Source: Deltaproteobacteria bacterium
Lineage (GTDB): Bacteria > Desulfobacterota > Anaeroferrophillalia > Anaeroferrophillales > Anaeroferrophillaceae
NCBI GenBank assembly: GCA_019306045.1
Contig: JAFDMG010000004.1
Coordinates: forward strand, 1,203-39,638
Direction of reading: 5' to 3'
DNA: 38,436 nucleotides
Below the pieces are notes generated by a model. That model ran no database searches. It was not told where the DNA came from and saw only the letters and a program-made list of their open reading frames with translations. Positions 1-38,436 of the stretch are shown piece by piece. Position numbers and translations under genes: made by a program. Positions within the stretch are counted from its first letter, which is position 1; the number at the start of each line of letters is the position of its first letter.

Positions 1-185
1 ACCCCGGTGCCCCGCATGCCGACGGCATCCCGAAGCGGCGGCGTCGCCTGGACGATTCCCACCTGGCGGGAATAGCCGGGCGTGTTGACATTGGCCACGT
101 TGTGGCCGATGATGTCGATGTTGGTCTGCTGGCTGAACAGCGACAGCCGGGAGGTGTTCAGGGTATTGCTGAGTCCGATGGGCAT
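1..185 (-). CDS. flgK: Flagellar hook-associated protein 1 (FlgK), N-terminal fragment running off the left edge
   Basis: The reverse complement from ATG at 183-185 reads MPIGLSNTLNTSRLSLFSQQTNIDIIGHNVANVNTPGYSRQ. This carries the conserved rod/hook-family N-terminal motif N-x-ANVNTPGY-x-R. Its position after flgM-flgN fits FlgK. It is absent from the ORF track because it is short. Confidence 0.75.
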   Translation of the reverse strand, partial: MPIGLSNTLNTSRLSLFSQQTNIDIIGHNVANVNTPGYSRQVGIVQATPPLRDAVGMRGTG

Positions 186-244
186 GATGTTTTCCGCAAA
201 GTCGACAGGTTGTCAGAAAAGCCCGGTCCGTGGCCCGGATCGGC

Positions 245-775
245 TCAAACCTGGTGGTTCAGGCCGTTGCCCCGCAGGGCGGCGGGGGAGCTGGCCACCG
301 TGCCGCTGGCCTGGTAGCCCAAGTTGACCGGCAGCACCTGCTGGAAAAAACCGCAGCAGCGCCGGTTGACGGTGGTCAGCACTTCCAGGTTGCGGCGCAG
401 GATGCCGCTGCGGCGATTCACTTCGACGCCGGCCGTCCGGATGGCCCGGCACTTGGCCGCCAGCCGCCGCCGCGGCTCGCCGGCCAGCAGCCCGGCGACC
501 TGGCGCAGCGACCCGATCTCCCGGCCGGCAAGCTCCCCGGCTTGGCACAGGGTTTCCTTTTCCTCGCCCAGGAGGGCCGCCAGGCGGACCGCCAGCTTTT
601 CTCCCCGGTAGATCAGCGCCGCCAAATCCCCGGGACCGACCGCTGCCAGGTTTTCCTCCAGCTGGCGGTAGACGGCGGCAATTTCCGCCAGCAGCTCCAG
701 TTTCCGGTCCGCCAGCTGGAAAAAGCGGACGGTCAACTCCGCCAGCCGGACGCCGGTTTTTTCCGGACAGGTCAT
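245..775 (-). CDS. flgN: FlgN-like flagellar export chaperone
   Basis: 176-aa soluble, helical, Leu/Ala/Arg/Glu-rich ORF between flgM and flgK, where FlgN is normally found. The RBS GGGAGGA precedes ATG 773-775. The call rests on synteny and composition, not on a diagnostic motif. Confidence 0.5.
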   Translation of the reverse strand: MTCPEKTGVRLAELTVRFFQLADRKLELLAEIAAVYRQLEENLAAVGPGDLAALIYRGEKLAVRLAALLGEEKETLCQAGELAGREIGSLRQVAGLLAGEPRRRLAAKCRAIRTAGVEVNRRSGILRRNLEVLTTVNRRCCGFFQQVLPVNLGYQASGTVASSPAALRGNGLNHQV

Positions 776-814
776 GCATTCCTCCCTGACAGTGGGTTTT
801 GACAGCCAGTCGAC

Positions 815-846
815 AAAAAAAAGCCATGGATCAAGGACCCATGGCT
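815..846 (-). terminator. Rho-independent terminator after flgM
   Basis: On the minus strand, AGCCATGG-(9 nt loop)-CCATGGCT is followed by T8. It starts about 28 nt after the flgM stop. Confidence 0.6.
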
Positions 847-873
847 CGAATCAGCGACAACGGCAAGGTCCCG

Positions 874-1197
874 TTACAACAGCGACTCCATGAGCATTTC
901 CTTGATCATCTTGGTGGCCAGATCCTGGCTGTCAACCCGGTAGGTGCCGGTATCGACGGCGGTTTTCAGCTTCGCCACCAGATCCTGCCTGATTTCCGGG
1001 TTCTCCTTCACCTGCTCGGCAATCCGGGAAATGCCCCGGCCGCGGGAAGAAACCTGGACGGTATCGGCCACCCCGGCCGCCGGCTGCGGCTGCGAGGCCG
1101 CCTGGCCCTTCGAGGCCGGCTCCGTCGGCGCCGCCTCCTTGACGGCCTCGGAATTGAGCAGGCCCTGAAGCTTGTTGATCATATTTTCTACCTTCAA
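874..1197 (-). CDS. flgM: Anti-sigma-28 factor FlgM
   Basis: 107-aa ORF with a disordered Ala/Pro/Gln-rich N-terminal half. The C-terminal half (IRQDLVAKLKTAVDTGTYRVDSQDLATKMI) is typical of FlgM. It is preceded by a sigma-28 promoter and followed by flgN-flgK. Confidence 0.8.
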   Translation of the reverse strand: MKVENMINKLQGLLNSEAVKEAAPTEPASKGQAASQPQPAAGVADTVQVSSRGRGISRIAEQVKENPEIRQDLVAKLKTAVDTGTYRVDSQDLATKMIKEMLMESLL

Positions 1198-1233
1198 TTT
1201 AATCCCCCTTGACAGTGTTTTTGCTTAATACAC

Positions 1234-1260
1234 TTATCGGCAGAAATCAAAAAAACTTTA
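1234..1260 (-). promoter_or_regulatory. Sigma-28 (FliA) class III promoter for flgM
   Basis: The minus strand reads TAAAGTTTTTTTGATTTCTGCCGATAAG. This matches TAAA-N15-GCCGATAA with exact spacing and a perfect -10 octamer, about 35 nt upstream of the flgM ATG. Confidence 0.7.
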
Positions 1261-1279
1261 GGGGATTTGTCGGCAAATG

Positions 1280-1630
1280 TCAAGCCAGTTGTTGGTAGAA
1301 AAATTCGGTCAGGCCGGTGGCTTCCCGCCGCGCCAGGAGGTCCGCCAACTGGCTGTCAAAGAGCGATTGATAGATGTCGTCGGCATTGCTCTTTTTGAGC
1401 AGGCCGTCATGCGGCACCGTCTGCCGCATCTCCTTCAGCATCATGGCCAGGAACATGGATTCGAATTGCTGGCAGGCCTGCCGCAGCCGGCGGTTGTCCC
1501 GCTCCCCGTTGCTGACCTTGTCTTCGGCAGCCGGGGCGTTTTTCTTGAGCTCCTGGTGCCGGTGCCAGCCGGCGGCAACGGCGTTGCTGCCCGCATAAAT
1601 CATGGGATCGTATGCCATGTTCCTCACCAT
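1280..1630 (-). CDS. flgJ: Rod-binding protein (FlgJ N-terminal-domain-only type)
   Basis: The 116-aa ORF contains ACQQFESMFLAMMLKEMRQT, the hallmark FlgJ rod-binding motif. No muramidase domain is present. It lies directly after flgI. An alternative start at ATG 1616-1618 has a better RBS (GAGG). Confidence 0.7.
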   Translation of the reverse strand: MVRNMAYDPMIYAGSNAVAAGWHRHQELKKNAPAAEDKVSNGERDNRRLRQACQQFESMFLAMMLKEMRQTVPHDGLLKKSNADDIYQSLFDSQLADLLARREATGLTEFFYQQLA

Positions 1631-1665
1631 TTGCCGGGTTGCCCCGGCGTGCCTTGTTTACTCGT

Positions 1666-2772
1666 TTACATGATCTCCAGGTCGGCATGCAGGGCGCCGG
1701 CCGCCTTGATCGCCTGGAGAATGGCCATCAGGTCGCGGGGGGTGACGCCGACGGCGTTCAGGGCCCGCACCAGCTCGTCGATCTTCACCGTCTGGGGCAG
1801 CACCACCAGGCGGGATTTCTCCTCCTCCACTTCGACCTTGGTATTGGTGGTCTGCACCGTGCGGCCGGCGGCCAGGGGCTGCGGCTGGGAGACCTGGGGC
1901 GTGGCGGTGATGCGCACCGTCAGGTCGCCGTGGGAAATGGCCACCGTGTCGATGAGCACGTCGTTGCCCATCACCACCGTGCCGGTGCGTTCGTCAAAAA
2001 CCACCTTGGCCCGGGAATCGGGCACCACCTGCAGGTTTTCCAGGGTGGCCAGGAAAGGAATCAGGGTGCCGGGCTCGTAGCTGGGCGGAATCATTTCGAT
2101 GGTGGCCGAATCCCGGGGCACCGCCAGGTTGGCCCGGAAAGCGTCGTTGATCGCCTTGCTCACCCGGGAAACGGTCATGAAATCGGGCTGGTTGAGAGCA
2201 AGGACAATCTTGCCGTCGTTGAGAATCGTCGACGGCGGCTCCCGCTCCACCAGGGCGCCGTTGGCGATCCGGCCGACGGTGGGATGATTTTTCACCTGCT
2301 TGCCGCCACCGCCGCCGGTGCTGAAGCCGCCGATGGAAATCGGCCCCTGGGCCATGGCGTAAACCTGACCGTCGGGCCCCTTCAGCGGCGTCAACAGCAG
2401 GGTACCCCCCTGGAGGCTGTCGGCGTCGCCCATGGAGGACACCACCACGTCAAGGCGGGTGCCGTTGCGGGCGAAAGGCGGCAGCTCGGCGGTGACCATC
2501 ACCGCGGCGACGTTGTCCAAATCGATGGTCTGGGCCGGCACCGGGATGCCCATCTTTTCCAGCATGTTGGCGATCGACTCGCCGACGAACTTGCCCTTCT
2601 TGGTGTCGTCGCCGGTGCCGTCGAGGCCGGCCACCAGGCCGTAGCCGATCAGCTGGTTGCTGCGCACACCCTGGATGGTGGCGATATCCTTCAGGCGGAC
2701 CGCCGGACACTCGACCGTGCCCGCCAGCAGCAGGAGAACTGCCCCGCCCAACATCAGCACGAATTTTCTCAT
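1666..2772 (-). CDS. flgI: Flagellar P-ring protein FlgI
   Basis: 368 aa with a signal peptide, then RLKDIATIQGVRSNQLIGYGLVAGLDGTGD and C-terminal LVRALNAVGVTPRDLMAILQAIKAAGAL. Both are canonical FlgI sequence. Confidence 0.95.
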   Translation of the reverse strand: MRKFVLMLGGAVLLLLAGTVECPAVRLKDIATIQGVRSNQLIGYGLVAGLDGTGDDTKKGKFVGESIANMLEKMGIPVPAQTIDLDNVAAVMVTAELPPFARNGTRLDVVVSSMGDADSLQGGTLLLTPLKGPDGQVYAMAQGPISIGGFSTGGGGGKQVKNHPTVGRIANGALVEREPPSTILNDGKIVLALNQPDFMTVSRVSKAINDAFRANLAVPRDSATIEMIPPSYEPGTLIPFLATLENLQVVPDSRAKVVFDERTGTVVMGNDVLIDTVAISHGDLTVRITATPQVSQPQPLAAGRTVQTTNTKVEVEEEKSRLVVLPQTVKIDELVRALNAVGVTPRDLMAILQAIKAAGALHADLEIM

Positions 2773-2830
2773 TGCCGTCCCCGTGTACCGGCCGCCGGCC
2801 GGCGGCCGACGGGCTTGATGAACAAATGGA

Positions 2831-3574
2831 TTAGAATGGCCACACCAGATCCAGAATCTTCGTTGCCCAGCCCAGCCGCTGCTTCGAACCCAGGGTGCCG
2901 GTGCCGCCGTAGTCGATGGCGGCGTCGGCGATCAGCGACGAGGAAACCGTGTTGTCCGGGGCGATGTCACTGGCCCGGATGATGCCGGTCAGGGTGACGT
3001 AATGGTTTTCACCGTTGACCTGGGTGAAATGGCTGCCGCGGATCTTCAGGTTGCCGTTGGGCATCACCTCCATCACCCGGACTGCCAGCCGGGCGGTGAG
3101 GGTATTGCTGCGGGAGGTGGCCCCCTTGCCTTCCGTCTTGTTGCTGCGCTTGGCCTCGATCAGCTTGGCCATGTCCGCCTTGCTGCCGAAAACGTTCTTG
3201 TAACCGAAAAGTTCCGGGATGCCGTAGCTGGCCTCGTTGCTGCCGTCGCTGACGGTCGAGGCGTTGCCGCTGCCCTTGAAGTTCTCGGCAATGATGATGT
3301 AGACGATGTCGCCGACCCGGTGGGCCCGGCGGGCGTCGTAGAGCATCACCGGTACTTCCCGGCCGTCGGCGACCGGGCAGATGGAGCCGTGGTGATAGGT
3401 CTGCACCGGTCCCGCCGGCTGCTGCGCCACTTCGGTTTCCACCGGCGAATAGATGGGCGCCGGCGCCTGTTTTGCCTGGCTGAAGAGGCCGTTGCAGGCC
3501 CCCAGGGGCAGCAGGCTCAAAGCCAGCAGCACCCGGCCGATAATTTTTGCGTTTTTCATCGCTGTCCTCGCCAT
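2831..3574 (-). CDS. flgH: Flagellar L-ring lipoprotein FlgH
   Basis: 247 aa with the lipobox LPLGAC. The motifs LYDARRAHRVGDIVYIII and VMPNGNLKIRG...ENHYVTLTGIIR are typical of FlgH. Confidence 0.9.
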   Translation of the reverse strand: MARTAMKNAKIIGRVLLALSLLPLGACNGLFSQAKQAPAPIYSPVETEVAQQPAGPVQTYHHGSICPVADGREVPVMLYDARRAHRVGDIVYIIIAENFKGSGNASTVSDGSNEASYGIPELFGYKNVFGSKADMAKLIEAKRSNKTEGKGATSRSNTLTARLAVRVMEVMPNGNLKIRGSHFTQVNGENHYVTLTGIIRASDIAPDNTVSSSLIADAAIDYGGTGTLGSKQRLGWATKILDLVWPF

Positions 3575-3575
3575 G

Positions 3576-4337
3576 TCAATAGGCTACCCGCACCTGCCCG
3601 GCGTCGACCACCCGGGCCTGGTAAGTGCGGCGGGAGACGGGGTTGCGCACCATGATCAGCTGGTCCTGGCAGCCCTGGGACAGGGCAACCCCGCGGGTAA
3701 CCACCCGGATGTGATCGTGCTCCAAGACCACGGTGACCATTTCACCCCGGGTGACCAGGCGGTGGGGACGCAGGTCCTGCTTGCTCAGGGGCTGGCCGGC
3801 GGCCACCCGGCGGACCGTCTCGTAAACCGCCTGCCGGGGAAAGTCGATCAGGCTGTGGCTGTCAAGTCGGCGGCAGTCGATCATCTGGTGGCGAACATCG
3901 CGCCAGCGGACCAGCTGGCCTTTCTCCAAAGGGTGGACGGGTACGTAAACCCCGGCCTTGCCGGCCACCTCCACCGACAGCCAGCCCTGGGCCAGCCGGC
4001 GGCCGTCCCGGCTGGCTTCCACCTGCACCGGCATTTTTCCCGAGCGGCGGTTCCATTTGCCGATCTTGACCACCCGCACCGTCCGGCCGCCGCCCCCGCC
4101 CAGCTTTTTGCCAAACCGCTGGAGGCCGCGAATCTCCCCCAGCCGCAAATCGACGACCCAGGGCAGGGCCAGCCGGACCTCTTTCAGGATGGCCGCCCGG
4201 AGCTCCGACTGCCAGCGGCCGTCCGGAACCGCCTGGCGCCCGGCGGCCGGGCCGCCCGGCACGAGCAGGAAAACGGCCGCCATGAAGGCCGCAAGGAGAA
4301 TTTCAGTCACCCGGCTGCGCATCGTCGATCCCGTCAC
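3576..4337 (-). CDS. flgA: Flagellar P-ring assembly chaperone FlgA
   Basis: 253 aa with an N-terminal signal/TM segment and a C-terminal SAF-like region (VTRGEMVTVVLEHDHIRVVTRGVALSQGCQDQLIMVRNPVSRRTYQARVV). It sits between flgG and flgH. Confidence 0.8.
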   Translation of the reverse strand: MTGSTMRSRVTEILLAAFMAAVFLLVPGGPAAGRQAVPDGRWQSELRAAILKEVRLALPWVVDLRLGEIRGLQRFGKKLGGGGGRTVRVVKIGKWNRRSGKMPVQVEASRDGRRLAQGWLSVEVAGKAGVYVPVHPLEKGQLVRWRDVRHQMIDCRRLDSHSLIDFPRQAVYETVRRVAAGQPLSKQDLRPHRLVTRGEMVTVVLEHDHIRVVTRGVALSQGCQDQLIMVRNPVSRRTYQARVVDAGQVRVAY

Positions 4338-4343
4338 TGGTCA

Positions 4344-5132
4344 TCACCGCTTGATGTTGTTGGCCGTCTGCAGCATCTCGTCGGCAGTCTGGATGGCCTT
4401 GGAGTTGATTTCATAAGCCCGCTGGCCGACGATCATCTTGACCATCTCATCGACCACCACCACGTTTGACATCTCCAGGAAGCCCTGGCTGATGGTCCCC
4501 AGGCCGTCGTTGCCCGGGGTGCCCAGGGTGGCCGGCCCGGAGGCGTCGGTTTCCAGGAACAGGTTCTTGCCCAGGGCCTTGAGGCCGGAGGGGTTGGAAA
4601 ACCAGCCCAGTTCGATGGTGCCCACCTGGGTCGAGGTGGTCTGCCCGGCCTGAACGACGGAAACCGTGCCGTCGTTGCTGATGGTGATCGAGGTGGTATC
4701 GGTGGGGATGGTAATCGGCGGCTGCAGGGGGTAGCCGTCAGCGGTGACGATGGCCCCGGTACTGTCCAGCTTGAAGGAGCCGGCCCGGGTGTAGGCGGTG
4801 GTGCCGTCGGGCTGGAGAATCTGGAAAAAGCCGTGGCCGTCGATGGCCATATCCAGCTCGTTGCCGGTCTCGGCGTAGTCGCCCTGGGTAAAGATCTTGT
4901 AGACGGCCACCGGCTTGGTCCCCAGGCCGATCTGGATGCCGGTGGGCAGCTCGTTGCCGGCGGCGGACAGGGTGCCCGGCTGGGAATAGGCCTGGTAAAG
5001 CAGGTCCTGGAAATCCGGCCGGCTTTTCTTGAAGCCGCTGGTATTGACGTTCGCCAGGTTGTTGGCCACCACGTCGATGCTCAGCTGCTGGGCCTGCATG
5101 CCGGTGGAGGCGGACCACAATGCACGGATCAT
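4344..5132 (-). CDS. flgG: Flagellar distal rod protein FlgG
   Basis: 262 aa. The N-terminus is [36 protein letters not shown]. The C-terminus is [39 protein letters not shown]. Both are canonical for FlgG. Confidence 0.95.
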
Positions 5133-5198
5133 CTGCCACTCCTTCGGAAAAAAGTCTCCAATAAAGCAAATAAGGCAAACACAGGGAAAAACTCCGAT

Positions 5199-5951
5199 TC
5201 AAACGGCGGCGATCTCGCTGGCCGCCATCTGGTTCAGGTCGCCGATGGTGCTGATGACTTTCTGCTGCTGCTCGTACTCCCGGGAAATCTCGATCAGGCT
5301 CACCATGGCCCGCAGGGCGTCCACGTTGGCCCCCTCGAGCACCCCGGCGGCCACCACCGGCTCGTTGACCGGCTGGGGCGGCCCGGCGGCCGGCGTCGGC
5401 AGAAAACCCAGGCCGCCAAGCTTCTGCAGGCCCTGGCGGTCGGCAAACCGCACCAGGCGCAGGGAACCGACCGGCTGGCCGTCGACGATCACCTCCCCGA
5501 AGCGGCTGACTTTGACATCCTCGCCGTCCACCACCAGGGGCCGGGGCGGATTCTGCCGGGAAAGCACCAGGTCGCCGTTGACGGTCACCAGTTCTTTGTT
5601 GCCGTTGAGGCGGAAACTGCCGTTGCGGGTATAGTAAACCTGGCCGGCGGCCCCGCGCACGGCAAAGAAAGCGTCGCTTTCGATGGCCAGGTCCAGGGGA
5701 TTGCCGGTCACCCGCAGGCTGCCGGCGCTGAAATCGGTCCAGACGACATCCGGCACGGCGGCGGCCACCTGCTCCCGCACGCCGACCGAGGCCCCGGCGG
5801 CGGCCCCCTGGCCGGCCAGGACGGTGCTGAACAACGGCAGATCGCGCTTGTAGCCGCTGGCATTCAGGTTGGCCAGGTTGTTGGTCAGCACCGCCAGCCG
5901 CCTCTCGTTGGCCAGGGAACCGGTCAGGGCCGTGTAAATTCCGTGATTCAT
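5199..5951 (-). CDS. flgF: Flagellar proximal rod protein FlgF
   Basis: A rod-family N-terminus (MNHGIYTALTGSLANERRLAVLTNNLANLNASGYKRD) and C-terminus (GVLEGANVDALRAMVSLIEISREYE). I prefer ATG 5949-5951 with RBS GGGAGA over the GTG at 5975 used by the ORF track. Confidence 0.85.
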   Translation of the reverse strand: MNHGIYTALTGSLANERRLAVLTNNLANLNASGYKRDLPLFSTVLAGQGAAAGASVGVREQVAAAVPDVVWTDFSAGSLRVTGNPLDLAIESDAFFAVRGAAGQVYYTRNGSFRLNGNKELVTVNGDLVLSRQNPPRPLVVDGEDVKVSRFGEVIVDGQPVGSLRLVRFADRQGLQKLGGLGFLPTPAAGPPQPVNEPVVAAGVLEGANVDALRAMVSLIEISREYEQQQKVISTIGDLNQMAASEIAAV

Positions 5952-6004
5952 CGCTAATCTCCCGGTTTGCAGCACGGCGGTTCAACCGCCCACGGTCATG
6001 GCAA

Positions 6005-6020
6005 TGCAACTTGCATACCA
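6005..6020 (-). promoter_or_regulatory. Sigma-54 (-24/-12) promoter for the flgF-flgJ operon
   Basis: The minus strand reads TGGTATGCAAGTTGCA against the consensus TGGCACG-N4-TTGCW. GG and GC have exact spacing, and the element lies about 55 nt upstream of the flgF ATG. A sigma-54 activator is encoded in the same cluster. Confidence 0.6.
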
Positions 6021-6210
6021 ACGACCATAATTTGCCGTCTCGCGATAAATACTTAAATTTACAGGAATATTTTTTGAACTTTCTGGAAAGGGCCCGGCAA
6101 CCGGGGCTTTTTTTCCCAGGCCGGGAACGGCGGAAGGCAATAAATGCCTAGTGGACAGCCCCGGCCGGGAAATCCCTGCCGGCCGCCGGGTCCGGGACCG
6201 GGAAAAGCGG

Positions 6211-6251
6211 TTGACAAAAGCCCCGGGACATGACTACTAACAAAGTTAGAA
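6211..6251 (+). promoter_or_regulatory. Candidate sigma-70 promoter with overlapping palindromic operator upstream of the DtxR-family gene
   Basis: TTGACA (6211-6216), an 18-nt spacer, then TACTAA (6235-6240). The imperfect palindrome TACTAACA-A-AGTTAGAA (core CTAAC-N3-GTTAG, 6237-6249) overlaps the -10. This suggests autoregulation. Confidence 0.3.
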
Positions 6252-6276
6252 TGATATAAGTAGAAAGGATGCGGCG

Positions 6277-6678
6277 ATGAGCAAGCAGCAGCTGACAGCC
6301 AATATGGAAGACTACCTGGAAGCGATCATGATTCTACAGCGGGACCGCAAGGTGGCCCGGGTCCGGGACATCGCCAAGCTGCTGCAGGTGAAAATGCCCA
6401 GCGTCACCGGGGCGGTGAAAAACCTGGCGGAAAAAGGACTGGTAAATTACGAGCGCTACAGCTTCGTCACCCTGACGGACAAAGGGGTGAAAATTGCCGG
6501 CGAGATCATCAACCGGCACCGGATCATCTACGAATTCCTCAACGGCATTCTCGGTGTCAGTCCGGAAATCGCCGAACTGGACGCCTGCCGCATCGAGCAC
6601 GTCATCAGCCCCCAGACGGTGGCCAAGCTGAAAACCTTCGTGGCCGCCGGGAAAGTCAGCCAAGAACCCGGAGAATAA
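6277..6678 (+). CDS. DtxR/MntR-family metal-dependent transcriptional repressor (short form, no SH3-like domain)
   Basis: 133 aa. The sequence MEDYLEAIMILQRDRKVARVRDIAKLLQVKMPSVTGAVKNLAEKGLVNYERY...LTDKG...INRHRIIYEFL...LGV is the DtxR-type winged HTH plus dimerisation/metal-binding helix pattern. Confidence 0.85.
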   Translation: MSKQQLTANMEDYLEAIMILQRDRKVARVRDIAKLLQVKMPSVTGAVKNLAEKGLVNYERYSFVTLTDKGVKIAGEIINRHRIIYEFLNGILGVSPEIAELDACRIEHVISPQTVAKLKTFVAAGKVSQEPGE

Positions 6679-6955
6679 CCTCTTTGCCCACCAGGTTGTC
6701 GAGATCCTGGTCGGCGGTGACCTGCAGGGTCACGATCCTGACATTGTTCCGGTCGATCAAGGCCTGGGTCCGGCGTTTCTCCTTGAAGCGCCGGCGCTCC
6801 TCGCCGTCGTAGCGGCCCAGGGAATAGCGCCGCTGCCGGCGGCGACCCCGCCTGGTGGCCAGGATCTTACCCCGCAGGGTATTTTTGTTCACCTCCCGCT
6901 TGCCGGGCATCACCGGCCGGTTGGGCATGATGGACGGAATGATAAATTCAACCAT
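6656..6955 (-). CDS. Hypothetical small Arg-rich protein
   Basis: 99-aa ORF with high third-position GC like its neighbours. The RBS GGGGGG lies about 9 nt before the ATG. The central tract is RRGRRRQRR...EERRRFKEKRR. I recognise no family. Its 3' end overlaps the convergent DtxR-family gene by 23 nt. Confidence 0.55.
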   Translation of the reverse strand: MVEFIIPSIMPNRPVMPGKREVNKNTLRGKILATRRGRRRQRRYSLGRYDGEERRRFKEKRRTQALIDRNNVRIVTLQVTADQDLDNLVGKEVILRVLG

Positions 6956-7068
6956 GTAAAAATCCCCCCCTTATTTCAACTGGAAACTCCCCGGTACTGT
7001 TATTCGCCGGCCGGCGCCGCAAACTTTAGCCAATTCTGCCGGCCGGTTCCCGCCACCGGCGGCCGCCC

Positions 7069-8436
7069 TCACTTTTTCGTCAGCCCCCAATCCCGCAGGC
7101 GATACTCGATCTTGCGGACGCTGATCCCCAGCTCCCGGGCCGCCGCCTGCTTGCTGCCGTGCCGCTCGAGGGCGCTGAGAATCATCTTCTTCTCCATCTC
7201 CTTGAGGCTCATGCCCGCCCAGGGGTCATCGGCGGCGGTGCCCGGCGGCGCTTCCTCCCCGGCGTCGGCCGCCGGCAGGGAGATGTCCTCGGGGCGGATC
7301 GGCCGGTCCTTGGCGTAGATCAGCGCCCGCTCGACGACGTTTTCCAGTTCCCTGACGTTTCCCGGCCAGGCATAGGCCTGCAAAAGCTCGTAGACTTCCC
7401 GGTCCGGGTACTGCGGCGGCCGCTGTTCCCGGGCAGCCGCCCGGTCGATGAAATACTTTACCAGCAGCGGCAGATCGTCCAGCCGCTCCCGCAGGGGCGG
7501 CAAGGAAACAACCACCACGTTCAGCCGGTAGAACAGATCTTCCCGGAAGCGCCCCGCCGCCACCAGCCGGCGGAGGTTCTGGTTGGTGGCCGCAATGATG
7601 CGCACATCGGCATAATGGGTCTGCTCGCCCCCGACCCGCTGGTATTCGCCGCTGACCAGCACCCGGAGAAGCTTGGCCTGGATGGCCAGCGACATCTCGG
7701 CGATCTCGTCCAGGAAAAGCGTTCCCCGGTCGGCGAGGGCGAATTTACCCTTCTTGTCCCGCACCGCCCCGGTGAAGGCGCCGCGCACGTGGCCGAAAAG
7801 TTCGCTTTCCAGCAGGCTTTCGGCCAGGGCGGCGCAGTTGAGGGCCACCAGAGGCTGGGCCGCCCGGGTGCTGAGGGCGTGCAGCGACCTGGCCACCAGC
7901 TCCTTGCCGGTGCCGGTTTCCCCCTCGATGAGCACGGTGGCCGCCGTCGGCGCCACCTCCTGGATGGTCTGGAAAAGGCGGGTCATCACCGGCGTCTGGC
8001 CGATAAAGCCGGCGAAGCCGTGGCGCTCCTTGAGGGCGGCCAGCAGGGCCCGGTTCTGGCGCACCAGGGAGATTTTTTCCCCGATCCGCGCCAGGACGAT
8101 TTCCAGCTCCTCGATGTTCACCGGCTTGAGCAGATAGTCCTCCGCCCCCTTTTTCATCGCCGTCACCGCCTCGCCAACGCCCCCCTGGCCGGTGATCACC
8201 ACCACGTGGAGATGGGGATCGAGCTTTTTTGCCGCCGCCAGCAGCTGCAGGCCGTCCATCTCCGGCATCTTCAGGTCGGTAAGCAGGATGTCCACGTCCC
8301 CCCGGCGCAGCCGCGCCAGGGCCGCCCGCGGGCTGCTCTCGCCGGTCACCGGGTAGCCGTCCAGCTGCAGCAGGGAAACGAGGCCGCTTACCGCCCGGGG
8401 TTCGTCGTCGACAACCAGTATCCGTGGTTTCTCCAT
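7069..8436 (-). CDS. Sigma-54-dependent response regulator (NtrC family; FlrC/FleR-like flagellar activator)
   Basis: Receiver domain (MEKPRILVVDDEP...LLTDLKMPEMDG). AAA+ sigma-54 interaction domain (GETGTGKELVARSLH, GAFTGA, ESELFGH). C-terminal Fis-type HTH (AARELGISVRKIEYRLRDWGL). The start is set at ATG 8434-8436. The 87-codon upstream extension in the ORF track overlaps the kinase gene and is Pro/Arg/Ala-rich junk. Confidence 0.9.
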   Translation of the reverse strand: MEKPRILVVDDEPRAVSGLVSLLQLDGYPVTGESSPRAALARLRRGDVDILLTDLKMPEMDGLQLLAAAKKLDPHLHVVVITGQGGVGEAVTAMKKGAEDYLLKPVNIEELEIVLARIGEKISLVRQNRALLAALKERHGFAGFIGQTPVMTRLFQTIQEVAPTAATVLIEGETGTGKELVARSLHALSTRAAQPLVALNCAALAESLLESELFGHVRGAFTGAVRDKKGKFALADRGTLFLDEIAEMSLAIQAKLLRVLVSGEYQRVGGEQTHYADVRIIAATNQNLRRLVAAGRFREDLFYRLNVVVVSLPPLRERLDDLPLLVKYFIDRAAAREQRPPQYPDREVYELLQAYAWPGNVRELENVVERALIYAKDRPIRPEDISLPAADAGEEAPPGTAADDPWAGMSLKEMEKKMILSALERHGSKQAAARELGISVRKIEYRLRDWGLTKK

Positions 8437-8455
8437 GCTGCCGTCCTCTTGGGTT

Positions 8456-9556
8456 TCAGGGGGCTGCCGCGGTCGACAACGGCAGTTTGACGGTGAAAGT
8501 GGTGCCCTCGCCGTCGCTGACGAAAGAGATCGTCCCGCCGTGGGCCTCGATGATGTCCCGGCACAAGTAGAGGCCGATGCCGGTGCCGCTGCTCTTGGTG
8601 GTGTAGAAAAGGTTGAAAATTTTCGGCTGGTCCCCGTAGGGAATGCCGGGGCCGTTGTCGGCAAAGGTGATAACCGCCTCCCCCTCCCCGGCGGCAATGC
8701 CGACCCGCAGTCGGCCGCCTTCCCGGCCGCCCAGGGCCTCGAGGCTGTTTTTCACCAGGTTGAGGAAAGCCTGGTGCAGTTTGTCCCGGTCGCCCCGGAC
8801 CGTCAGTTGCCGGTCGGCGGTGACCAGCTCGACCTCGATCCGGCTGGCCGCCAGCTCGTCGGCCACCAGCTCCAGAATCTGCCGCAGCAGGTCGTCAACG
8901 GCCACCGGCGAGATCACCAGTTCCCGGGCTTTCTTTACCTGCAGGAACTCGCCGGCCAGGGAGTTGAGCCGCCGATTCTCCTGCCGGACCACCTCGACGA
9001 TGCCGTTGACCGGTTCTCTGACCGCCGGCGGCAAATCGGCCACCAGCCGCTGCAGCAGGGTCATCTGGATTTCAATGGAGTTGAGGGGGTTCCTGATCTC
9101 GTGGGTCAGTTCCGAGGCGTAGCGTCCCATGGCCGCCAGGCTTTTTAACCGCGAAATCTCGGCGAACAGGCCGGCATTCTCGCTGATGTCCCGGAAGCGG
9201 ACCAGGCACCAGCCCACCGTCCCCGCTTCCTCGCGCACCGGGCAAAAAGACAGCTCGTAGACGTGATTCCGGCCGTCCCGGTCCAGCAGGCTGACGTTGG
9301 TCTGCCGCCCCTCCCCCCGGCGGAAGACCTCCTGCAGGCCGCAGAAAGGGCAGACGCCGTGCTGGGCGAAAAGCAGCCGGTAGCAGGGCCCGCCATCCCG
9401 CCGCCAGTCGTCCGGCAGCCGGGCGGCGGCGGCCCGGTTGCAGGTTGCCACCTGGAACCGCTGGTCGATGAGCCACAGCGGTTCCTCGATGCTGTCAAGA
9501 ACCGCCTGCAGCCGGGGCTGGCGCCAGGCGGCGGTTGCCGGTTTTTCCTTTTCCAT
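8456..9556 (-). CDS. PAS-domain sensor histidine kinase (NtrB/FlrB-like), cytoplasmic
   Basis: An N-terminal PAS-like domain (LDSIEEPLWLIDQRF...), an H-box (ASELTHEIRNPLNSI), and an ATPase N/G boxes (LNLVKNSLEA, DNGPGIP, GTGIGL). No TM segments. It lies immediately upstream of the sigma-54 response regulator. Confidence 0.9.
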   Translation of the reverse strand: MEKEKPATAAWRQPRLQAVLDSIEEPLWLIDQRFQVATCNRAAAARLPDDWRRDGGPCYRLLFAQHGVCPFCGLQEVFRRGEGRQTNVSLLDRDGRNHVYELSFCPVREEAGTVGWCLVRFRDISENAGLFAEISRLKSLAAMGRYASELTHEIRNPLNSIEIQMTLLQRLVADLPPAVREPVNGIVEVVRQENRRLNSLAGEFLQVKKARELVISPVAVDDLLRQILELVADELAASRIEVELVTADRQLTVRGDRDKLHQAFLNLVKNSLEALGGREGGRLRVGIAAGEGEAVITFADNGPGIPYGDQPKIFNLFYTTKSSGTGIGLYLCRDIIEAHGGTISFVSDGEGTTFTVKLPLSTAAAP

Positions 9557-9648
9557 GAAAGTAACCTGCTGCCCCTGCTGGCCGCCCGGTGCCGGCCGGT
9601 TTGGCGGCCGGCGGCCGCCGCTGGCGGAATCAAAAACAACGGCAAAAC

Positions 9649-9677
9649 TTGCAAAGAATATCGGGATGTTATAGAAT
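9649..9677 (+). promoter_or_regulatory. Candidate sigma-70 promoter for pcm
   Basis: TTGCAA (9649-9654), a 17-nt spacer, then TAGAAT (9672-9677), about 60 nt upstream of the pcm ATG. Confidence 0.5.
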
Positions 9678-9737
9678 TATCATCAACAGGGGCAAATTGC
9701 AAGTTGCGAGCGGAAAATCAGCGGGGAAAACGGAAAA

Positions 9738-10406
9738 ATGACGACTGCCGCCGCCCGGGAAGAGGAGTTCAGCCGTCAGCGGGAAAAGATGGTCCAACAG
9801 CAGCTGCGCCCCCGGGGGATTGCCGATCCCCGGGTGCTGGCGGCCATGGGCCGGGTGCCGCGCCACCGCTTCGTGCCGCCGGCCATGGCGGCCGAGGCCT
9901 ACGCCGACCATCCGCTGCCGATCGGCAAAGGGCAGACCATCTCCCAGCCCTACATGGTCGCCGCCATGACCGAGCAGCTGCGGCTGACCGGCAGCCAGAA
10001 GGTGCTGGAGATCGGCACCGGCTCCGGCTACCAGACCGCCGTCCTGGCGGAGCTGGCCGCCGAAGTTATCTCCCTGGAAATCCACGCCGAGCTGGCCCGG
10101 CAGGCGGAAGAGAAACTGGCCGCCCTGGGCTACGACAACGTCACCATCGTCGTCGCCGACGGCACCCGCGGCTATCCCCCGGCGGCGCCCTACCAGGGAA
10201 TCATCGTCACCGCCGGCGCCCCCCACGTCCCCCGGGCCCTGACCGAGCAGCTGGCCGACGGCGGCCGGCTGGTGATTCCCGTCGGCCGGCACGGCTACCA
10301 GATGCTGAAGGTAATCACCCGGGAAGGGACGCGGCTGCGGGAAGAGGATCTCTTTCTCTGCTCCTTCGTTCCCCTGGTGGGGGAGGACGGCTGGCGCTCG
10401 CCATGA
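9738..10406 (+). CDS. pcm: Protein-L-isoaspartate O-methyltransferase
   Basis: 222 aa. It carries GQTISQPYMVAAM and the SAM motif VLEIGTGSGYQTAVLAEL, followed by PYQGIIVTAGAP...L..QLADGGRLVIPVG. This is canonical Pcm. Confidence 0.95.
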   Translation: MTTAAAREEEFSRQREKMVQQQLRPRGIADPRVLAAMGRVPRHRFVPPAMAAEAYADHPLPIGKGQTISQPYMVAAMTEQLRLTGSQKVLEIGTGSGYQTAVLAELAAEVISLEIHAELARQAEEKLAALGYDNVTIVVADGTRGYPPAAPYQGIIVTAGAPHVPRALTEQLADGGRLVIPVGRHGYQMLKVITREGTRLREEDLFLCSFVPLVGEDGWRSP

Positions 10407-10433
10407 AAAAGGCCGCAGGGTTAAACTGCGGCC
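10406..10433 (-). terminator. Rho-independent terminator after cheY (between convergent cheY and pcm)
   Basis: GGCCGCAG-(7 nt)-CTGCGGCC hairpin. On the minus strand it is followed by T5. Confidence 0.55.
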
Positions 10434-10477
10434 GCGGCATTCATGGTTTGAGCGGGGAAAACGGGCCTCCCCGACGG

Positions 10478-10852
10478 TCAGCTGAAGATCTTCTCCAGCT
10501 TTTCCTGCATGGTTTCGGCGGTGAAAGGCTTGACGATGTAGTTGCTGACCCCGGCCTTGACCGCCTCGATGATATTCTCCTTCAGGGCCTCGGCGGTCAC
10601 CATCAGCACCGGCAGGTCCTTGAGGTTCTCGTCGCCGCGGATCGCCTTCAGCAGCTCGAGGCCGGACATCTTCGGCATGTTCCAGTCGGTAATCACCAGG
10701 TCGAAGGGTTCCGCCTGGATTTTCGGCCAGGCGGTGGCCCCGTCGTCGGCCTCCTGGACGTTGTTGAACCCCAGCTGCCGGAGGATATTCTTGATTATCC
10801 GCCGCATGGTCGAAAAATCATCAACGATGAGTATCTTCATGTCCTTGTTCAT
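10478..10852 (-). CDS. cheY: Chemotaxis response regulator CheY
   Basis: 124-aa single receiver domain. [18 protein letters not shown]...[22 protein letters not shown]...PVLMVTAEA...[11 protein letters not shown] is CheY-like throughout. Confidence 0.9.
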
Positions 10853-11619
10853 GATGCCATCCCCTTCTTGGCCAACCGGGCCCGGCGGGTCCGGTTTTTC
10901 AGGTGAATAACCGCCTTGGTGCGCAGCTGGCAGACCCGGGACTCGGAAACCCCCATGATCAGGCCGATCTCTTTCAGGTTCAGGTCCTCGAAATAGTAGA
11001 GCGACAGCACCAGGCGCTCCCGCTCCGGCAGCTGGTCGATGGCCTCGACCAGGAAAGTATGCAGCTCCTTGTCCTTGAACAGGGCGAAGGGATCATCACC
11101 CTCCAGCAGGCGGACAAACTCGTAGGGATCCCGCAGCTCCTCCCCGTTTTCAAAATGGAGATCCTCGAAATTGATCAGGGAGATGCCCTTGGCCTTGGAA
11201 AGCAGCTTGTAGAACTCTTCCAGGGAAATCCCCAGGGCCTCGGCCATCTCCTCGTCTTCCGCCGGCCGGCCGAGCTTCTGCTCCAGGTAGTTGTAAGTGT
11301 TCTCCAACAGGTTGCTGTCACTGCGCAGGCTGCGCGAGGCCCAGTCCTGGGCCCGCAGCTCGTCGAGAATCGCCCCCCGGATCCGGATCTCGGCGTAGGT
11401 TTTGAACTTGATTTTCCGGGAAGGGTCAAACTTGGAAATGGCGTCGATCAGGCCGATGACGCCACTGTTGATCAGATCGTTGATGTCGACATTGTCCGGA
11501 AGACGGGAAGCAATCCGCTGGGCGATCCGCTGAATCAGCGGCAGATATTCCAGAACTAGCTCTTCCCCTCCCTGCTCGCGCAAGTCATCACTCTCATTCC
11601 CGAGCAGGTTCTCCATCAA
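10849..11619 (-). CDS. fliA: Flagellar sigma factor FliA (sigma-28)
   Basis: 256 aa. Region 2 is [42 protein letters not shown]. Region 4 is [33 protein letters not shown]. It follows flhF-flhG, and its stop overlaps the cheY start (ATGA). Confidence 0.95.
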
Positions 11620-12439
11620 GCAGTCTCCGCCAGAAAAATTGCAGACCTCCGCCGGGCCGCCGCCCGCTCATCTGCTCCAGTTCCCGGGCCACCACCATGA
11701 ACTGCCGGCTGGCGGCGGCATCAGGCAGCAGGTCGACCACGGCCCGCTGTTGCCGCACCGCCCGGGAAACCGCTGAATCTGCCGGTATATATCCCAAAAA
11801 ATCCAGCGAGATGTCAAGGAATTTTTCACAAACCAGATTAAGTTTGGCGAAGATCAGGCCGGCCTCTTCCTCGTCGCGCACCTGGTTAACCAGCAGGTGG
11901 AAACGGTCGGCGGCAAAGGAGGTGTGCATCACTTTCACCAGCGCGTAAGCGTCGGTCATCGAGGTCGGCTCCGGGGTGACGACCACCACCACTTCCTGGG
12001 CGGCGGTGAGAAAACTGGTCACCAGGGAGGAGATGCCGGCGGCGGTGTCGATGAGCAGGTAGTCCAGCTGGTCGGCAAAATCGTCCATCTGGTCCAGGAG
12101 GATCCGCTGCTGCCGGCAGTCAAGGTCGGTAATCTCCTGGATTCCCGAGGAAGCGGGAATGATCTTGATCCCTTTCGGGCCGGTAACCACAATTTCGGCC
12201 AGGCTCTTTTCGCCGGCGAAAACGTGGGCCAGGTTGTACTCGGGGGCGTAGCCAAGGAGCACGTCCAGGTTGGCCAGCCCCAGGTCGGCATCAAGAATCA
12301 TCACCCGGCGGCCAAGCTCGCTCAGGGCGCAGGCCAGGTTGGCCACCAGGTTGGTCTTGCCGACCCCGCCCTTGCCGCTGGTGACGGCGATTACTTTAAC
12401 CGGCGACCGGCCGCCGTTGAGAGAAGCTGCCTGGTCCAT
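11594..12439 (-). CDS. flhG: MinD-type ATPase FlhG (FleN/YlxH), flagellar number regulator
   Basis: Deviant Walker A VTSGKGGVGKTNLVANLA, then ILDADLGLANLDVLLG. It follows flhF. I prefer ATG 12437-12439 (GGAG RBS, no overlap with flhF). The ORF track start at 12502 would overlap flhF by 44 nt. Confidence 0.9.
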   Translation of the reverse strand: MDQAASLNGGRSPVKVIAVTSGKGGVGKTNLVANLACALSELGRRVMILDADLGLANLDVLLGYAPEYNLAHVFAGEKSLAEIVVTGPKGIKIIPASSGIQEITDLDCRQQRILLDQMDDFADQLDYLLIDTAAGISSLVTSFLTAAQEVVVVVTPEPTSMTDAYALVKVMHTSFAADRFHLLVNQVRDEEEAGLIFAKLNLVCEKFLDISLDFLGYIPADSAVSRAVRQQRAVVDLLPDAAASRQFMVVARELEQMSGRRPGGGLQFFWRRLLDGEPARE

Positions 12440-12458
12440 CAAATACACTCCATCTTTC

Positions 12459-13616
12459 TTATGGTTGTCCATCCCGGAACCGCCCGGCGGCCGCGGCGTC
12501 ATCCAGGTCCAGCAACAAGGCGGCCACCCGCTCGCCGGTGGCCGGTTCCAGGTCTTCGGGCACCCGCTGCCCGGTGGTGAAAAAGGTCAGCGGCAAAGAC
12601 GCCAGCCGGCCCCCGTGGTAGAGCATGCCGTGGGCCGTGCTCTCGTCCAGCTTGCTGAACAGCAGGCCCTGGCTGGCAAAACGGCGGAAACTGACGAGGA
12701 TGTCGAGGAAATCGTCCTCCCGCACCCCCACCGGCACCACCAGCAGGGTGCTGCCGGCTCCGCGGCTGCCGCCGACGATGCCGGCCAGCTGTTCCAGGCC
12801 GGCGGCGTCCCGGTGGCTGCGGCCGGTGGTATCGACAATGATCCGGTCGCAGGCGGCATAGGCCCGCAGCACCTTTTCCAGATCGGCCCGGTTGAAAGCG
12901 GTGCGCACCGGCACCCGCAGCCGCCGGCCGTATTCCCGGATCTGGGCCGCCGCACCCAGGCGAAAAGCGTCAACGGTCACCAGGCCGACTTTTTCTCCCC
13001 GCTGCTGGAAGTAGGCCGCCAGCTTGGCCGCCGTTGTCGTCTTGCCGACCCCGGTGGGGCCCACCAGGGTAATCCGGCGTCCCAGATCGCCGGCAGACAG
13101 CAGCTCGAGCCGGTCAATAATCGTCCGGGCCAGGCAGCCGCAGGCAATCTCCCCGGGCACCGGCCGATTGCCCGGCAGCAAGGCCAGCACCCGGTCCAGC
13201 AACTCCCGGCCGACCTCCGCCGGCAGGCCGTGGGCCAGCAGCCGGCGATAGAGATTGCCCAGGGGACCGGCCGCCGGCCACTCGCCCTCCAGGCCCGTGG
13301 CCCCGAGCAGGCGGTCGAGGGTCTGGCGAATAAGCAGGACTTCCTGCCGCAGCTCCCGGTAGGCTGGCAGCTCCCCGCCCGGTTCCCGCCCGGCGGCCGG
13401 CGGCGTTTTCCCGGCCGCCGGCGTCCAGGAGGCCGCGGCAAAGTCCGCCGGGGAGGCGGCGGCAAAATCAACCGCTGCCACCACTTCCACCTGTGGCCGC
13501 CCGGCGGCGGGATCCGCCGGCCGGCTTTCCAGGATCACCGCCTCCCGACCCAGCTCCCGCTTGATCTCCTGCATCACGTCGCCGACGCTGTGGCCGTAAA
13601 AATGTTTGACTTTCAC
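12459..13616 (-). CDS. flhF: SRP-like GTPase FlhF
   Basis: 385 aa. N-terminal MKVKHFYGHSVGDVMQEIKRELGREAVIL. G-domain motifs LVGPTGVGKTTTAAKLAA, DTTGRS and SKLDES. Confidence 0.9.
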   Translation of the reverse strand: MKVKHFYGHSVGDVMQEIKRELGREAVILESRPADPAAGRPQVEVVAAVDFAAASPADFAAASWTPAAGKTPPAAGREPGGELPAYRELRQEVLLIRQTLDRLLGATGLEGEWPAAGPLGNLYRRLLAHGLPAEVGRELLDRVLALLPGNRPVPGEIACGCLARTIIDRLELLSAGDLGRRITLVGPTGVGKTTTAAKLAAYFQQRGEKVGLVTVDAFRLGAAAQIREYGRRLRVPVRTAFNRADLEKVLRAYAACDRIIVDTTGRSHRDAAGLEQLAGIVGGSRGAGSTLLVVPVGVREDDFLDILVSFRRFASQGLLFSKLDESTAHGMLYHGGRLASLPLTFFTTGQRVPEDLEPATGERVAALLLDLDDAAAAGRFRDGQP

Positions 13617-13655
13617 TGGCAGTCCGACAAGTCGTTCAGGTTACGGGTTGCAGGT

Positions 13656-15749
13656 TCAGCCAATGGCAATTCTCCCCAGGGACTGCACCTTCACCGACGG
13701 CGGAATCTCGTTGTGGGAAATGACCGTCAGCCGGGGCACAAACCGCTCCAGCAGCCGCCGCAGGTGGAAGCGGACGATGGGCACCCCGAGCAGCACCGGC
13801 TTGGCGTTGACAATGGCGAACTTTTCCGACAGCTGCTTGATTTTTTCCACCATTTCGTAGACCACGTTCGGTTCCAGGGAGAGGAAAGCCCCGTGGTCGG
13901 TCCGCTGGATCGAGTTGTTGATCAGCTCTTCCAGCTTCGGGTCCAGGGTCATGACATAGAGCATGCCCTCGTCGTTGACGTAGGCCCGGGTGATCGTCCG
14001 GCCGAGTTCCTGGCGGACATACTCGGTGAGGATGTCGACGTCGCGGATCTGCATGGTGTACTCCGCCAGGGTTTCGATAATCGTCATCAGGTCCTTGATC
14101 GGCACCTGTTCCCGCAGCAGGTTCTGCAGCACCTTCTGCAGCACTCCCCAGGGCACCACACTGGGCACCAGGTCTTCCACCGCCTGGGGATATTCCCGGT
14201 TCAGGTTGTCCACCAGCTTCTGGACGTCCTGGCGCCCCAGCAGTTCGTGGGCAAATTCGCGGATCTTTTCCACCAGGTGGGTGGCCACCACCGTCGAGGC
14301 GTCAACCACCGTGTAGCCGGCCAGCTGGGCCCGCTCCCGCTGCTTTTCCTCGATCCACAAAGCTGGCAGGCCAAAGGCGGGTTCGGTGGTGGGAATGCCC
14401 TCGATGGCCGGGGCGTTCTCGTCGGGATTCATCGCCAGGCAGTAGCCGACCATCACCTCGCCCCGGGCCACCTCGTTGCCCTTAATCTTGAGCACGTAGT
14501 CGTTGGGCTTCAGCTGCAAATTGTCGCGGATATGGACCGAGGGCAGGATAAAGCCCATGTCAAGGGCGAACTGGCGGCGGATCAGCTTGATCCGCTCCAG
14601 CAGGTCGCCGCCCTGGGAGGCATCCACCAGGGGAATAAGGCCGTAGCCGACCTCCAGTTCGAGGGGATCGACCCCCAGCAGGTTTTCCACCTGCTCCGGC
14701 TCCTCGGTCACCTGTTCCTCCCGGGCCTGTTCCAGGGCCGCCTGCTTCTCCTCCTCCCGCCGCTGGCGGGTGAGCAGGAAGGCCGAGAGGCCGGCCAGGC
14801 CGGCCAGGGTGAAGAAGGAGAGCTTCGGCAGGCCGGGGATGATGCCGAAAAGGAACAGGGCCACGGCGGCCAGCATCAGGGCCCGGGGATAGGCGGTCAG
14901 CTGGGACCCGAGGTCTTCCCCCATGTTGGTCTCGGAGGCGGTCCGGGTGATGATGATCCCCGAGGCGGTGGAGATGATCAGGGCCGGGATCTGGGAAACC
15001 AGGCCGTCGCCGACAGTGAGGATGGTGTAGGTCTGGGCCGCCTCGCCCATGGACATCCCCTGCTGAAAAGTGCCGATGATGAAGCCGCCGATGATATTGA
15101 TCAGGGTGATAATGATGCCGGCAATGGCGTCGCCGCGCACGAACTTGGCCGCCCCGTCCATCGCCCCGTAAAAATCGGCCTCCCGGCGGATCTCTTCCCG
15201 CCGCTGCCTCGCCTCCTGCTCGCTGATCAGGCCGGCGTTGAGATCGGCGTCGATGCTCATCTGCTTGCCGGGCATGGCGTCGAGGGTGAAGCGGGCCGCG
15301 ACCTCGGCGATCCGCTCGGCGCCCTTGGTAATGACGATGAAGTTGATCAGCACCAGGATAAGGAAGATGATGGTGCCGACCACGTAGTTGCCCCCGACGA
15401 CGAACTGGCCAAACGCCTTGATCACCTGGCCGGCGGCGGCGGCCCCCTCGTTGCCGCGCAGGAGAATCAGCCGCGTCGAGGCCACGTTCAGCGACAGGCG
15501 GAACATGGTGGTCACCAGCAGCAGGGAGGGAAAGATGGAAAACTCCAGGGCCTTGAGCACGTACATGGAGATCAGGAGAATGATGATCGCCACCGTGATG
15601 TTCATGCTCAAAAAGGCATCGAGCAGCACGGTGGGCAGCGGCACGATCATGATCAGCAGGATGCCGATCACTCCCACCGCCAGCACCGCGTCCTTGTTGT
15701 CCACCAAGAGGGCGCGGGAGATCTTGAATGTTCCGGTTCCTTCAGCCAT
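13656..15749 (-). CDS. flhA: Flagellar type III export apparatus protein FlhA
   Basis: About 697 aa with multiple N-terminal TM helices. It carries the conserved FHIPEP block (GAERIAEVAARFTLDAMPGKQMSIDADLNAG) and the cytoplasmic FlhAc domain. ATG at 15747-15749; the ORF track uses the TTG one codon upstream (15752). Confidence 0.97.
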   Translation of the reverse strand: MAEGTGTFKISRALLVDNKDAVLAVGVIGILLIMIVPLPTVLLDAFLSMNITVAIIILLISMYVLKALEFSIFPSLLLVTTMFRLSLNVASTRLILLRGNEGAAAAGQVIKAFGQFVVGGNYVVGTIIFLILVLINFIVITKGAERIAEVAARFTLDAMPGKQMSIDADLNAGLISEQEARQRREEIRREADFYGAMDGAAKFVRGDAIAGIIITLINIIGGFIIGTFQQGMSMGEAAQTYTILTVGDGLVSQIPALIISTASGIIITRTASETNMGEDLGSQLTAYPRALMLAAVALFLFGIIPGLPKLSFFTLAGLAGLSAFLLTRQRREEEKQAALEQAREEQVTEEPEQVENLLGVDPLELEVGYGLIPLVDASQGGDLLERIKLIRRQFALDMGFILPSVHIRDNLQLKPNDYVLKIKGNEVARGEVMVGYCLAMNPDENAPAIEGIPTTEPAFGLPALWIEEKQRERAQLAGYTVVDASTVVATHLVEKIREFAHELLGRQDVQKLVDNLNREYPQAVEDLVPSVVPWGVLQKVLQNLLREQVPIKDLMTIIETLAEYTMQIRDVDILTEYVRQELGRTITRAYVNDEGMLYVMTLDPKLEELINNSIQRTDHGAFLSLEPNVVYEMVEKIKQLSEKFAIVNAKPVLLGVPIVRFHLRRLLERFVPRLTVISHNEIPPSVKVQSLGRIAIG

Positions 15750-15764
15750 CAAGCAGTCTTTCTT

Positions 15765-15877
15765 GTTAGCTGTTAGCTGTTAGCTGTTAGCTGTTAGCTG
15801 TTAGCTGTTAGCTGTTAGCTGTTAGCTGTTAGCTGTTAGCTGTTAGCTGTTAGCTGTTAGCTGTTAGCTGTTAGCTG
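15765..15877. repeat. Perfect tandem heptanucleotide array, (GTTAGCT)x16 plus 1 nt
   Basis: Counted directly: 16 uninterrupted, mismatch-free 7-bp units. The array occupies almost all of the flhB-flhA intergenic spacer. Confidence 0.98.
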
Positions 15878-15883
15878 GACCGT

Positions 15884-17017
15884 TCACAGTTTCCTGCCCT
15901 TCAGTTTGTAGACATAGGCCAGAACCTCGGCCACCGCCTGGTAAAGATCGACGGGGATCACCTCGTTGAGCTGCACCAGCTTGTAGATCATCCGCGCCAG
16001 GGGCTTGTTCTCCACCACCGGCACCCCGTGCTCGCGGGCCACTTTCTTGATGTTCTCAGCGACGATGCCGGCTCCCTTGGCCACCACCAGCGGCGCCGCC
16101 GAACGCTGCTTGTCATAGAGGAGGGCCACCGCCAGGTGCACCGGGTTGGTGATCACCACGTCGGCCCGGGGCACCTCCTGCATCATCCGCTGGCGGGCGG
16201 CGGCCATCTGCAGGCTGCGGATCCTCGACTTGAGCTGCGGGTCCCCTTCCATCTGCTTGAACTCGTCCTTGATTTCGTCCTTGGTCATCTTCAGGTCCTG
16301 GATCCACTCCCAACGCTGGTAAAGGTAGTCGAGCACGGCGAGGGCGGTGAGCACCAGGGAGCAGCGCCAGAGAATCTGGAAAGAGGTCAGGGAAAGGAAA
16401 ACCAGGATCCGGTTGACCGGCTGGTTGAGCAGGCCGAAAAACTCGTGGAAATGGGCCCGGTAGACGGTGAAGGCCACGTACCCCAACACCGTGATCTTGA
16501 AGAGGGATTTTATCAGGTCCACGAGGGAACGCAGGGAAAAGATGCGGCCGAAGCCGGTGATCGGGTTGATCTTGGAGAATTTGGGGATGATCGGCTTGGT
16601 GGTGTAGAGGAAGCCCACCTGCATGATGTTGGCGAGGATGCCCACCACCACCAGGGCCACCATCAGCGGCCCCAGCAGGAGGATAAACTGCTGCATGGCA
16701 AAAAGAGCCAAGTGAAAAAAATTATTTTGGCTGAGTTCCATGAGCAGATAGTTCTGCAGAACATTCTGCAGCATCAGCCGGGAAGTCCGCAGGAACCAAT
16801 GGCCGCCGAAATAGAAAAAAGCCAGCCCGGTGAGCAGGATCATCGCCGACGAAACCTCGACGCTGCGGGCCACCTGCCCTTCCTTGCGGGCGTCCCGGAG
16901 CTTCTTGGGGGTCGGTTTCTCGGTTTTGCTCGGGTCCGTTTTACCAGCGGCTCGCGGCGCTGAAGTCGCCCAACCCGCCCTTTCAGGGCCCAAACCAGGC
17001 AGCTTTCCCGCTTCCAC
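15884..17017 (-). CDS. flhB: Flagellar type III export apparatus protein FlhB
   Basis: N-terminal KTEKPTPKKLRDARKEGQVARSVEV, four TM helices, and the autocleavage NPVH motif in VVITNPVHLAVALLY. The start is GTG at 17015-17017 and is somewhat uncertain. Confidence 0.93.
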   Translation of the reverse strand: MEAGKLPGLGPERAGWATSAPRAAGKTDPSKTEKPTPKKLRDARKEGQVARSVEVSSAMILLTGLAFFYFGGHWFLRTSRLMLQNVLQNYLLMELSQNNFFHLALFAMQQFILLLGPLMVALVVVGILANIMQVGFLYTTKPIIPKFSKINPITGFGRIFSLRSLVDLIKSLFKITVLGYVAFTVYRAHFHEFFGLLNQPVNRILVFLSLTSFQILWRCSLVLTALAVLDYLYQRWEWIQDLKMTKDEIKDEFKQMEGDPQLKSRIRSLQMAAARQRMMQEVPRADVVITNPVHLAVALLYDKQRSAAPLVVAKGAGIVAENIKKVAREHGVPVVENKPLARMIYKLVQLNEVIPVDLYQAVAEVLAYVYKLKGRKL

Positions 17018-17033
17018 CGCCGGGGCTGGCCGC

Positions 17034-17840
17034 TCAGCCGCTGCCGGAGGCCTGCAGCAGCCAGAAGACGTCGCGAAAAAGGTCGAAATACATCCCCCGG
17101 AACACCGCCAGCATGTAGGGCATGGAAAAAGCCAGCACCAGCAGGCCGAGGCCGATCTGCAAGGGATAGCCGACGATGAAGATATTCATCTGCGGCACCG
17201 TCCGGGCCAGGATGCCGAGGATGACGTTGCAGAGCAGCAGGGCCACCATCAGCGGCGCCCCCAGCTTGACGGCAATAACGAAGATATTGCTGGAGTAGCG
17301 GTACAGCACCTGCAGCAAATCGTCGGTCAGGTGGAAGCCGGCCAGGGGAATCAGGCTGAAGCTGTCGTACATGGCCCGGATGAACCAGCGGTGGGCGCCC
17401 ACTGCCAGGAAAACCAGGAGGGCCACCAGGTACTGGAACTGGGCAATGATGGAAACCTGGACGCTGGAAACCGGGTCGATGACATTGACGATGGAAAAGC
17501 CCATCTGGAAACCCATGAACTGGCCGGCGGTCTGCACCGCCGCCAGCAGCATGGCGGCCATGAAGCCCACCGAGATGCCGACCCCCATTTCCCGGACCAC
17601 CGCCACCAGCACCGCCGGCAGGCCGCCGGCCAGCAGGGGCGGCGGGGCCTGGTGGGCGCTGACGAAAGGGTACATGATCATGGCCAGCAGCAGGGTAATG
17701 CCGGTTTTCAACAGCAGCGGCACCGCCTTGTCATTGAAAATCGGCACCATGAAAACCATCCCCCCGATGCGCATCAGGACAAGAAAAAAGATTTCCACCT
17801 GGGAAACGGTGATCAGGGGAACCGTGAACATCTGTTTCAC
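17034..17840 (-). CDS. fliR: Flagellar export apparatus protein FliR
   Basis: About 265-aa polytopic membrane protein between fliQ and flhB, with an FLVLMRIGGMVFMVPIF-type N-terminus. Start is either GTG 17840 (overlapping the fliQ stop) or ATG 17831. Confidence 0.9.
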   Translation of the reverse strand: MKQMFTVPLITVSQVEIFFLVLMRIGGMVFMVPIFNDKAVPLLLKTGITLLLAMIMYPFVSAHQAPPPLLAGGLPAVLVAVVREMGVGISVGFMAAMLLAAVQTAGQFMGFQMGFSIVNVIDPVSSVQVSIIAQFQYLVALLVFLAVGAHRWFIRAMYDSFSLIPLAGFHLTDDLLQVLYRYSSNIFVIAVKLGAPLMVALLLCNVILGILARTVPQMNIFIVGYPLQIGLGLLVLAFSMPYMLAVFRGMYFDLFRDVFWLLQASGSG

Positions 17841-18106
17841 CCGACAATCGAGGGGATGCTGGCCAGCAGGCGGACGGTGAAATCCACCAGGTAGCGCAGC
17901 ATCCAGGGAAAGAAAATGATCATGGCCAGGAAAACCGCCAGAATCTTGGGGATGAAGGTCAGGGTCATCTCCTGGATCGAGGTCACCGCCTGGAAAATGC
18001 TGACCAGGAGGCCGACCACCAGGCCAAAGCCCAGCATGGGAGCGGAAACCATCAGGGTAACCTCCAGGGCCTGCTTGGCGAAACCAACGACAAATTCCGG
18101 GCTCAT
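17837..18106 (-). CDS. fliQ: Flagellar export apparatus protein FliQ
   Basis: 89 aa with two TM helices and the conserved block LLVSIFQAVTSIQEMTLTFIPKI. Confidence 0.95.
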   Translation of the reverse strand: MSPEFVVGFAKQALEVTLMVSAPMLGFGLVVGLLVSIFQAVTSIQEMTLTFIPKILAVFLAMIIFFPWMLRYLVDFTVRLLASIPSIVG

Positions 18107-18121
18107 CGGCGCTCCTGCAAG

Positions 18122-18877
18122 TTAAAAGCTTTTCATCAGTGAACCGACCATCATGTGCCAGCCGTCGGCCAGGACGAAAAGAATCAATTTGAACGGCAGG
18201 GAGATCATGATCGGCGGCAGCATCATCATCCCCATGGAAAGCAGCACGCTGGCCACCACCATGTCAAGAATAAGAAAGGGTATATAGATCAGGAAGCCGA
18301 TCTGGAAAGCAGTCTTCAGCTCGCTGATCACAAAAGCCGGGACGATGACATAGGTCGGAATGTCGTCGAGGTTGCGGGGCCGCCCCAGCCTGGCCATCGA
18401 AATGAACATGGCCAGGTCCTTCTCCCGGGTTTCCCGGAACATGAACTGGCGCACCGGCGACATGGCCCGGTGATAAGCCTCCTGCTGGTCGATCTGCCTG
18501 GCCAGGTAGGGTTTGACCGCCTGGAGCTGGATCTTCTGGAACACCGGGAACATGATGAAAAAGGTCAGAAAGAGGCTGAGACCGATCAGCACCTGGTTGG
18601 GCGGCATCTGCTGGGTGCCCAGGGCCTGGCGCAGAAAGTGAAAAACCACCACCAGGCGGGTGAAGGAGGTCATCAGCACCAGGATGGCCGGCGCCAGGGT
18701 CAGGACGGTGAGCAGCAGGAGAATCTGCATGGAGATGGTGATCTGGCGGGGATCGCTGCTCCCCGTCACCCCCACCTGGAAAGCGGGCACGGCCACTTCG
18801 GCGGCCCGGGCGAGCAGCGGCGTCAGCACCGCCAGGACCGTCAAGACAAAAACCGGAAGCAGCCGTTTGCCGATCAT
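18122..18877 (-). CDS. fliP: Flagellar export apparatus protein FliP
   Basis: A signal peptide, then the conserved FliP blocks (LLLLTVLTLAPAILVLMTSFTRLVVVFHFLRQALG, FVISELKTAFQIGFLIYIPFLILDMVVASVLLSMGMMMLPP). ATG 18875-18877 has a strong GGGGGAG RBS. The ORF-track start at 18928 is a TTG. Confidence 0.95.
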   Translation of the reverse strand: MIGKRLLPVFVLTVLAVLTPLLARAAEVAVPAFQVGVTGSSDPRQITISMQILLLLTVLTLAPAILVLMTSFTRLVVVFHFLRQALGTQQMPPNQVLIGLSLFLTFFIMFPVFQKIQLQAVKPYLARQIDQQEAYHRAMSPVRQFMFRETREKDLAMFISMARLGRPRNLDDIPTYVIVPAFVISELKTAFQIGFLIYIPFLILDMVVASVLLSMGMMMLPPIMISLPFKLILFVLADGWHMMVGSLMKSF

Positions 18878-18946
18878 AGATCTCCCCCTGCCCGCATCAT
18901 TGGGAATAAATGCCGTTGCCGCCGCCAACCGCAGCCCCCCGGAGAA

Positions 18947-20053
18947 CTACAGCTGGGTCATGCCGTCCAGGCGCTGGCGGATCTGGGCCAGGACCTGGCG
19001 GTAGGAATCGAGGCCGTCGGGGCTGTCGGCGCCGCCGGCGACCGCCCTGGCCGCCGTTGCCGTCATGCCGCCGGCATCACGGCCGCCGGCAGCCGGGTCC
19101 CCGGCGTCCGGATCCCCACCCCTTTTAACAGGCCGCCCGAGGGCCGCCCGCAGCACCCCGGCAAAAGTTTTTTTCCCGGGCGCGGCGGCGGGCAGTGCTC
19201 TCAGGGTCGCCACCTTTTCCGGGTCGACAATTCGGGTCAGCAGGGACATCTGCTCGCCGCAGATGCCGACCACCAGCACCTCGCCGGCCACCTCGAGAAA
19301 CATGACCTGCTGCTTGACGCCGATGGGCACGGTCCGCAGCACCCGCACCAGGCTGCCGTCCACCGGGCCGACGGTCCCCCGCACCAGTTTCTTCACCGGC
19401 CCGTAAGCCAGGAGGATGATGGCCACCAGGGCCAGGAGAATGGCGAAAACCTTGATGCCGGCGGCCAGCAGGCTGCGGTCGCCGCCCGGCGCCCGGGGAG
19501 GCGCCGCCGTTTCCTTTTCCTTGACCCCCGCCAGGATGGCATTGATCTTCGCCAGCTTGCCGGCATTGGCCGCCAGCCCGGCCGCAGGCTTCGCGCCACC
19601 TGCCGCCGGCAAAACCGCCTCGCCGGCGGCCGTCGGCAGGGGCCGGTAGGGCTTGAGAATGGTAATCACCAGCCGCCGGTCCGCCACCCGGACGGCCAGC
19701 AGCTTCTTCAGCGGCAGGCCGGTCTCCCGCTTGGTAAAATACCAGGCAAAACCGCCGTCCACCTTTTTGAGCCCGTAGCCGGCAATCCAGTCATCGTCCA
19801 GCCGGCGGCTGAAAGCCGCGGGGCGGGCCAGATCAAGGCCGGCCAGGGGCAGCAGCAGCTGCCGCTGCTCGCTGAGAAAGCGGGGATTGACGCCGGCCGC
19901 GGCTGTCCGCAGCGGCAGGATAAACTCCATCTGGTCGGCGGCGGCGGCAAACTGCGCCGGATCGCCGTCCTCCCCGGCCGCGGCCGCCGGCGGCACCGCC
20001 CCCAGCAGCCAGAGAGAAAGCAGGAAAATAAAAACCGCGGTGATCCGTTTCAT
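18947..20053 (-). CDS. fliO: FliO-like protein with a large N-terminal periplasmic extension and an Ala/Gly/Pro/Asp-rich C-terminal tail
   Basis: 368 aa. It has a signal peptide (MKRITAVFIFLLSLWLLGAV), about 180 aa of unassigned domain, then a TM helix (VFAILLALVAIILLAYG). The FliO core follows: LVRVLRTVPIGVKQQVMFLEVAGEVLVVGICGEQMSLLTRI. It lies between fliN and fliP. Confidence 0.7.
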   Translation of the reverse strand: MKRITAVFIFLLSLWLLGAVPPAAAAGEDGDPAQFAAAADQMEFILPLRTAAAGVNPRFLSEQRQLLLPLAGLDLARPAAFSRRLDDDWIAGYGLKKVDGGFAWYFTKRETGLPLKKLLAVRVADRRLVITILKPYRPLPTAAGEAVLPAAGGAKPAAGLAANAGKLAKINAILAGVKEKETAAPPRAPGGDRSLLAAGIKVFAILLALVAIILLAYGPVKKLVRGTVGPVDGSLVRVLRTVPIGVKQQVMFLEVAGEVLVVGICGEQMSLLTRIVDPEKVATLRALPAAAPGKKTFAGVLRAALGRPVKRGGDPDAGDPAAGGRDAGGMTATAARAVAGGADSPDGLDSYRQVLAQIRQRLDGMTQL

Positions 20054-20589
20054 TTCAACTGCTCGATTCTTTCGATGGGACTGATGATGTCGGTCAGGCG
20101 AATGCCGAACTTCTCGTTGACGACCACCACTTCCCCCCGGGCCACCAGCTTGTTGTTCACCAGCACGTCCAGGGGTTCGCCGGCCAGCTTCTCCAGCTCC
20201 ACCACCGACCCCTGCCCCAGCTGCAGCAGGTCGTTGATGATCATCCGCGTCCGCCCCAGTTCCACCGACAGCTGCAGGGGAATGTCAAGGATGAAGTTGA
20301 TGTTGGGCGGCAGGTGCCGGCGCTGTTCCTCGTCCAGGGAAGGCAGCAGGCCGTCGACGTTGCGCTCGTCGGCCGGAGACTGCTGCTGGGGCGCGGCGGC
20401 CGCCGCCCCGGCTTCCGCGGCCTCCTCCTTGATCATCTGCCGCTGCTTCTCCAGGTCTTCGGCCACGTCGTCCCAGGAGATCTCCTCGACCATCTCCTCG
20501 GGGGTCTTGGCCCCCTCCTCGGCATTGTCAGCCGCGGTGCCGCCCTCTGCCATCTCCTTTTTTACCTGTTCAAAAAGGTCGTCAGCCAT
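20050..20589 (-). CDS. fliN: Flagellar motor switch protein FliN
   Basis: 179 aa with an acidic N-terminal region. The C-terminal SpoA domain is ILDIPLQLSVELGRTRMIINDLLQLGQGSVVELEKLAGEPLDVLVNNKLVARGEVVVVNEKFGIRLTDI. Confidence 0.9.
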   Translation of the reverse strand: MADDLFEQVKKEMAEGGTAADNAEEGAKTPEEMVEEISWDDVAEDLEKQRQMIKEEAAEAGAAAAAPQQQSPADERNVDGLLPSLDEEQRRHLPPNINFILDIPLQLSVELGRTRMIINDLLQLGQGSVVELEKLAGEPLDVLVNNKLVARGEVVVVNEKFGIRLTDIISPIERIEQLK

Positions 20590-21578
20590 TATCTGCCTCC
20601 CTCGATTCCGGTGATCTTGCGCGTAATCTTGATTGCCTTCGAACCCTTGGAAAAACCGGCGATGCCCCTGAACTTGTCGATCTGCTCGATTTTCAGGCGC
20701 ATGGGCTCGGTCGCGTCCTGCTGCAGGGTGATGATGTCCCCGACGTTGAAATCAAGCAGCTGCCGGGGGGTGACGGTGGTGGTCCCGAGGACCGCCGACA
20801 GCTCCACGTCCACTTCCAGCAGCCGGTTGACCAGGCGCTGCAGCCAGGTGACGTCCACCTCCAGCCGCTCGCTCTGGAAGCCGGCGTAGAGCTTGTTGCG
20901 CAGCGGCTCCACCAGGGAATAGGGAATGCAGACGGTGATCGCCCCGGAAAACTCCTCCATCTCGAGCGTGTAGGTGGAGAGGATGACCACATCGCTCGGG
21001 GGCACGATGGTGACAAACTGGGGATTGATCTCCGAGCGCACGAAAGTGAACTGCAGGTCGTGGATCGGGTTCCAGGCGTCTTCCATGCACTCCAGGGCGG
21101 CCACCACCACCTTGCGGATGATCCGCTCCTCGATGGCGGTGAAGTCGCGGCCCTCGACCTTCACCGCGTCCCGGCCGCTGCCGCCGAAAAACATGTCAAT
21201 GAGGGAAAAGACCAGCTTGCTCTCCACCACCACCAGGGCCAGGCCCCGGAGCGGGTCCATCTTGAACAGGTGGATGCTGGCGGGCACCGGGATGGTTTTC
21301 AGGAACTCGCCGAATTTCATCATGTCGGTGACCAGGGGCGTCACGTCGATCACCCGGTGCAGCAGGGCGGAAAGGGCGGCCCGGAAGTTGCGGGAGAAGC
21401 GCTGGTTGATGATCTCCAGGGTGGGCATTTTCCCCCGGATGATCCGCTCCTGGCTGGTGAGGTCATAGTGCTGCACCTCCCCTTCTTCCACCGCCACGTC
21501 GGACTCGGTCTCGATCTCTCCCTGGCTGACTCCCTGCAACAGGGCGTCGATTTCTTCCTGGGTCAGTACCTGGCTCAT
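20589..21578 (-). CDS. fliM: Flagellar motor switch protein FliM
   Basis: 329 aa. The N-terminal CheY-P binding motif is MSQVLTQEEIDALL. It also has the FliM middle domain and a C-terminal SpoA-like domain. Confidence 0.93.
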   Translation of the reverse strand: MSQVLTQEEIDALLQGVSQGEIETESDVAVEEGEVQHYDLTSQERIIRGKMPTLEIINQRFSRNFRAALSALLHRVIDVTPLVTDMMKFGEFLKTIPVPASIHLFKMDPLRGLALVVVESKLVFSLIDMFFGGSGRDAVKVEGRDFTAIEERIIRKVVVAALECMEDAWNPIHDLQFTFVRSEINPQFVTIVPPSDVVILSTYTLEMEEFSGAITVCIPYSLVEPLRNKLYAGFQSERLEVDVTWLQRLVNRLLEVDVELSAVLGTTTVTPRQLLDFNVGDIITLQQDATEPMRLKIEQIDKFRGIAGFSKGSKAIKITRKITGIEGGR

Positions 21579-21596
21579 GGCATCCCGTCCGGCCGT

Positions 21597-22118
21597 TTAC
21601 TGGATTACCAGTTCTTCAAAGTAGACCCGGGTGATCTTCCCGGTCTGGAGGAAGCTGTTGACCCGCTTGACGATCTCTTCCCGGAGAATGAACTTGCCCT
21701 CCATGGAATTGATCTCCTCCGAGGTCTTGGAACTCAGCAGGGTGAGGATGACGTCCCGGATCTGCGGCTGTCTTTTCTCCACTTCTTCCTGCAGGTCCTC
21801 GCTGCTGAGTTCCAGCTTCATGCTGATTTTCAGATAGCGCCGCCCCCGGCCGTCGGCCAGGTTGACCACAAACGGCTTGAGGGCGAACACCGGCAGGATT
21901 TTCGGCTTTTTCTTCTTGGCCGCCGCGGCCGCCTGGGCCGCCAGCTCCTCCGGCGAGGGCGCCTTGGGGGTCAGGAGGAAATAGTAAGCCGCAAAGCCAC
22001 CGCCACCCACCAGCAGGAGAACCACCAGGATGATAATGAACAACAGCTTTTTCGATTTTTTGCCGCCGCCGTTTTCCTGGGCTTCCTGTTCCCCGTTTAC
22101 CTCTTTTTTGGCCATCAC
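21597..22118 (-). CDS. fliL: Flagellar basal-body-associated protein FliL
   Basis: 173 aa with a Lys-rich N-terminus, a single TM helix, and then LKPFVVNLADGRGRRYLKISMKLELS, which is typical of FliL. Confidence 0.85.
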   Translation of the reverse strand: MMAKKEVNGEQEAQENGGGKKSKKLLFIIILVVLLLVGGGGFAAYYFLLTPKAPSPEELAAQAAAAAKKKKPKILPVFALKPFVVNLADGRGRRYLKISMKLELSSEDLQEEVEKRQPQIRDVILTLLSSKTSEEINSMEGKFILREEIVKRVNSFLQTGKITRVYFEELVIQ

Positions 22119-22140
22119 TGTCTCCTTGACAAATTATCCA

Positions 22141-22908
22141 TCACTTTTTCTCTTTGGCCGCCGCCGGCTCCTCCACCGCCGGCAGCCAGCCGGCCAGGCG
22201 GATGACCAGCCGGCGGTTGCGGGCCCGGTGCTCGGGCAGGTCATTGGGCAGCAGCGGCCGGTCGGGGCCGTAGGCGGCCAGGGACAGGCGGTCGGCGGCC
22301 ACCCCGAAGCGCTGCAGCTGCCGGGCCACCACGTCGCCGCGCGCCGCGGCCAGCACCCAGTTGTCCGGAAACCTTTCCGTGTGCAGGGGAAAGTTGTCCG
22401 TATAGACCTCGATCACCAGCGGCACGGCCTGGCGGCCGAGAAACGGCCCCAGGAGCGCCAGCAGCCGCCGGCCCGCCGGCTTCAAGCTGGCATCCAGCGT
22501 CCCGAAAAGCAAATCGCTTGCCATCTCCAGGCAGAGATCGTCATCCACCACCGCCAATTTAACCCGGGAGCGGCCGACCTGTCGTTCCAGATCGTCAAGC
22601 AGCCGCGACAGGGCGGGCGACAGCTTGCGCAGGGCTGCCAGGTCGGCGATGGACCGCACCTGGCTGACCGGCGGCACCACCAGGGGCTTGACCTCCGGCA
22701 CCAGGGAACTCCCGCCGCCGACGTTCATCACCCCGAGGGAATCGGGAAAGGCGCTGAACATCTTCTTGAGCACCTTGTTGTCCATCGACGACATGGAAAT
22801 CAGCAGCACGAAAAAGGTCAGCAGCAGGATCAGCAGGTCCGAAAGGGTGACCATCCAGCCGTTGCTGCCCTCCACCCGCTGCTCGGCGGTCTGGCGCGGC
22901 CTGATCAT
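22141..22908 (-). CDS. motB: Flagellar stator protein MotB (canonical, with channel Asp)
   Basis: WMVTLSDLLILLLTFFVLL carries the conserved Asp 7 residues before the (A/T)FF motif, as in E. coli MotB D32. The C-terminal OmpA-like peptidoglycan-binding domain ends in NRRLVIRL. Confidence 0.85.
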   Translation of the reverse strand: MIRPRQTAEQRVEGSNGWMVTLSDLLILLLTFFVLLISMSSMDNKVLKKMFSAFPDSLGVMNVGGGSSLVPEVKPLVVPPVSQVRSIADLAALRKLSPALSRLLDDLERQVGRSRVKLAVVDDDLCLEMASDLLFGTLDASLKPAGRRLLALLGPFLGRQAVPLVIEVYTDNFPLHTERFPDNWVLAAARGDVVARQLQRFGVAADRLSLAAYGPDRPLLPNDLPEHRARNRRLVIRLAGWLPAVEEPAAAKEKK

Positions 22909-23720
22909 CGGCCCGCTCCCCCGGCCGGCGGCTGGCCGCCGCCGGTGATCGGCAGGGTGAAGTCCTTGTAATGGTAAAGGCGCGGCCGGCGGCCGGCCGC
23001 CCCGCTGGCCGCCGGACCGCCCCGAACGTCGATCTCCACCCGCCGCTCCCTGGCGGCCGGGCCGCCGGCGGCGGCGACCGCCCCGTATCCCCGCATGCTC
23101 ACCACCGCCGGGTCAAGGCCGCCATGGCGAACCAGGAAGCGGAAAACCGCCGCCGCCCGCAGCGCGGCCAGGGACAGGTTGGAAGCATAGGGACCGCCTT
23201 CTTTGACCGGCACCCGGTCGCAGTAGCCCTTGACCACCACCTGCAGGTCCTCCACCGGCCGCAAGATGCCGGCCAGCCGCAACAGCACCTGCTTCCCGGC
23301 CGGGGCCAGCTGGTAGGAACCGCTGGCAAAGAGCAGCCGGTTGCGCAGGTCAACGGCCAGGCCGTCGGCGGTTTTTCTCACCTTCACGTCCTCCAGGATG
23401 CCCCGCTGGGCCAGAAAATCATGCAGCGAGGCCCGCACGTCAGCCGCGCTTTCCGTCAGCGGCGAAGGCGGCTGCAGCTGCTTGTTCCGCCCCCCGGCCG
23501 CCAGCTTGAACCCTCCCGGCATGAACCCGAAACTGCCCAGCAGCGAATCGAGGGCCACCAGGCGCCGCTGCTCGTCCACCACCGCCACCGAATAGAGCAG
23601 AATAAAAAAAGCCAGCAGGATCATGCTCAACGCCGCCATCAGCACAACAAAGTTTCCCCGGCCGCCGGCGGTGGCCAGGGAACGGTACCTTTTCTCGCTG
23701 CCTTCCCGGACGGCGGACAC
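22905..23720 (-). CDS. MotB-like / OmpA-domain protein lacking the channel Asp
   Basis: 271 aa with a single N-terminal TM helix (FVVLMAALSMILLAFFILL) that aligns to the MotB TM. Ala replaces the Asp at that position. The C-terminal OmpA-like domain is SNLSLAALRAAAVFRFLV...RRVEIDV. It lies between motA and motB, and its stop overlaps the motB start. Confidence 0.75.
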   Translation of the reverse strand: MSAVREGSEKRYRSLATAGGRGNFVVLMAALSMILLAFFILLYSVAVVDEQRRLVALDSLLGSFGFMPGGFKLAAGGRNKQLQPPSPLTESAADVRASLHDFLAQRGILEDVKVRKTADGLAVDLRNRLLFASGSYQLAPAGKQVLLRLAGILRPVEDLQVVVKGYCDRVPVKEGGPYASNLSLAALRAAAVFRFLVRHGGLDPAVVSMRGYGAVAAAGGPAARERRVEIDVRGGPAASGAAGRRPRLYHYKDFTLPITGGGQPPAGGAGR

Positions 23721-23723
23721 CGG

Positions 23724-24482
23724 CTACTCCTGCCGCCGCAGCGACTGGGGCAGGTAGGCCTCCAGCTTGTGCTGCATGATCCGGGGATTCTCCCCCCGGG
23801 CGATGGAAAGAATGCCCTCGAGAATCAGGCCTTTGGCAAAGATCTCCTGCTGGCTTTTGCGCCGCAGCTTGCCGGCCAGGGGCAGAAAGATGAAATTGGC
23901 CAGCAGGGCCCCGTAGAAGGTGGTCAGCAGGGCCACCGCCATGGCCGGCCCGATCCGGGAGGGGTCGCTCATGCTCTGCAGCATCTGCACCAGGCCGATC
24001 AGGGTGCCGATCAGGCCCATGGCCGGCGCCAGGTTGCCCATGCTGGTCAGCACTTCGACCCCCAGCTGGTGGCGGTCCCGGGTATAGTCGATCTCGGTGG
24101 TCATGATATCCTCAATGGAAGCCGAATCAAGCCCGTCCACCAGCAGGGTCAGGCCCTTGCGCATGAATTGGTCCTTGGCCTTCAGGCTGCCTTCCTCCAG
24201 GGCCAGGATGCCGCTCTTGCGCGATTTGCGCGACAGGTCGATCAACTCGTCGATGGTTTCCCAGACCGGGAAAGATTTTTCAAAGAAGGCGTTTTTCACC
24301 ACCTTGACGATGCCGAGCACCTCCCCGAGGGGGTAGTTGATGAAAGTCGCCCCCAGGGTGCCGCCGAGCACGATCAGCGACGAGGGATAGTTCCAGAACA
24401 CCCCGAAGCCGCTGCCGGTGGCAATGGCCATGAAAACCAGGAAAAACGCCGAAACGATGCCAAGGATCGTCGAGAAATCCAT
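23724..24482 (-). CDS. motA: Flagellar stator protein MotA
   Basis: 252 aa from ATG 24480-24482 (MDFSTILGIVSAFFLVFMAIA...). It has four TM helices and the conserved C-terminal block PAMGLIGTLIGLVQML...IGPAMAVALLTTFYGALLANFIFLPLAGKL. The 99-codon upstream extension in the ORF track crosses a terminator and a promoter and is rejected. Confidence 0.9.
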   Translation of the reverse strand: MDFSTILGIVSAFFLVFMAIATGSGFGVFWNYPSSLIVLGGTLGATFINYPLGEVLGIVKVVKNAFFEKSFPVWETIDELIDLSRKSRKSGILALEEGSLKAKDQFMRKGLTLLVDGLDSASIEDIMTTEIDYTRDRHQLGVEVLTSMGNLAPAMGLIGTLIGLVQMLQSMSDPSRIGPAMAVALLTTFYGALLANFIFLPLAGKLRRKSQQEIFAKGLILEGILSIARGENPRIMQHKLEAYLPQSLRRQE

Positions 24483-24508
24483 CCTCTTTTTCCTTTCCGG
24501 TTGAAGAA

Positions 24509-24524
24509 TGCAAAACACGTACCT
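24509..24524 (-). promoter_or_regulatory. Sigma-54 (-24/-12) promoter for the motA...cheY gene train
   Basis: The minus strand reads AGGTACGTGTTTTGCA against TGGCACG-N4-TTGCW. GG and GC have exact spacing, with ACG and TTGCA matches. It ends 26 nt upstream of the motA ATG and is followed by a purine-rich RBS. Confidence 0.6.
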
Positions 24525-24660
24525 AAGGCAAACTGACGCCGACCCTTTATATATCGCTGGTTTATGGTTTTTCTTGAGGGGGAGAAAGTCAAAATTGCCG
24601 CCGCTGGCGGTCAGTTTTTTGACGATTTTCCGACGATCGGGGGCGGGACGGACAGGAAAC

Positions 24661-24687
24661 AAAAAAGGCATCCGCGAAACGGATGCC
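24661..24687 (-). terminator. Rho-independent terminator after the kor/XRE-cupin operon
   Basis: The minus strand has GGCATCCG-(5 nt)-CGGATGCC followed by TTTTTTGTTT. It starts about 43 nt after the stop of the XRE-cupin gene. Confidence 0.6.
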
Positions 24688-24730
24688 CGGCAGCTGGCCG
24701 CGGAAGCGCCGGCCATGGCCGGCGCGGCGC

Positions 24731-25306
24731 TCAGGGGTGGATCACCGCCAGAATCTTTGCCGGCTGGTCGCCGTGGCACTGGACCCGGTGGGGGATGGTG
24801 GAATCATAGTAGATGCTGTCGCCGGCCGTCAGCACGTCGGTGTGGTCCCAAAGGGTCACGTCGATGCTGCCCTCGAGCACGTAGATGAACTCCTCCCCTT
24901 CATGGGTGGACTTTTTGTCGCTCTTGAGGGTCGCCGGCTCCAGGGTGAGAAAAAACGGCTCCATGCGGCGGTTCTTCTTGCCCGCCCCCAGGGATTCGTA
25001 GGTATAACCGTAGCGCACGCCTTCCTTGGAAGCAAAGCGGGAAACGATGGGGCGCTCCCCCTGGCGGATGATGGTGAACGGCTCGGTGTCCTCACGGTCA
25101 AAAAAGCGGCCGATGGAAACGTGCAGCGCCTTGGCCAGCCGCACCATGGTCCCCAGGGAAGGGGAAACCAGGTGGTTCTCGATCTGGGAGAGCACGGCGG
25201 TGGAATAGCCGGTGCGCCGGGCCAGCTCCTGCAGCGACACCCCCTGGGACTCGCGGATTTTCTTGATGTTCTCACAGACCTTGACGGTTTCGATTCCTTG
25301 GCTCAT
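24731..25306 (-). CDS. XRE-family HTH transcriptional regulator with C-terminal cupin domain
   Basis: 191 aa. The N-terminal HTH_3 is IKKIRESQGVSLQELARRTGYSTAVLSQIENH. The C-terminal cupin is HEGEEFIYVLEGSIDV...GDSIYYDSTIPHRV. Confidence 0.85.
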   Translation of the reverse strand: MSQGIETVKVCENIKKIRESQGVSLQELARRTGYSTAVLSQIENHLVSPSLGTMVRLAKALHVSIGRFFDREDTEPFTIIRQGERPIVSRFASKEGVRYGYTYESLGAGKKNRRMEPFFLTLEPATLKSDKKSTHEGEEFIYVLEGSIDVTLWDHTDVLTAGDSIYYDSTIPHRVQCHGDQPAKILAVIHP

Positions 25307-25333
25307 TGTCTTTCCTCCCGGCGGACAAAAAAG

Positions 25334-25870
25334 TTAAACCAGGGCGGCACCCTTGTCCATGGCCTGCTGGTTGATGGGAATCATCCGGTGGTACTTGGGG
25401 TTGAGGGCGTCTTCCAGGGCGTCCTTGGCCGCTTCCAGGGCCACGATCCCGGTCTTGGCCACCAGGGCCCCGAGGGCCACCATGTTGGCCAGCTTGTCGT
25501 TGCCCACTTCCCGGGCCAGGTCGTTGAGGGGCAGGGCCACCAGGTCGAGATCATCCCGCTGGCATTCCGCCGCCGGCACCAGGGAGGAGTTGAGCACCAG
25601 GACGCCGCCCGGCTGCAGCCGCGGCTCGAACTTCACCAGCGAGGGGCGGTTCATGATGATCAGCGAACCCGGCCGGCCGACCACCGGCGAACCGATCTCC
25701 TCGTCGGCCACCACCACCGAGCAGTTGGCCGTCCCCCCCCGCATCTCGACCCCGTACGAGGGCAGGTAGGTAACATTCTTGCCCTCGCGGATGGCCGCGT
25801 AGGCCAGCAGGTTGCCGATCAGCATCACTCCCTGGCCGCCGAAACCGGCCATAATCACATCATAATACAT
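25334..25870 (-). CDS. korC: 2-oxoacid:ferredoxin oxidoreductase, gamma subunit
   Basis: 178 aa. MYYDVIMAGFGGQGVMLIGNLLAYAAIREGKNVTYLPSYGVEMRGG is the typical gamma-subunit N-terminus. Substrate specificity (2-oxoglutarate versus other 2-oxoacids) cannot be fixed from sequence by eye. Confidence 0.8.
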   Translation of the reverse strand: MYYDVIMAGFGGQGVMLIGNLLAYAAIREGKNVTYLPSYGVEMRGGTANCSVVVADEEIGSPVVGRPGSLIIMNRPSLVKFEPRLQPGGVLVLNSSLVPAAECQRDDLDLVALPLNDLAREVGNDKLANMVALGALVAKTGIVALEAAKDALEDALNPKYHRMIPINQQAMDKGAALV

Positions 25871-25900
25871 TTCTTTCTCCTTGGGCCGTCCAGAGGCCGG

Positions 25901-26653
25901 CTAGAGGACGTCAACCACGTCTTTCTGTTTCAGAACTCCGAGGGGGAAATAGGGAATCATCTCTTCCGCCACCCGCTTGACGGCCTGCTGGGGATTGAGC
26001 CCCCAGTTGGTCGGACAGGCCGACAGGACCTCGACGAAGGAGAAGCCCTTGTTCTCCACCTGCATCTGGAAAGCCTGGCGAATCACCTTGCGGGCCTTTT
26101 TGACGTTGGGAGGCCGGTCCACGGCCACCCGGGCCACCAAGGACGGACCTTCGAGGGCAGCCAGCATCTCGGCCATTTTGATGGGGTAGCCGTCCCGCTG
26201 ACAGTCCCGCCCGTAGGGGGAGGTGGTGCTCTGCTGGCCCAGCATGGTGGTCGGGGCCATCTGGCCGCCGGTCATGCCGTAGATGGAGTTGTTGACAAAA
26301 ATGACGGTGATGTTCTCACCGCGGTTGGCGGCGTGGATGATCTCCGCCGTGCCGATGGCCGCCAGGTCGCCGTCCCCCTGGTAGGTGAAGACGATCCGGT
26401 CGTCCAGCACCCTCTTGGTGCCGGTGGCCACCGCCGCCGCCCGGCCGTGGGGCGCCTCGATGACGTCGATGGCGAAATAGTCGTACAGGAACACCGAACA
26501 GCCGACCGAGGCAATGCCGACGGTTCTCTCCCGCAGGTCGAAGTAGTCGATGGCCTCGGCCACCAGCCGGTGGACGATGCCGTGGTGGCAGCCGGGACAG
26601 AAATGGAAATTCTTCCCGGTCAGCGACGCCGGGCGGGCAAAGATCTGTTTCAT
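25901..26653 (-). CDS. korB: 2-oxoacid:ferredoxin oxidoreductase, beta (TPP-binding) subunit
   Basis: 250 aa. It has [10 protein letters not shown] plus the TPP motif GDGDLAAIG...[11 protein letters not shown]. Confidence 0.88.
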
Positions 26654-26701
26654 GGCAACTCCTGGTAAATTCAGCGCTGGCAGCGGCGCCGGCCGCCGCC
26701 G

Positions 26702-27766
26702 CTAGTCCTGATAGGTTTCTTCAATCCGGGCCAGGATCTCCTCCGGGGTGGGCACCGAGCCCCCCGGGCGGCCGTAAAATTCCACCTGGCCGGGGTTTTC
26801 CACCGCCAGCCGGACATCCTCCACCATCTGGCCGGTGTTCATCTCGCAGGTGAGAAAACGGGCCCCCTGCCGGGAAATCTCGCCGATGGTCGCCGTCGGA
26901 AAGGGATAGAGGGTTATCGGCCGGATCAGCCCCACCCGCAGGCCTTTGGCCCGGGCCTGTTCGATGGAGGTCTTGGCGATCCTGGCCATGCTGCCGAAAG
27001 CGACCACCACCAGCCGGGCGTCGTCGGTGTGCCGGGTTTCCACCATCACGTCCTCGGCCGCCAGGCGGCGGTACTTTTCCTGCAGCCGCCAGTTGTGCTT
27101 CTCCATTTCCCCGTCGGCCAGGTAGAGGGACTTGATCAGCCGCGGCTGCCGTCCCCGGGCGCCGGTGATCAGCCACTCGCGGTCGGGGTCGCCGGCCGTT
27201 TTCTCCGGCTTCCAGGGATCGATGGGTTCCTTGATCTGCCCGAGAATGGCGTCCCCGAGCAGCATGGTCAGGCAGCGGTACTTCTCCGCCAGCTCAAACC
27301 CCTTGATGGTCAGATCGTAAAGTTCCTGGCCGGTGTGGGGCGCCAGGACAATCAGGTGGTAGTCGCCGTGGCCGCCGCCCTTGACCGCCTGGAAATAATC
27401 CCCCTGGGTGGCGTTGATGCCGCCCAGGCCGGGGCCCTGACGACTCATGTTGACCACCAGGGCCGGCAGCTCGTTGCCGGCCAGGTAGGAGAAGCCCTCC
27501 TGCATCAGGGAGATTCCCGGGCCGCTGGAGGAGGTCATCACCCGCACGCCGGTGGCCGCCGCCCCCAGGAGCATGTTGATCGAGGCGATCTCGCTCTCCG
27601 CCTGGAGGAATTCCCCCCCCACCTCGGGCAGGTGGCGGGCCATGTATTCCGGGATGTCGTTCTGGGGCGTGATCGGGTAGCCGAAGTAGTAACGGCAGCC
27701 GGCGTTGATGGCCGCCATGGCAATGGCCTCGTTGCCCTTGAGAAAAACCTTTTTCGCTGCTGACAT
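26702..27766 (-). CDS. korA: 2-oxoacid:ferredoxin oxidoreductase, alpha subunit
   Basis: 354 aa from ATG 27764-27766. MSAAKKVFLKGNEAIAMAAINAGCRYYFGYPITPQNDIPEYM...QAESEIASINMLLGAAATGVRVMTSSSGPGISLMQE is canonical. The upstream 60 codons of the ORF track overlap korD. Confidence 0.9.
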   Translation of the reverse strand: MSAAKKVFLKGNEAIAMAAINAGCRYYFGYPITPQNDIPEYMARHLPEVGGEFLQAESEIASINMLLGAAATGVRVMTSSSGPGISLMQEGFSYLAGNELPALVVNMSRQGPGLGGINATQGDYFQAVKGGGHGDYHLIVLAPHTGQELYDLTIKGFELAEKYRCLTMLLGDAILGQIKEPIDPWKPEKTAGDPDREWLITGARGRQPRLIKSLYLADGEMEKHNWRLQEKYRRLAAEDVMVETRHTDDARLVVVAFGSMARIAKTSIEQARAKGLRVGLIRPITLYPFPTATIGEISRQGARFLTCEMNTGQMVEDVRLAVENPGQVEFYGRPGGSVPTPEEILARIEETYQD

Positions 27767-27771
27767 GGCCG

Positions 27772-27993
27772 CTACCTCCAGACGCTGATGGCCACATCCG
27801 GGCACATCTCGGCACACATGACACAACCGAGGCAGTCGTCCTCGTTGGTCACCACGGCAAAATAGTAGCCGCTCAAATTCAACTCCCCGCCGATGGCGAG
27901 AATCTTTTCGGGACAGACGTCGACGCAAAGGCCGCAGCCCTTGCACCGTTCCCGTTCAATCTCCACTCTGGGCATCTTCTGCATCTCCGTCAC
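27772..27993 (-). CDS. korD: 2-oxoacid:ferredoxin oxidoreductase, delta subunit (2x[4Fe-4S] ferredoxin)
   Basis: 73 aa with two CxxCxxCxxxCP-type motifs (CKGCGLCVDVCP and CLGCVMCAEMCP). Confidence 0.85.
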   Translation of the reverse strand: MTEMQKMPRVEIERERCKGCGLCVDVCPEKILAIGGELNLSGYYFAVVTNEDDCLGCVMCAEMCPDVAISVWR

Positions 27994-28054
27994 GCCGGCA
28001 AACCGGCGCCTTTCCTGGACATTAAACCCGGCGCAACTTCACCAGTAAACTGGC

Positions 28055-28083
28055 AAAATAGACTTTTACCCCCCGTTTGTCAA
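28055..28083 (-). promoter_or_regulatory. Candidate sigma-70 promoter for korDABC
   Basis: The minus strand has TTGACA (28078-28083), a 17-nt spacer, then TATTTT (28055-28060), about 60 nt upstream of korD. Confidence 0.45.
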
Positions 28084-28231
28084 CGACTAATTGGCGCCGC
28101 GGCCCAAATCATAGCTTTTCTGTCATTTATTGCCGGGGACGGCCGGCCTTGACAGTCGGCTGGCAGGCATGATAGGAGCTGCTAAGTTGTGCTTTCACCC
28201 TAAAACCCCCGGCAAGCGGACATTTCAAGTC

Positions 28232-29005
28232 ATGGCAGCTTCCATTATCGTCGCCCGGGAGGGCAACCTGGCCACCCTCACCCTGAACCGTCCCGGGGAG
28301 CTCAATGCCTTCACCACCGCCATGGTAGCCTGTCTGGAACGGGAGCTGGCGGCGCTGGCCGCCGATCCGGAAGTCAGGGCGGTGATCATCACCGGCGCCG
28401 GGCGGGCCTTCTGCGCCGGGGTCGACATCGGGGAAAAAACCTACAATCCCCTCAACGCCCGCACCTTTCTCAAAACCTTCAACCGGGTGGTCCGCCTGGT
28501 GGAAAACCTGCCCCAGCCGACGGTGGCCGCCCTCAACGGCGCGGCGGTGGCCGGCGGCCTGGAACTGGCCCTGGCCTGCACCTTCCGGGTGGCCGGCGAA
28601 GAGATCAAGCTGGGGCTGCCGGAGATCAATCTCGGCCTGGTGGCGGCGGTGGGCACCACCTACCGGCTGCCGCGGCTGGTGGGTTTCGGCCGGGCGGTGG
28701 AGATGTGCCTGCTGGGAGAGCTGATCAACGGCCGGCAGGCCGCCGACTGGGGACTGGTCAACCGGGCGGTGCCCGGGACGGAAGTCATGGCCGCCGCCCG
28801 CGAGCTGGCCGCCCGGCTGGCCAAACAGCCGCCCGTCGCCCTCAGCCTGGTAAAAGACGCCCTGGTGGTCAACGCCACGCCGCATCTTGAAAGCGCCGCC
28901 CTGCTGGAAATCCTTTCCGCCAGCGTCAATCATTACACCGAGGACAAAAAAGAAGGCCTGGCGGCTTTCAAGGAGCGGCGGCCGCCGCATTTCACCGGCA
29001 GATAA
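28232..29005 (+). CDS. Enoyl-CoA hydratase/isomerase (crotonase superfamily)
   Basis: 257 aa from ATG 28232. IIVAREGNLATLTLNRPGELNAF...VIITGAGRAFCAGVDI...PTVAALNGAAVAGGLELALACTFRVA...EINLGL...EGLAAFKERRPPHF is the crotonase fold pattern. Confidence 0.9.
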   Translation: MAASIIVAREGNLATLTLNRPGELNAFTTAMVACLERELAALAADPEVRAVIITGAGRAFCAGVDIGEKTYNPLNARTFLKTFNRVVRLVENLPQPTVAALNGAAVAGGLELALACTFRVAGEEIKLGLPEINLGLVAAVGTTYRLPRLVGFGRAVEMCLLGELINGRQAADWGLVNRAVPGTEVMAAARELAARLAKQPPVALSLVKDALVVNATPHLESAALLEILSASVNHYTEDKKEGLAAFKERRPPHFTGR

Positions 29006-29019
29006 ACCGGGGAGAAACA

Positions 29020-30033
29020 ATGGCAAACAGTGAAAAAGCCGGCTGCGGCATTGCCGGCCTGGGGTTTTACCTGCCGGCCAAGAAGGTGCCGGTTCTCGAG
29101 CTGGCCGCCCGGGCCGGCATCCCCGAGTTCGTCGCCCGTTTTGTCGGCGCCGAAACCGTGCGGGAGGCCGAGCCGGCAATGCTGCCCACCGACATGGCCA
29201 TCAGGGCGGCGGCGGCCGCCCTGGAAAATGCCGGCCTCGGCCCGGAAGAGATCGACCTGATCATCTACTGCGGCGCCGGCCTCGGCGACTACATCCTGCC
29301 GCCTTCGGCCGGCCGGATCCAGGACGGCATCAAGGCGAAAAACGCCGCCTGCTTCGATCTCGGGCAGGGCTGCGGCGGCATGCTCACCGGCCTCGAGGTG
29401 GCCCGGGGACAGCTGGCCCTCGGGGACGGCTGCGAGACGGTGCTGCTGGTCACCGGCGACAAATGGAGCGCCTTCACCGAGCACCACGCCGCCGACGCGG
29501 TTTTTTTCGGCGACGGGGGCGGGGCGGTCATCGTCCGCCGCGGCCACCAGCGGCTGCAGCCGCTGACCGGCCACCAGGTGGCCCGGGGGGAATACCACGA
29601 CCTCTGGGGCATTCGGGCCGGCGGCCTGCGCCACCCGGCCTCGGCGGCCACCGTGGCCGCCAACGAGCACCTTTACCGCTGCCTCGACCCGCAGCGGGCC
29701 CGGCACGAGTTCAAGGAGATCTACCTGGCGGTAATGCTGGCCACGGTGCGCGAAACCCTGGAAAAAGCCGGCCTCCGGAGCGCCGACATCGCCTATTTCT
29801 CGATGGTCAACGCCAATCTCAAGGTCCAGGAACTGCTGCTGGAACAGCTGGAAATCCCCCTGGCCCGGTCGTCGGCCGCCTACCTGCGGCAATACGGCCA
29901 TTTCGGCTCCCAGGACATCTTTTTCAACCTGGACCTGGCCATCCGGGACGGCCGGCTCCAGCCGGGGGACTTGATCGTCATGCTGACCACCGGCATTGGC
30001 TTCTCCTGGGTCTGCAGCCTCATCAGGTATTGA
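29020..30033 (+). CDS. 3-oxoacyl-ACP synthase III (FabH)-like thiolase-fold protein with a non-canonical catalytic triad
   Basis: 337 aa that aligns along its length to FabH. The Cys is retained (DLGQGCGG). The HQAN motif reads VNAN and the GNTS motif reads GHFGS. The C-terminus (RDGRLQPGDLIVMLTTGIGFSWVCSLIRY) is FabH-like. Confidence 0.8.
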   Translation: MANSEKAGCGIAGLGFYLPAKKVPVLELAARAGIPEFVARFVGAETVREAEPAMLPTDMAIRAAAAALENAGLGPEEIDLIIYCGAGLGDYILPPSAGRIQDGIKAKNAACFDLGQGCGGMLTGLEVARGQLALGDGCETVLLVTGDKWSAFTEHHAADAVFFGDGGGAVIVRRGHQRLQPLTGHQVARGEYHDLWGIRAGGLRHPASAATVAANEHLYRCLDPQRARHEFKEIYLAVMLATVRETLEKAGLRSADIAYFSMVNANLKVQELLLEQLEIPLARSSAAYLRQYGHFGSQDIFFNLDLAIRDGRLQPGDLIVMLTTGIGFSWVCSLIRY

Positions 30034-30063
30034 AAAAACTCCAATCCCGAATCCAAAAAAAGG

Positions 30064-30831
30064 ATGACAAACATGAAACAGAAAAGCCTGACCCCCAACG
30101 CCATGCTGCAGCAGGCGGACGAAGAAACCCTGGTCCTGCTGGTGATGGACGCCCTGCGGCGCATTGTTGCCCACCACGGCTTCTGGTTCGCGGAAACCGA
30201 GCACCAGCTGGGGCTGGAGAAAGCCCTGGAAATCGAGGGCGACGTCTGGCAGGCCAGCCTGGCCAACCAGATGCAGCGCCTCGGCAAGCTGCTCGGCTTT
30301 GAAGTGGAAAACGGCGTTCCCACGGCGCTGAAAAAGCTGCCCCGGGAGACCCTGGCCGAGCTGGTGGAAAAAATCGCCGTCAACTGGCTGGCCAATGACG
30401 GCATCTGGTTCCAGGCGGTGGAGAACAAGTACGGCATGTTCGATGCCAAGCGCTGCAACGACACCTGCTGGACCCGGTTTTCGCCCTACGAGGCCACCCG
30501 GATCAAGAAGCTGCTTGAACTGCCGGCCAACGGCGGCCTGCCGGCCTTGAAACAGGCCCTGGCCTTCCGCCTTTACGCGGTGATCAACGAGCAGTCCATC
30601 GAGGAGGTCGACGACCACAGCTTCATCTTCCGGATGAACAACTGCCGGGTGCAGGCGGCCCGGAAAAGGAAAGGGCTGCCGGACTACCCCTGCAAGTCGG
30701 CGGGCATGGTGGAATACCCCTGTTTCGCCGCCACCATCGATCCGCGGATCAAGACCGAATGCCTCGGCTGCCCGCCCGACGACCATCCGCCGGAGTGGTT
30801 CTGCGCCTGGAAATTCACCCTGGAGGAATAA
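30064..30831 (+). CDS. Conserved Cys-rich hypothetical protein (possibly L-2-amino-thiazoline-4-carboxylate-hydrolase-like / DUF family; unverified)
   Basis: 252-255 aa; ATG 30073 has the better RBS spacing. The C-terminal cluster is C-x18-C-x9-C-x13-C-x2-C-x11-C (NNCRVQAARKRKGLPDYPCKSAGMVEYPCFAATIDPRIKTECLGCPPDDHPPEWFCAW). It follows the KAS III-like gene after 30 nt. Confidence 0.65.
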   Translation: MTNMKQKSLTPNAMLQQADEETLVLLVMDALRRIVAHHGFWFAETEHQLGLEKALEIEGDVWQASLANQMQRLGKLLGFEVENGVPTALKKLPRETLAELVEKIAVNWLANDGIWFQAVENKYGMFDAKRCNDTCWTRFSPYEATRIKKLLELPANGGLPALKQALAFRLYAVINEQSIEEVDDHSFIFRMNNCRVQAARKRKGLPDYPCKSAGMVEYPCFAATIDPRIKTECLGCPPDDHPPEWFCAWKFTLEE

Positions 30832-30900
30832 CCCCCGGCCGCCGGCCCGGCGCCGGGAAGCGGCCAGCAACCACAACTTTTTCAAGGGAGAAAACCGCCG

Positions 30901-31389
30901 ATGACCACCAACAACTGGCAGCAGCCCCCGGCCATGGAGATTGACCCGCAAAAGCAATACCGGGTAATCATGGAAACCGACCGCGGGGTGATCGAACTGG
31001 AACTTTACCCGCAGTACGCCCCGCAGACGGTCAACAACTTTGTCTTCCTGGCCCGCAACCGGTTTTACGACGGGGTCAAGTTTCACCGGGTGATCAGTGA
31101 TTTCATGATCCAGGGCGGCGACCCGACCGGCACCGGCACCGGCGGCCCCGGCTACACTTTCGCCGACGAATTCGCCGGCAACCCCCTGACCCACGAGAGC
31201 AAGGTGATTTCGATGGCCAATGCCGGTCCCGACACCAACGGCAGCCAGTTCTTCATCACCCACTGCCCCCAGCCCCACCTGGACGGCCACCACACGGTGT
31301 TCGGCAAGGTAATCCGGGGGGAGGAAGTGGTGGACGCCATCCGGCAGGGGGACGCGATGCTCACCGTCCGGGTGGTCGAGGAGGCCTGA
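30901..31389 (+). CDS. ppiB: Cyclophilin-type peptidyl-prolyl cis-trans isomerase (cytoplasmic)
   Basis: 162 aa. [31 protein letters not shown]...[16 protein letters not shown]...[11 protein letters not shown] is canonical cyclophilin. No signal peptide. Confidence 0.93.
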
Positions 31390-31443
31390 GGCGAAAACCC
31401 GCCGGCCGCAGCCGCCCAGCCGGGGCCGACATGACCGCACAAC

Positions 31444-31485
31444 AAAAAAAGCCTGCCGGGGGCTGATCCCCGGCAGGCTTTTTTT
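31444..31485. terminator. Bidirectional Rho-independent terminator (ppiB / DUF1285 gene)
   Basis: A7, then GCCTGCCGGGG-(6 nt)-CCCCGGCAGGC, then T7. An 11-bp perfect GC-rich stem is flanked by A and T runs between convergent genes. Confidence 0.85.
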
Positions 31486-31508
31486 CTCCCGGCAAACGGG
31501 CCGGCAAT

Positions 31509-31994
31509 TCAGTCGGCGGCGGTCGTCAACCGGTATTTCCGGCCGCCAATCACCAGCTCGTAGCTGTCTTCCCCGGCGCCGGGGCGGAGAAATTCCGCCA
31601 GCCGGAAGTGGGCTCCCGGCAGGAAGCGGGCACAGAAGCGGTCGTCCTTGACCCGGGTGCGCAGCACACCCTCCCCATCCAGGGAAAGCTTGGCCGGCGC
31701 CAGGGTCTCCCGGCTGCCGTCGTCCAGCACCAGGACCACCTGCCGCAGGCCGCCGGCGTCGTCCAAGCTGGCCTCAACGTCGGTGATGAAAAAGGGGCAG
31801 ACGGCCACCTCCACCGGGGCCCGCTTGCCCCGGTAGTCGATGAAATAACCGCCGTCCGACTCGTGAACCAGGGACCGCCGGAACAGCGCCAGCACCTCCG
31901 GGTGGATGATCTGGTTGCCCTCGTACCACCAGCGTCCCTGGCGATCAATGGAAATAACCCCGCTAAACCCGTTGATGTCTGTCAGTTTTTCCAT
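31509..31994 (-). CDS. DUF1285 domain protein
   Basis: 161 aa. ISIDRQGRWWYEGNQIIHPEVLALFRRSL..ESDGGYFIDYRGKRAPVEVAVCPFFI matches my recollection of the DUF1285 N-terminal signature. Confidence 0.7.
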   Translation of the reverse strand: MEKLTDINGFSGVISIDRQGRWWYEGNQIIHPEVLALFRRSLVHESDGGYFIDYRGKRAPVEVAVCPFFITDVEASLDDAGGLRQVVLVLDDGSRETLAPAKLSLDGEGVLRTRVKDDRFCARFLPGAHFRLAEFLRPGAGEDSYELVIGGRKYRLTTAAD

Positions 31995-32155
31995 CCCCTT
32001 CTCCTGCTGACCGTTCCAACTTTTCCGGCAGCCGCCGTCCCCGGCCGCGCCCCTGGCTTGACAATCGTAAAATACCTGATATTTTTTACCTAGACAAACG
32101 AAAAATTACCACCCCGGCATCAGGCAGCGCCTTTTGCCAGGAAAGGAGGGAAAAA

Positions 32156-32455
32156 ATGAAAGCGGCAATCCTGTTTACCGGTACCGGGCCAATCCTTATC
32201 CTGACCACCTACGATTCGCTGACCGACACCGAATTCATCAACAAGCTGGAAAGCAAGAATATCCGCAAATTTATCATGTACGAGGTGCCGGTGGAGGCCT
32301 GCAAGAAGAAATACGGCAACTATTACGAACTGGTGGCCCAGGACCTGGCGGACAAGAACGACATGCGGGTTCTCGACTACATCGGCAGCCACATTTTCCT
32401 CAATTTCTCCTTTGCCGAAATGGGCGACCCGATCCTCAAGCACGAAAAGAGCTGA
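32156..32455 (+). CDS. Hypothetical small cytoplasmic protein
   Basis: 99-aa ORF with RBS AGGAGGGAAAAA before the ATG. Third codon positions are G/C-rich like its neighbours. The lower overall GC comes from the K/N/I/F/Y-rich composition. It is followed by a strong terminator. I recognise no family. Confidence 0.6.
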   Translation: MKAAILFTGTGPILILTTYDSLTDTEFINKLESKNIRKFIMYEVPVEACKKKYGNYYELVAQDLADKNDMRVLDYIGSHIFLNFSFAEMGDPILKHEKS

Positions 32456-32505
32456 CCGGCGGCCGTCCCTCCCGTCGCCGGCGGGCAACCGGCAAAAACA
32501 AAAAA

Positions 32506-32542
32506 AGCTCTCCCCCCGGCAAACCCGGGGAGAGAGCTTTTT
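32506..32542. terminator. Bidirectional Rho-independent terminator (hypothetical gene / groEL)
   Basis: AGCTCTCCCCCCGG-(loop)-CCCGGGGAGAGAGCT. An A-rich run lies on the left and T5 on the right, between convergent genes. Confidence 0.7.
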
Positions 32543-32576
32543 ACATTTGGATTGATCGGCAACCAGCGGCCGGGAC

Positions 32577-34229
<1,653 letters not shown>

Positions 34230-34314
34230 CTATCCTCCTGATGATAACTCGTTTTTTTTACTGTTGTTGACGAAAGTTGCAGGGCTTCACGCCCTCCTGC
34301 TTGACGCCCGGGAA

Positions 34315-34602
34315 CTATTCCAGAATACCCAGGACGTCATCCTCGCGCATGATCAGGTATTCCTGACCGTCGATCTTGATCTCGGTGCCGGCATACTTGC
34401 CGAAAAGAATCCGGTCGCCCTGTTTGACATCCAGGGGCATCACCTTGCCGTCTTCCAGCACTTTCCCCTTGCCAACGGCGATCACTTCGCCCTGCATCGG
34501 TTTTTCCTTGGCGGCATCCGGGATGATGATCCCGCCCTTGGTTTTTTCCTCTTCCTCGATCCGCTTGACGATCAGTCGATCCTGCAAAGGCCTGATGTTC
34601 AT
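34315..34602 (-). CDS. groES: Co-chaperonin GroES (Cpn10)
   Basis: 95 aa from ATG 34600-34602 ([29 protein letters not shown]...). AAGGAGGA lies 7 nt upstream. The longer ORF-track version runs through the CIRCE operator. Confidence 0.97.
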
Positions 34603-34711
34603 TTTCATTCCTCCTTGAGAAAAAGTTTTTTCGCTTCGGTCACCTGCAACCATGGTGAAGCCGTTGCGGTTGTCAGCCTTTTTCCCGGCAGCCGGCCGGG
34701 AACCATCATTG

Positions 34712-34738
34712 TTAGCACTCATGTCAATGGAGTGCTAA
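34712..34738. promoter_or_regulatory. CIRCE operator (HrcA binding site)
   Basis: TTAGCACTC-ATGTCAATG-GAGTGCTAA is a perfect match to the TTAGCACTC-N9-GAGTGCTAA consensus. It lies between the candidate promoter and groES. Confidence 0.92.
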
Positions 34739-34746
34739 CGGAGGGC

Positions 34747-34775
34747 ATATTACACAGGTTGTTTTGAAAAATCAA
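34747..34775 (-). promoter_or_regulatory. Candidate sigma-70 promoter for groES-groEL
   Basis: The minus strand has TTGATT (34770-34775), a 17-nt spacer, then TAATAT (34747-34752). It lies immediately upstream of CIRCE, with an AT-rich UP-like tract further upstream. Confidence 0.6.
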
Positions 34776-34863
34776 GCATTATAAGGCGTGATTGGCGGGA
34801 ATAAAAATATATTTAGGAAATTAGTGGGGAATATTGCAGGTAAAAACTTCTTTTTTCGCCCGA

Positions 34864-36963
34864 TTACGCCCATTTTCGGGTAAAATTATAGGTTGATGAG
34901 TTGGCCAGGGATTTGTGCCGCCGCAGGCGGGCCAGTAGGATTCCGGGTTTGATGCCCGGGGGGTAGAAAGAAAGGTCGATGAGCCAGGCCGGCTGCCGGT
35001 CGCCCGGCAGCTGCTCCAGCTCGGCGATGATGTCATAGGGCCGGATGGCCACCAGGTAGGTGATTCCATCCCGGACCAGGGGCAGAAACTCCTCGCCCCG
35101 GGAAGAAACCAGGGGGGCTTTGCGGCCGGCCACCGGCAGCGGCATGCGGGTCGGCAGCAGCTGGGGAAAGGCAAAGGCCAGCACCAGCGGCGCCGGGGCG
35201 GCGGCCGGACGGGCGGCCAGCAGGGCCGCCAGGCTGTCCCGGTCCATTTCCGGGCTCAGAGTGACAGCACTGACGCCCAGCTCGGCATAGGCGGCCAGGG
35301 CCGCCAGGTTGCTGGCCGGCAGGTGGGTGCCGGTGGCCAGCTGGAATTCGCCCTCCAAACCGGAAAAAAGTTCGGCATGGCCGAGGTTGTCGAGGAAAAA
35401 AGTGCGAAAGCCGACCGCCGCCAGCCGCTTGACTGTCTCCCGCAGGCGGGCTTCCCGGCCGGGGAACTGGAGCGGCGGCAGCCACCAGGCCAGGTCGGGC
35501 CGCCGCTGAAACAATCTTCTCTCCTGGCCGGCCAGCCGGTGCAGCAGCCGCCGGTTCAGCTCCACCACCAGGCCCAGGCTCCGGTCGCGGGCAAAAAGCT
35601 GCAGGTTCTCCCAGGAAGCCACTTTCACCCACCAGCGGCGGGCGGGCCAGGCCGGCGACAGCGGCTGGCCGGCGGGGAAAAAATCGGCCGGCCGGCAGGG
35701 TTTTACCGGCGGCCGGCGGCCGGACGGCGCCGGGCGACCGCCCGCCGCCTCCAGTTCCCTGAGCCAGTGAGCGGCCCCGCGCTCGCTGTAAGCATCCTTG
35801 GCCCCCACCTTGTAAAGCAGGTCCCCCGGCCGGCAGGCCAGACCCCGGGGCAGCTGCAGGTCGACCAGCCGCTTGGTTTTATCCCCCACCACGGCCAGGC
35901 GGCGGACGGTGAAGGAGTTTTCCCGGCCGTCCCGGCCGGCGGCGATCACTTTCAACCGGTCGCCGGCCACCACTTCGCCGACCACCTTGACCCGGGCCGT
36001 TCCCGCCCGCATCCGGCGCACCTTGCCGACAAAACGGCCCATGCTCGCCGCCTCCCCGGGGGCGAAAAGATCGGCGGCATAACTGCCGCTCAGGTTGGCG
36101 CTCCCCGGGCGGCGGGCATAGGCTTCCCGCAATGCCGCCTGCAGTTCCGCCTGCAACTCTTCCTTCAGGGTGCCGGTAGCGGCCACGGCGTCGATCGCCC
36201 GGCGGAAAACCCCGACCACGGTGGCCACGTAGTGGGAACTCTTGAGCCGCCCCTCGATTTTGAAGGAGTCGATCCCTAGCTGCTGCAGCCGGGGGAGAAA
36301 TTCCAGGGCGCTGAAATCGGCGGGCGAGAGGAAGTAGCCCGACTGCCGCCCCTGGCGGTAAAGCCGGCGGCAGGGCTGGGTGCAGCGGCCGCGGTTGCCG
36401 GCCTGGCCGCCGAGAAAACTGCTGAACTGGCAGAGGCCGGCCACCGACAGGCAGAGGGCGCCGAAAACGAAAACCTCCAGTTCCACCTCGGTCTCCCGGC
36501 GGATGGCGGCAATCTCCGCCAGGGAAAGCTCCCGGGCCAGCACCACCCTCCTGACCCCCAGGCGGGCCGCCTGGCGGACGCCGGCGGCGTTGTGGATACT
36601 GAGCTGGGTGGAGGCATGCACGGTCAGGGAGGGGAAATCCCGCCGCAGGAGATGGAGCACGCCGGGATCCTGGACGATCAGGGCGTCAATGCCGATCTCT
36701 TCCAGGAATCCCACAAATTTGTAGAGGTGGCGGATCTCGCTCTCTTTGAGCAGGGTATTAACCGCCGCCAGCACCCTGACTCTCCGCCGGTGGGCATAGG
36801 GCACCATCCGGGCCAGCTCGTAATGGGAAAAGTTCTTCGCCCGCTGGCGGGCACTGAACTCCCGGCCGCCGACGTAGATGGCGTCGGCACCGGCCTCGAG
36901 AGCGGCGAAAAAGGCCTCCAGGTTGCCGGCCGGGGCCAGCAGCTCAGGCTTGCTGGTCTGCAA
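34864..36963 (-). CDS. Peptidase U32-family protein, long two-module form with a four-Cys Fe-S motif
   Basis: 699 aa. The N-terminus is KPELLAPAGNLEAFFAALEAGADAIYVGG...F.SAR. The four-Cys motif is CLSVAGLC-x15-CTQPC (CX6CX15CX3C, residues 171-198). The start is TTG at 36961-36963 with a GAGGA RBS. The C-terminal ~400 aa looks like a second, Cys-less barrel-like module. Confidence 0.85.
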   Translation of the reverse strand: MQTSKPELLAPAGNLEAFFAALEAGADAIYVGGREFSARQRAKNFSHYELARMVPYAHRRRVRVLAAVNTLLKESEIRHLYKFVGFLEEIGIDALIVQDPGVLHLLRRDFPSLTVHASTQLSIHNAAGVRQAARLGVRRVVLARELSLAEIAAIRRETEVELEVFVFGALCLSVAGLCQFSSFLGGQAGNRGRCTQPCRRLYRQGRQSGYFLSPADFSALEFLPRLQQLGIDSFKIEGRLKSSHYVATVVGVFRRAIDAVAATGTLKEELQAELQAALREAYARRPGSANLSGSYAADLFAPGEAASMGRFVGKVRRMRAGTARVKVVGEVVAGDRLKVIAAGRDGRENSFTVRRLAVVGDKTKRLVDLQLPRGLACRPGDLLYKVGAKDAYSERGAAHWLRELEAAGGRPAPSGRRPPVKPCRPADFFPAGQPLSPAWPARRWWVKVASWENLQLFARDRSLGLVVELNRRLLHRLAGQERRLFQRRPDLAWWLPPLQFPGREARLRETVKRLAAVGFRTFFLDNLGHAELFSGLEGEFQLATGTHLPASNLAALAAYAELGVSAVTLSPEMDRDSLAALLAARPAAAPAPLVLAFAFPQLLPTRMPLPVAGRKAPLVSSRGEEFLPLVRDGITYLVAIRPYDIIAELEQLPGDRQPAWLIDLSFYPPGIKPGILLARLRRHKSLANSSTYNFTRKWA

Positions 36964-36999
36964 AGGGAATCCTCGACACCGGCGGCAGCCGCCGCCGGC

Positions 37000-38061
37000 T
37001 CAACGCAAGATGATGCCGCCGGCCCCCTCGCCGGCGGCGGTAAAGCGGCCCACCTCCCAGGTCGACTGGCCGGCGGCGGCAAAGGCCTGCCGCACTCGCG
37101 GCAGGCAATCCGGCGCCACGGCCAGCAGCAGGCCGCCGGAGGTCTGGGGATCAAACAGCAGGTCAACCAGCAGGTCGTCGGCGGCGCCGGCCTCCCGGCG
37201 CACCCGGCAGCCGAAAAATTCCCGGTTGCGGCTGCCGCCCTCCGGGAACATGCCCATGGCGACATATTCCCGCGCCCCCGGCAGCAGGGGCACCGCCGCC
37301 AGCTCGACGACCGCCGTCAACCCGCCGGCGGCCACCATCTCGCTCAAGTGGCCAAGGAAACCGAAGCCGGTAATGTCGGTGCAGGCGTGCACCGCCGGCC
37401 GCCAGGGAGCGGCGGAGTCTTCCGGCGGCAGCCGGTTCAGGGCCGCCATGTAAGCAAAAGCCTCCTCCAGGTCCGCCGCCGCACAGAAGCCGGCTTTCAG
37501 GGCGGTGCTCAGCACCCCGTTGCCCAGGGGCTTGGTGAGCAGCAGCCGGTCGCCCGCCCGGGCGCCGGTATTCCGCCAGAAGCGCTGCGGATGCACGAGG
37601 CCGGTGACCGCGAGACCGTACTTGATCTCCGGGTCCTCGACGCTGTGGCCGCCGGCAAGCACCGCCCCGGCCTCGGCAATTTTGGCCAGGCCGCCGGCCA
37701 GAATCCGGCGCAGGTAGTCATTGTCCAGGGTACGGATGGGGAAAGCGACAATGTTCATCGCCGTCAGGGGGTCGCCGCCCATGGAGTAGACATCGCTGAA
37801 GGCATTGGCGGCGGCAATCTGGCCGAAAAGCCAGGGATCATCGACCATGGGCGGAAAAAAATCCAGGGTCTGCACCAGCGCCCGCTCGGCGTCGAGCCGG
37901 AAAACGCCGGCATCGTCGGCCCCCTCAATGCCCACCAGCAGCCGGTCGTCCACCGGCAGCGGCAGGTCGCGCAAAATCGCCTCCAGGTCGCCCGGACCTA
38001 TCTTGGCGGCTCAGCCGGAAGCGGTTACCATGGTGGTCAGTCTGATCTGCTCGACGGTCAT
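37000..38061 (-). CDS. selD: Selenide, water dikinase (selenophosphate synthetase) SelD, selenocysteine-containing (in-frame TGA at 38011-38013)
   Basis: The ORF track gives only residues after the TGA. Extending upstream in frame gives MTVEQIRLTTMVTASG-U-AAKIGPGDLEAILRDLPLP. This restores the conserved SelD N-terminal glycine-rich loop, with Sec where E. coli SelD has Cys17. The rest is canonical SelD/AIR-synthase fold (DDAGVF, DFFPPMVDDP, FGQIAAANAFSDVYSMGG). Confidence 0.85.
37985..38010 (-). promoter_or_regulatory. Candidate bacterial SECIS element in selD mRNA
   Basis: The mRNA after UGA reads GCCGCCAAGAU-AGGUC-CGGGC-GACCU. This is a 5-bp stem with a G-rich 5-nt apical loop. The stem begins 11 nt after the UGA, and the apical loop starts at about +16. 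The stem is short. Confidence 0.4.
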
Positions 38062-38330
38062 GGTTTTAGCCTGTCAGCTCAGTGCTGTCCGGTTAGGTGC
38101 TTGCATATCGTCAGCCAGTGCTGTTTTCAGCGCTTTTGGCGCTCGCTTGCCTGTTTTGCCAGCGGCTCATGTCGCTAAAGTTGCCAAACTCGCCCTTTCA
38201 GGACTCAAACAAGGCAACTTTTTCACGCTCCCATCGCCGGGAAAAACAACGGCAGTTCACGATGTCGCGCCGAAAAACAGCCCTGGTTGCCGACTTTAAA
38301 AATGCCAGAAGTATACCAGACACTGCTGCT

Positions 38331-38436
38331 GTTAGCTGTTAGCTGTTAGCTGTTAGCTGTTAGCTGTTAGCTGTTAGCTGTTAGCTGTTAGCTGTTAGCT
38401 GTTAGCTGTTAGCTGTTAGCTGTTAGCTGTTAGCTG
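38331..38436. repeat. Perfect tandem heptanucleotide array, (GTTAGCT)x15 plus 1 nt, truncated by the window end
   Basis: Counted directly. It has the same unit and the same orientation as the array at 15765-15877. There are no mismatches, and it continues to the last base of the window. Confidence 0.98.

Follow-up and report, generated by a model that had tools for sequence, protein, structure and literature searches.

STRR sequences are defined by their own heptamer units and by their occurrence in heterocystous cyanobacteria. In work from 1990, Mazel et al. are said to have described them as the short tandemly repeated repetitive heptamers of cyanobacteria. Such sequences are mentioned for Calothrix (PMC4692102), and heptameric units are over-represented in prokaryotes among the long simple sequence repeats (SSRs) with units of 5-11 nt, according to Mrazek (2007) as cited in PMC4679880 and PMC4692102. 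The G-rich heptamers GGGAATC of Xanthomonas and GGGGA(C/T)T of Nostoc occur genome-wide in intergenic DNA as arrays of 2-26 units (Rehm et al. 2015, PMC4692102). Their length varies widely between close relatives, inverted arrangements are found and no function was found for them, and one perfect 26-unit heptamer array lies within an operon, between pecE and pecF (PMC4692102). TAACTGA repeats are carried by marine Beggiatoaceae, some Cyanobacteria and Bacteroidetes (MacGregor 2015, PMC4679880). Effects on expression have been reported for some heptamer repeats: expression of hmw1A in Haemophilus influenzae is inversely proportional to the number of heptamers, an effect mediated by RNase III and a hairpin in the 5'-UTR (PMC12721329), and deletion of a heptamer repeat in Nostoc alters the regulation of a recO reporter (bioRxiv 10.1101/2022.06.06.494920).

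A heptanucleotide array between flhB and flhA

The window, by which is meant the whole stretch of 38,436 nt that was analysed, carries the gene run fliP-fliQ-fliR-flhB-[array]-flhA-flhF-flhG on its minus strand. A larger flagellar cluster surrounds this operon, from flgM to flgF, with a sigma-54 two-component pair, fliA, fliLMNO and motAB. The flhB gene (15884-17017, minus strand, stop codon TGA at 15884-15886) was identified by Pfam (Bac_export_2, 1.5e-131) and its C-terminus aligns with those of relatives; its upstream start is uncertain, and relatives encode 353 aa. The flhA gene (13656..15749, minus strand, in an open reading frame of 13656-15752) was identified in the same way (FHIPEP, 1e-287) and its product shows 96% identity to relative P0001, with the ATG at 15749 being the start that aligns with relatives.

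Between the two genes lies a (GTTAGCT)n array of 16.3 units (15764..15877, minus strand). Tandem Repeats Finder reported a period of 7, 16.3 copies, 100% matches, 0 indels and a score of 228, and by direct reading positions 15765-15876 hold 16 complete GTTAGCT units, with an additional G at 15877. The plus strand therefore reads (GTTAGCT)n and the flhB-flhA mRNA (AGCUAAC)n. A linker of 6 nt (15878..15883, minus strand) separates the array from the flhB stop codon, at which homology to relatives ends, and on the other side 15 nt remain to the flhA ATG at 15749, or 12 nt to an alternative TTG at 15752. The flhA leader (15750..15763, minus strand) is conserved by alignment and spacer comparison; it reads AAGAAAGACUGCUUG before the AUG and includes a weak Shine-Dalgarno-like AAGAAAG. 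Translation of the array in all six frames gave a stop codon each 21 nt in every one of them, TAG for the plus strand and TAA for the minus strand, and the AGCT core of the unit is self-complementary by inspection. The original prediction, made from the letters of the sequence, was accurate on all of these points, having described a mismatch-free array of 16 units that begins 6 nt past the flhB stop and ends 12-15 nt ahead of the flhA start, with stops in all six frames and a self-complementary AGCT core. The six-frame stops are an arithmetic consequence of the unit, because it is 7 nt long and contains TAG/TAA; they probably explain where such arrays are tolerated, rather than being the arrays' purpose.

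Scans for sigma-70 promoters and intrinsic terminators detected nothing in or beside the array spacer. Since neither signal was detected and only 15 nt are left before the ATG, flhA must, by exclusion, be reached by read-through from flhB across the array, which supports the predicted transcription as (AGCUAAC)n within a flhB-flhA mRNA. There was no match to Rfam covariance models at the gathering score anywhere in the window. A CRISPR array was ruled out, as the 7-nt units are contiguous and have no spacers, against repeats of ~24-48 nt with unique spacers, and a restriction-modification role was rejected as the window shows no avoidance of AGCT (observed/expected 1.35).

With a unit in the 1-11 nt class repeated head to tail, and with a length greater than chance, the array shares these features with heptanucleotide SSRs. 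It belongs with the known intergenic heptanucleotide SSRs and, by its unit, in none of the named families. It is like the long SSRs of Mrazek et al., as these are presented in the papers citing them, in its 7-nt unit (the most over-represented class), its beyond-chance length, its intergenic site and its attribution to slippage; on that presentation there is no difference in kind, and the present locus adds a further unit and host lineage. The analogy with STRR sequences that was drawn in the original prediction is apt in that both are tandem heptamers dispersed in intergenic DNA, and in a Tychonema array (locus L098) AGCTAAC is mixed with STRR-like AGTCAAC/AGTCATT units. Membership of the STRR family was rejected, the unit being another one and the host not cyanobacterial.

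Like TAACTGA, AGCTAAC forms intergenic tandem heptamers over many loci, in forward orientation just upstream of starts and over the expected ribosome binding site, with stops in every forward frame, functionally random neighbour genes, a scattered phylogenetic distribution and long arrays in some Bacteroidetes (PMC4679880). It differs in its unit, where the AGCT core is palindromic and both strands contain stops, in its Desulfobacterota host and in its copy number here (16 units against 2-6 in the Beggiatoa genome, PMC4679880). Furthermore, TAACTGA is reported to be structureless both ways (PMC4679880), whereas the opposite strand of AGCTAAC is a very stable RNA rod. At the flhB-flhA locus itself, the leader position and the forward-frame stops are thus those of a TAACTGA-type repeat; the unit sequence and the absence of structure are not. 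Polarity is shared with the G-rich heptamers, in which the G-rich strand is the coding strand downstream of genes and the C-rich strand is sense upstream (PMC4692102). Those heptamers form G-quadruplexes (PMC4692102) and have different hosts, whereas AGCTAAC cannot form them and folds as an AGCU zipper hairpin.

As with the (ATCTTTC)n repeats of hmw1A/hmw2A, whose copy number changes by slippage, the heptamer array lies in a 5' leader and the repeats are part of an RNA hairpin (PMC12721329). In hmw, however, a distinct G-rich arm is the pairing partner of the repeats, RNase III cleaves them, and expression falls as they lengthen (PMC12721329); here an SSR is present in the intercistronic leader of flhA, but it has no partner arm with which to form an RNase III substrate. 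A literature search with the unit in all rotations found no paper describing it as a bacterial repeat. The unit, host lineage and gene context are new, while intergenic heptamer repeats are already known as a class.

Dispersal of the unit and history of the spacer

A second (GTTAGCT)n array of at least 15.6 perfect units (38328-38436, minus strand), identified by Tandem Repeats Finder, the sequence and the selD frame, runs past the end of the window and has the same unit and orientation as the first. It is located 266 nt upstream of the ATG of selD, a minus-strand gene relative to which AGCUAAC is the sense strand. The original prediction did not link this second array to the one between flhB and flhA. 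A two-unit 14-mer, allowing up to 2 mismatches, matched the window 29 times, the expectation from dinucleotide-preserving shuffles being 0.04. All 29 were confined to these two arrays, and no single copies or proto-repeats of the heptamer were found in the window outside them. The flanks of the two arrays are unrelated to each other, and no transposase or integrase was found near either. Because the second array lies upstream of selD, the GTTAGCT repeat is a dispersed family and not a feature of the flagellar operon, so that the specificity for the flagellar spacer implied at the outset did not hold.

A search for (GTTAGCT)n in other genomes, which had been suggested along with the original prediction, was performed on one genome per species with a four-unit probe. 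Arrays of AGCTAAC were returned for at least 120 stretches of genome, often several from one genome and together representing at least 10 phyla, and their neighbour genes were functionally random. Among the matches listed, and with taxonomy as labelled, the hosts were Bacteroidota, Gemmatimonadota, Chloroflexota, Acidobacteriota, Planctomycetota, Desulfobacterota, Pseudomonadota, Cyanobacteriota, Armatimonadota, Deferribacterota and others. Array length among these listed matches was 4-34 units with a median of ~7 (at least 15 units in 15/122), and the arrays were frequently mixed with the one-base variants GGCTAAC, CGCTAAC, AGCTGAC and AGCTAAT. The tandem repeats in the listed array loci were mostly of period 7 (297 arrays, compared to 30 at period 6 and 18 at period 8) and included about 100 other heptamer units; these genomes are therefore heptamer-rich in general, in line with the over-representation of heptameric SSRs noted above for prokaryotes (PMC4679880 and PMC4692102, both citing Mrazek 2007).

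Around the arrays, T was slightly enriched on the 5' side and G was depleted on the 3' side, with no other marked feature, and profiles of 113-116 flanks contained no conserved termini or target duplications, both among the matches listed. In Desulfobacteraceae the arrays are part of a composite element, present at dispersed sites, that has inverted arms and a hairpin motif. A REP/MITE-like element was considered and rejected, as the window flanks are unrelated and, among the matches listed, no flank profile is shared and arms are found only in the Desulfobacteraceae loci.

Viral contigs were also scanned with four-unit probes, with heptamers of the same composition as controls. There were 10 matches for AGCTAAC, and 7 for the control AGCTACA, in which the AGCT core is kept; the other controls, ACGTAAC, AACTCAG and ACCAGAT, gave 1, 3 and 2 matches respectively, and TAACTGA gave 32. 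As the same-composition controls also form arrays (1-7 matches against 10), the AGCTAAC unit is favoured but not unique.

The window FlhA is 96% identical to a protein of GCA_054011015.1 and 85-88% identical to proteins of metagenome-assembled genomes labelled Deltaproteobacteria or Dissulfuribacterales, which places the host in a Desulfobacterota lineage. The flhB-flhA junctions of nine contigs of FlhA relatives (the 96% and 88% groups) were compared, and in none of the nine does the spacer contain a heptamer array. In the 96% relative, which has 81.6% DNA identity over 12.8 kb, the spacer is 122 nt of unique GC-rich sequence with a perfect 13-bp hairpin (z = -2.8), and in the 88% group its ~300 nt are likewise unique, and they are strongly structured (z = -4.9). 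Homology with these relatives is lost from the flhB TGA onwards and starts again with AAGAAA..TGATGGC just before the flhA ATG. The array occupies exactly this non-conserved interval, stops precisely where homology resumes at the conserved flhA leader of ~15 nt, and is close in length to the 122-nt spacer of the relative. Because the nearest relatives are without it, the array is a recent lineage-specific gain and not a conserved device. As the spacers of the relatives are long and structured, the norm for the clade is a long, non-conserved and variable flhB-flhA spacer (122 to ~300 nt). Replacement of the ancestral spacer by an array of near-equal length might mean that spacer length or structure is under selection.

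More distant junctions were collected in a metagenome search with the FlhA N-terminus, which yielded relatives that were 56-76% identical. Among the matches listed there were 69 diverse junctions, with a median flhB-flhA spacer of 3 nt and a 4-nt overlap as the commonest arrangement; about 20% of the 69 had a spacer of >100 nt, and a long perfect repeat was found in 0. The tight linkage of flhB and flhA that had been taken as normal was therefore seen in these 69 listed junctions, but not in the clade to which the window belongs, where the spacer measures 122 to ~300 nt.

Exact-protein look-ups with the window FlhB, FlhA and FliM for other assemblies of the species had nothing on record, the look-up with FliQ returned only one 632-nt low-coverage contig, and no match to the array/flhA junction came out of a metagenome scan. 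The locus used for variability was that of a heavily sampled rumen Bacteroidales species, in which the FolD stop codon abuts an AGCTAAC array. Three assemblies with 2.36-kb flanks that are 100% identical carry 9, 8 and at least 14 units; in the 8-unit assembly the array is fused into the next gene, and in that with at least 14 units there is an unresolved 100-N gap within the array. A strain at 95% flank identity has degenerate array relics only, and one with another FolD variant, at least 99% identical (P0129; locus L269), has one unit beside other heptamers. The class of AGCTAAC arrays is hypervariable, and by analogy the flhB-flhA array is probably length-polymorphic. The prediction of a variable copy number thus holds directly for this unit at the rumen locus, and for flhB-flhA by analogy.

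Strand polarity and RNA folding

Neighbouring genes were called with a codon-position rule, which recovers the window operon, and Pfam confirmed 19/20 spot checks. Among the matches listed, AGCTAAC-sense arrays ended 1-30 nt before a same-strand start in 22/49 cases, compared to 4/42 in the opposite orientation (Fisher p = 2e-4). The window flhA array falls in this start-codon class, in which several arrays lie too close to the start codon for a Shine-Dalgarno sequence to fit between, as with the one located 4 nt before rplK. Arrays on the GTTAGCT strand began up to 10 nt from a stop codon in 35/59 cases against 11/66 (p = 9e-7; among the matches listed), and very often the stop codon of the gene is the first TAG of the array (..NNN TAG CTGTTAGCTG..). 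The rule extends to unrelated units. For other heptamers directly after stops, the transcribed strand was the stronger-folding one in 19/22 informative cases (p = 9e-4), and directly before starts it was the weaker-folding one in 13/19, a trend only (p = 0.17), both among the matches listed. The weakly folding strand is thus placed ahead of starts and the strongly folding strand from stops. This suggests that orientation is filtered by selection at the RNA level, structure-prone strands being kept out of 5' leaders and tolerated or useful at 3' ends. The non-random placement shows selection on orientation, and could reflect a positive function instead of mere tolerance.

The two strands of the array also differ in folding. 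As RNA, (AGCUAAC)16 folds at -31.3 kcal/mol (z = -2.6) with 4-bp AGCU helices and 3x3 loops in many registers, and (GUUAGCU)16 folds at -60.2 kcal/mol (z = -6.3), with G-U pairs closing the loops to give a near-continuous rod. Folding of the array as single-stranded DNA was not significant (z = -0.6), and there is consequently no strong support for expansion driven by DNA hairpins.

Partition-function folding was performed on the end of flhB, the array and the start of flhA with 0 to 30 sense units. Across 0-30 units the flhA initiation region, taken as -18 to +12, was unpaired with a mean probability of 0.43-0.45, and the sense array was modelled as pairing with itself only, without a partner arm. 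When the array was flipped, accessibility of the initiation region was 0.375 and the array formed a tight rod. The modelled thermodynamics would therefore explain why the present orientation is the tolerated one. As accessibility is flat from 0 to 30 units, the model predicts no structure-based length rheostat and no length-dependent tuning of flhA initiation by structure, and the earlier suggestion of a length-variable spacer tuning flhA translation is not supported.

Origin of the array and its possible roles

On balance, the array is probably a slippage-generated, tolerated and length-unstable filler of an unconstrained intercistronic spacer. It would have arisen, and would stay uniform, through replication slippage in an array-prone genome and lineage. 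In this clade flhB and flhA are separated and uncoupled by a long, fast-evolving, structured spacer, which in the present lineage the array has replaced up to the conserved 15-nt flhA leader. The transcribed orientation would put the weakly folding, G-poor (AGCUAAC)n ahead of the flhA start, where it would fold on itself alone, the initiation region being just as accessible as if the array were missing. We infer a self-contained filler that changes in length with little or no effect on flhA output, and is therefore close to neutral.

It is rather unlikely that the array acts as an expression rheostat, in which slippage alters the number of AGCUAAC units in the flhA leader, tunes FlhA relative to FlhB and so gives heterogeneous flagellar assembly. 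The flagellar export gate needs about nine FlhA per FlhB, a stoichiometry that makes uncoupled initiation at flhA plausible. With 15 nt between it and the flhA ATG, the array has the orientation enriched at starts across phyla, but the predicted accessibility of the initiation region is unchanged from 0 to 30 units. Its class is hypervariable, and the arrays that leave no Shine-Dalgarno room (4 nt before rplK) are at least compatible with initiation; however, the array is absent from relatives, and the same type is found before the unrelated housekeeping gene selD and beside functionally random genes elsewhere. There are precedents in hmw1A (PMC12721329) and Nostoc recO (bioRxiv 10.1101/2022.06.06.494920), although the present array pairs only with itself, has no hmw-like G-rich arm and, with 4-bp helices and 3x3 loops, would be a poor substrate for RNase III.

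A bolder and more doubtful proposal is that heptamer arrays are a cross-phylum, orientation-dependent, slippage-tunable post-transcriptional module. AGCUAAC would then be a structure-poor, stop-rich pad for Shine-Dalgarno-independent initiation close upstream of starts, and GUUAGCU a stable rod, beginning at the stop codon, by which the 3' end is protected or terminated; at the present locus such a module would set and diversify the FlhA:FlhB ratio of the export gate.

An improbable alternative is a multimeric binding platform, in which the RNA or DNA of the array recruits many nucleic-acid-binding proteins (cold-shock-domain proteins or ribosomal protein S1), one for each ~7 nt, and thereby controls local DNA structure, translation or the stability of the mRNA. 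A single cold-shock domain covers 7 nt, which fits the length of the unit, but no candidate binding protein was identified here. AGCTAAC recurs in many phyla with strict polarity to genes, yet the polarity rule also covers unrelated units and follows folding strength rather than sequence, and the ~100 different units in the same genomes are unlike the target of a single sequence-specific binder. A platform was proposed for TAACTGA, with S1, Csp and CsrA as candidates (PMC4679880); AGCTAAC, however, is only 3-10x commoner than control heptamers.

There is a very small chance that the array is the cargo or footprint of a mobile element, or was acquired by horizontal transfer, with a transposon, MITE or recombination spreading the unit among loci and phyla. 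Two long arrays of the same unit within 38 kb, with no other copies to act as local seeds, are not easily explained by independent slippage from chance seeds; there is, however, no transposase or integrase near either of them. The phylogenetic spread is wide, but control heptamers form arrays at comparable rates, and neither conserved termini nor target duplications were seen in the 113-116 flanks among the matches listed. Horizontal transfer was favoured for TAACTGA (PMC4679880), and the Desulfobacteraceae arrays lie within a dispersed composite element, but the window arrays do not have flanking motifs of the Desulfobacteraceae type.

Least probable of all is an assembly artefact, with the array or its copy number resulting from mis-joined or collapsed reads at a low-complexity repeat: although the window ends inside an array of the same unit, as is typical of repeats that assemblers cannot resolve, 21/122 array zones among the matches listed are at contig edges, and public scaffolds have a 100-N gap in the array or an array fused into a gene, relatives share the gene order on the two sides of the array (fliPQR-flhB-flhA-flhF-flhG), which indicates a correct join, a single 150-nt read is long enough to cross 113 nt, and arrays are present in complete or long-read genomes such as the Maribacter chromosome NZ_CP138999 (19.7 units), so that uncertainty is limited to the exact number 16.

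In practical terms the implications for the locus are modest: the flhB-flhA junction is a likely assembly break point and could serve as a strain-typing marker. The strand rule extends the G-rich pattern of Xanthomonas and Nostoc to unrelated units and phyla, and offers a simple RNA-level account of the sites at which such arrays are tolerated. If arrays adjacent to start codons do support or tune initiation, they would constitute a widespread and easily engineered translational element.

Second array and other repeats in the window

A second perfect (GTTAGCT)n array, in the same orientation as the first, occupies positions 38328-38436 of the window, 266 nt upstream of selD, and contains at least 15.6 units before it is truncated by the window end. 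The contig end within this array probably reflects a failure to assemble across the repeat. The SelD-like selenophosphate synthetase is encoded on the minus strand (37000-38061), in a frame that runs upstream past an in-frame TGA (38011-38013) to the ATG at 38061. ORF finders cut the gene in two at this TGA, which is probably a selenocysteine codon as it is located within the motif TASG-U-AAKIGPGDL. The leader directly 5' of the ATG (38062-38100) reads CAGCACTGAGCTGACAGGCTAAAACC, in which CAGC is repeated every ~7 nt; this periodicity may be a degenerate remnant of an older heptamer array, or may be due to chance.

The window also carries a perfect 9-nt tandem repeat, CATGCCGCC x4 (32583-32618), which codes for the C-terminal Gly-Gly-Met repeats of the Cpn60 protein GroEL (32577-34226) and is ordinary, being the usual tail of this protein. 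Elsewhere, two neighbouring MotB-like genes with MotB_plug and OmpA domains are present (22141-23720), and a lone MotA was observed upstream of both.

Composite elements, inverted pairs and the FolD locus

The AGCTAAC arrays of Desulfobacteraceae/Desulfotignum MAGs are embedded in a dispersed composite element, and are found in stretches L001 (2241-2266, minus strand, and 7194-7228), L009 (2380-2411) and L036 (1154-1175, minus strand, and 4568-4616). Judged by its arms, TATATGAAAGCC ... GCTTTCAT, and by a hairpin motif, GTGCCCGTCAGGGCATG, that recurs at one flank or at both, the element is REP- or MITE-like. Neither window array has these flanks.

Heptamer arrays frequently occur as inverted pairs in Acidobacteriota, Hymenobacter and Gemmatimonadales genomes, where an array is followed by a gap of 10-60 nt and then by its reverse complement; examples are found in stretches L014 (3445-3518), L037 (1937-2056 and 6766-6851), L080 (three pairs), L104 (1591-1672) and L117 (2928-3004). 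Such pairs would form long repeat-built hairpins, and the rplK start codon lies 4 nt past the end of one of them.

At the FolD locus of rumen Bacteroidales strains (L266-L270 and L003), the repeat register matches the final FolD codons and stop (AGC TGT TAG). In L268 the spacer and ~19 codons are absent, and the array runs straight into the coding sequence of the GT28 glycosyltransferase that follows; this is the result of either repeat-mediated deletion or misassembly.

Strand preference and unit interconversion

The strand rule also holds for unrelated heptamer units when all period-7 arrays in the genome stretches L001-L120 are considered. Directly 3' of stop codons the transcribed strand is the stronger-folding, G/U-rich one (19 of 22 cases), and 5' of start codons there is a tendency towards the weaker-folding strand (13 of 19). 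In the cyanobacterium Tychonema sp. LEGE 06208 (L098, ~4629-4770), AGTCATT, AGTCAAC (STRR-like) and AGCTAAC units alternate within one array, a mixture which shows that related heptamer units can interconvert inside a single array.

Follow-up and report, generated by a model that had tools for sequence, protein, structure and literature searches.

A perfect GCTGTTA heptanucleotide array upstream of selD is probably a young, slippage-prone copy of a genome-dispersed simple-sequence repeat

Among long simple-sequence repeats (LSSRs), heptamers are the most abundant class in many prokaryotes, and polymerase slippage has been given as their cause (Mrazek, Guo & Shah 2007; summaries in PMC4679880 and PMC4692102). 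Xanthomonas genomes carry about 185 GGGAATC arrays each, 89–93% of them intergenic and equally represented on both strands (Rehm et al. 2015, PMC4692102). These arrays fall between co-directional genes (30–35% in each co-directional class), convergent genes (16%) and divergent genes (7–8%), with one neighbour 28 nt away and the other at 160 nt, and form about 70 convergent inverted pairs, with lengths that are not conserved between close species (PMC4692102). In Nostoc, a 26-unit array lies within the operon pec, separating pecE from pecF (PMC4692102). TAACTGA repeats are likewise intergenic, often stand directly upstream of start codons and break contigs, and the same spacers of close relatives lack them (MacGregor 2015, PMC4679880). 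Aklujkar et al. 2009 (PMC2700814) list families of hepta- and octanucleotides in Geobacter metallireducens, some with sites that are paired across the two strands.

We analysed a 38,436-nt stretch of DNA (the window) with a G+C content of 64%. Its minus strand carries the flagellar genes flgI, flgH, flgA, a rod gene, a sigma-54 activator and its kinase, fliA, flhG, flhF, flhA, flhB, fliR, fliP, fliO, fliN, fliM, fliL, motB and motA, together with genes for a 2-oxoacid:ferredoxin oxidoreductase, groES-groEL, a U32 peptidase and selD; the sole gene called on the plus strand belongs to an iron-dependent-repressor family (6277–6678). Two overlapping long minus-strand ORFs (28933–31440, 835 aa, and 28127–29179, 350 aa) have no Pfam match, and four copies of CATGCCGCC at the GroEL C-terminus (32583–32618) code for an ordinary Gly-Gly-Met repeat tail. 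The two arrays and their surroundings are as follows.

13656–15749, minus strand: flhA (FHIPEP, Pfam), with its ATG at 15749, which on the mRNA strand follows array A after 14 nt
15750–15763, minus strand: 14 nt left over from the translation-initiation region of flhA, AAGAAAGACUGCUUG before the AUG
15764–15877, plus strand: array A, 16.3 perfect copies of GCTGTTA (Tandem Repeats Finder, probe scan)
15884–17017, minus strand: flhB (Bac_export_2, Pfam), with its TGA stop at 15884–15886, 6 nt before array A on the mRNA strand
37000–38061, minus strand: selD (selenide, water dikinase; Pfam), with its ATG at 38061 and an in-frame TGA at codon 17
38062–38327, minus strand: unique spacer of 266 nt from array B to the selD start
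38328–38436, plus strand: array B, 15.6 perfect copies of GCTGTTA (Tandem Repeats Finder, probe scans)

Array B is 109 nt of (GCTGTTA)n with a period of 7 and 100% matches, and the last base of the window, 38436, still lies within it. Array A, 22,450 nt away, comprises 114 nt of the same unit, also with a period of 7 and 100% matches. The plus strand reads GCTGTTA in both arrays, which are thus identical in orientation; in the sense of selD, array B reads (TAACAGC)n. The first-pass annotation had described a perfect array of at least 15 units running to the window end, and two mismatch-free arrays of one unit in one orientation, and Tandem Repeats Finder and the probe scan agree with it. Its start for array B, 38331, shifts by a 3-nt difference in phase to 38328, and its distances to the genes needed only small corrections (from about 15 to 14 nt for flhA and from about 270 to 266 nt for selD). 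It had also taken selD for a selenoprotein gene, rightly so, because an in-frame TGA (selenocysteine) stands at codon 17 (38011–38013), the position of the catalytic Cys/Sec; the selD of a relative (L121) has the same in-frame TGA. The identities of FlhB, FlhA and SelD are backed by Pfam; the flhB start codon is uncertain (a 377-aa ORF here against 353 aa in relatives).

A probe of two units (14 nt, up to 2 mismatches) matched 29 sites in the window, against 0.04 expected from dinucleotide-preserving shuffles, and all 29 fall within arrays A and B. Scanning both strands of the window with a degenerate probe, TTAGCNNTTAGC, recovered no further or degenerate copy outside the two arrays, and inverted copies of the unit occur nowhere in the window. 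The 7-nt units of array B are contiguous, with no spacers between them, and we rejected a CRISPR array, which requires repeats of 23–50 nt separated by unique spacers of similar size. The unit is poorer in G+C than its host genome (43% vs 64%) and contains no G-tract. It carries the stop codons TAG on its plus strand and TAA on its minus strand, and because a period of 7 is coprime to 3, a stop recurs within 21 nt in all six frames, so that a GCTGTTA array cannot be coding. Both arrays are intergenic: 134 nt separate the flhB stop from the flhA start, and array A takes up 114 of them, while array B lies upstream of selD.

Finding one unit at two loci with unrelated flanks supports the earlier proposal of a dispersed family rather than a local accident: were units random draws, identical units at two such loci would arise by chance about once in 1,000 cases, and other genomes and populations also carry GCTGTTA at several loci. 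The best match between the flanks of arrays A and B spans 11 nt (E 0.09). Because the flanks share no more than this, the arrays do not belong to any larger element, duplicated or mobile, a candidate that we also rejected for want of any transposase-type gene; transposase, reverse transcriptase and RAYT-like genes are absent from the ORFs of the window. REP, BIME and REPIN elements are palindromic units of 20–40 nt, usually in inverted pairs, in genomes with a RAYT transposase. The window has neither an inverted copy of the unit nor a transposase-like gene, and this assignment was rejected as well.

Evidence on how such arrays change comes from the GCTGTTA loci of other organisms. Between sibling metagenomes in which the flanks are identical at 300 of 300 positions, array lengths differ by 14, 21, 7 and 7 nt; identical flanks combined with whole-unit steps indicate slippage, with gain and loss of units. 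The locus groups in which we observed this copy-number polymorphism are L122/L197, L124/L181 and L167/L174/L196. We consider it likely that array B is a copy of a genome-dispersed heptanucleotide simple-sequence repeat that is slippage-prone, young and non-coding. Slippage presumably operates in the window's own organism as well, where replication strand slippage would change array length in steps of whole 7-nt units. The array would be non-coding DNA that survives solely between genes, because its unit puts stops in every frame of both strands. Most likely the arrays have no sequence-specific function and are probably neutral, their effect being that of a variable-length transcribed spacer, which would sit between flhB and flhA and upstream of selD. 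Further copies are to be expected elsewhere in the genome. Recombination between the direct arrays A and B is physically plausible; a deletion arising in this way would take out groESL together with most of the flagellar genes.

Neither strand of the array, taken as single-stranded DNA, folds better than its shuffles (z −0.9 and −1.1), and hairpin-assisted slippage is not supported by these values. In RNA form, the gene-sense transcript (CAGCUAA)n is predicted to be mildly structured, with only 4-bp AGCU helices (−31 kcal/mol, z −2.6), and the antisense RNA, whose expression is hypothetical, has a strong predicted fold of −61 kcal/mol (z −7.0).

Slippage alone leaves two things unexplained, namely how one unit arrived in two unrelated spacers 22 kb apart and why one unit dominates per genome. 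To our knowledge, a dispersal mechanism has been established for no member of the heptamer-repeat class.

The position of array B at the very end of the window raises the question of assembly. We scanned JGI metagenome contigs for twelve units (at least 84 nt) and recovered 77 loci, of which 37 end at a contig end, in line with the earlier suggestion that the array had probably broken the assembly if the window end is a contig end. None of the internal arrays among these loci exceeds 129 nt, a limit that bears the mark of a k-mer ceiling. By chance, the boundary of the window would land inside an array of about 110 nt on a 39.6-kb contig in about 0.3% of cases. Most likely, then, array B ended the contig, and position 38436 would be the contig end. 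Short-read assemblers cannot bridge arrays that exceed their k-mer if the unit is present at more than one locus. Because array A (114 nt) was bridged, array B probably exceeds the largest k-mer of the assembler. On the left side, a minus-strand flagellar rod/hook-family gene runs off the window end (1–185), its N-terminus MPIGLSNTLNTSRLSLFSQQTNIDIIGHNVANVNTPGY starting at about 185; being truncated, it can hold the extra 1,202 nt of the source contig, a JGI contig of 39,638 nt, and these fit on that side.

A chimeric join or mis-extension could in principle have copied the flhB-flhA array onto the contig end, since array B has no right flank and matches array A in unit, orientation and, nearly, in size (109 vs 114 nt). 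We regard such an artefact as very improbable. The junction of array B with the unique sequence upstream of selD differs from both junctions of array A, contig ends within genuine arrays are the expected behaviour of short-read assemblers, and GCTGTTA arrays are internal, with unique flanks, in isolate genomes, among them a complete Maribacter chromosome with an array of 138 nt. With array B as a genuine repeat, the array itself would explain why the contig stops 266 nt upstream of selD, the genome probably holds more copies that fragment short-read assemblies, and the assembled lengths (114 nt for array A, at least 109 nt for array B) have to be read as lower bounds or as fragile estimates.

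We next turned to relatives of the source organism. The best protein matches are to uncultured Deltaproteobacteria or Desulfobacterota, one of them labelled Dissulfuribacterales. In the closest available genome (GCA_054011015.1; FlhA 96% and SelD 81% identical), gene order is the same at the flhB-flhA and selD loci and neither carries an array. The flhB-flhA spacer of this relative is 122 nt long, G+C-rich and without the unit; alignment with the window is limited to the coding flanks and to the final ~15 nt that precede the flhA ATG, and the 14-nt remnant at 15750–15763 is the only part of the spacer still alignable. As judged from this comparison, the ancestral spacer seems to have been replaced and not merely expanded (134 nt now vs 122 nt in the relative). 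The spacer that array A occupies in the window contains, in the relative (L199, 7410–7531), a G+C-rich palindrome with a 13-bp stem, CTGCCCGGCTGCC GCC GGCAGCCGGGCAG. At the other locus, a divergent corC/hlyC-type gene without any repeat precedes selD in the relative, and the region upstream of selD cannot be aligned with the 266-nt spacer of the window. Two further relatives (FlhA 86–88% identical) have flhB-flhA spacers of 282–300 nt, again without the unit, and across 80 kb of sequence from relatives we found no 11-mer of the unit and no array of period 7. Because no array stands at the same loci in relatives, the arrays appear lineage-specific and recent, and the perfect purity of both fits a recent origin; by this sequence evidence, both window arrays are evolutionarily young.

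Beyond these relatives, we scanned one genome per prokaryotic species for three units (21 nt) and found at least 120 such stretches. Among the matches listed are Desulfobacterota, Acidobacteriota, Gemmatimonadota, Bacteroidota, Planctomycetota, Chloroflexota, Cyanobacteria and others, with G+C contents from 29% to 75%, and they include isolates and one complete chromosome; among the first 80 of the matches listed, at least 8 metagenome-assembled genomes have two or more contigs with arrays. This wide phyletic spread does not imply a conserved functional unit, because permuted heptamers are almost as frequent: in viral contigs the real unit gave 24 matches against 8, 19 and 10 for three permuted heptamers of the same composition. 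We rejected a conserved functional unit for this reason, and the idea is also undercut by the other heptamer units that fill the same loci. In 0.9 Mb of array-bearing loci there are 57 other perfect heptamer arrays with unrelated units, while periods of 5, 6, 8 and 9 are rare (1, 10, 1 and 2 arrays). The special trait of array-bearing genomes is thus the 7-nt period and not the GCTGTTA unit itself. The other units include ACTCATC, ACTGAGG, AAAGTTC, ACGGCAG and AACGAGG, several of them present as inverted pairs; examples lie in L002 (806–884), L032 (3445–3518), L095 (1937–2056 and 6766–6851), L098 (7159–7253) and L053 (2036–2103).

In one soil sample, six array-bearing contigs correlate at 0.94–0.98 in their tetranucleotides, from which we conclude that a single soil population holds many long arrays. 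By the same measure, none of the fetched loci comes from the organism of the window (best correlation 0.89 vs 0.97 for the true relative). The doubled TAACAGC/GCTGTTA unit was not found in any searchable paper.

Next, we explored where arrays stand relative to genes, using 144 internal GCTGTTA arrays drawn from 197 fetched loci and the window's own internal array, with genes called by a simple ORF caller that relies heuristically on codon-position G+C. Not one of the 144 falls within an ORF so called. In the (TAACAGC)n reading, the arrays stand between co-directional genes in the forward sense (44) or the reverse sense (37), between convergent genes (33) and between divergent genes (16), a convergent-to-divergent ratio of about 2:1. 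The 3′ end of (TAACAGC)n adjoins a neighbouring gene (median 4–25 nt), while the other side is 79–157 nt from the next gene. The first-pass annotation had raised a bias of arrays to one orientation and to 5′ regions. Neither is borne out: forward and reverse arrays between co-directional genes are nearly balanced, and array A can be described equally well as 3′ of flhB, at 6 nt, or as 5′ of flhA, at 14 nt. That arrays A and B are co-oriented says little, because all genes of the window but one are on the minus strand.

These placements bear on whether the arrays might act as cis-regulatory binding sites in mRNA leaders that tune translation of the downstream gene. A trans-acting RNA-binding protein would then read UAAC-containing heptamers, as proposed for the TAACTGA repeats of Beggiatoaceae, with ribosomal protein S1, a cold-shock protein or a CsrA-like protein as candidates. 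Array A stops 14 nt short of the flhA AUG, its 'forward' sense matching that of the TAACTGA repeats, with which TAACAGC shares 5 of 7 bases, and the flhA leader has only a weak Shine-Dalgarno-like AAGAAAG; arrays A and B also have the same sense relative to their downstream genes, and where arrays elsewhere lie forward between co-directional genes, the median distance from array end to start codon is 25 nt. We nevertheless judge a binding-site role unlikely, given the lack of orientation bias over the 144 arrays. In long arrays the reverse unit directly after a stop codon is the commoner arrangement, 266 nt separate array B from the start of selD, the same operon runs in relatives that have no array, permuted heptamers come close to the real unit in frequency, and a binding protein is known for no heptamer family.

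The arrays might alternatively be contingency loci, acting by phase variation or as a rheostat, in which slippage would grade flagellar export and selD expression across the population after the model of the 7-bp repeats upstream of Haemophilus influenzae hmw1A/hmw2A. Flagella are classic phase-variable structures, and the whole-unit length polymorphism seen between samples speaks for this reading. There is also precedent in heptanucleotide repeats upstream of genes that grade expression via 5′-UTR effects (PMC12721329, PMC8262952). Against this stand the genes and the sites themselves. Searches for sigma-70 promoters and intrinsic terminators beside both arrays returned nothing above shuffles, a change of array length here shifts no reading frame, and selD is a housekeeping gene. 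Elsewhere the arrays flank genes in every orientation, often between convergent gene ends from which they are unable to control initiation, and long SSR families of 5–11 nt have been described mainly in non-host-adapted bacteria with no link to antigenic genes. We therefore hold a contingency function to be quite unlikely, and keep the spacer-like simple-sequence repeat as the preferred reading.

The 266-nt spacer between array B and selD was also searched for signals of its own. Rfam at its gathering threshold gave no family in the window, this spacer included, and there is no sigma-54 consensus upstream of selD. The spacer contains an imperfect inverted repeat, AAGTTGCC ... GGCAACTT, at 38180–38235, with about 25 nt between its arms, which could be a candidate regulator site.

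In many phyla, GCTGTTA arrays occur in inverted pairs of the form (GCTGTTA)n, a spacer of 20–120 nt and (TAACAGC)m, with this polarity exceeding the reverse by about 10:1. Such pairs are found in L003 (3233–3341), L035 (2117–2208), L039 (4356–4478), L104 (4676–4777), L108 (7817–7931), L086 (7334–7440) and L052 (3877–4003), and in L052 degenerate units co-vary between the arms (GCCGTTA with TAACGGC or TAATGGC). Overall, at least two inverted GCTAA cores lie within 200 nt on the 3′ side of (GCTGTTA)n in 33% of arrays, compared with 3.5% on the 5′ side; in the genome set alone the 3′ figure is 39%. The asymmetry in gene distance arises in part because a degenerate inverted partner lies on the far side.

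Array B might accordingly be the left arm of such a pair, with its right arm beyond a short spacer and outside the window. The pair would then form a long hairpin or cruciform, REP-like or terminator-like, between selD and the neighbour beyond the window, an arrangement compatible with the main simple-sequence-repeat reading. The 3′ side, on which partners concentrate, is precisely the side of array B that the window does not reach, and the co-variation of arm units in L052 and the roughly 70 convergent pairs of Xanthomonas GGGAATC lend the idea further weight. We still rate it as rather unlikely for array B, since only 17% of long arrays (at least 12 units) have an inverted partner, array A has none and is followed by the flhB stop after 6 nt, and the window contains no inverted unit.

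Degenerate units offer a second view of constraint. In 653 variant units, defined as degenerate in-phase units beside pure arrays in loci L001–L198, conservation along TTAGCTG is 0.72, 0.73, 0.79, 0.93, 0.88, 0.63 and 0.58 by position, so that the AGC core is kept (G 0.93, C 0.88) while the last two positions vary (0.58–0.63). Together with the polar architecture of the inverted pairs, retention of this core hints at constraint beyond neutral decay. Taken further, TTAGCNN-type heptamer arrays would be a family that spans phyla and owes its formation or upkeep to an active, sequence-directed process and not to passive slippage; the agent of the process could be a protein or a templated mechanism recognising the conserved AGC core. 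This proposal draws on the polarity 5′-(TTAGCTG)n-loop-(CAGCTAA)m-3′ (about 10:1 over the reverse), on the pure array end adjoining the neighbouring gene, and on the presence of GCTGTTA in at least seven phyla, from Desulfobacterota to Cyanobacteria. We consider it improbable and put it forward as speculation. If true, both 16-unit arrays of the window would be recent products of the process, and identifying its agent would account for the excess of 7-nt repeats that has long been noted in bacteria.

On the preferred reading of a dispersed, slippage-prone simple-sequence repeat, the arrays alone open no new mechanism. They extend the heptanucleotide repeat families by a new unit and by an uncultured deltaproteobacterial lineage of the sulfur cycle. 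In addition, the 96%-identical relative provides a clean before-and-after pair for one insertion or expansion in an essential flagellar export operon. As regards other named families, Mazel et al. reportedly described in 1990 the STRR units CCCCAGT, TTGGTCA and CAACAGT in heterocystous cyanobacteria. GCTGTTA does not belong with these; its best correspondence is AACAGCT against AACAGTC, and its host is a relative of Desulfobacterota.

Compared with the described systems, GCTGTTA arrays probably belong to the dispersed heptanucleotide LSSR class. As in the repeats of Mrazek 2007, so far as the summaries of that work describe them, perfect 7-nt units are arranged in tandem far beyond chance, stand between genes and, to judge from the two loci here and from other genomes, are shared by several loci of a genome, slippage changes their length, and the heptamer is the dominant period. 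The differences lie in the unit, GCTGTTA/TAACAGC being absent from the searchable literature, and in the host, an uncultured Desulfobacterota lineage near Dissulfuribacterales that is not among the taxa originally listed, by the same summaries.

The resemblance to GGGAATC and GGGGA(T/C)T of Xanthomonas and Nostoc (PMC4692102) extends to architecture. Both kinds of repeat are dispersed and mostly intergenic (~90%), without strand or replication bias; convergent placements outnumber divergent ones by about 2:1 in Xanthomonas as among GCTGTTA arrays; one end lies near a gene (28 vs 160 nt there, 4–25 vs 79–157 nt for GCTGTTA); convergent inverted pairs are frequent; and lengths are unconserved between close relatives. 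The AGC-core pattern of GCTGTTA variants resembles GGGANTN of Xanthomonas, and a long perfect array within an operon occurs in both, at pecE-pecF in Nostoc and at flhB-flhA here. GGGAATC and GGGGA(T/C)T differ in being G-rich and G-quadruplex-forming, whereas GCTGTTA has no G-tract and only weak AGCU self-pairing potential.

TAACTGA of marine Beggiatoaceae, Cyanobacteria and Bacteroidetes (PMC4679880) is similar in 5 of 7 bases, in its intergenic position and in having stops in all frames; it too can directly precede start codons that lack a good Shine-Dalgarno sequence, forms long arrays in some species, is missing from the same spacer in close relatives and leaves contigs ending in repeats. 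By its unit, however, GCTGTTA is not a member of the TAACTGA network, the gene-sense unit being TAACAGC (5/7 identical). The BOGUAY sets have 2–6 copies with a strong forward bias just upstream of start codons, whereas here there are about 16 copies and no orientation bias across genomes, and a start codon is close by in the case of array A only (the flhA AUG at 14 nt, against 266 nt from array B to the selD AUG).

The families of G. metallireducens (PMC2700814) are multicopy tandem units of 7–8 nt of unknown function in what is, broadly, the same phylum, and they differ in unit (GGACCGG, MTYCTGA), in having 4–5 copies per site and in being partly intragenic. The 7-bp promoter and 5′-UTR repeats of H. 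influenzae hmw1A/hmw2A share a heptanucleotide repeat upstream of a gene with a copy number driven by slippage; they are single-purpose loci of a host-adapted pathogen with a demonstrated effect on expression, whereas no such effect is predictable for GCTGTTA. Set beside these systems, GCTGTTA is a new unit in a new host lineage within a known kind of bacterial repeat.
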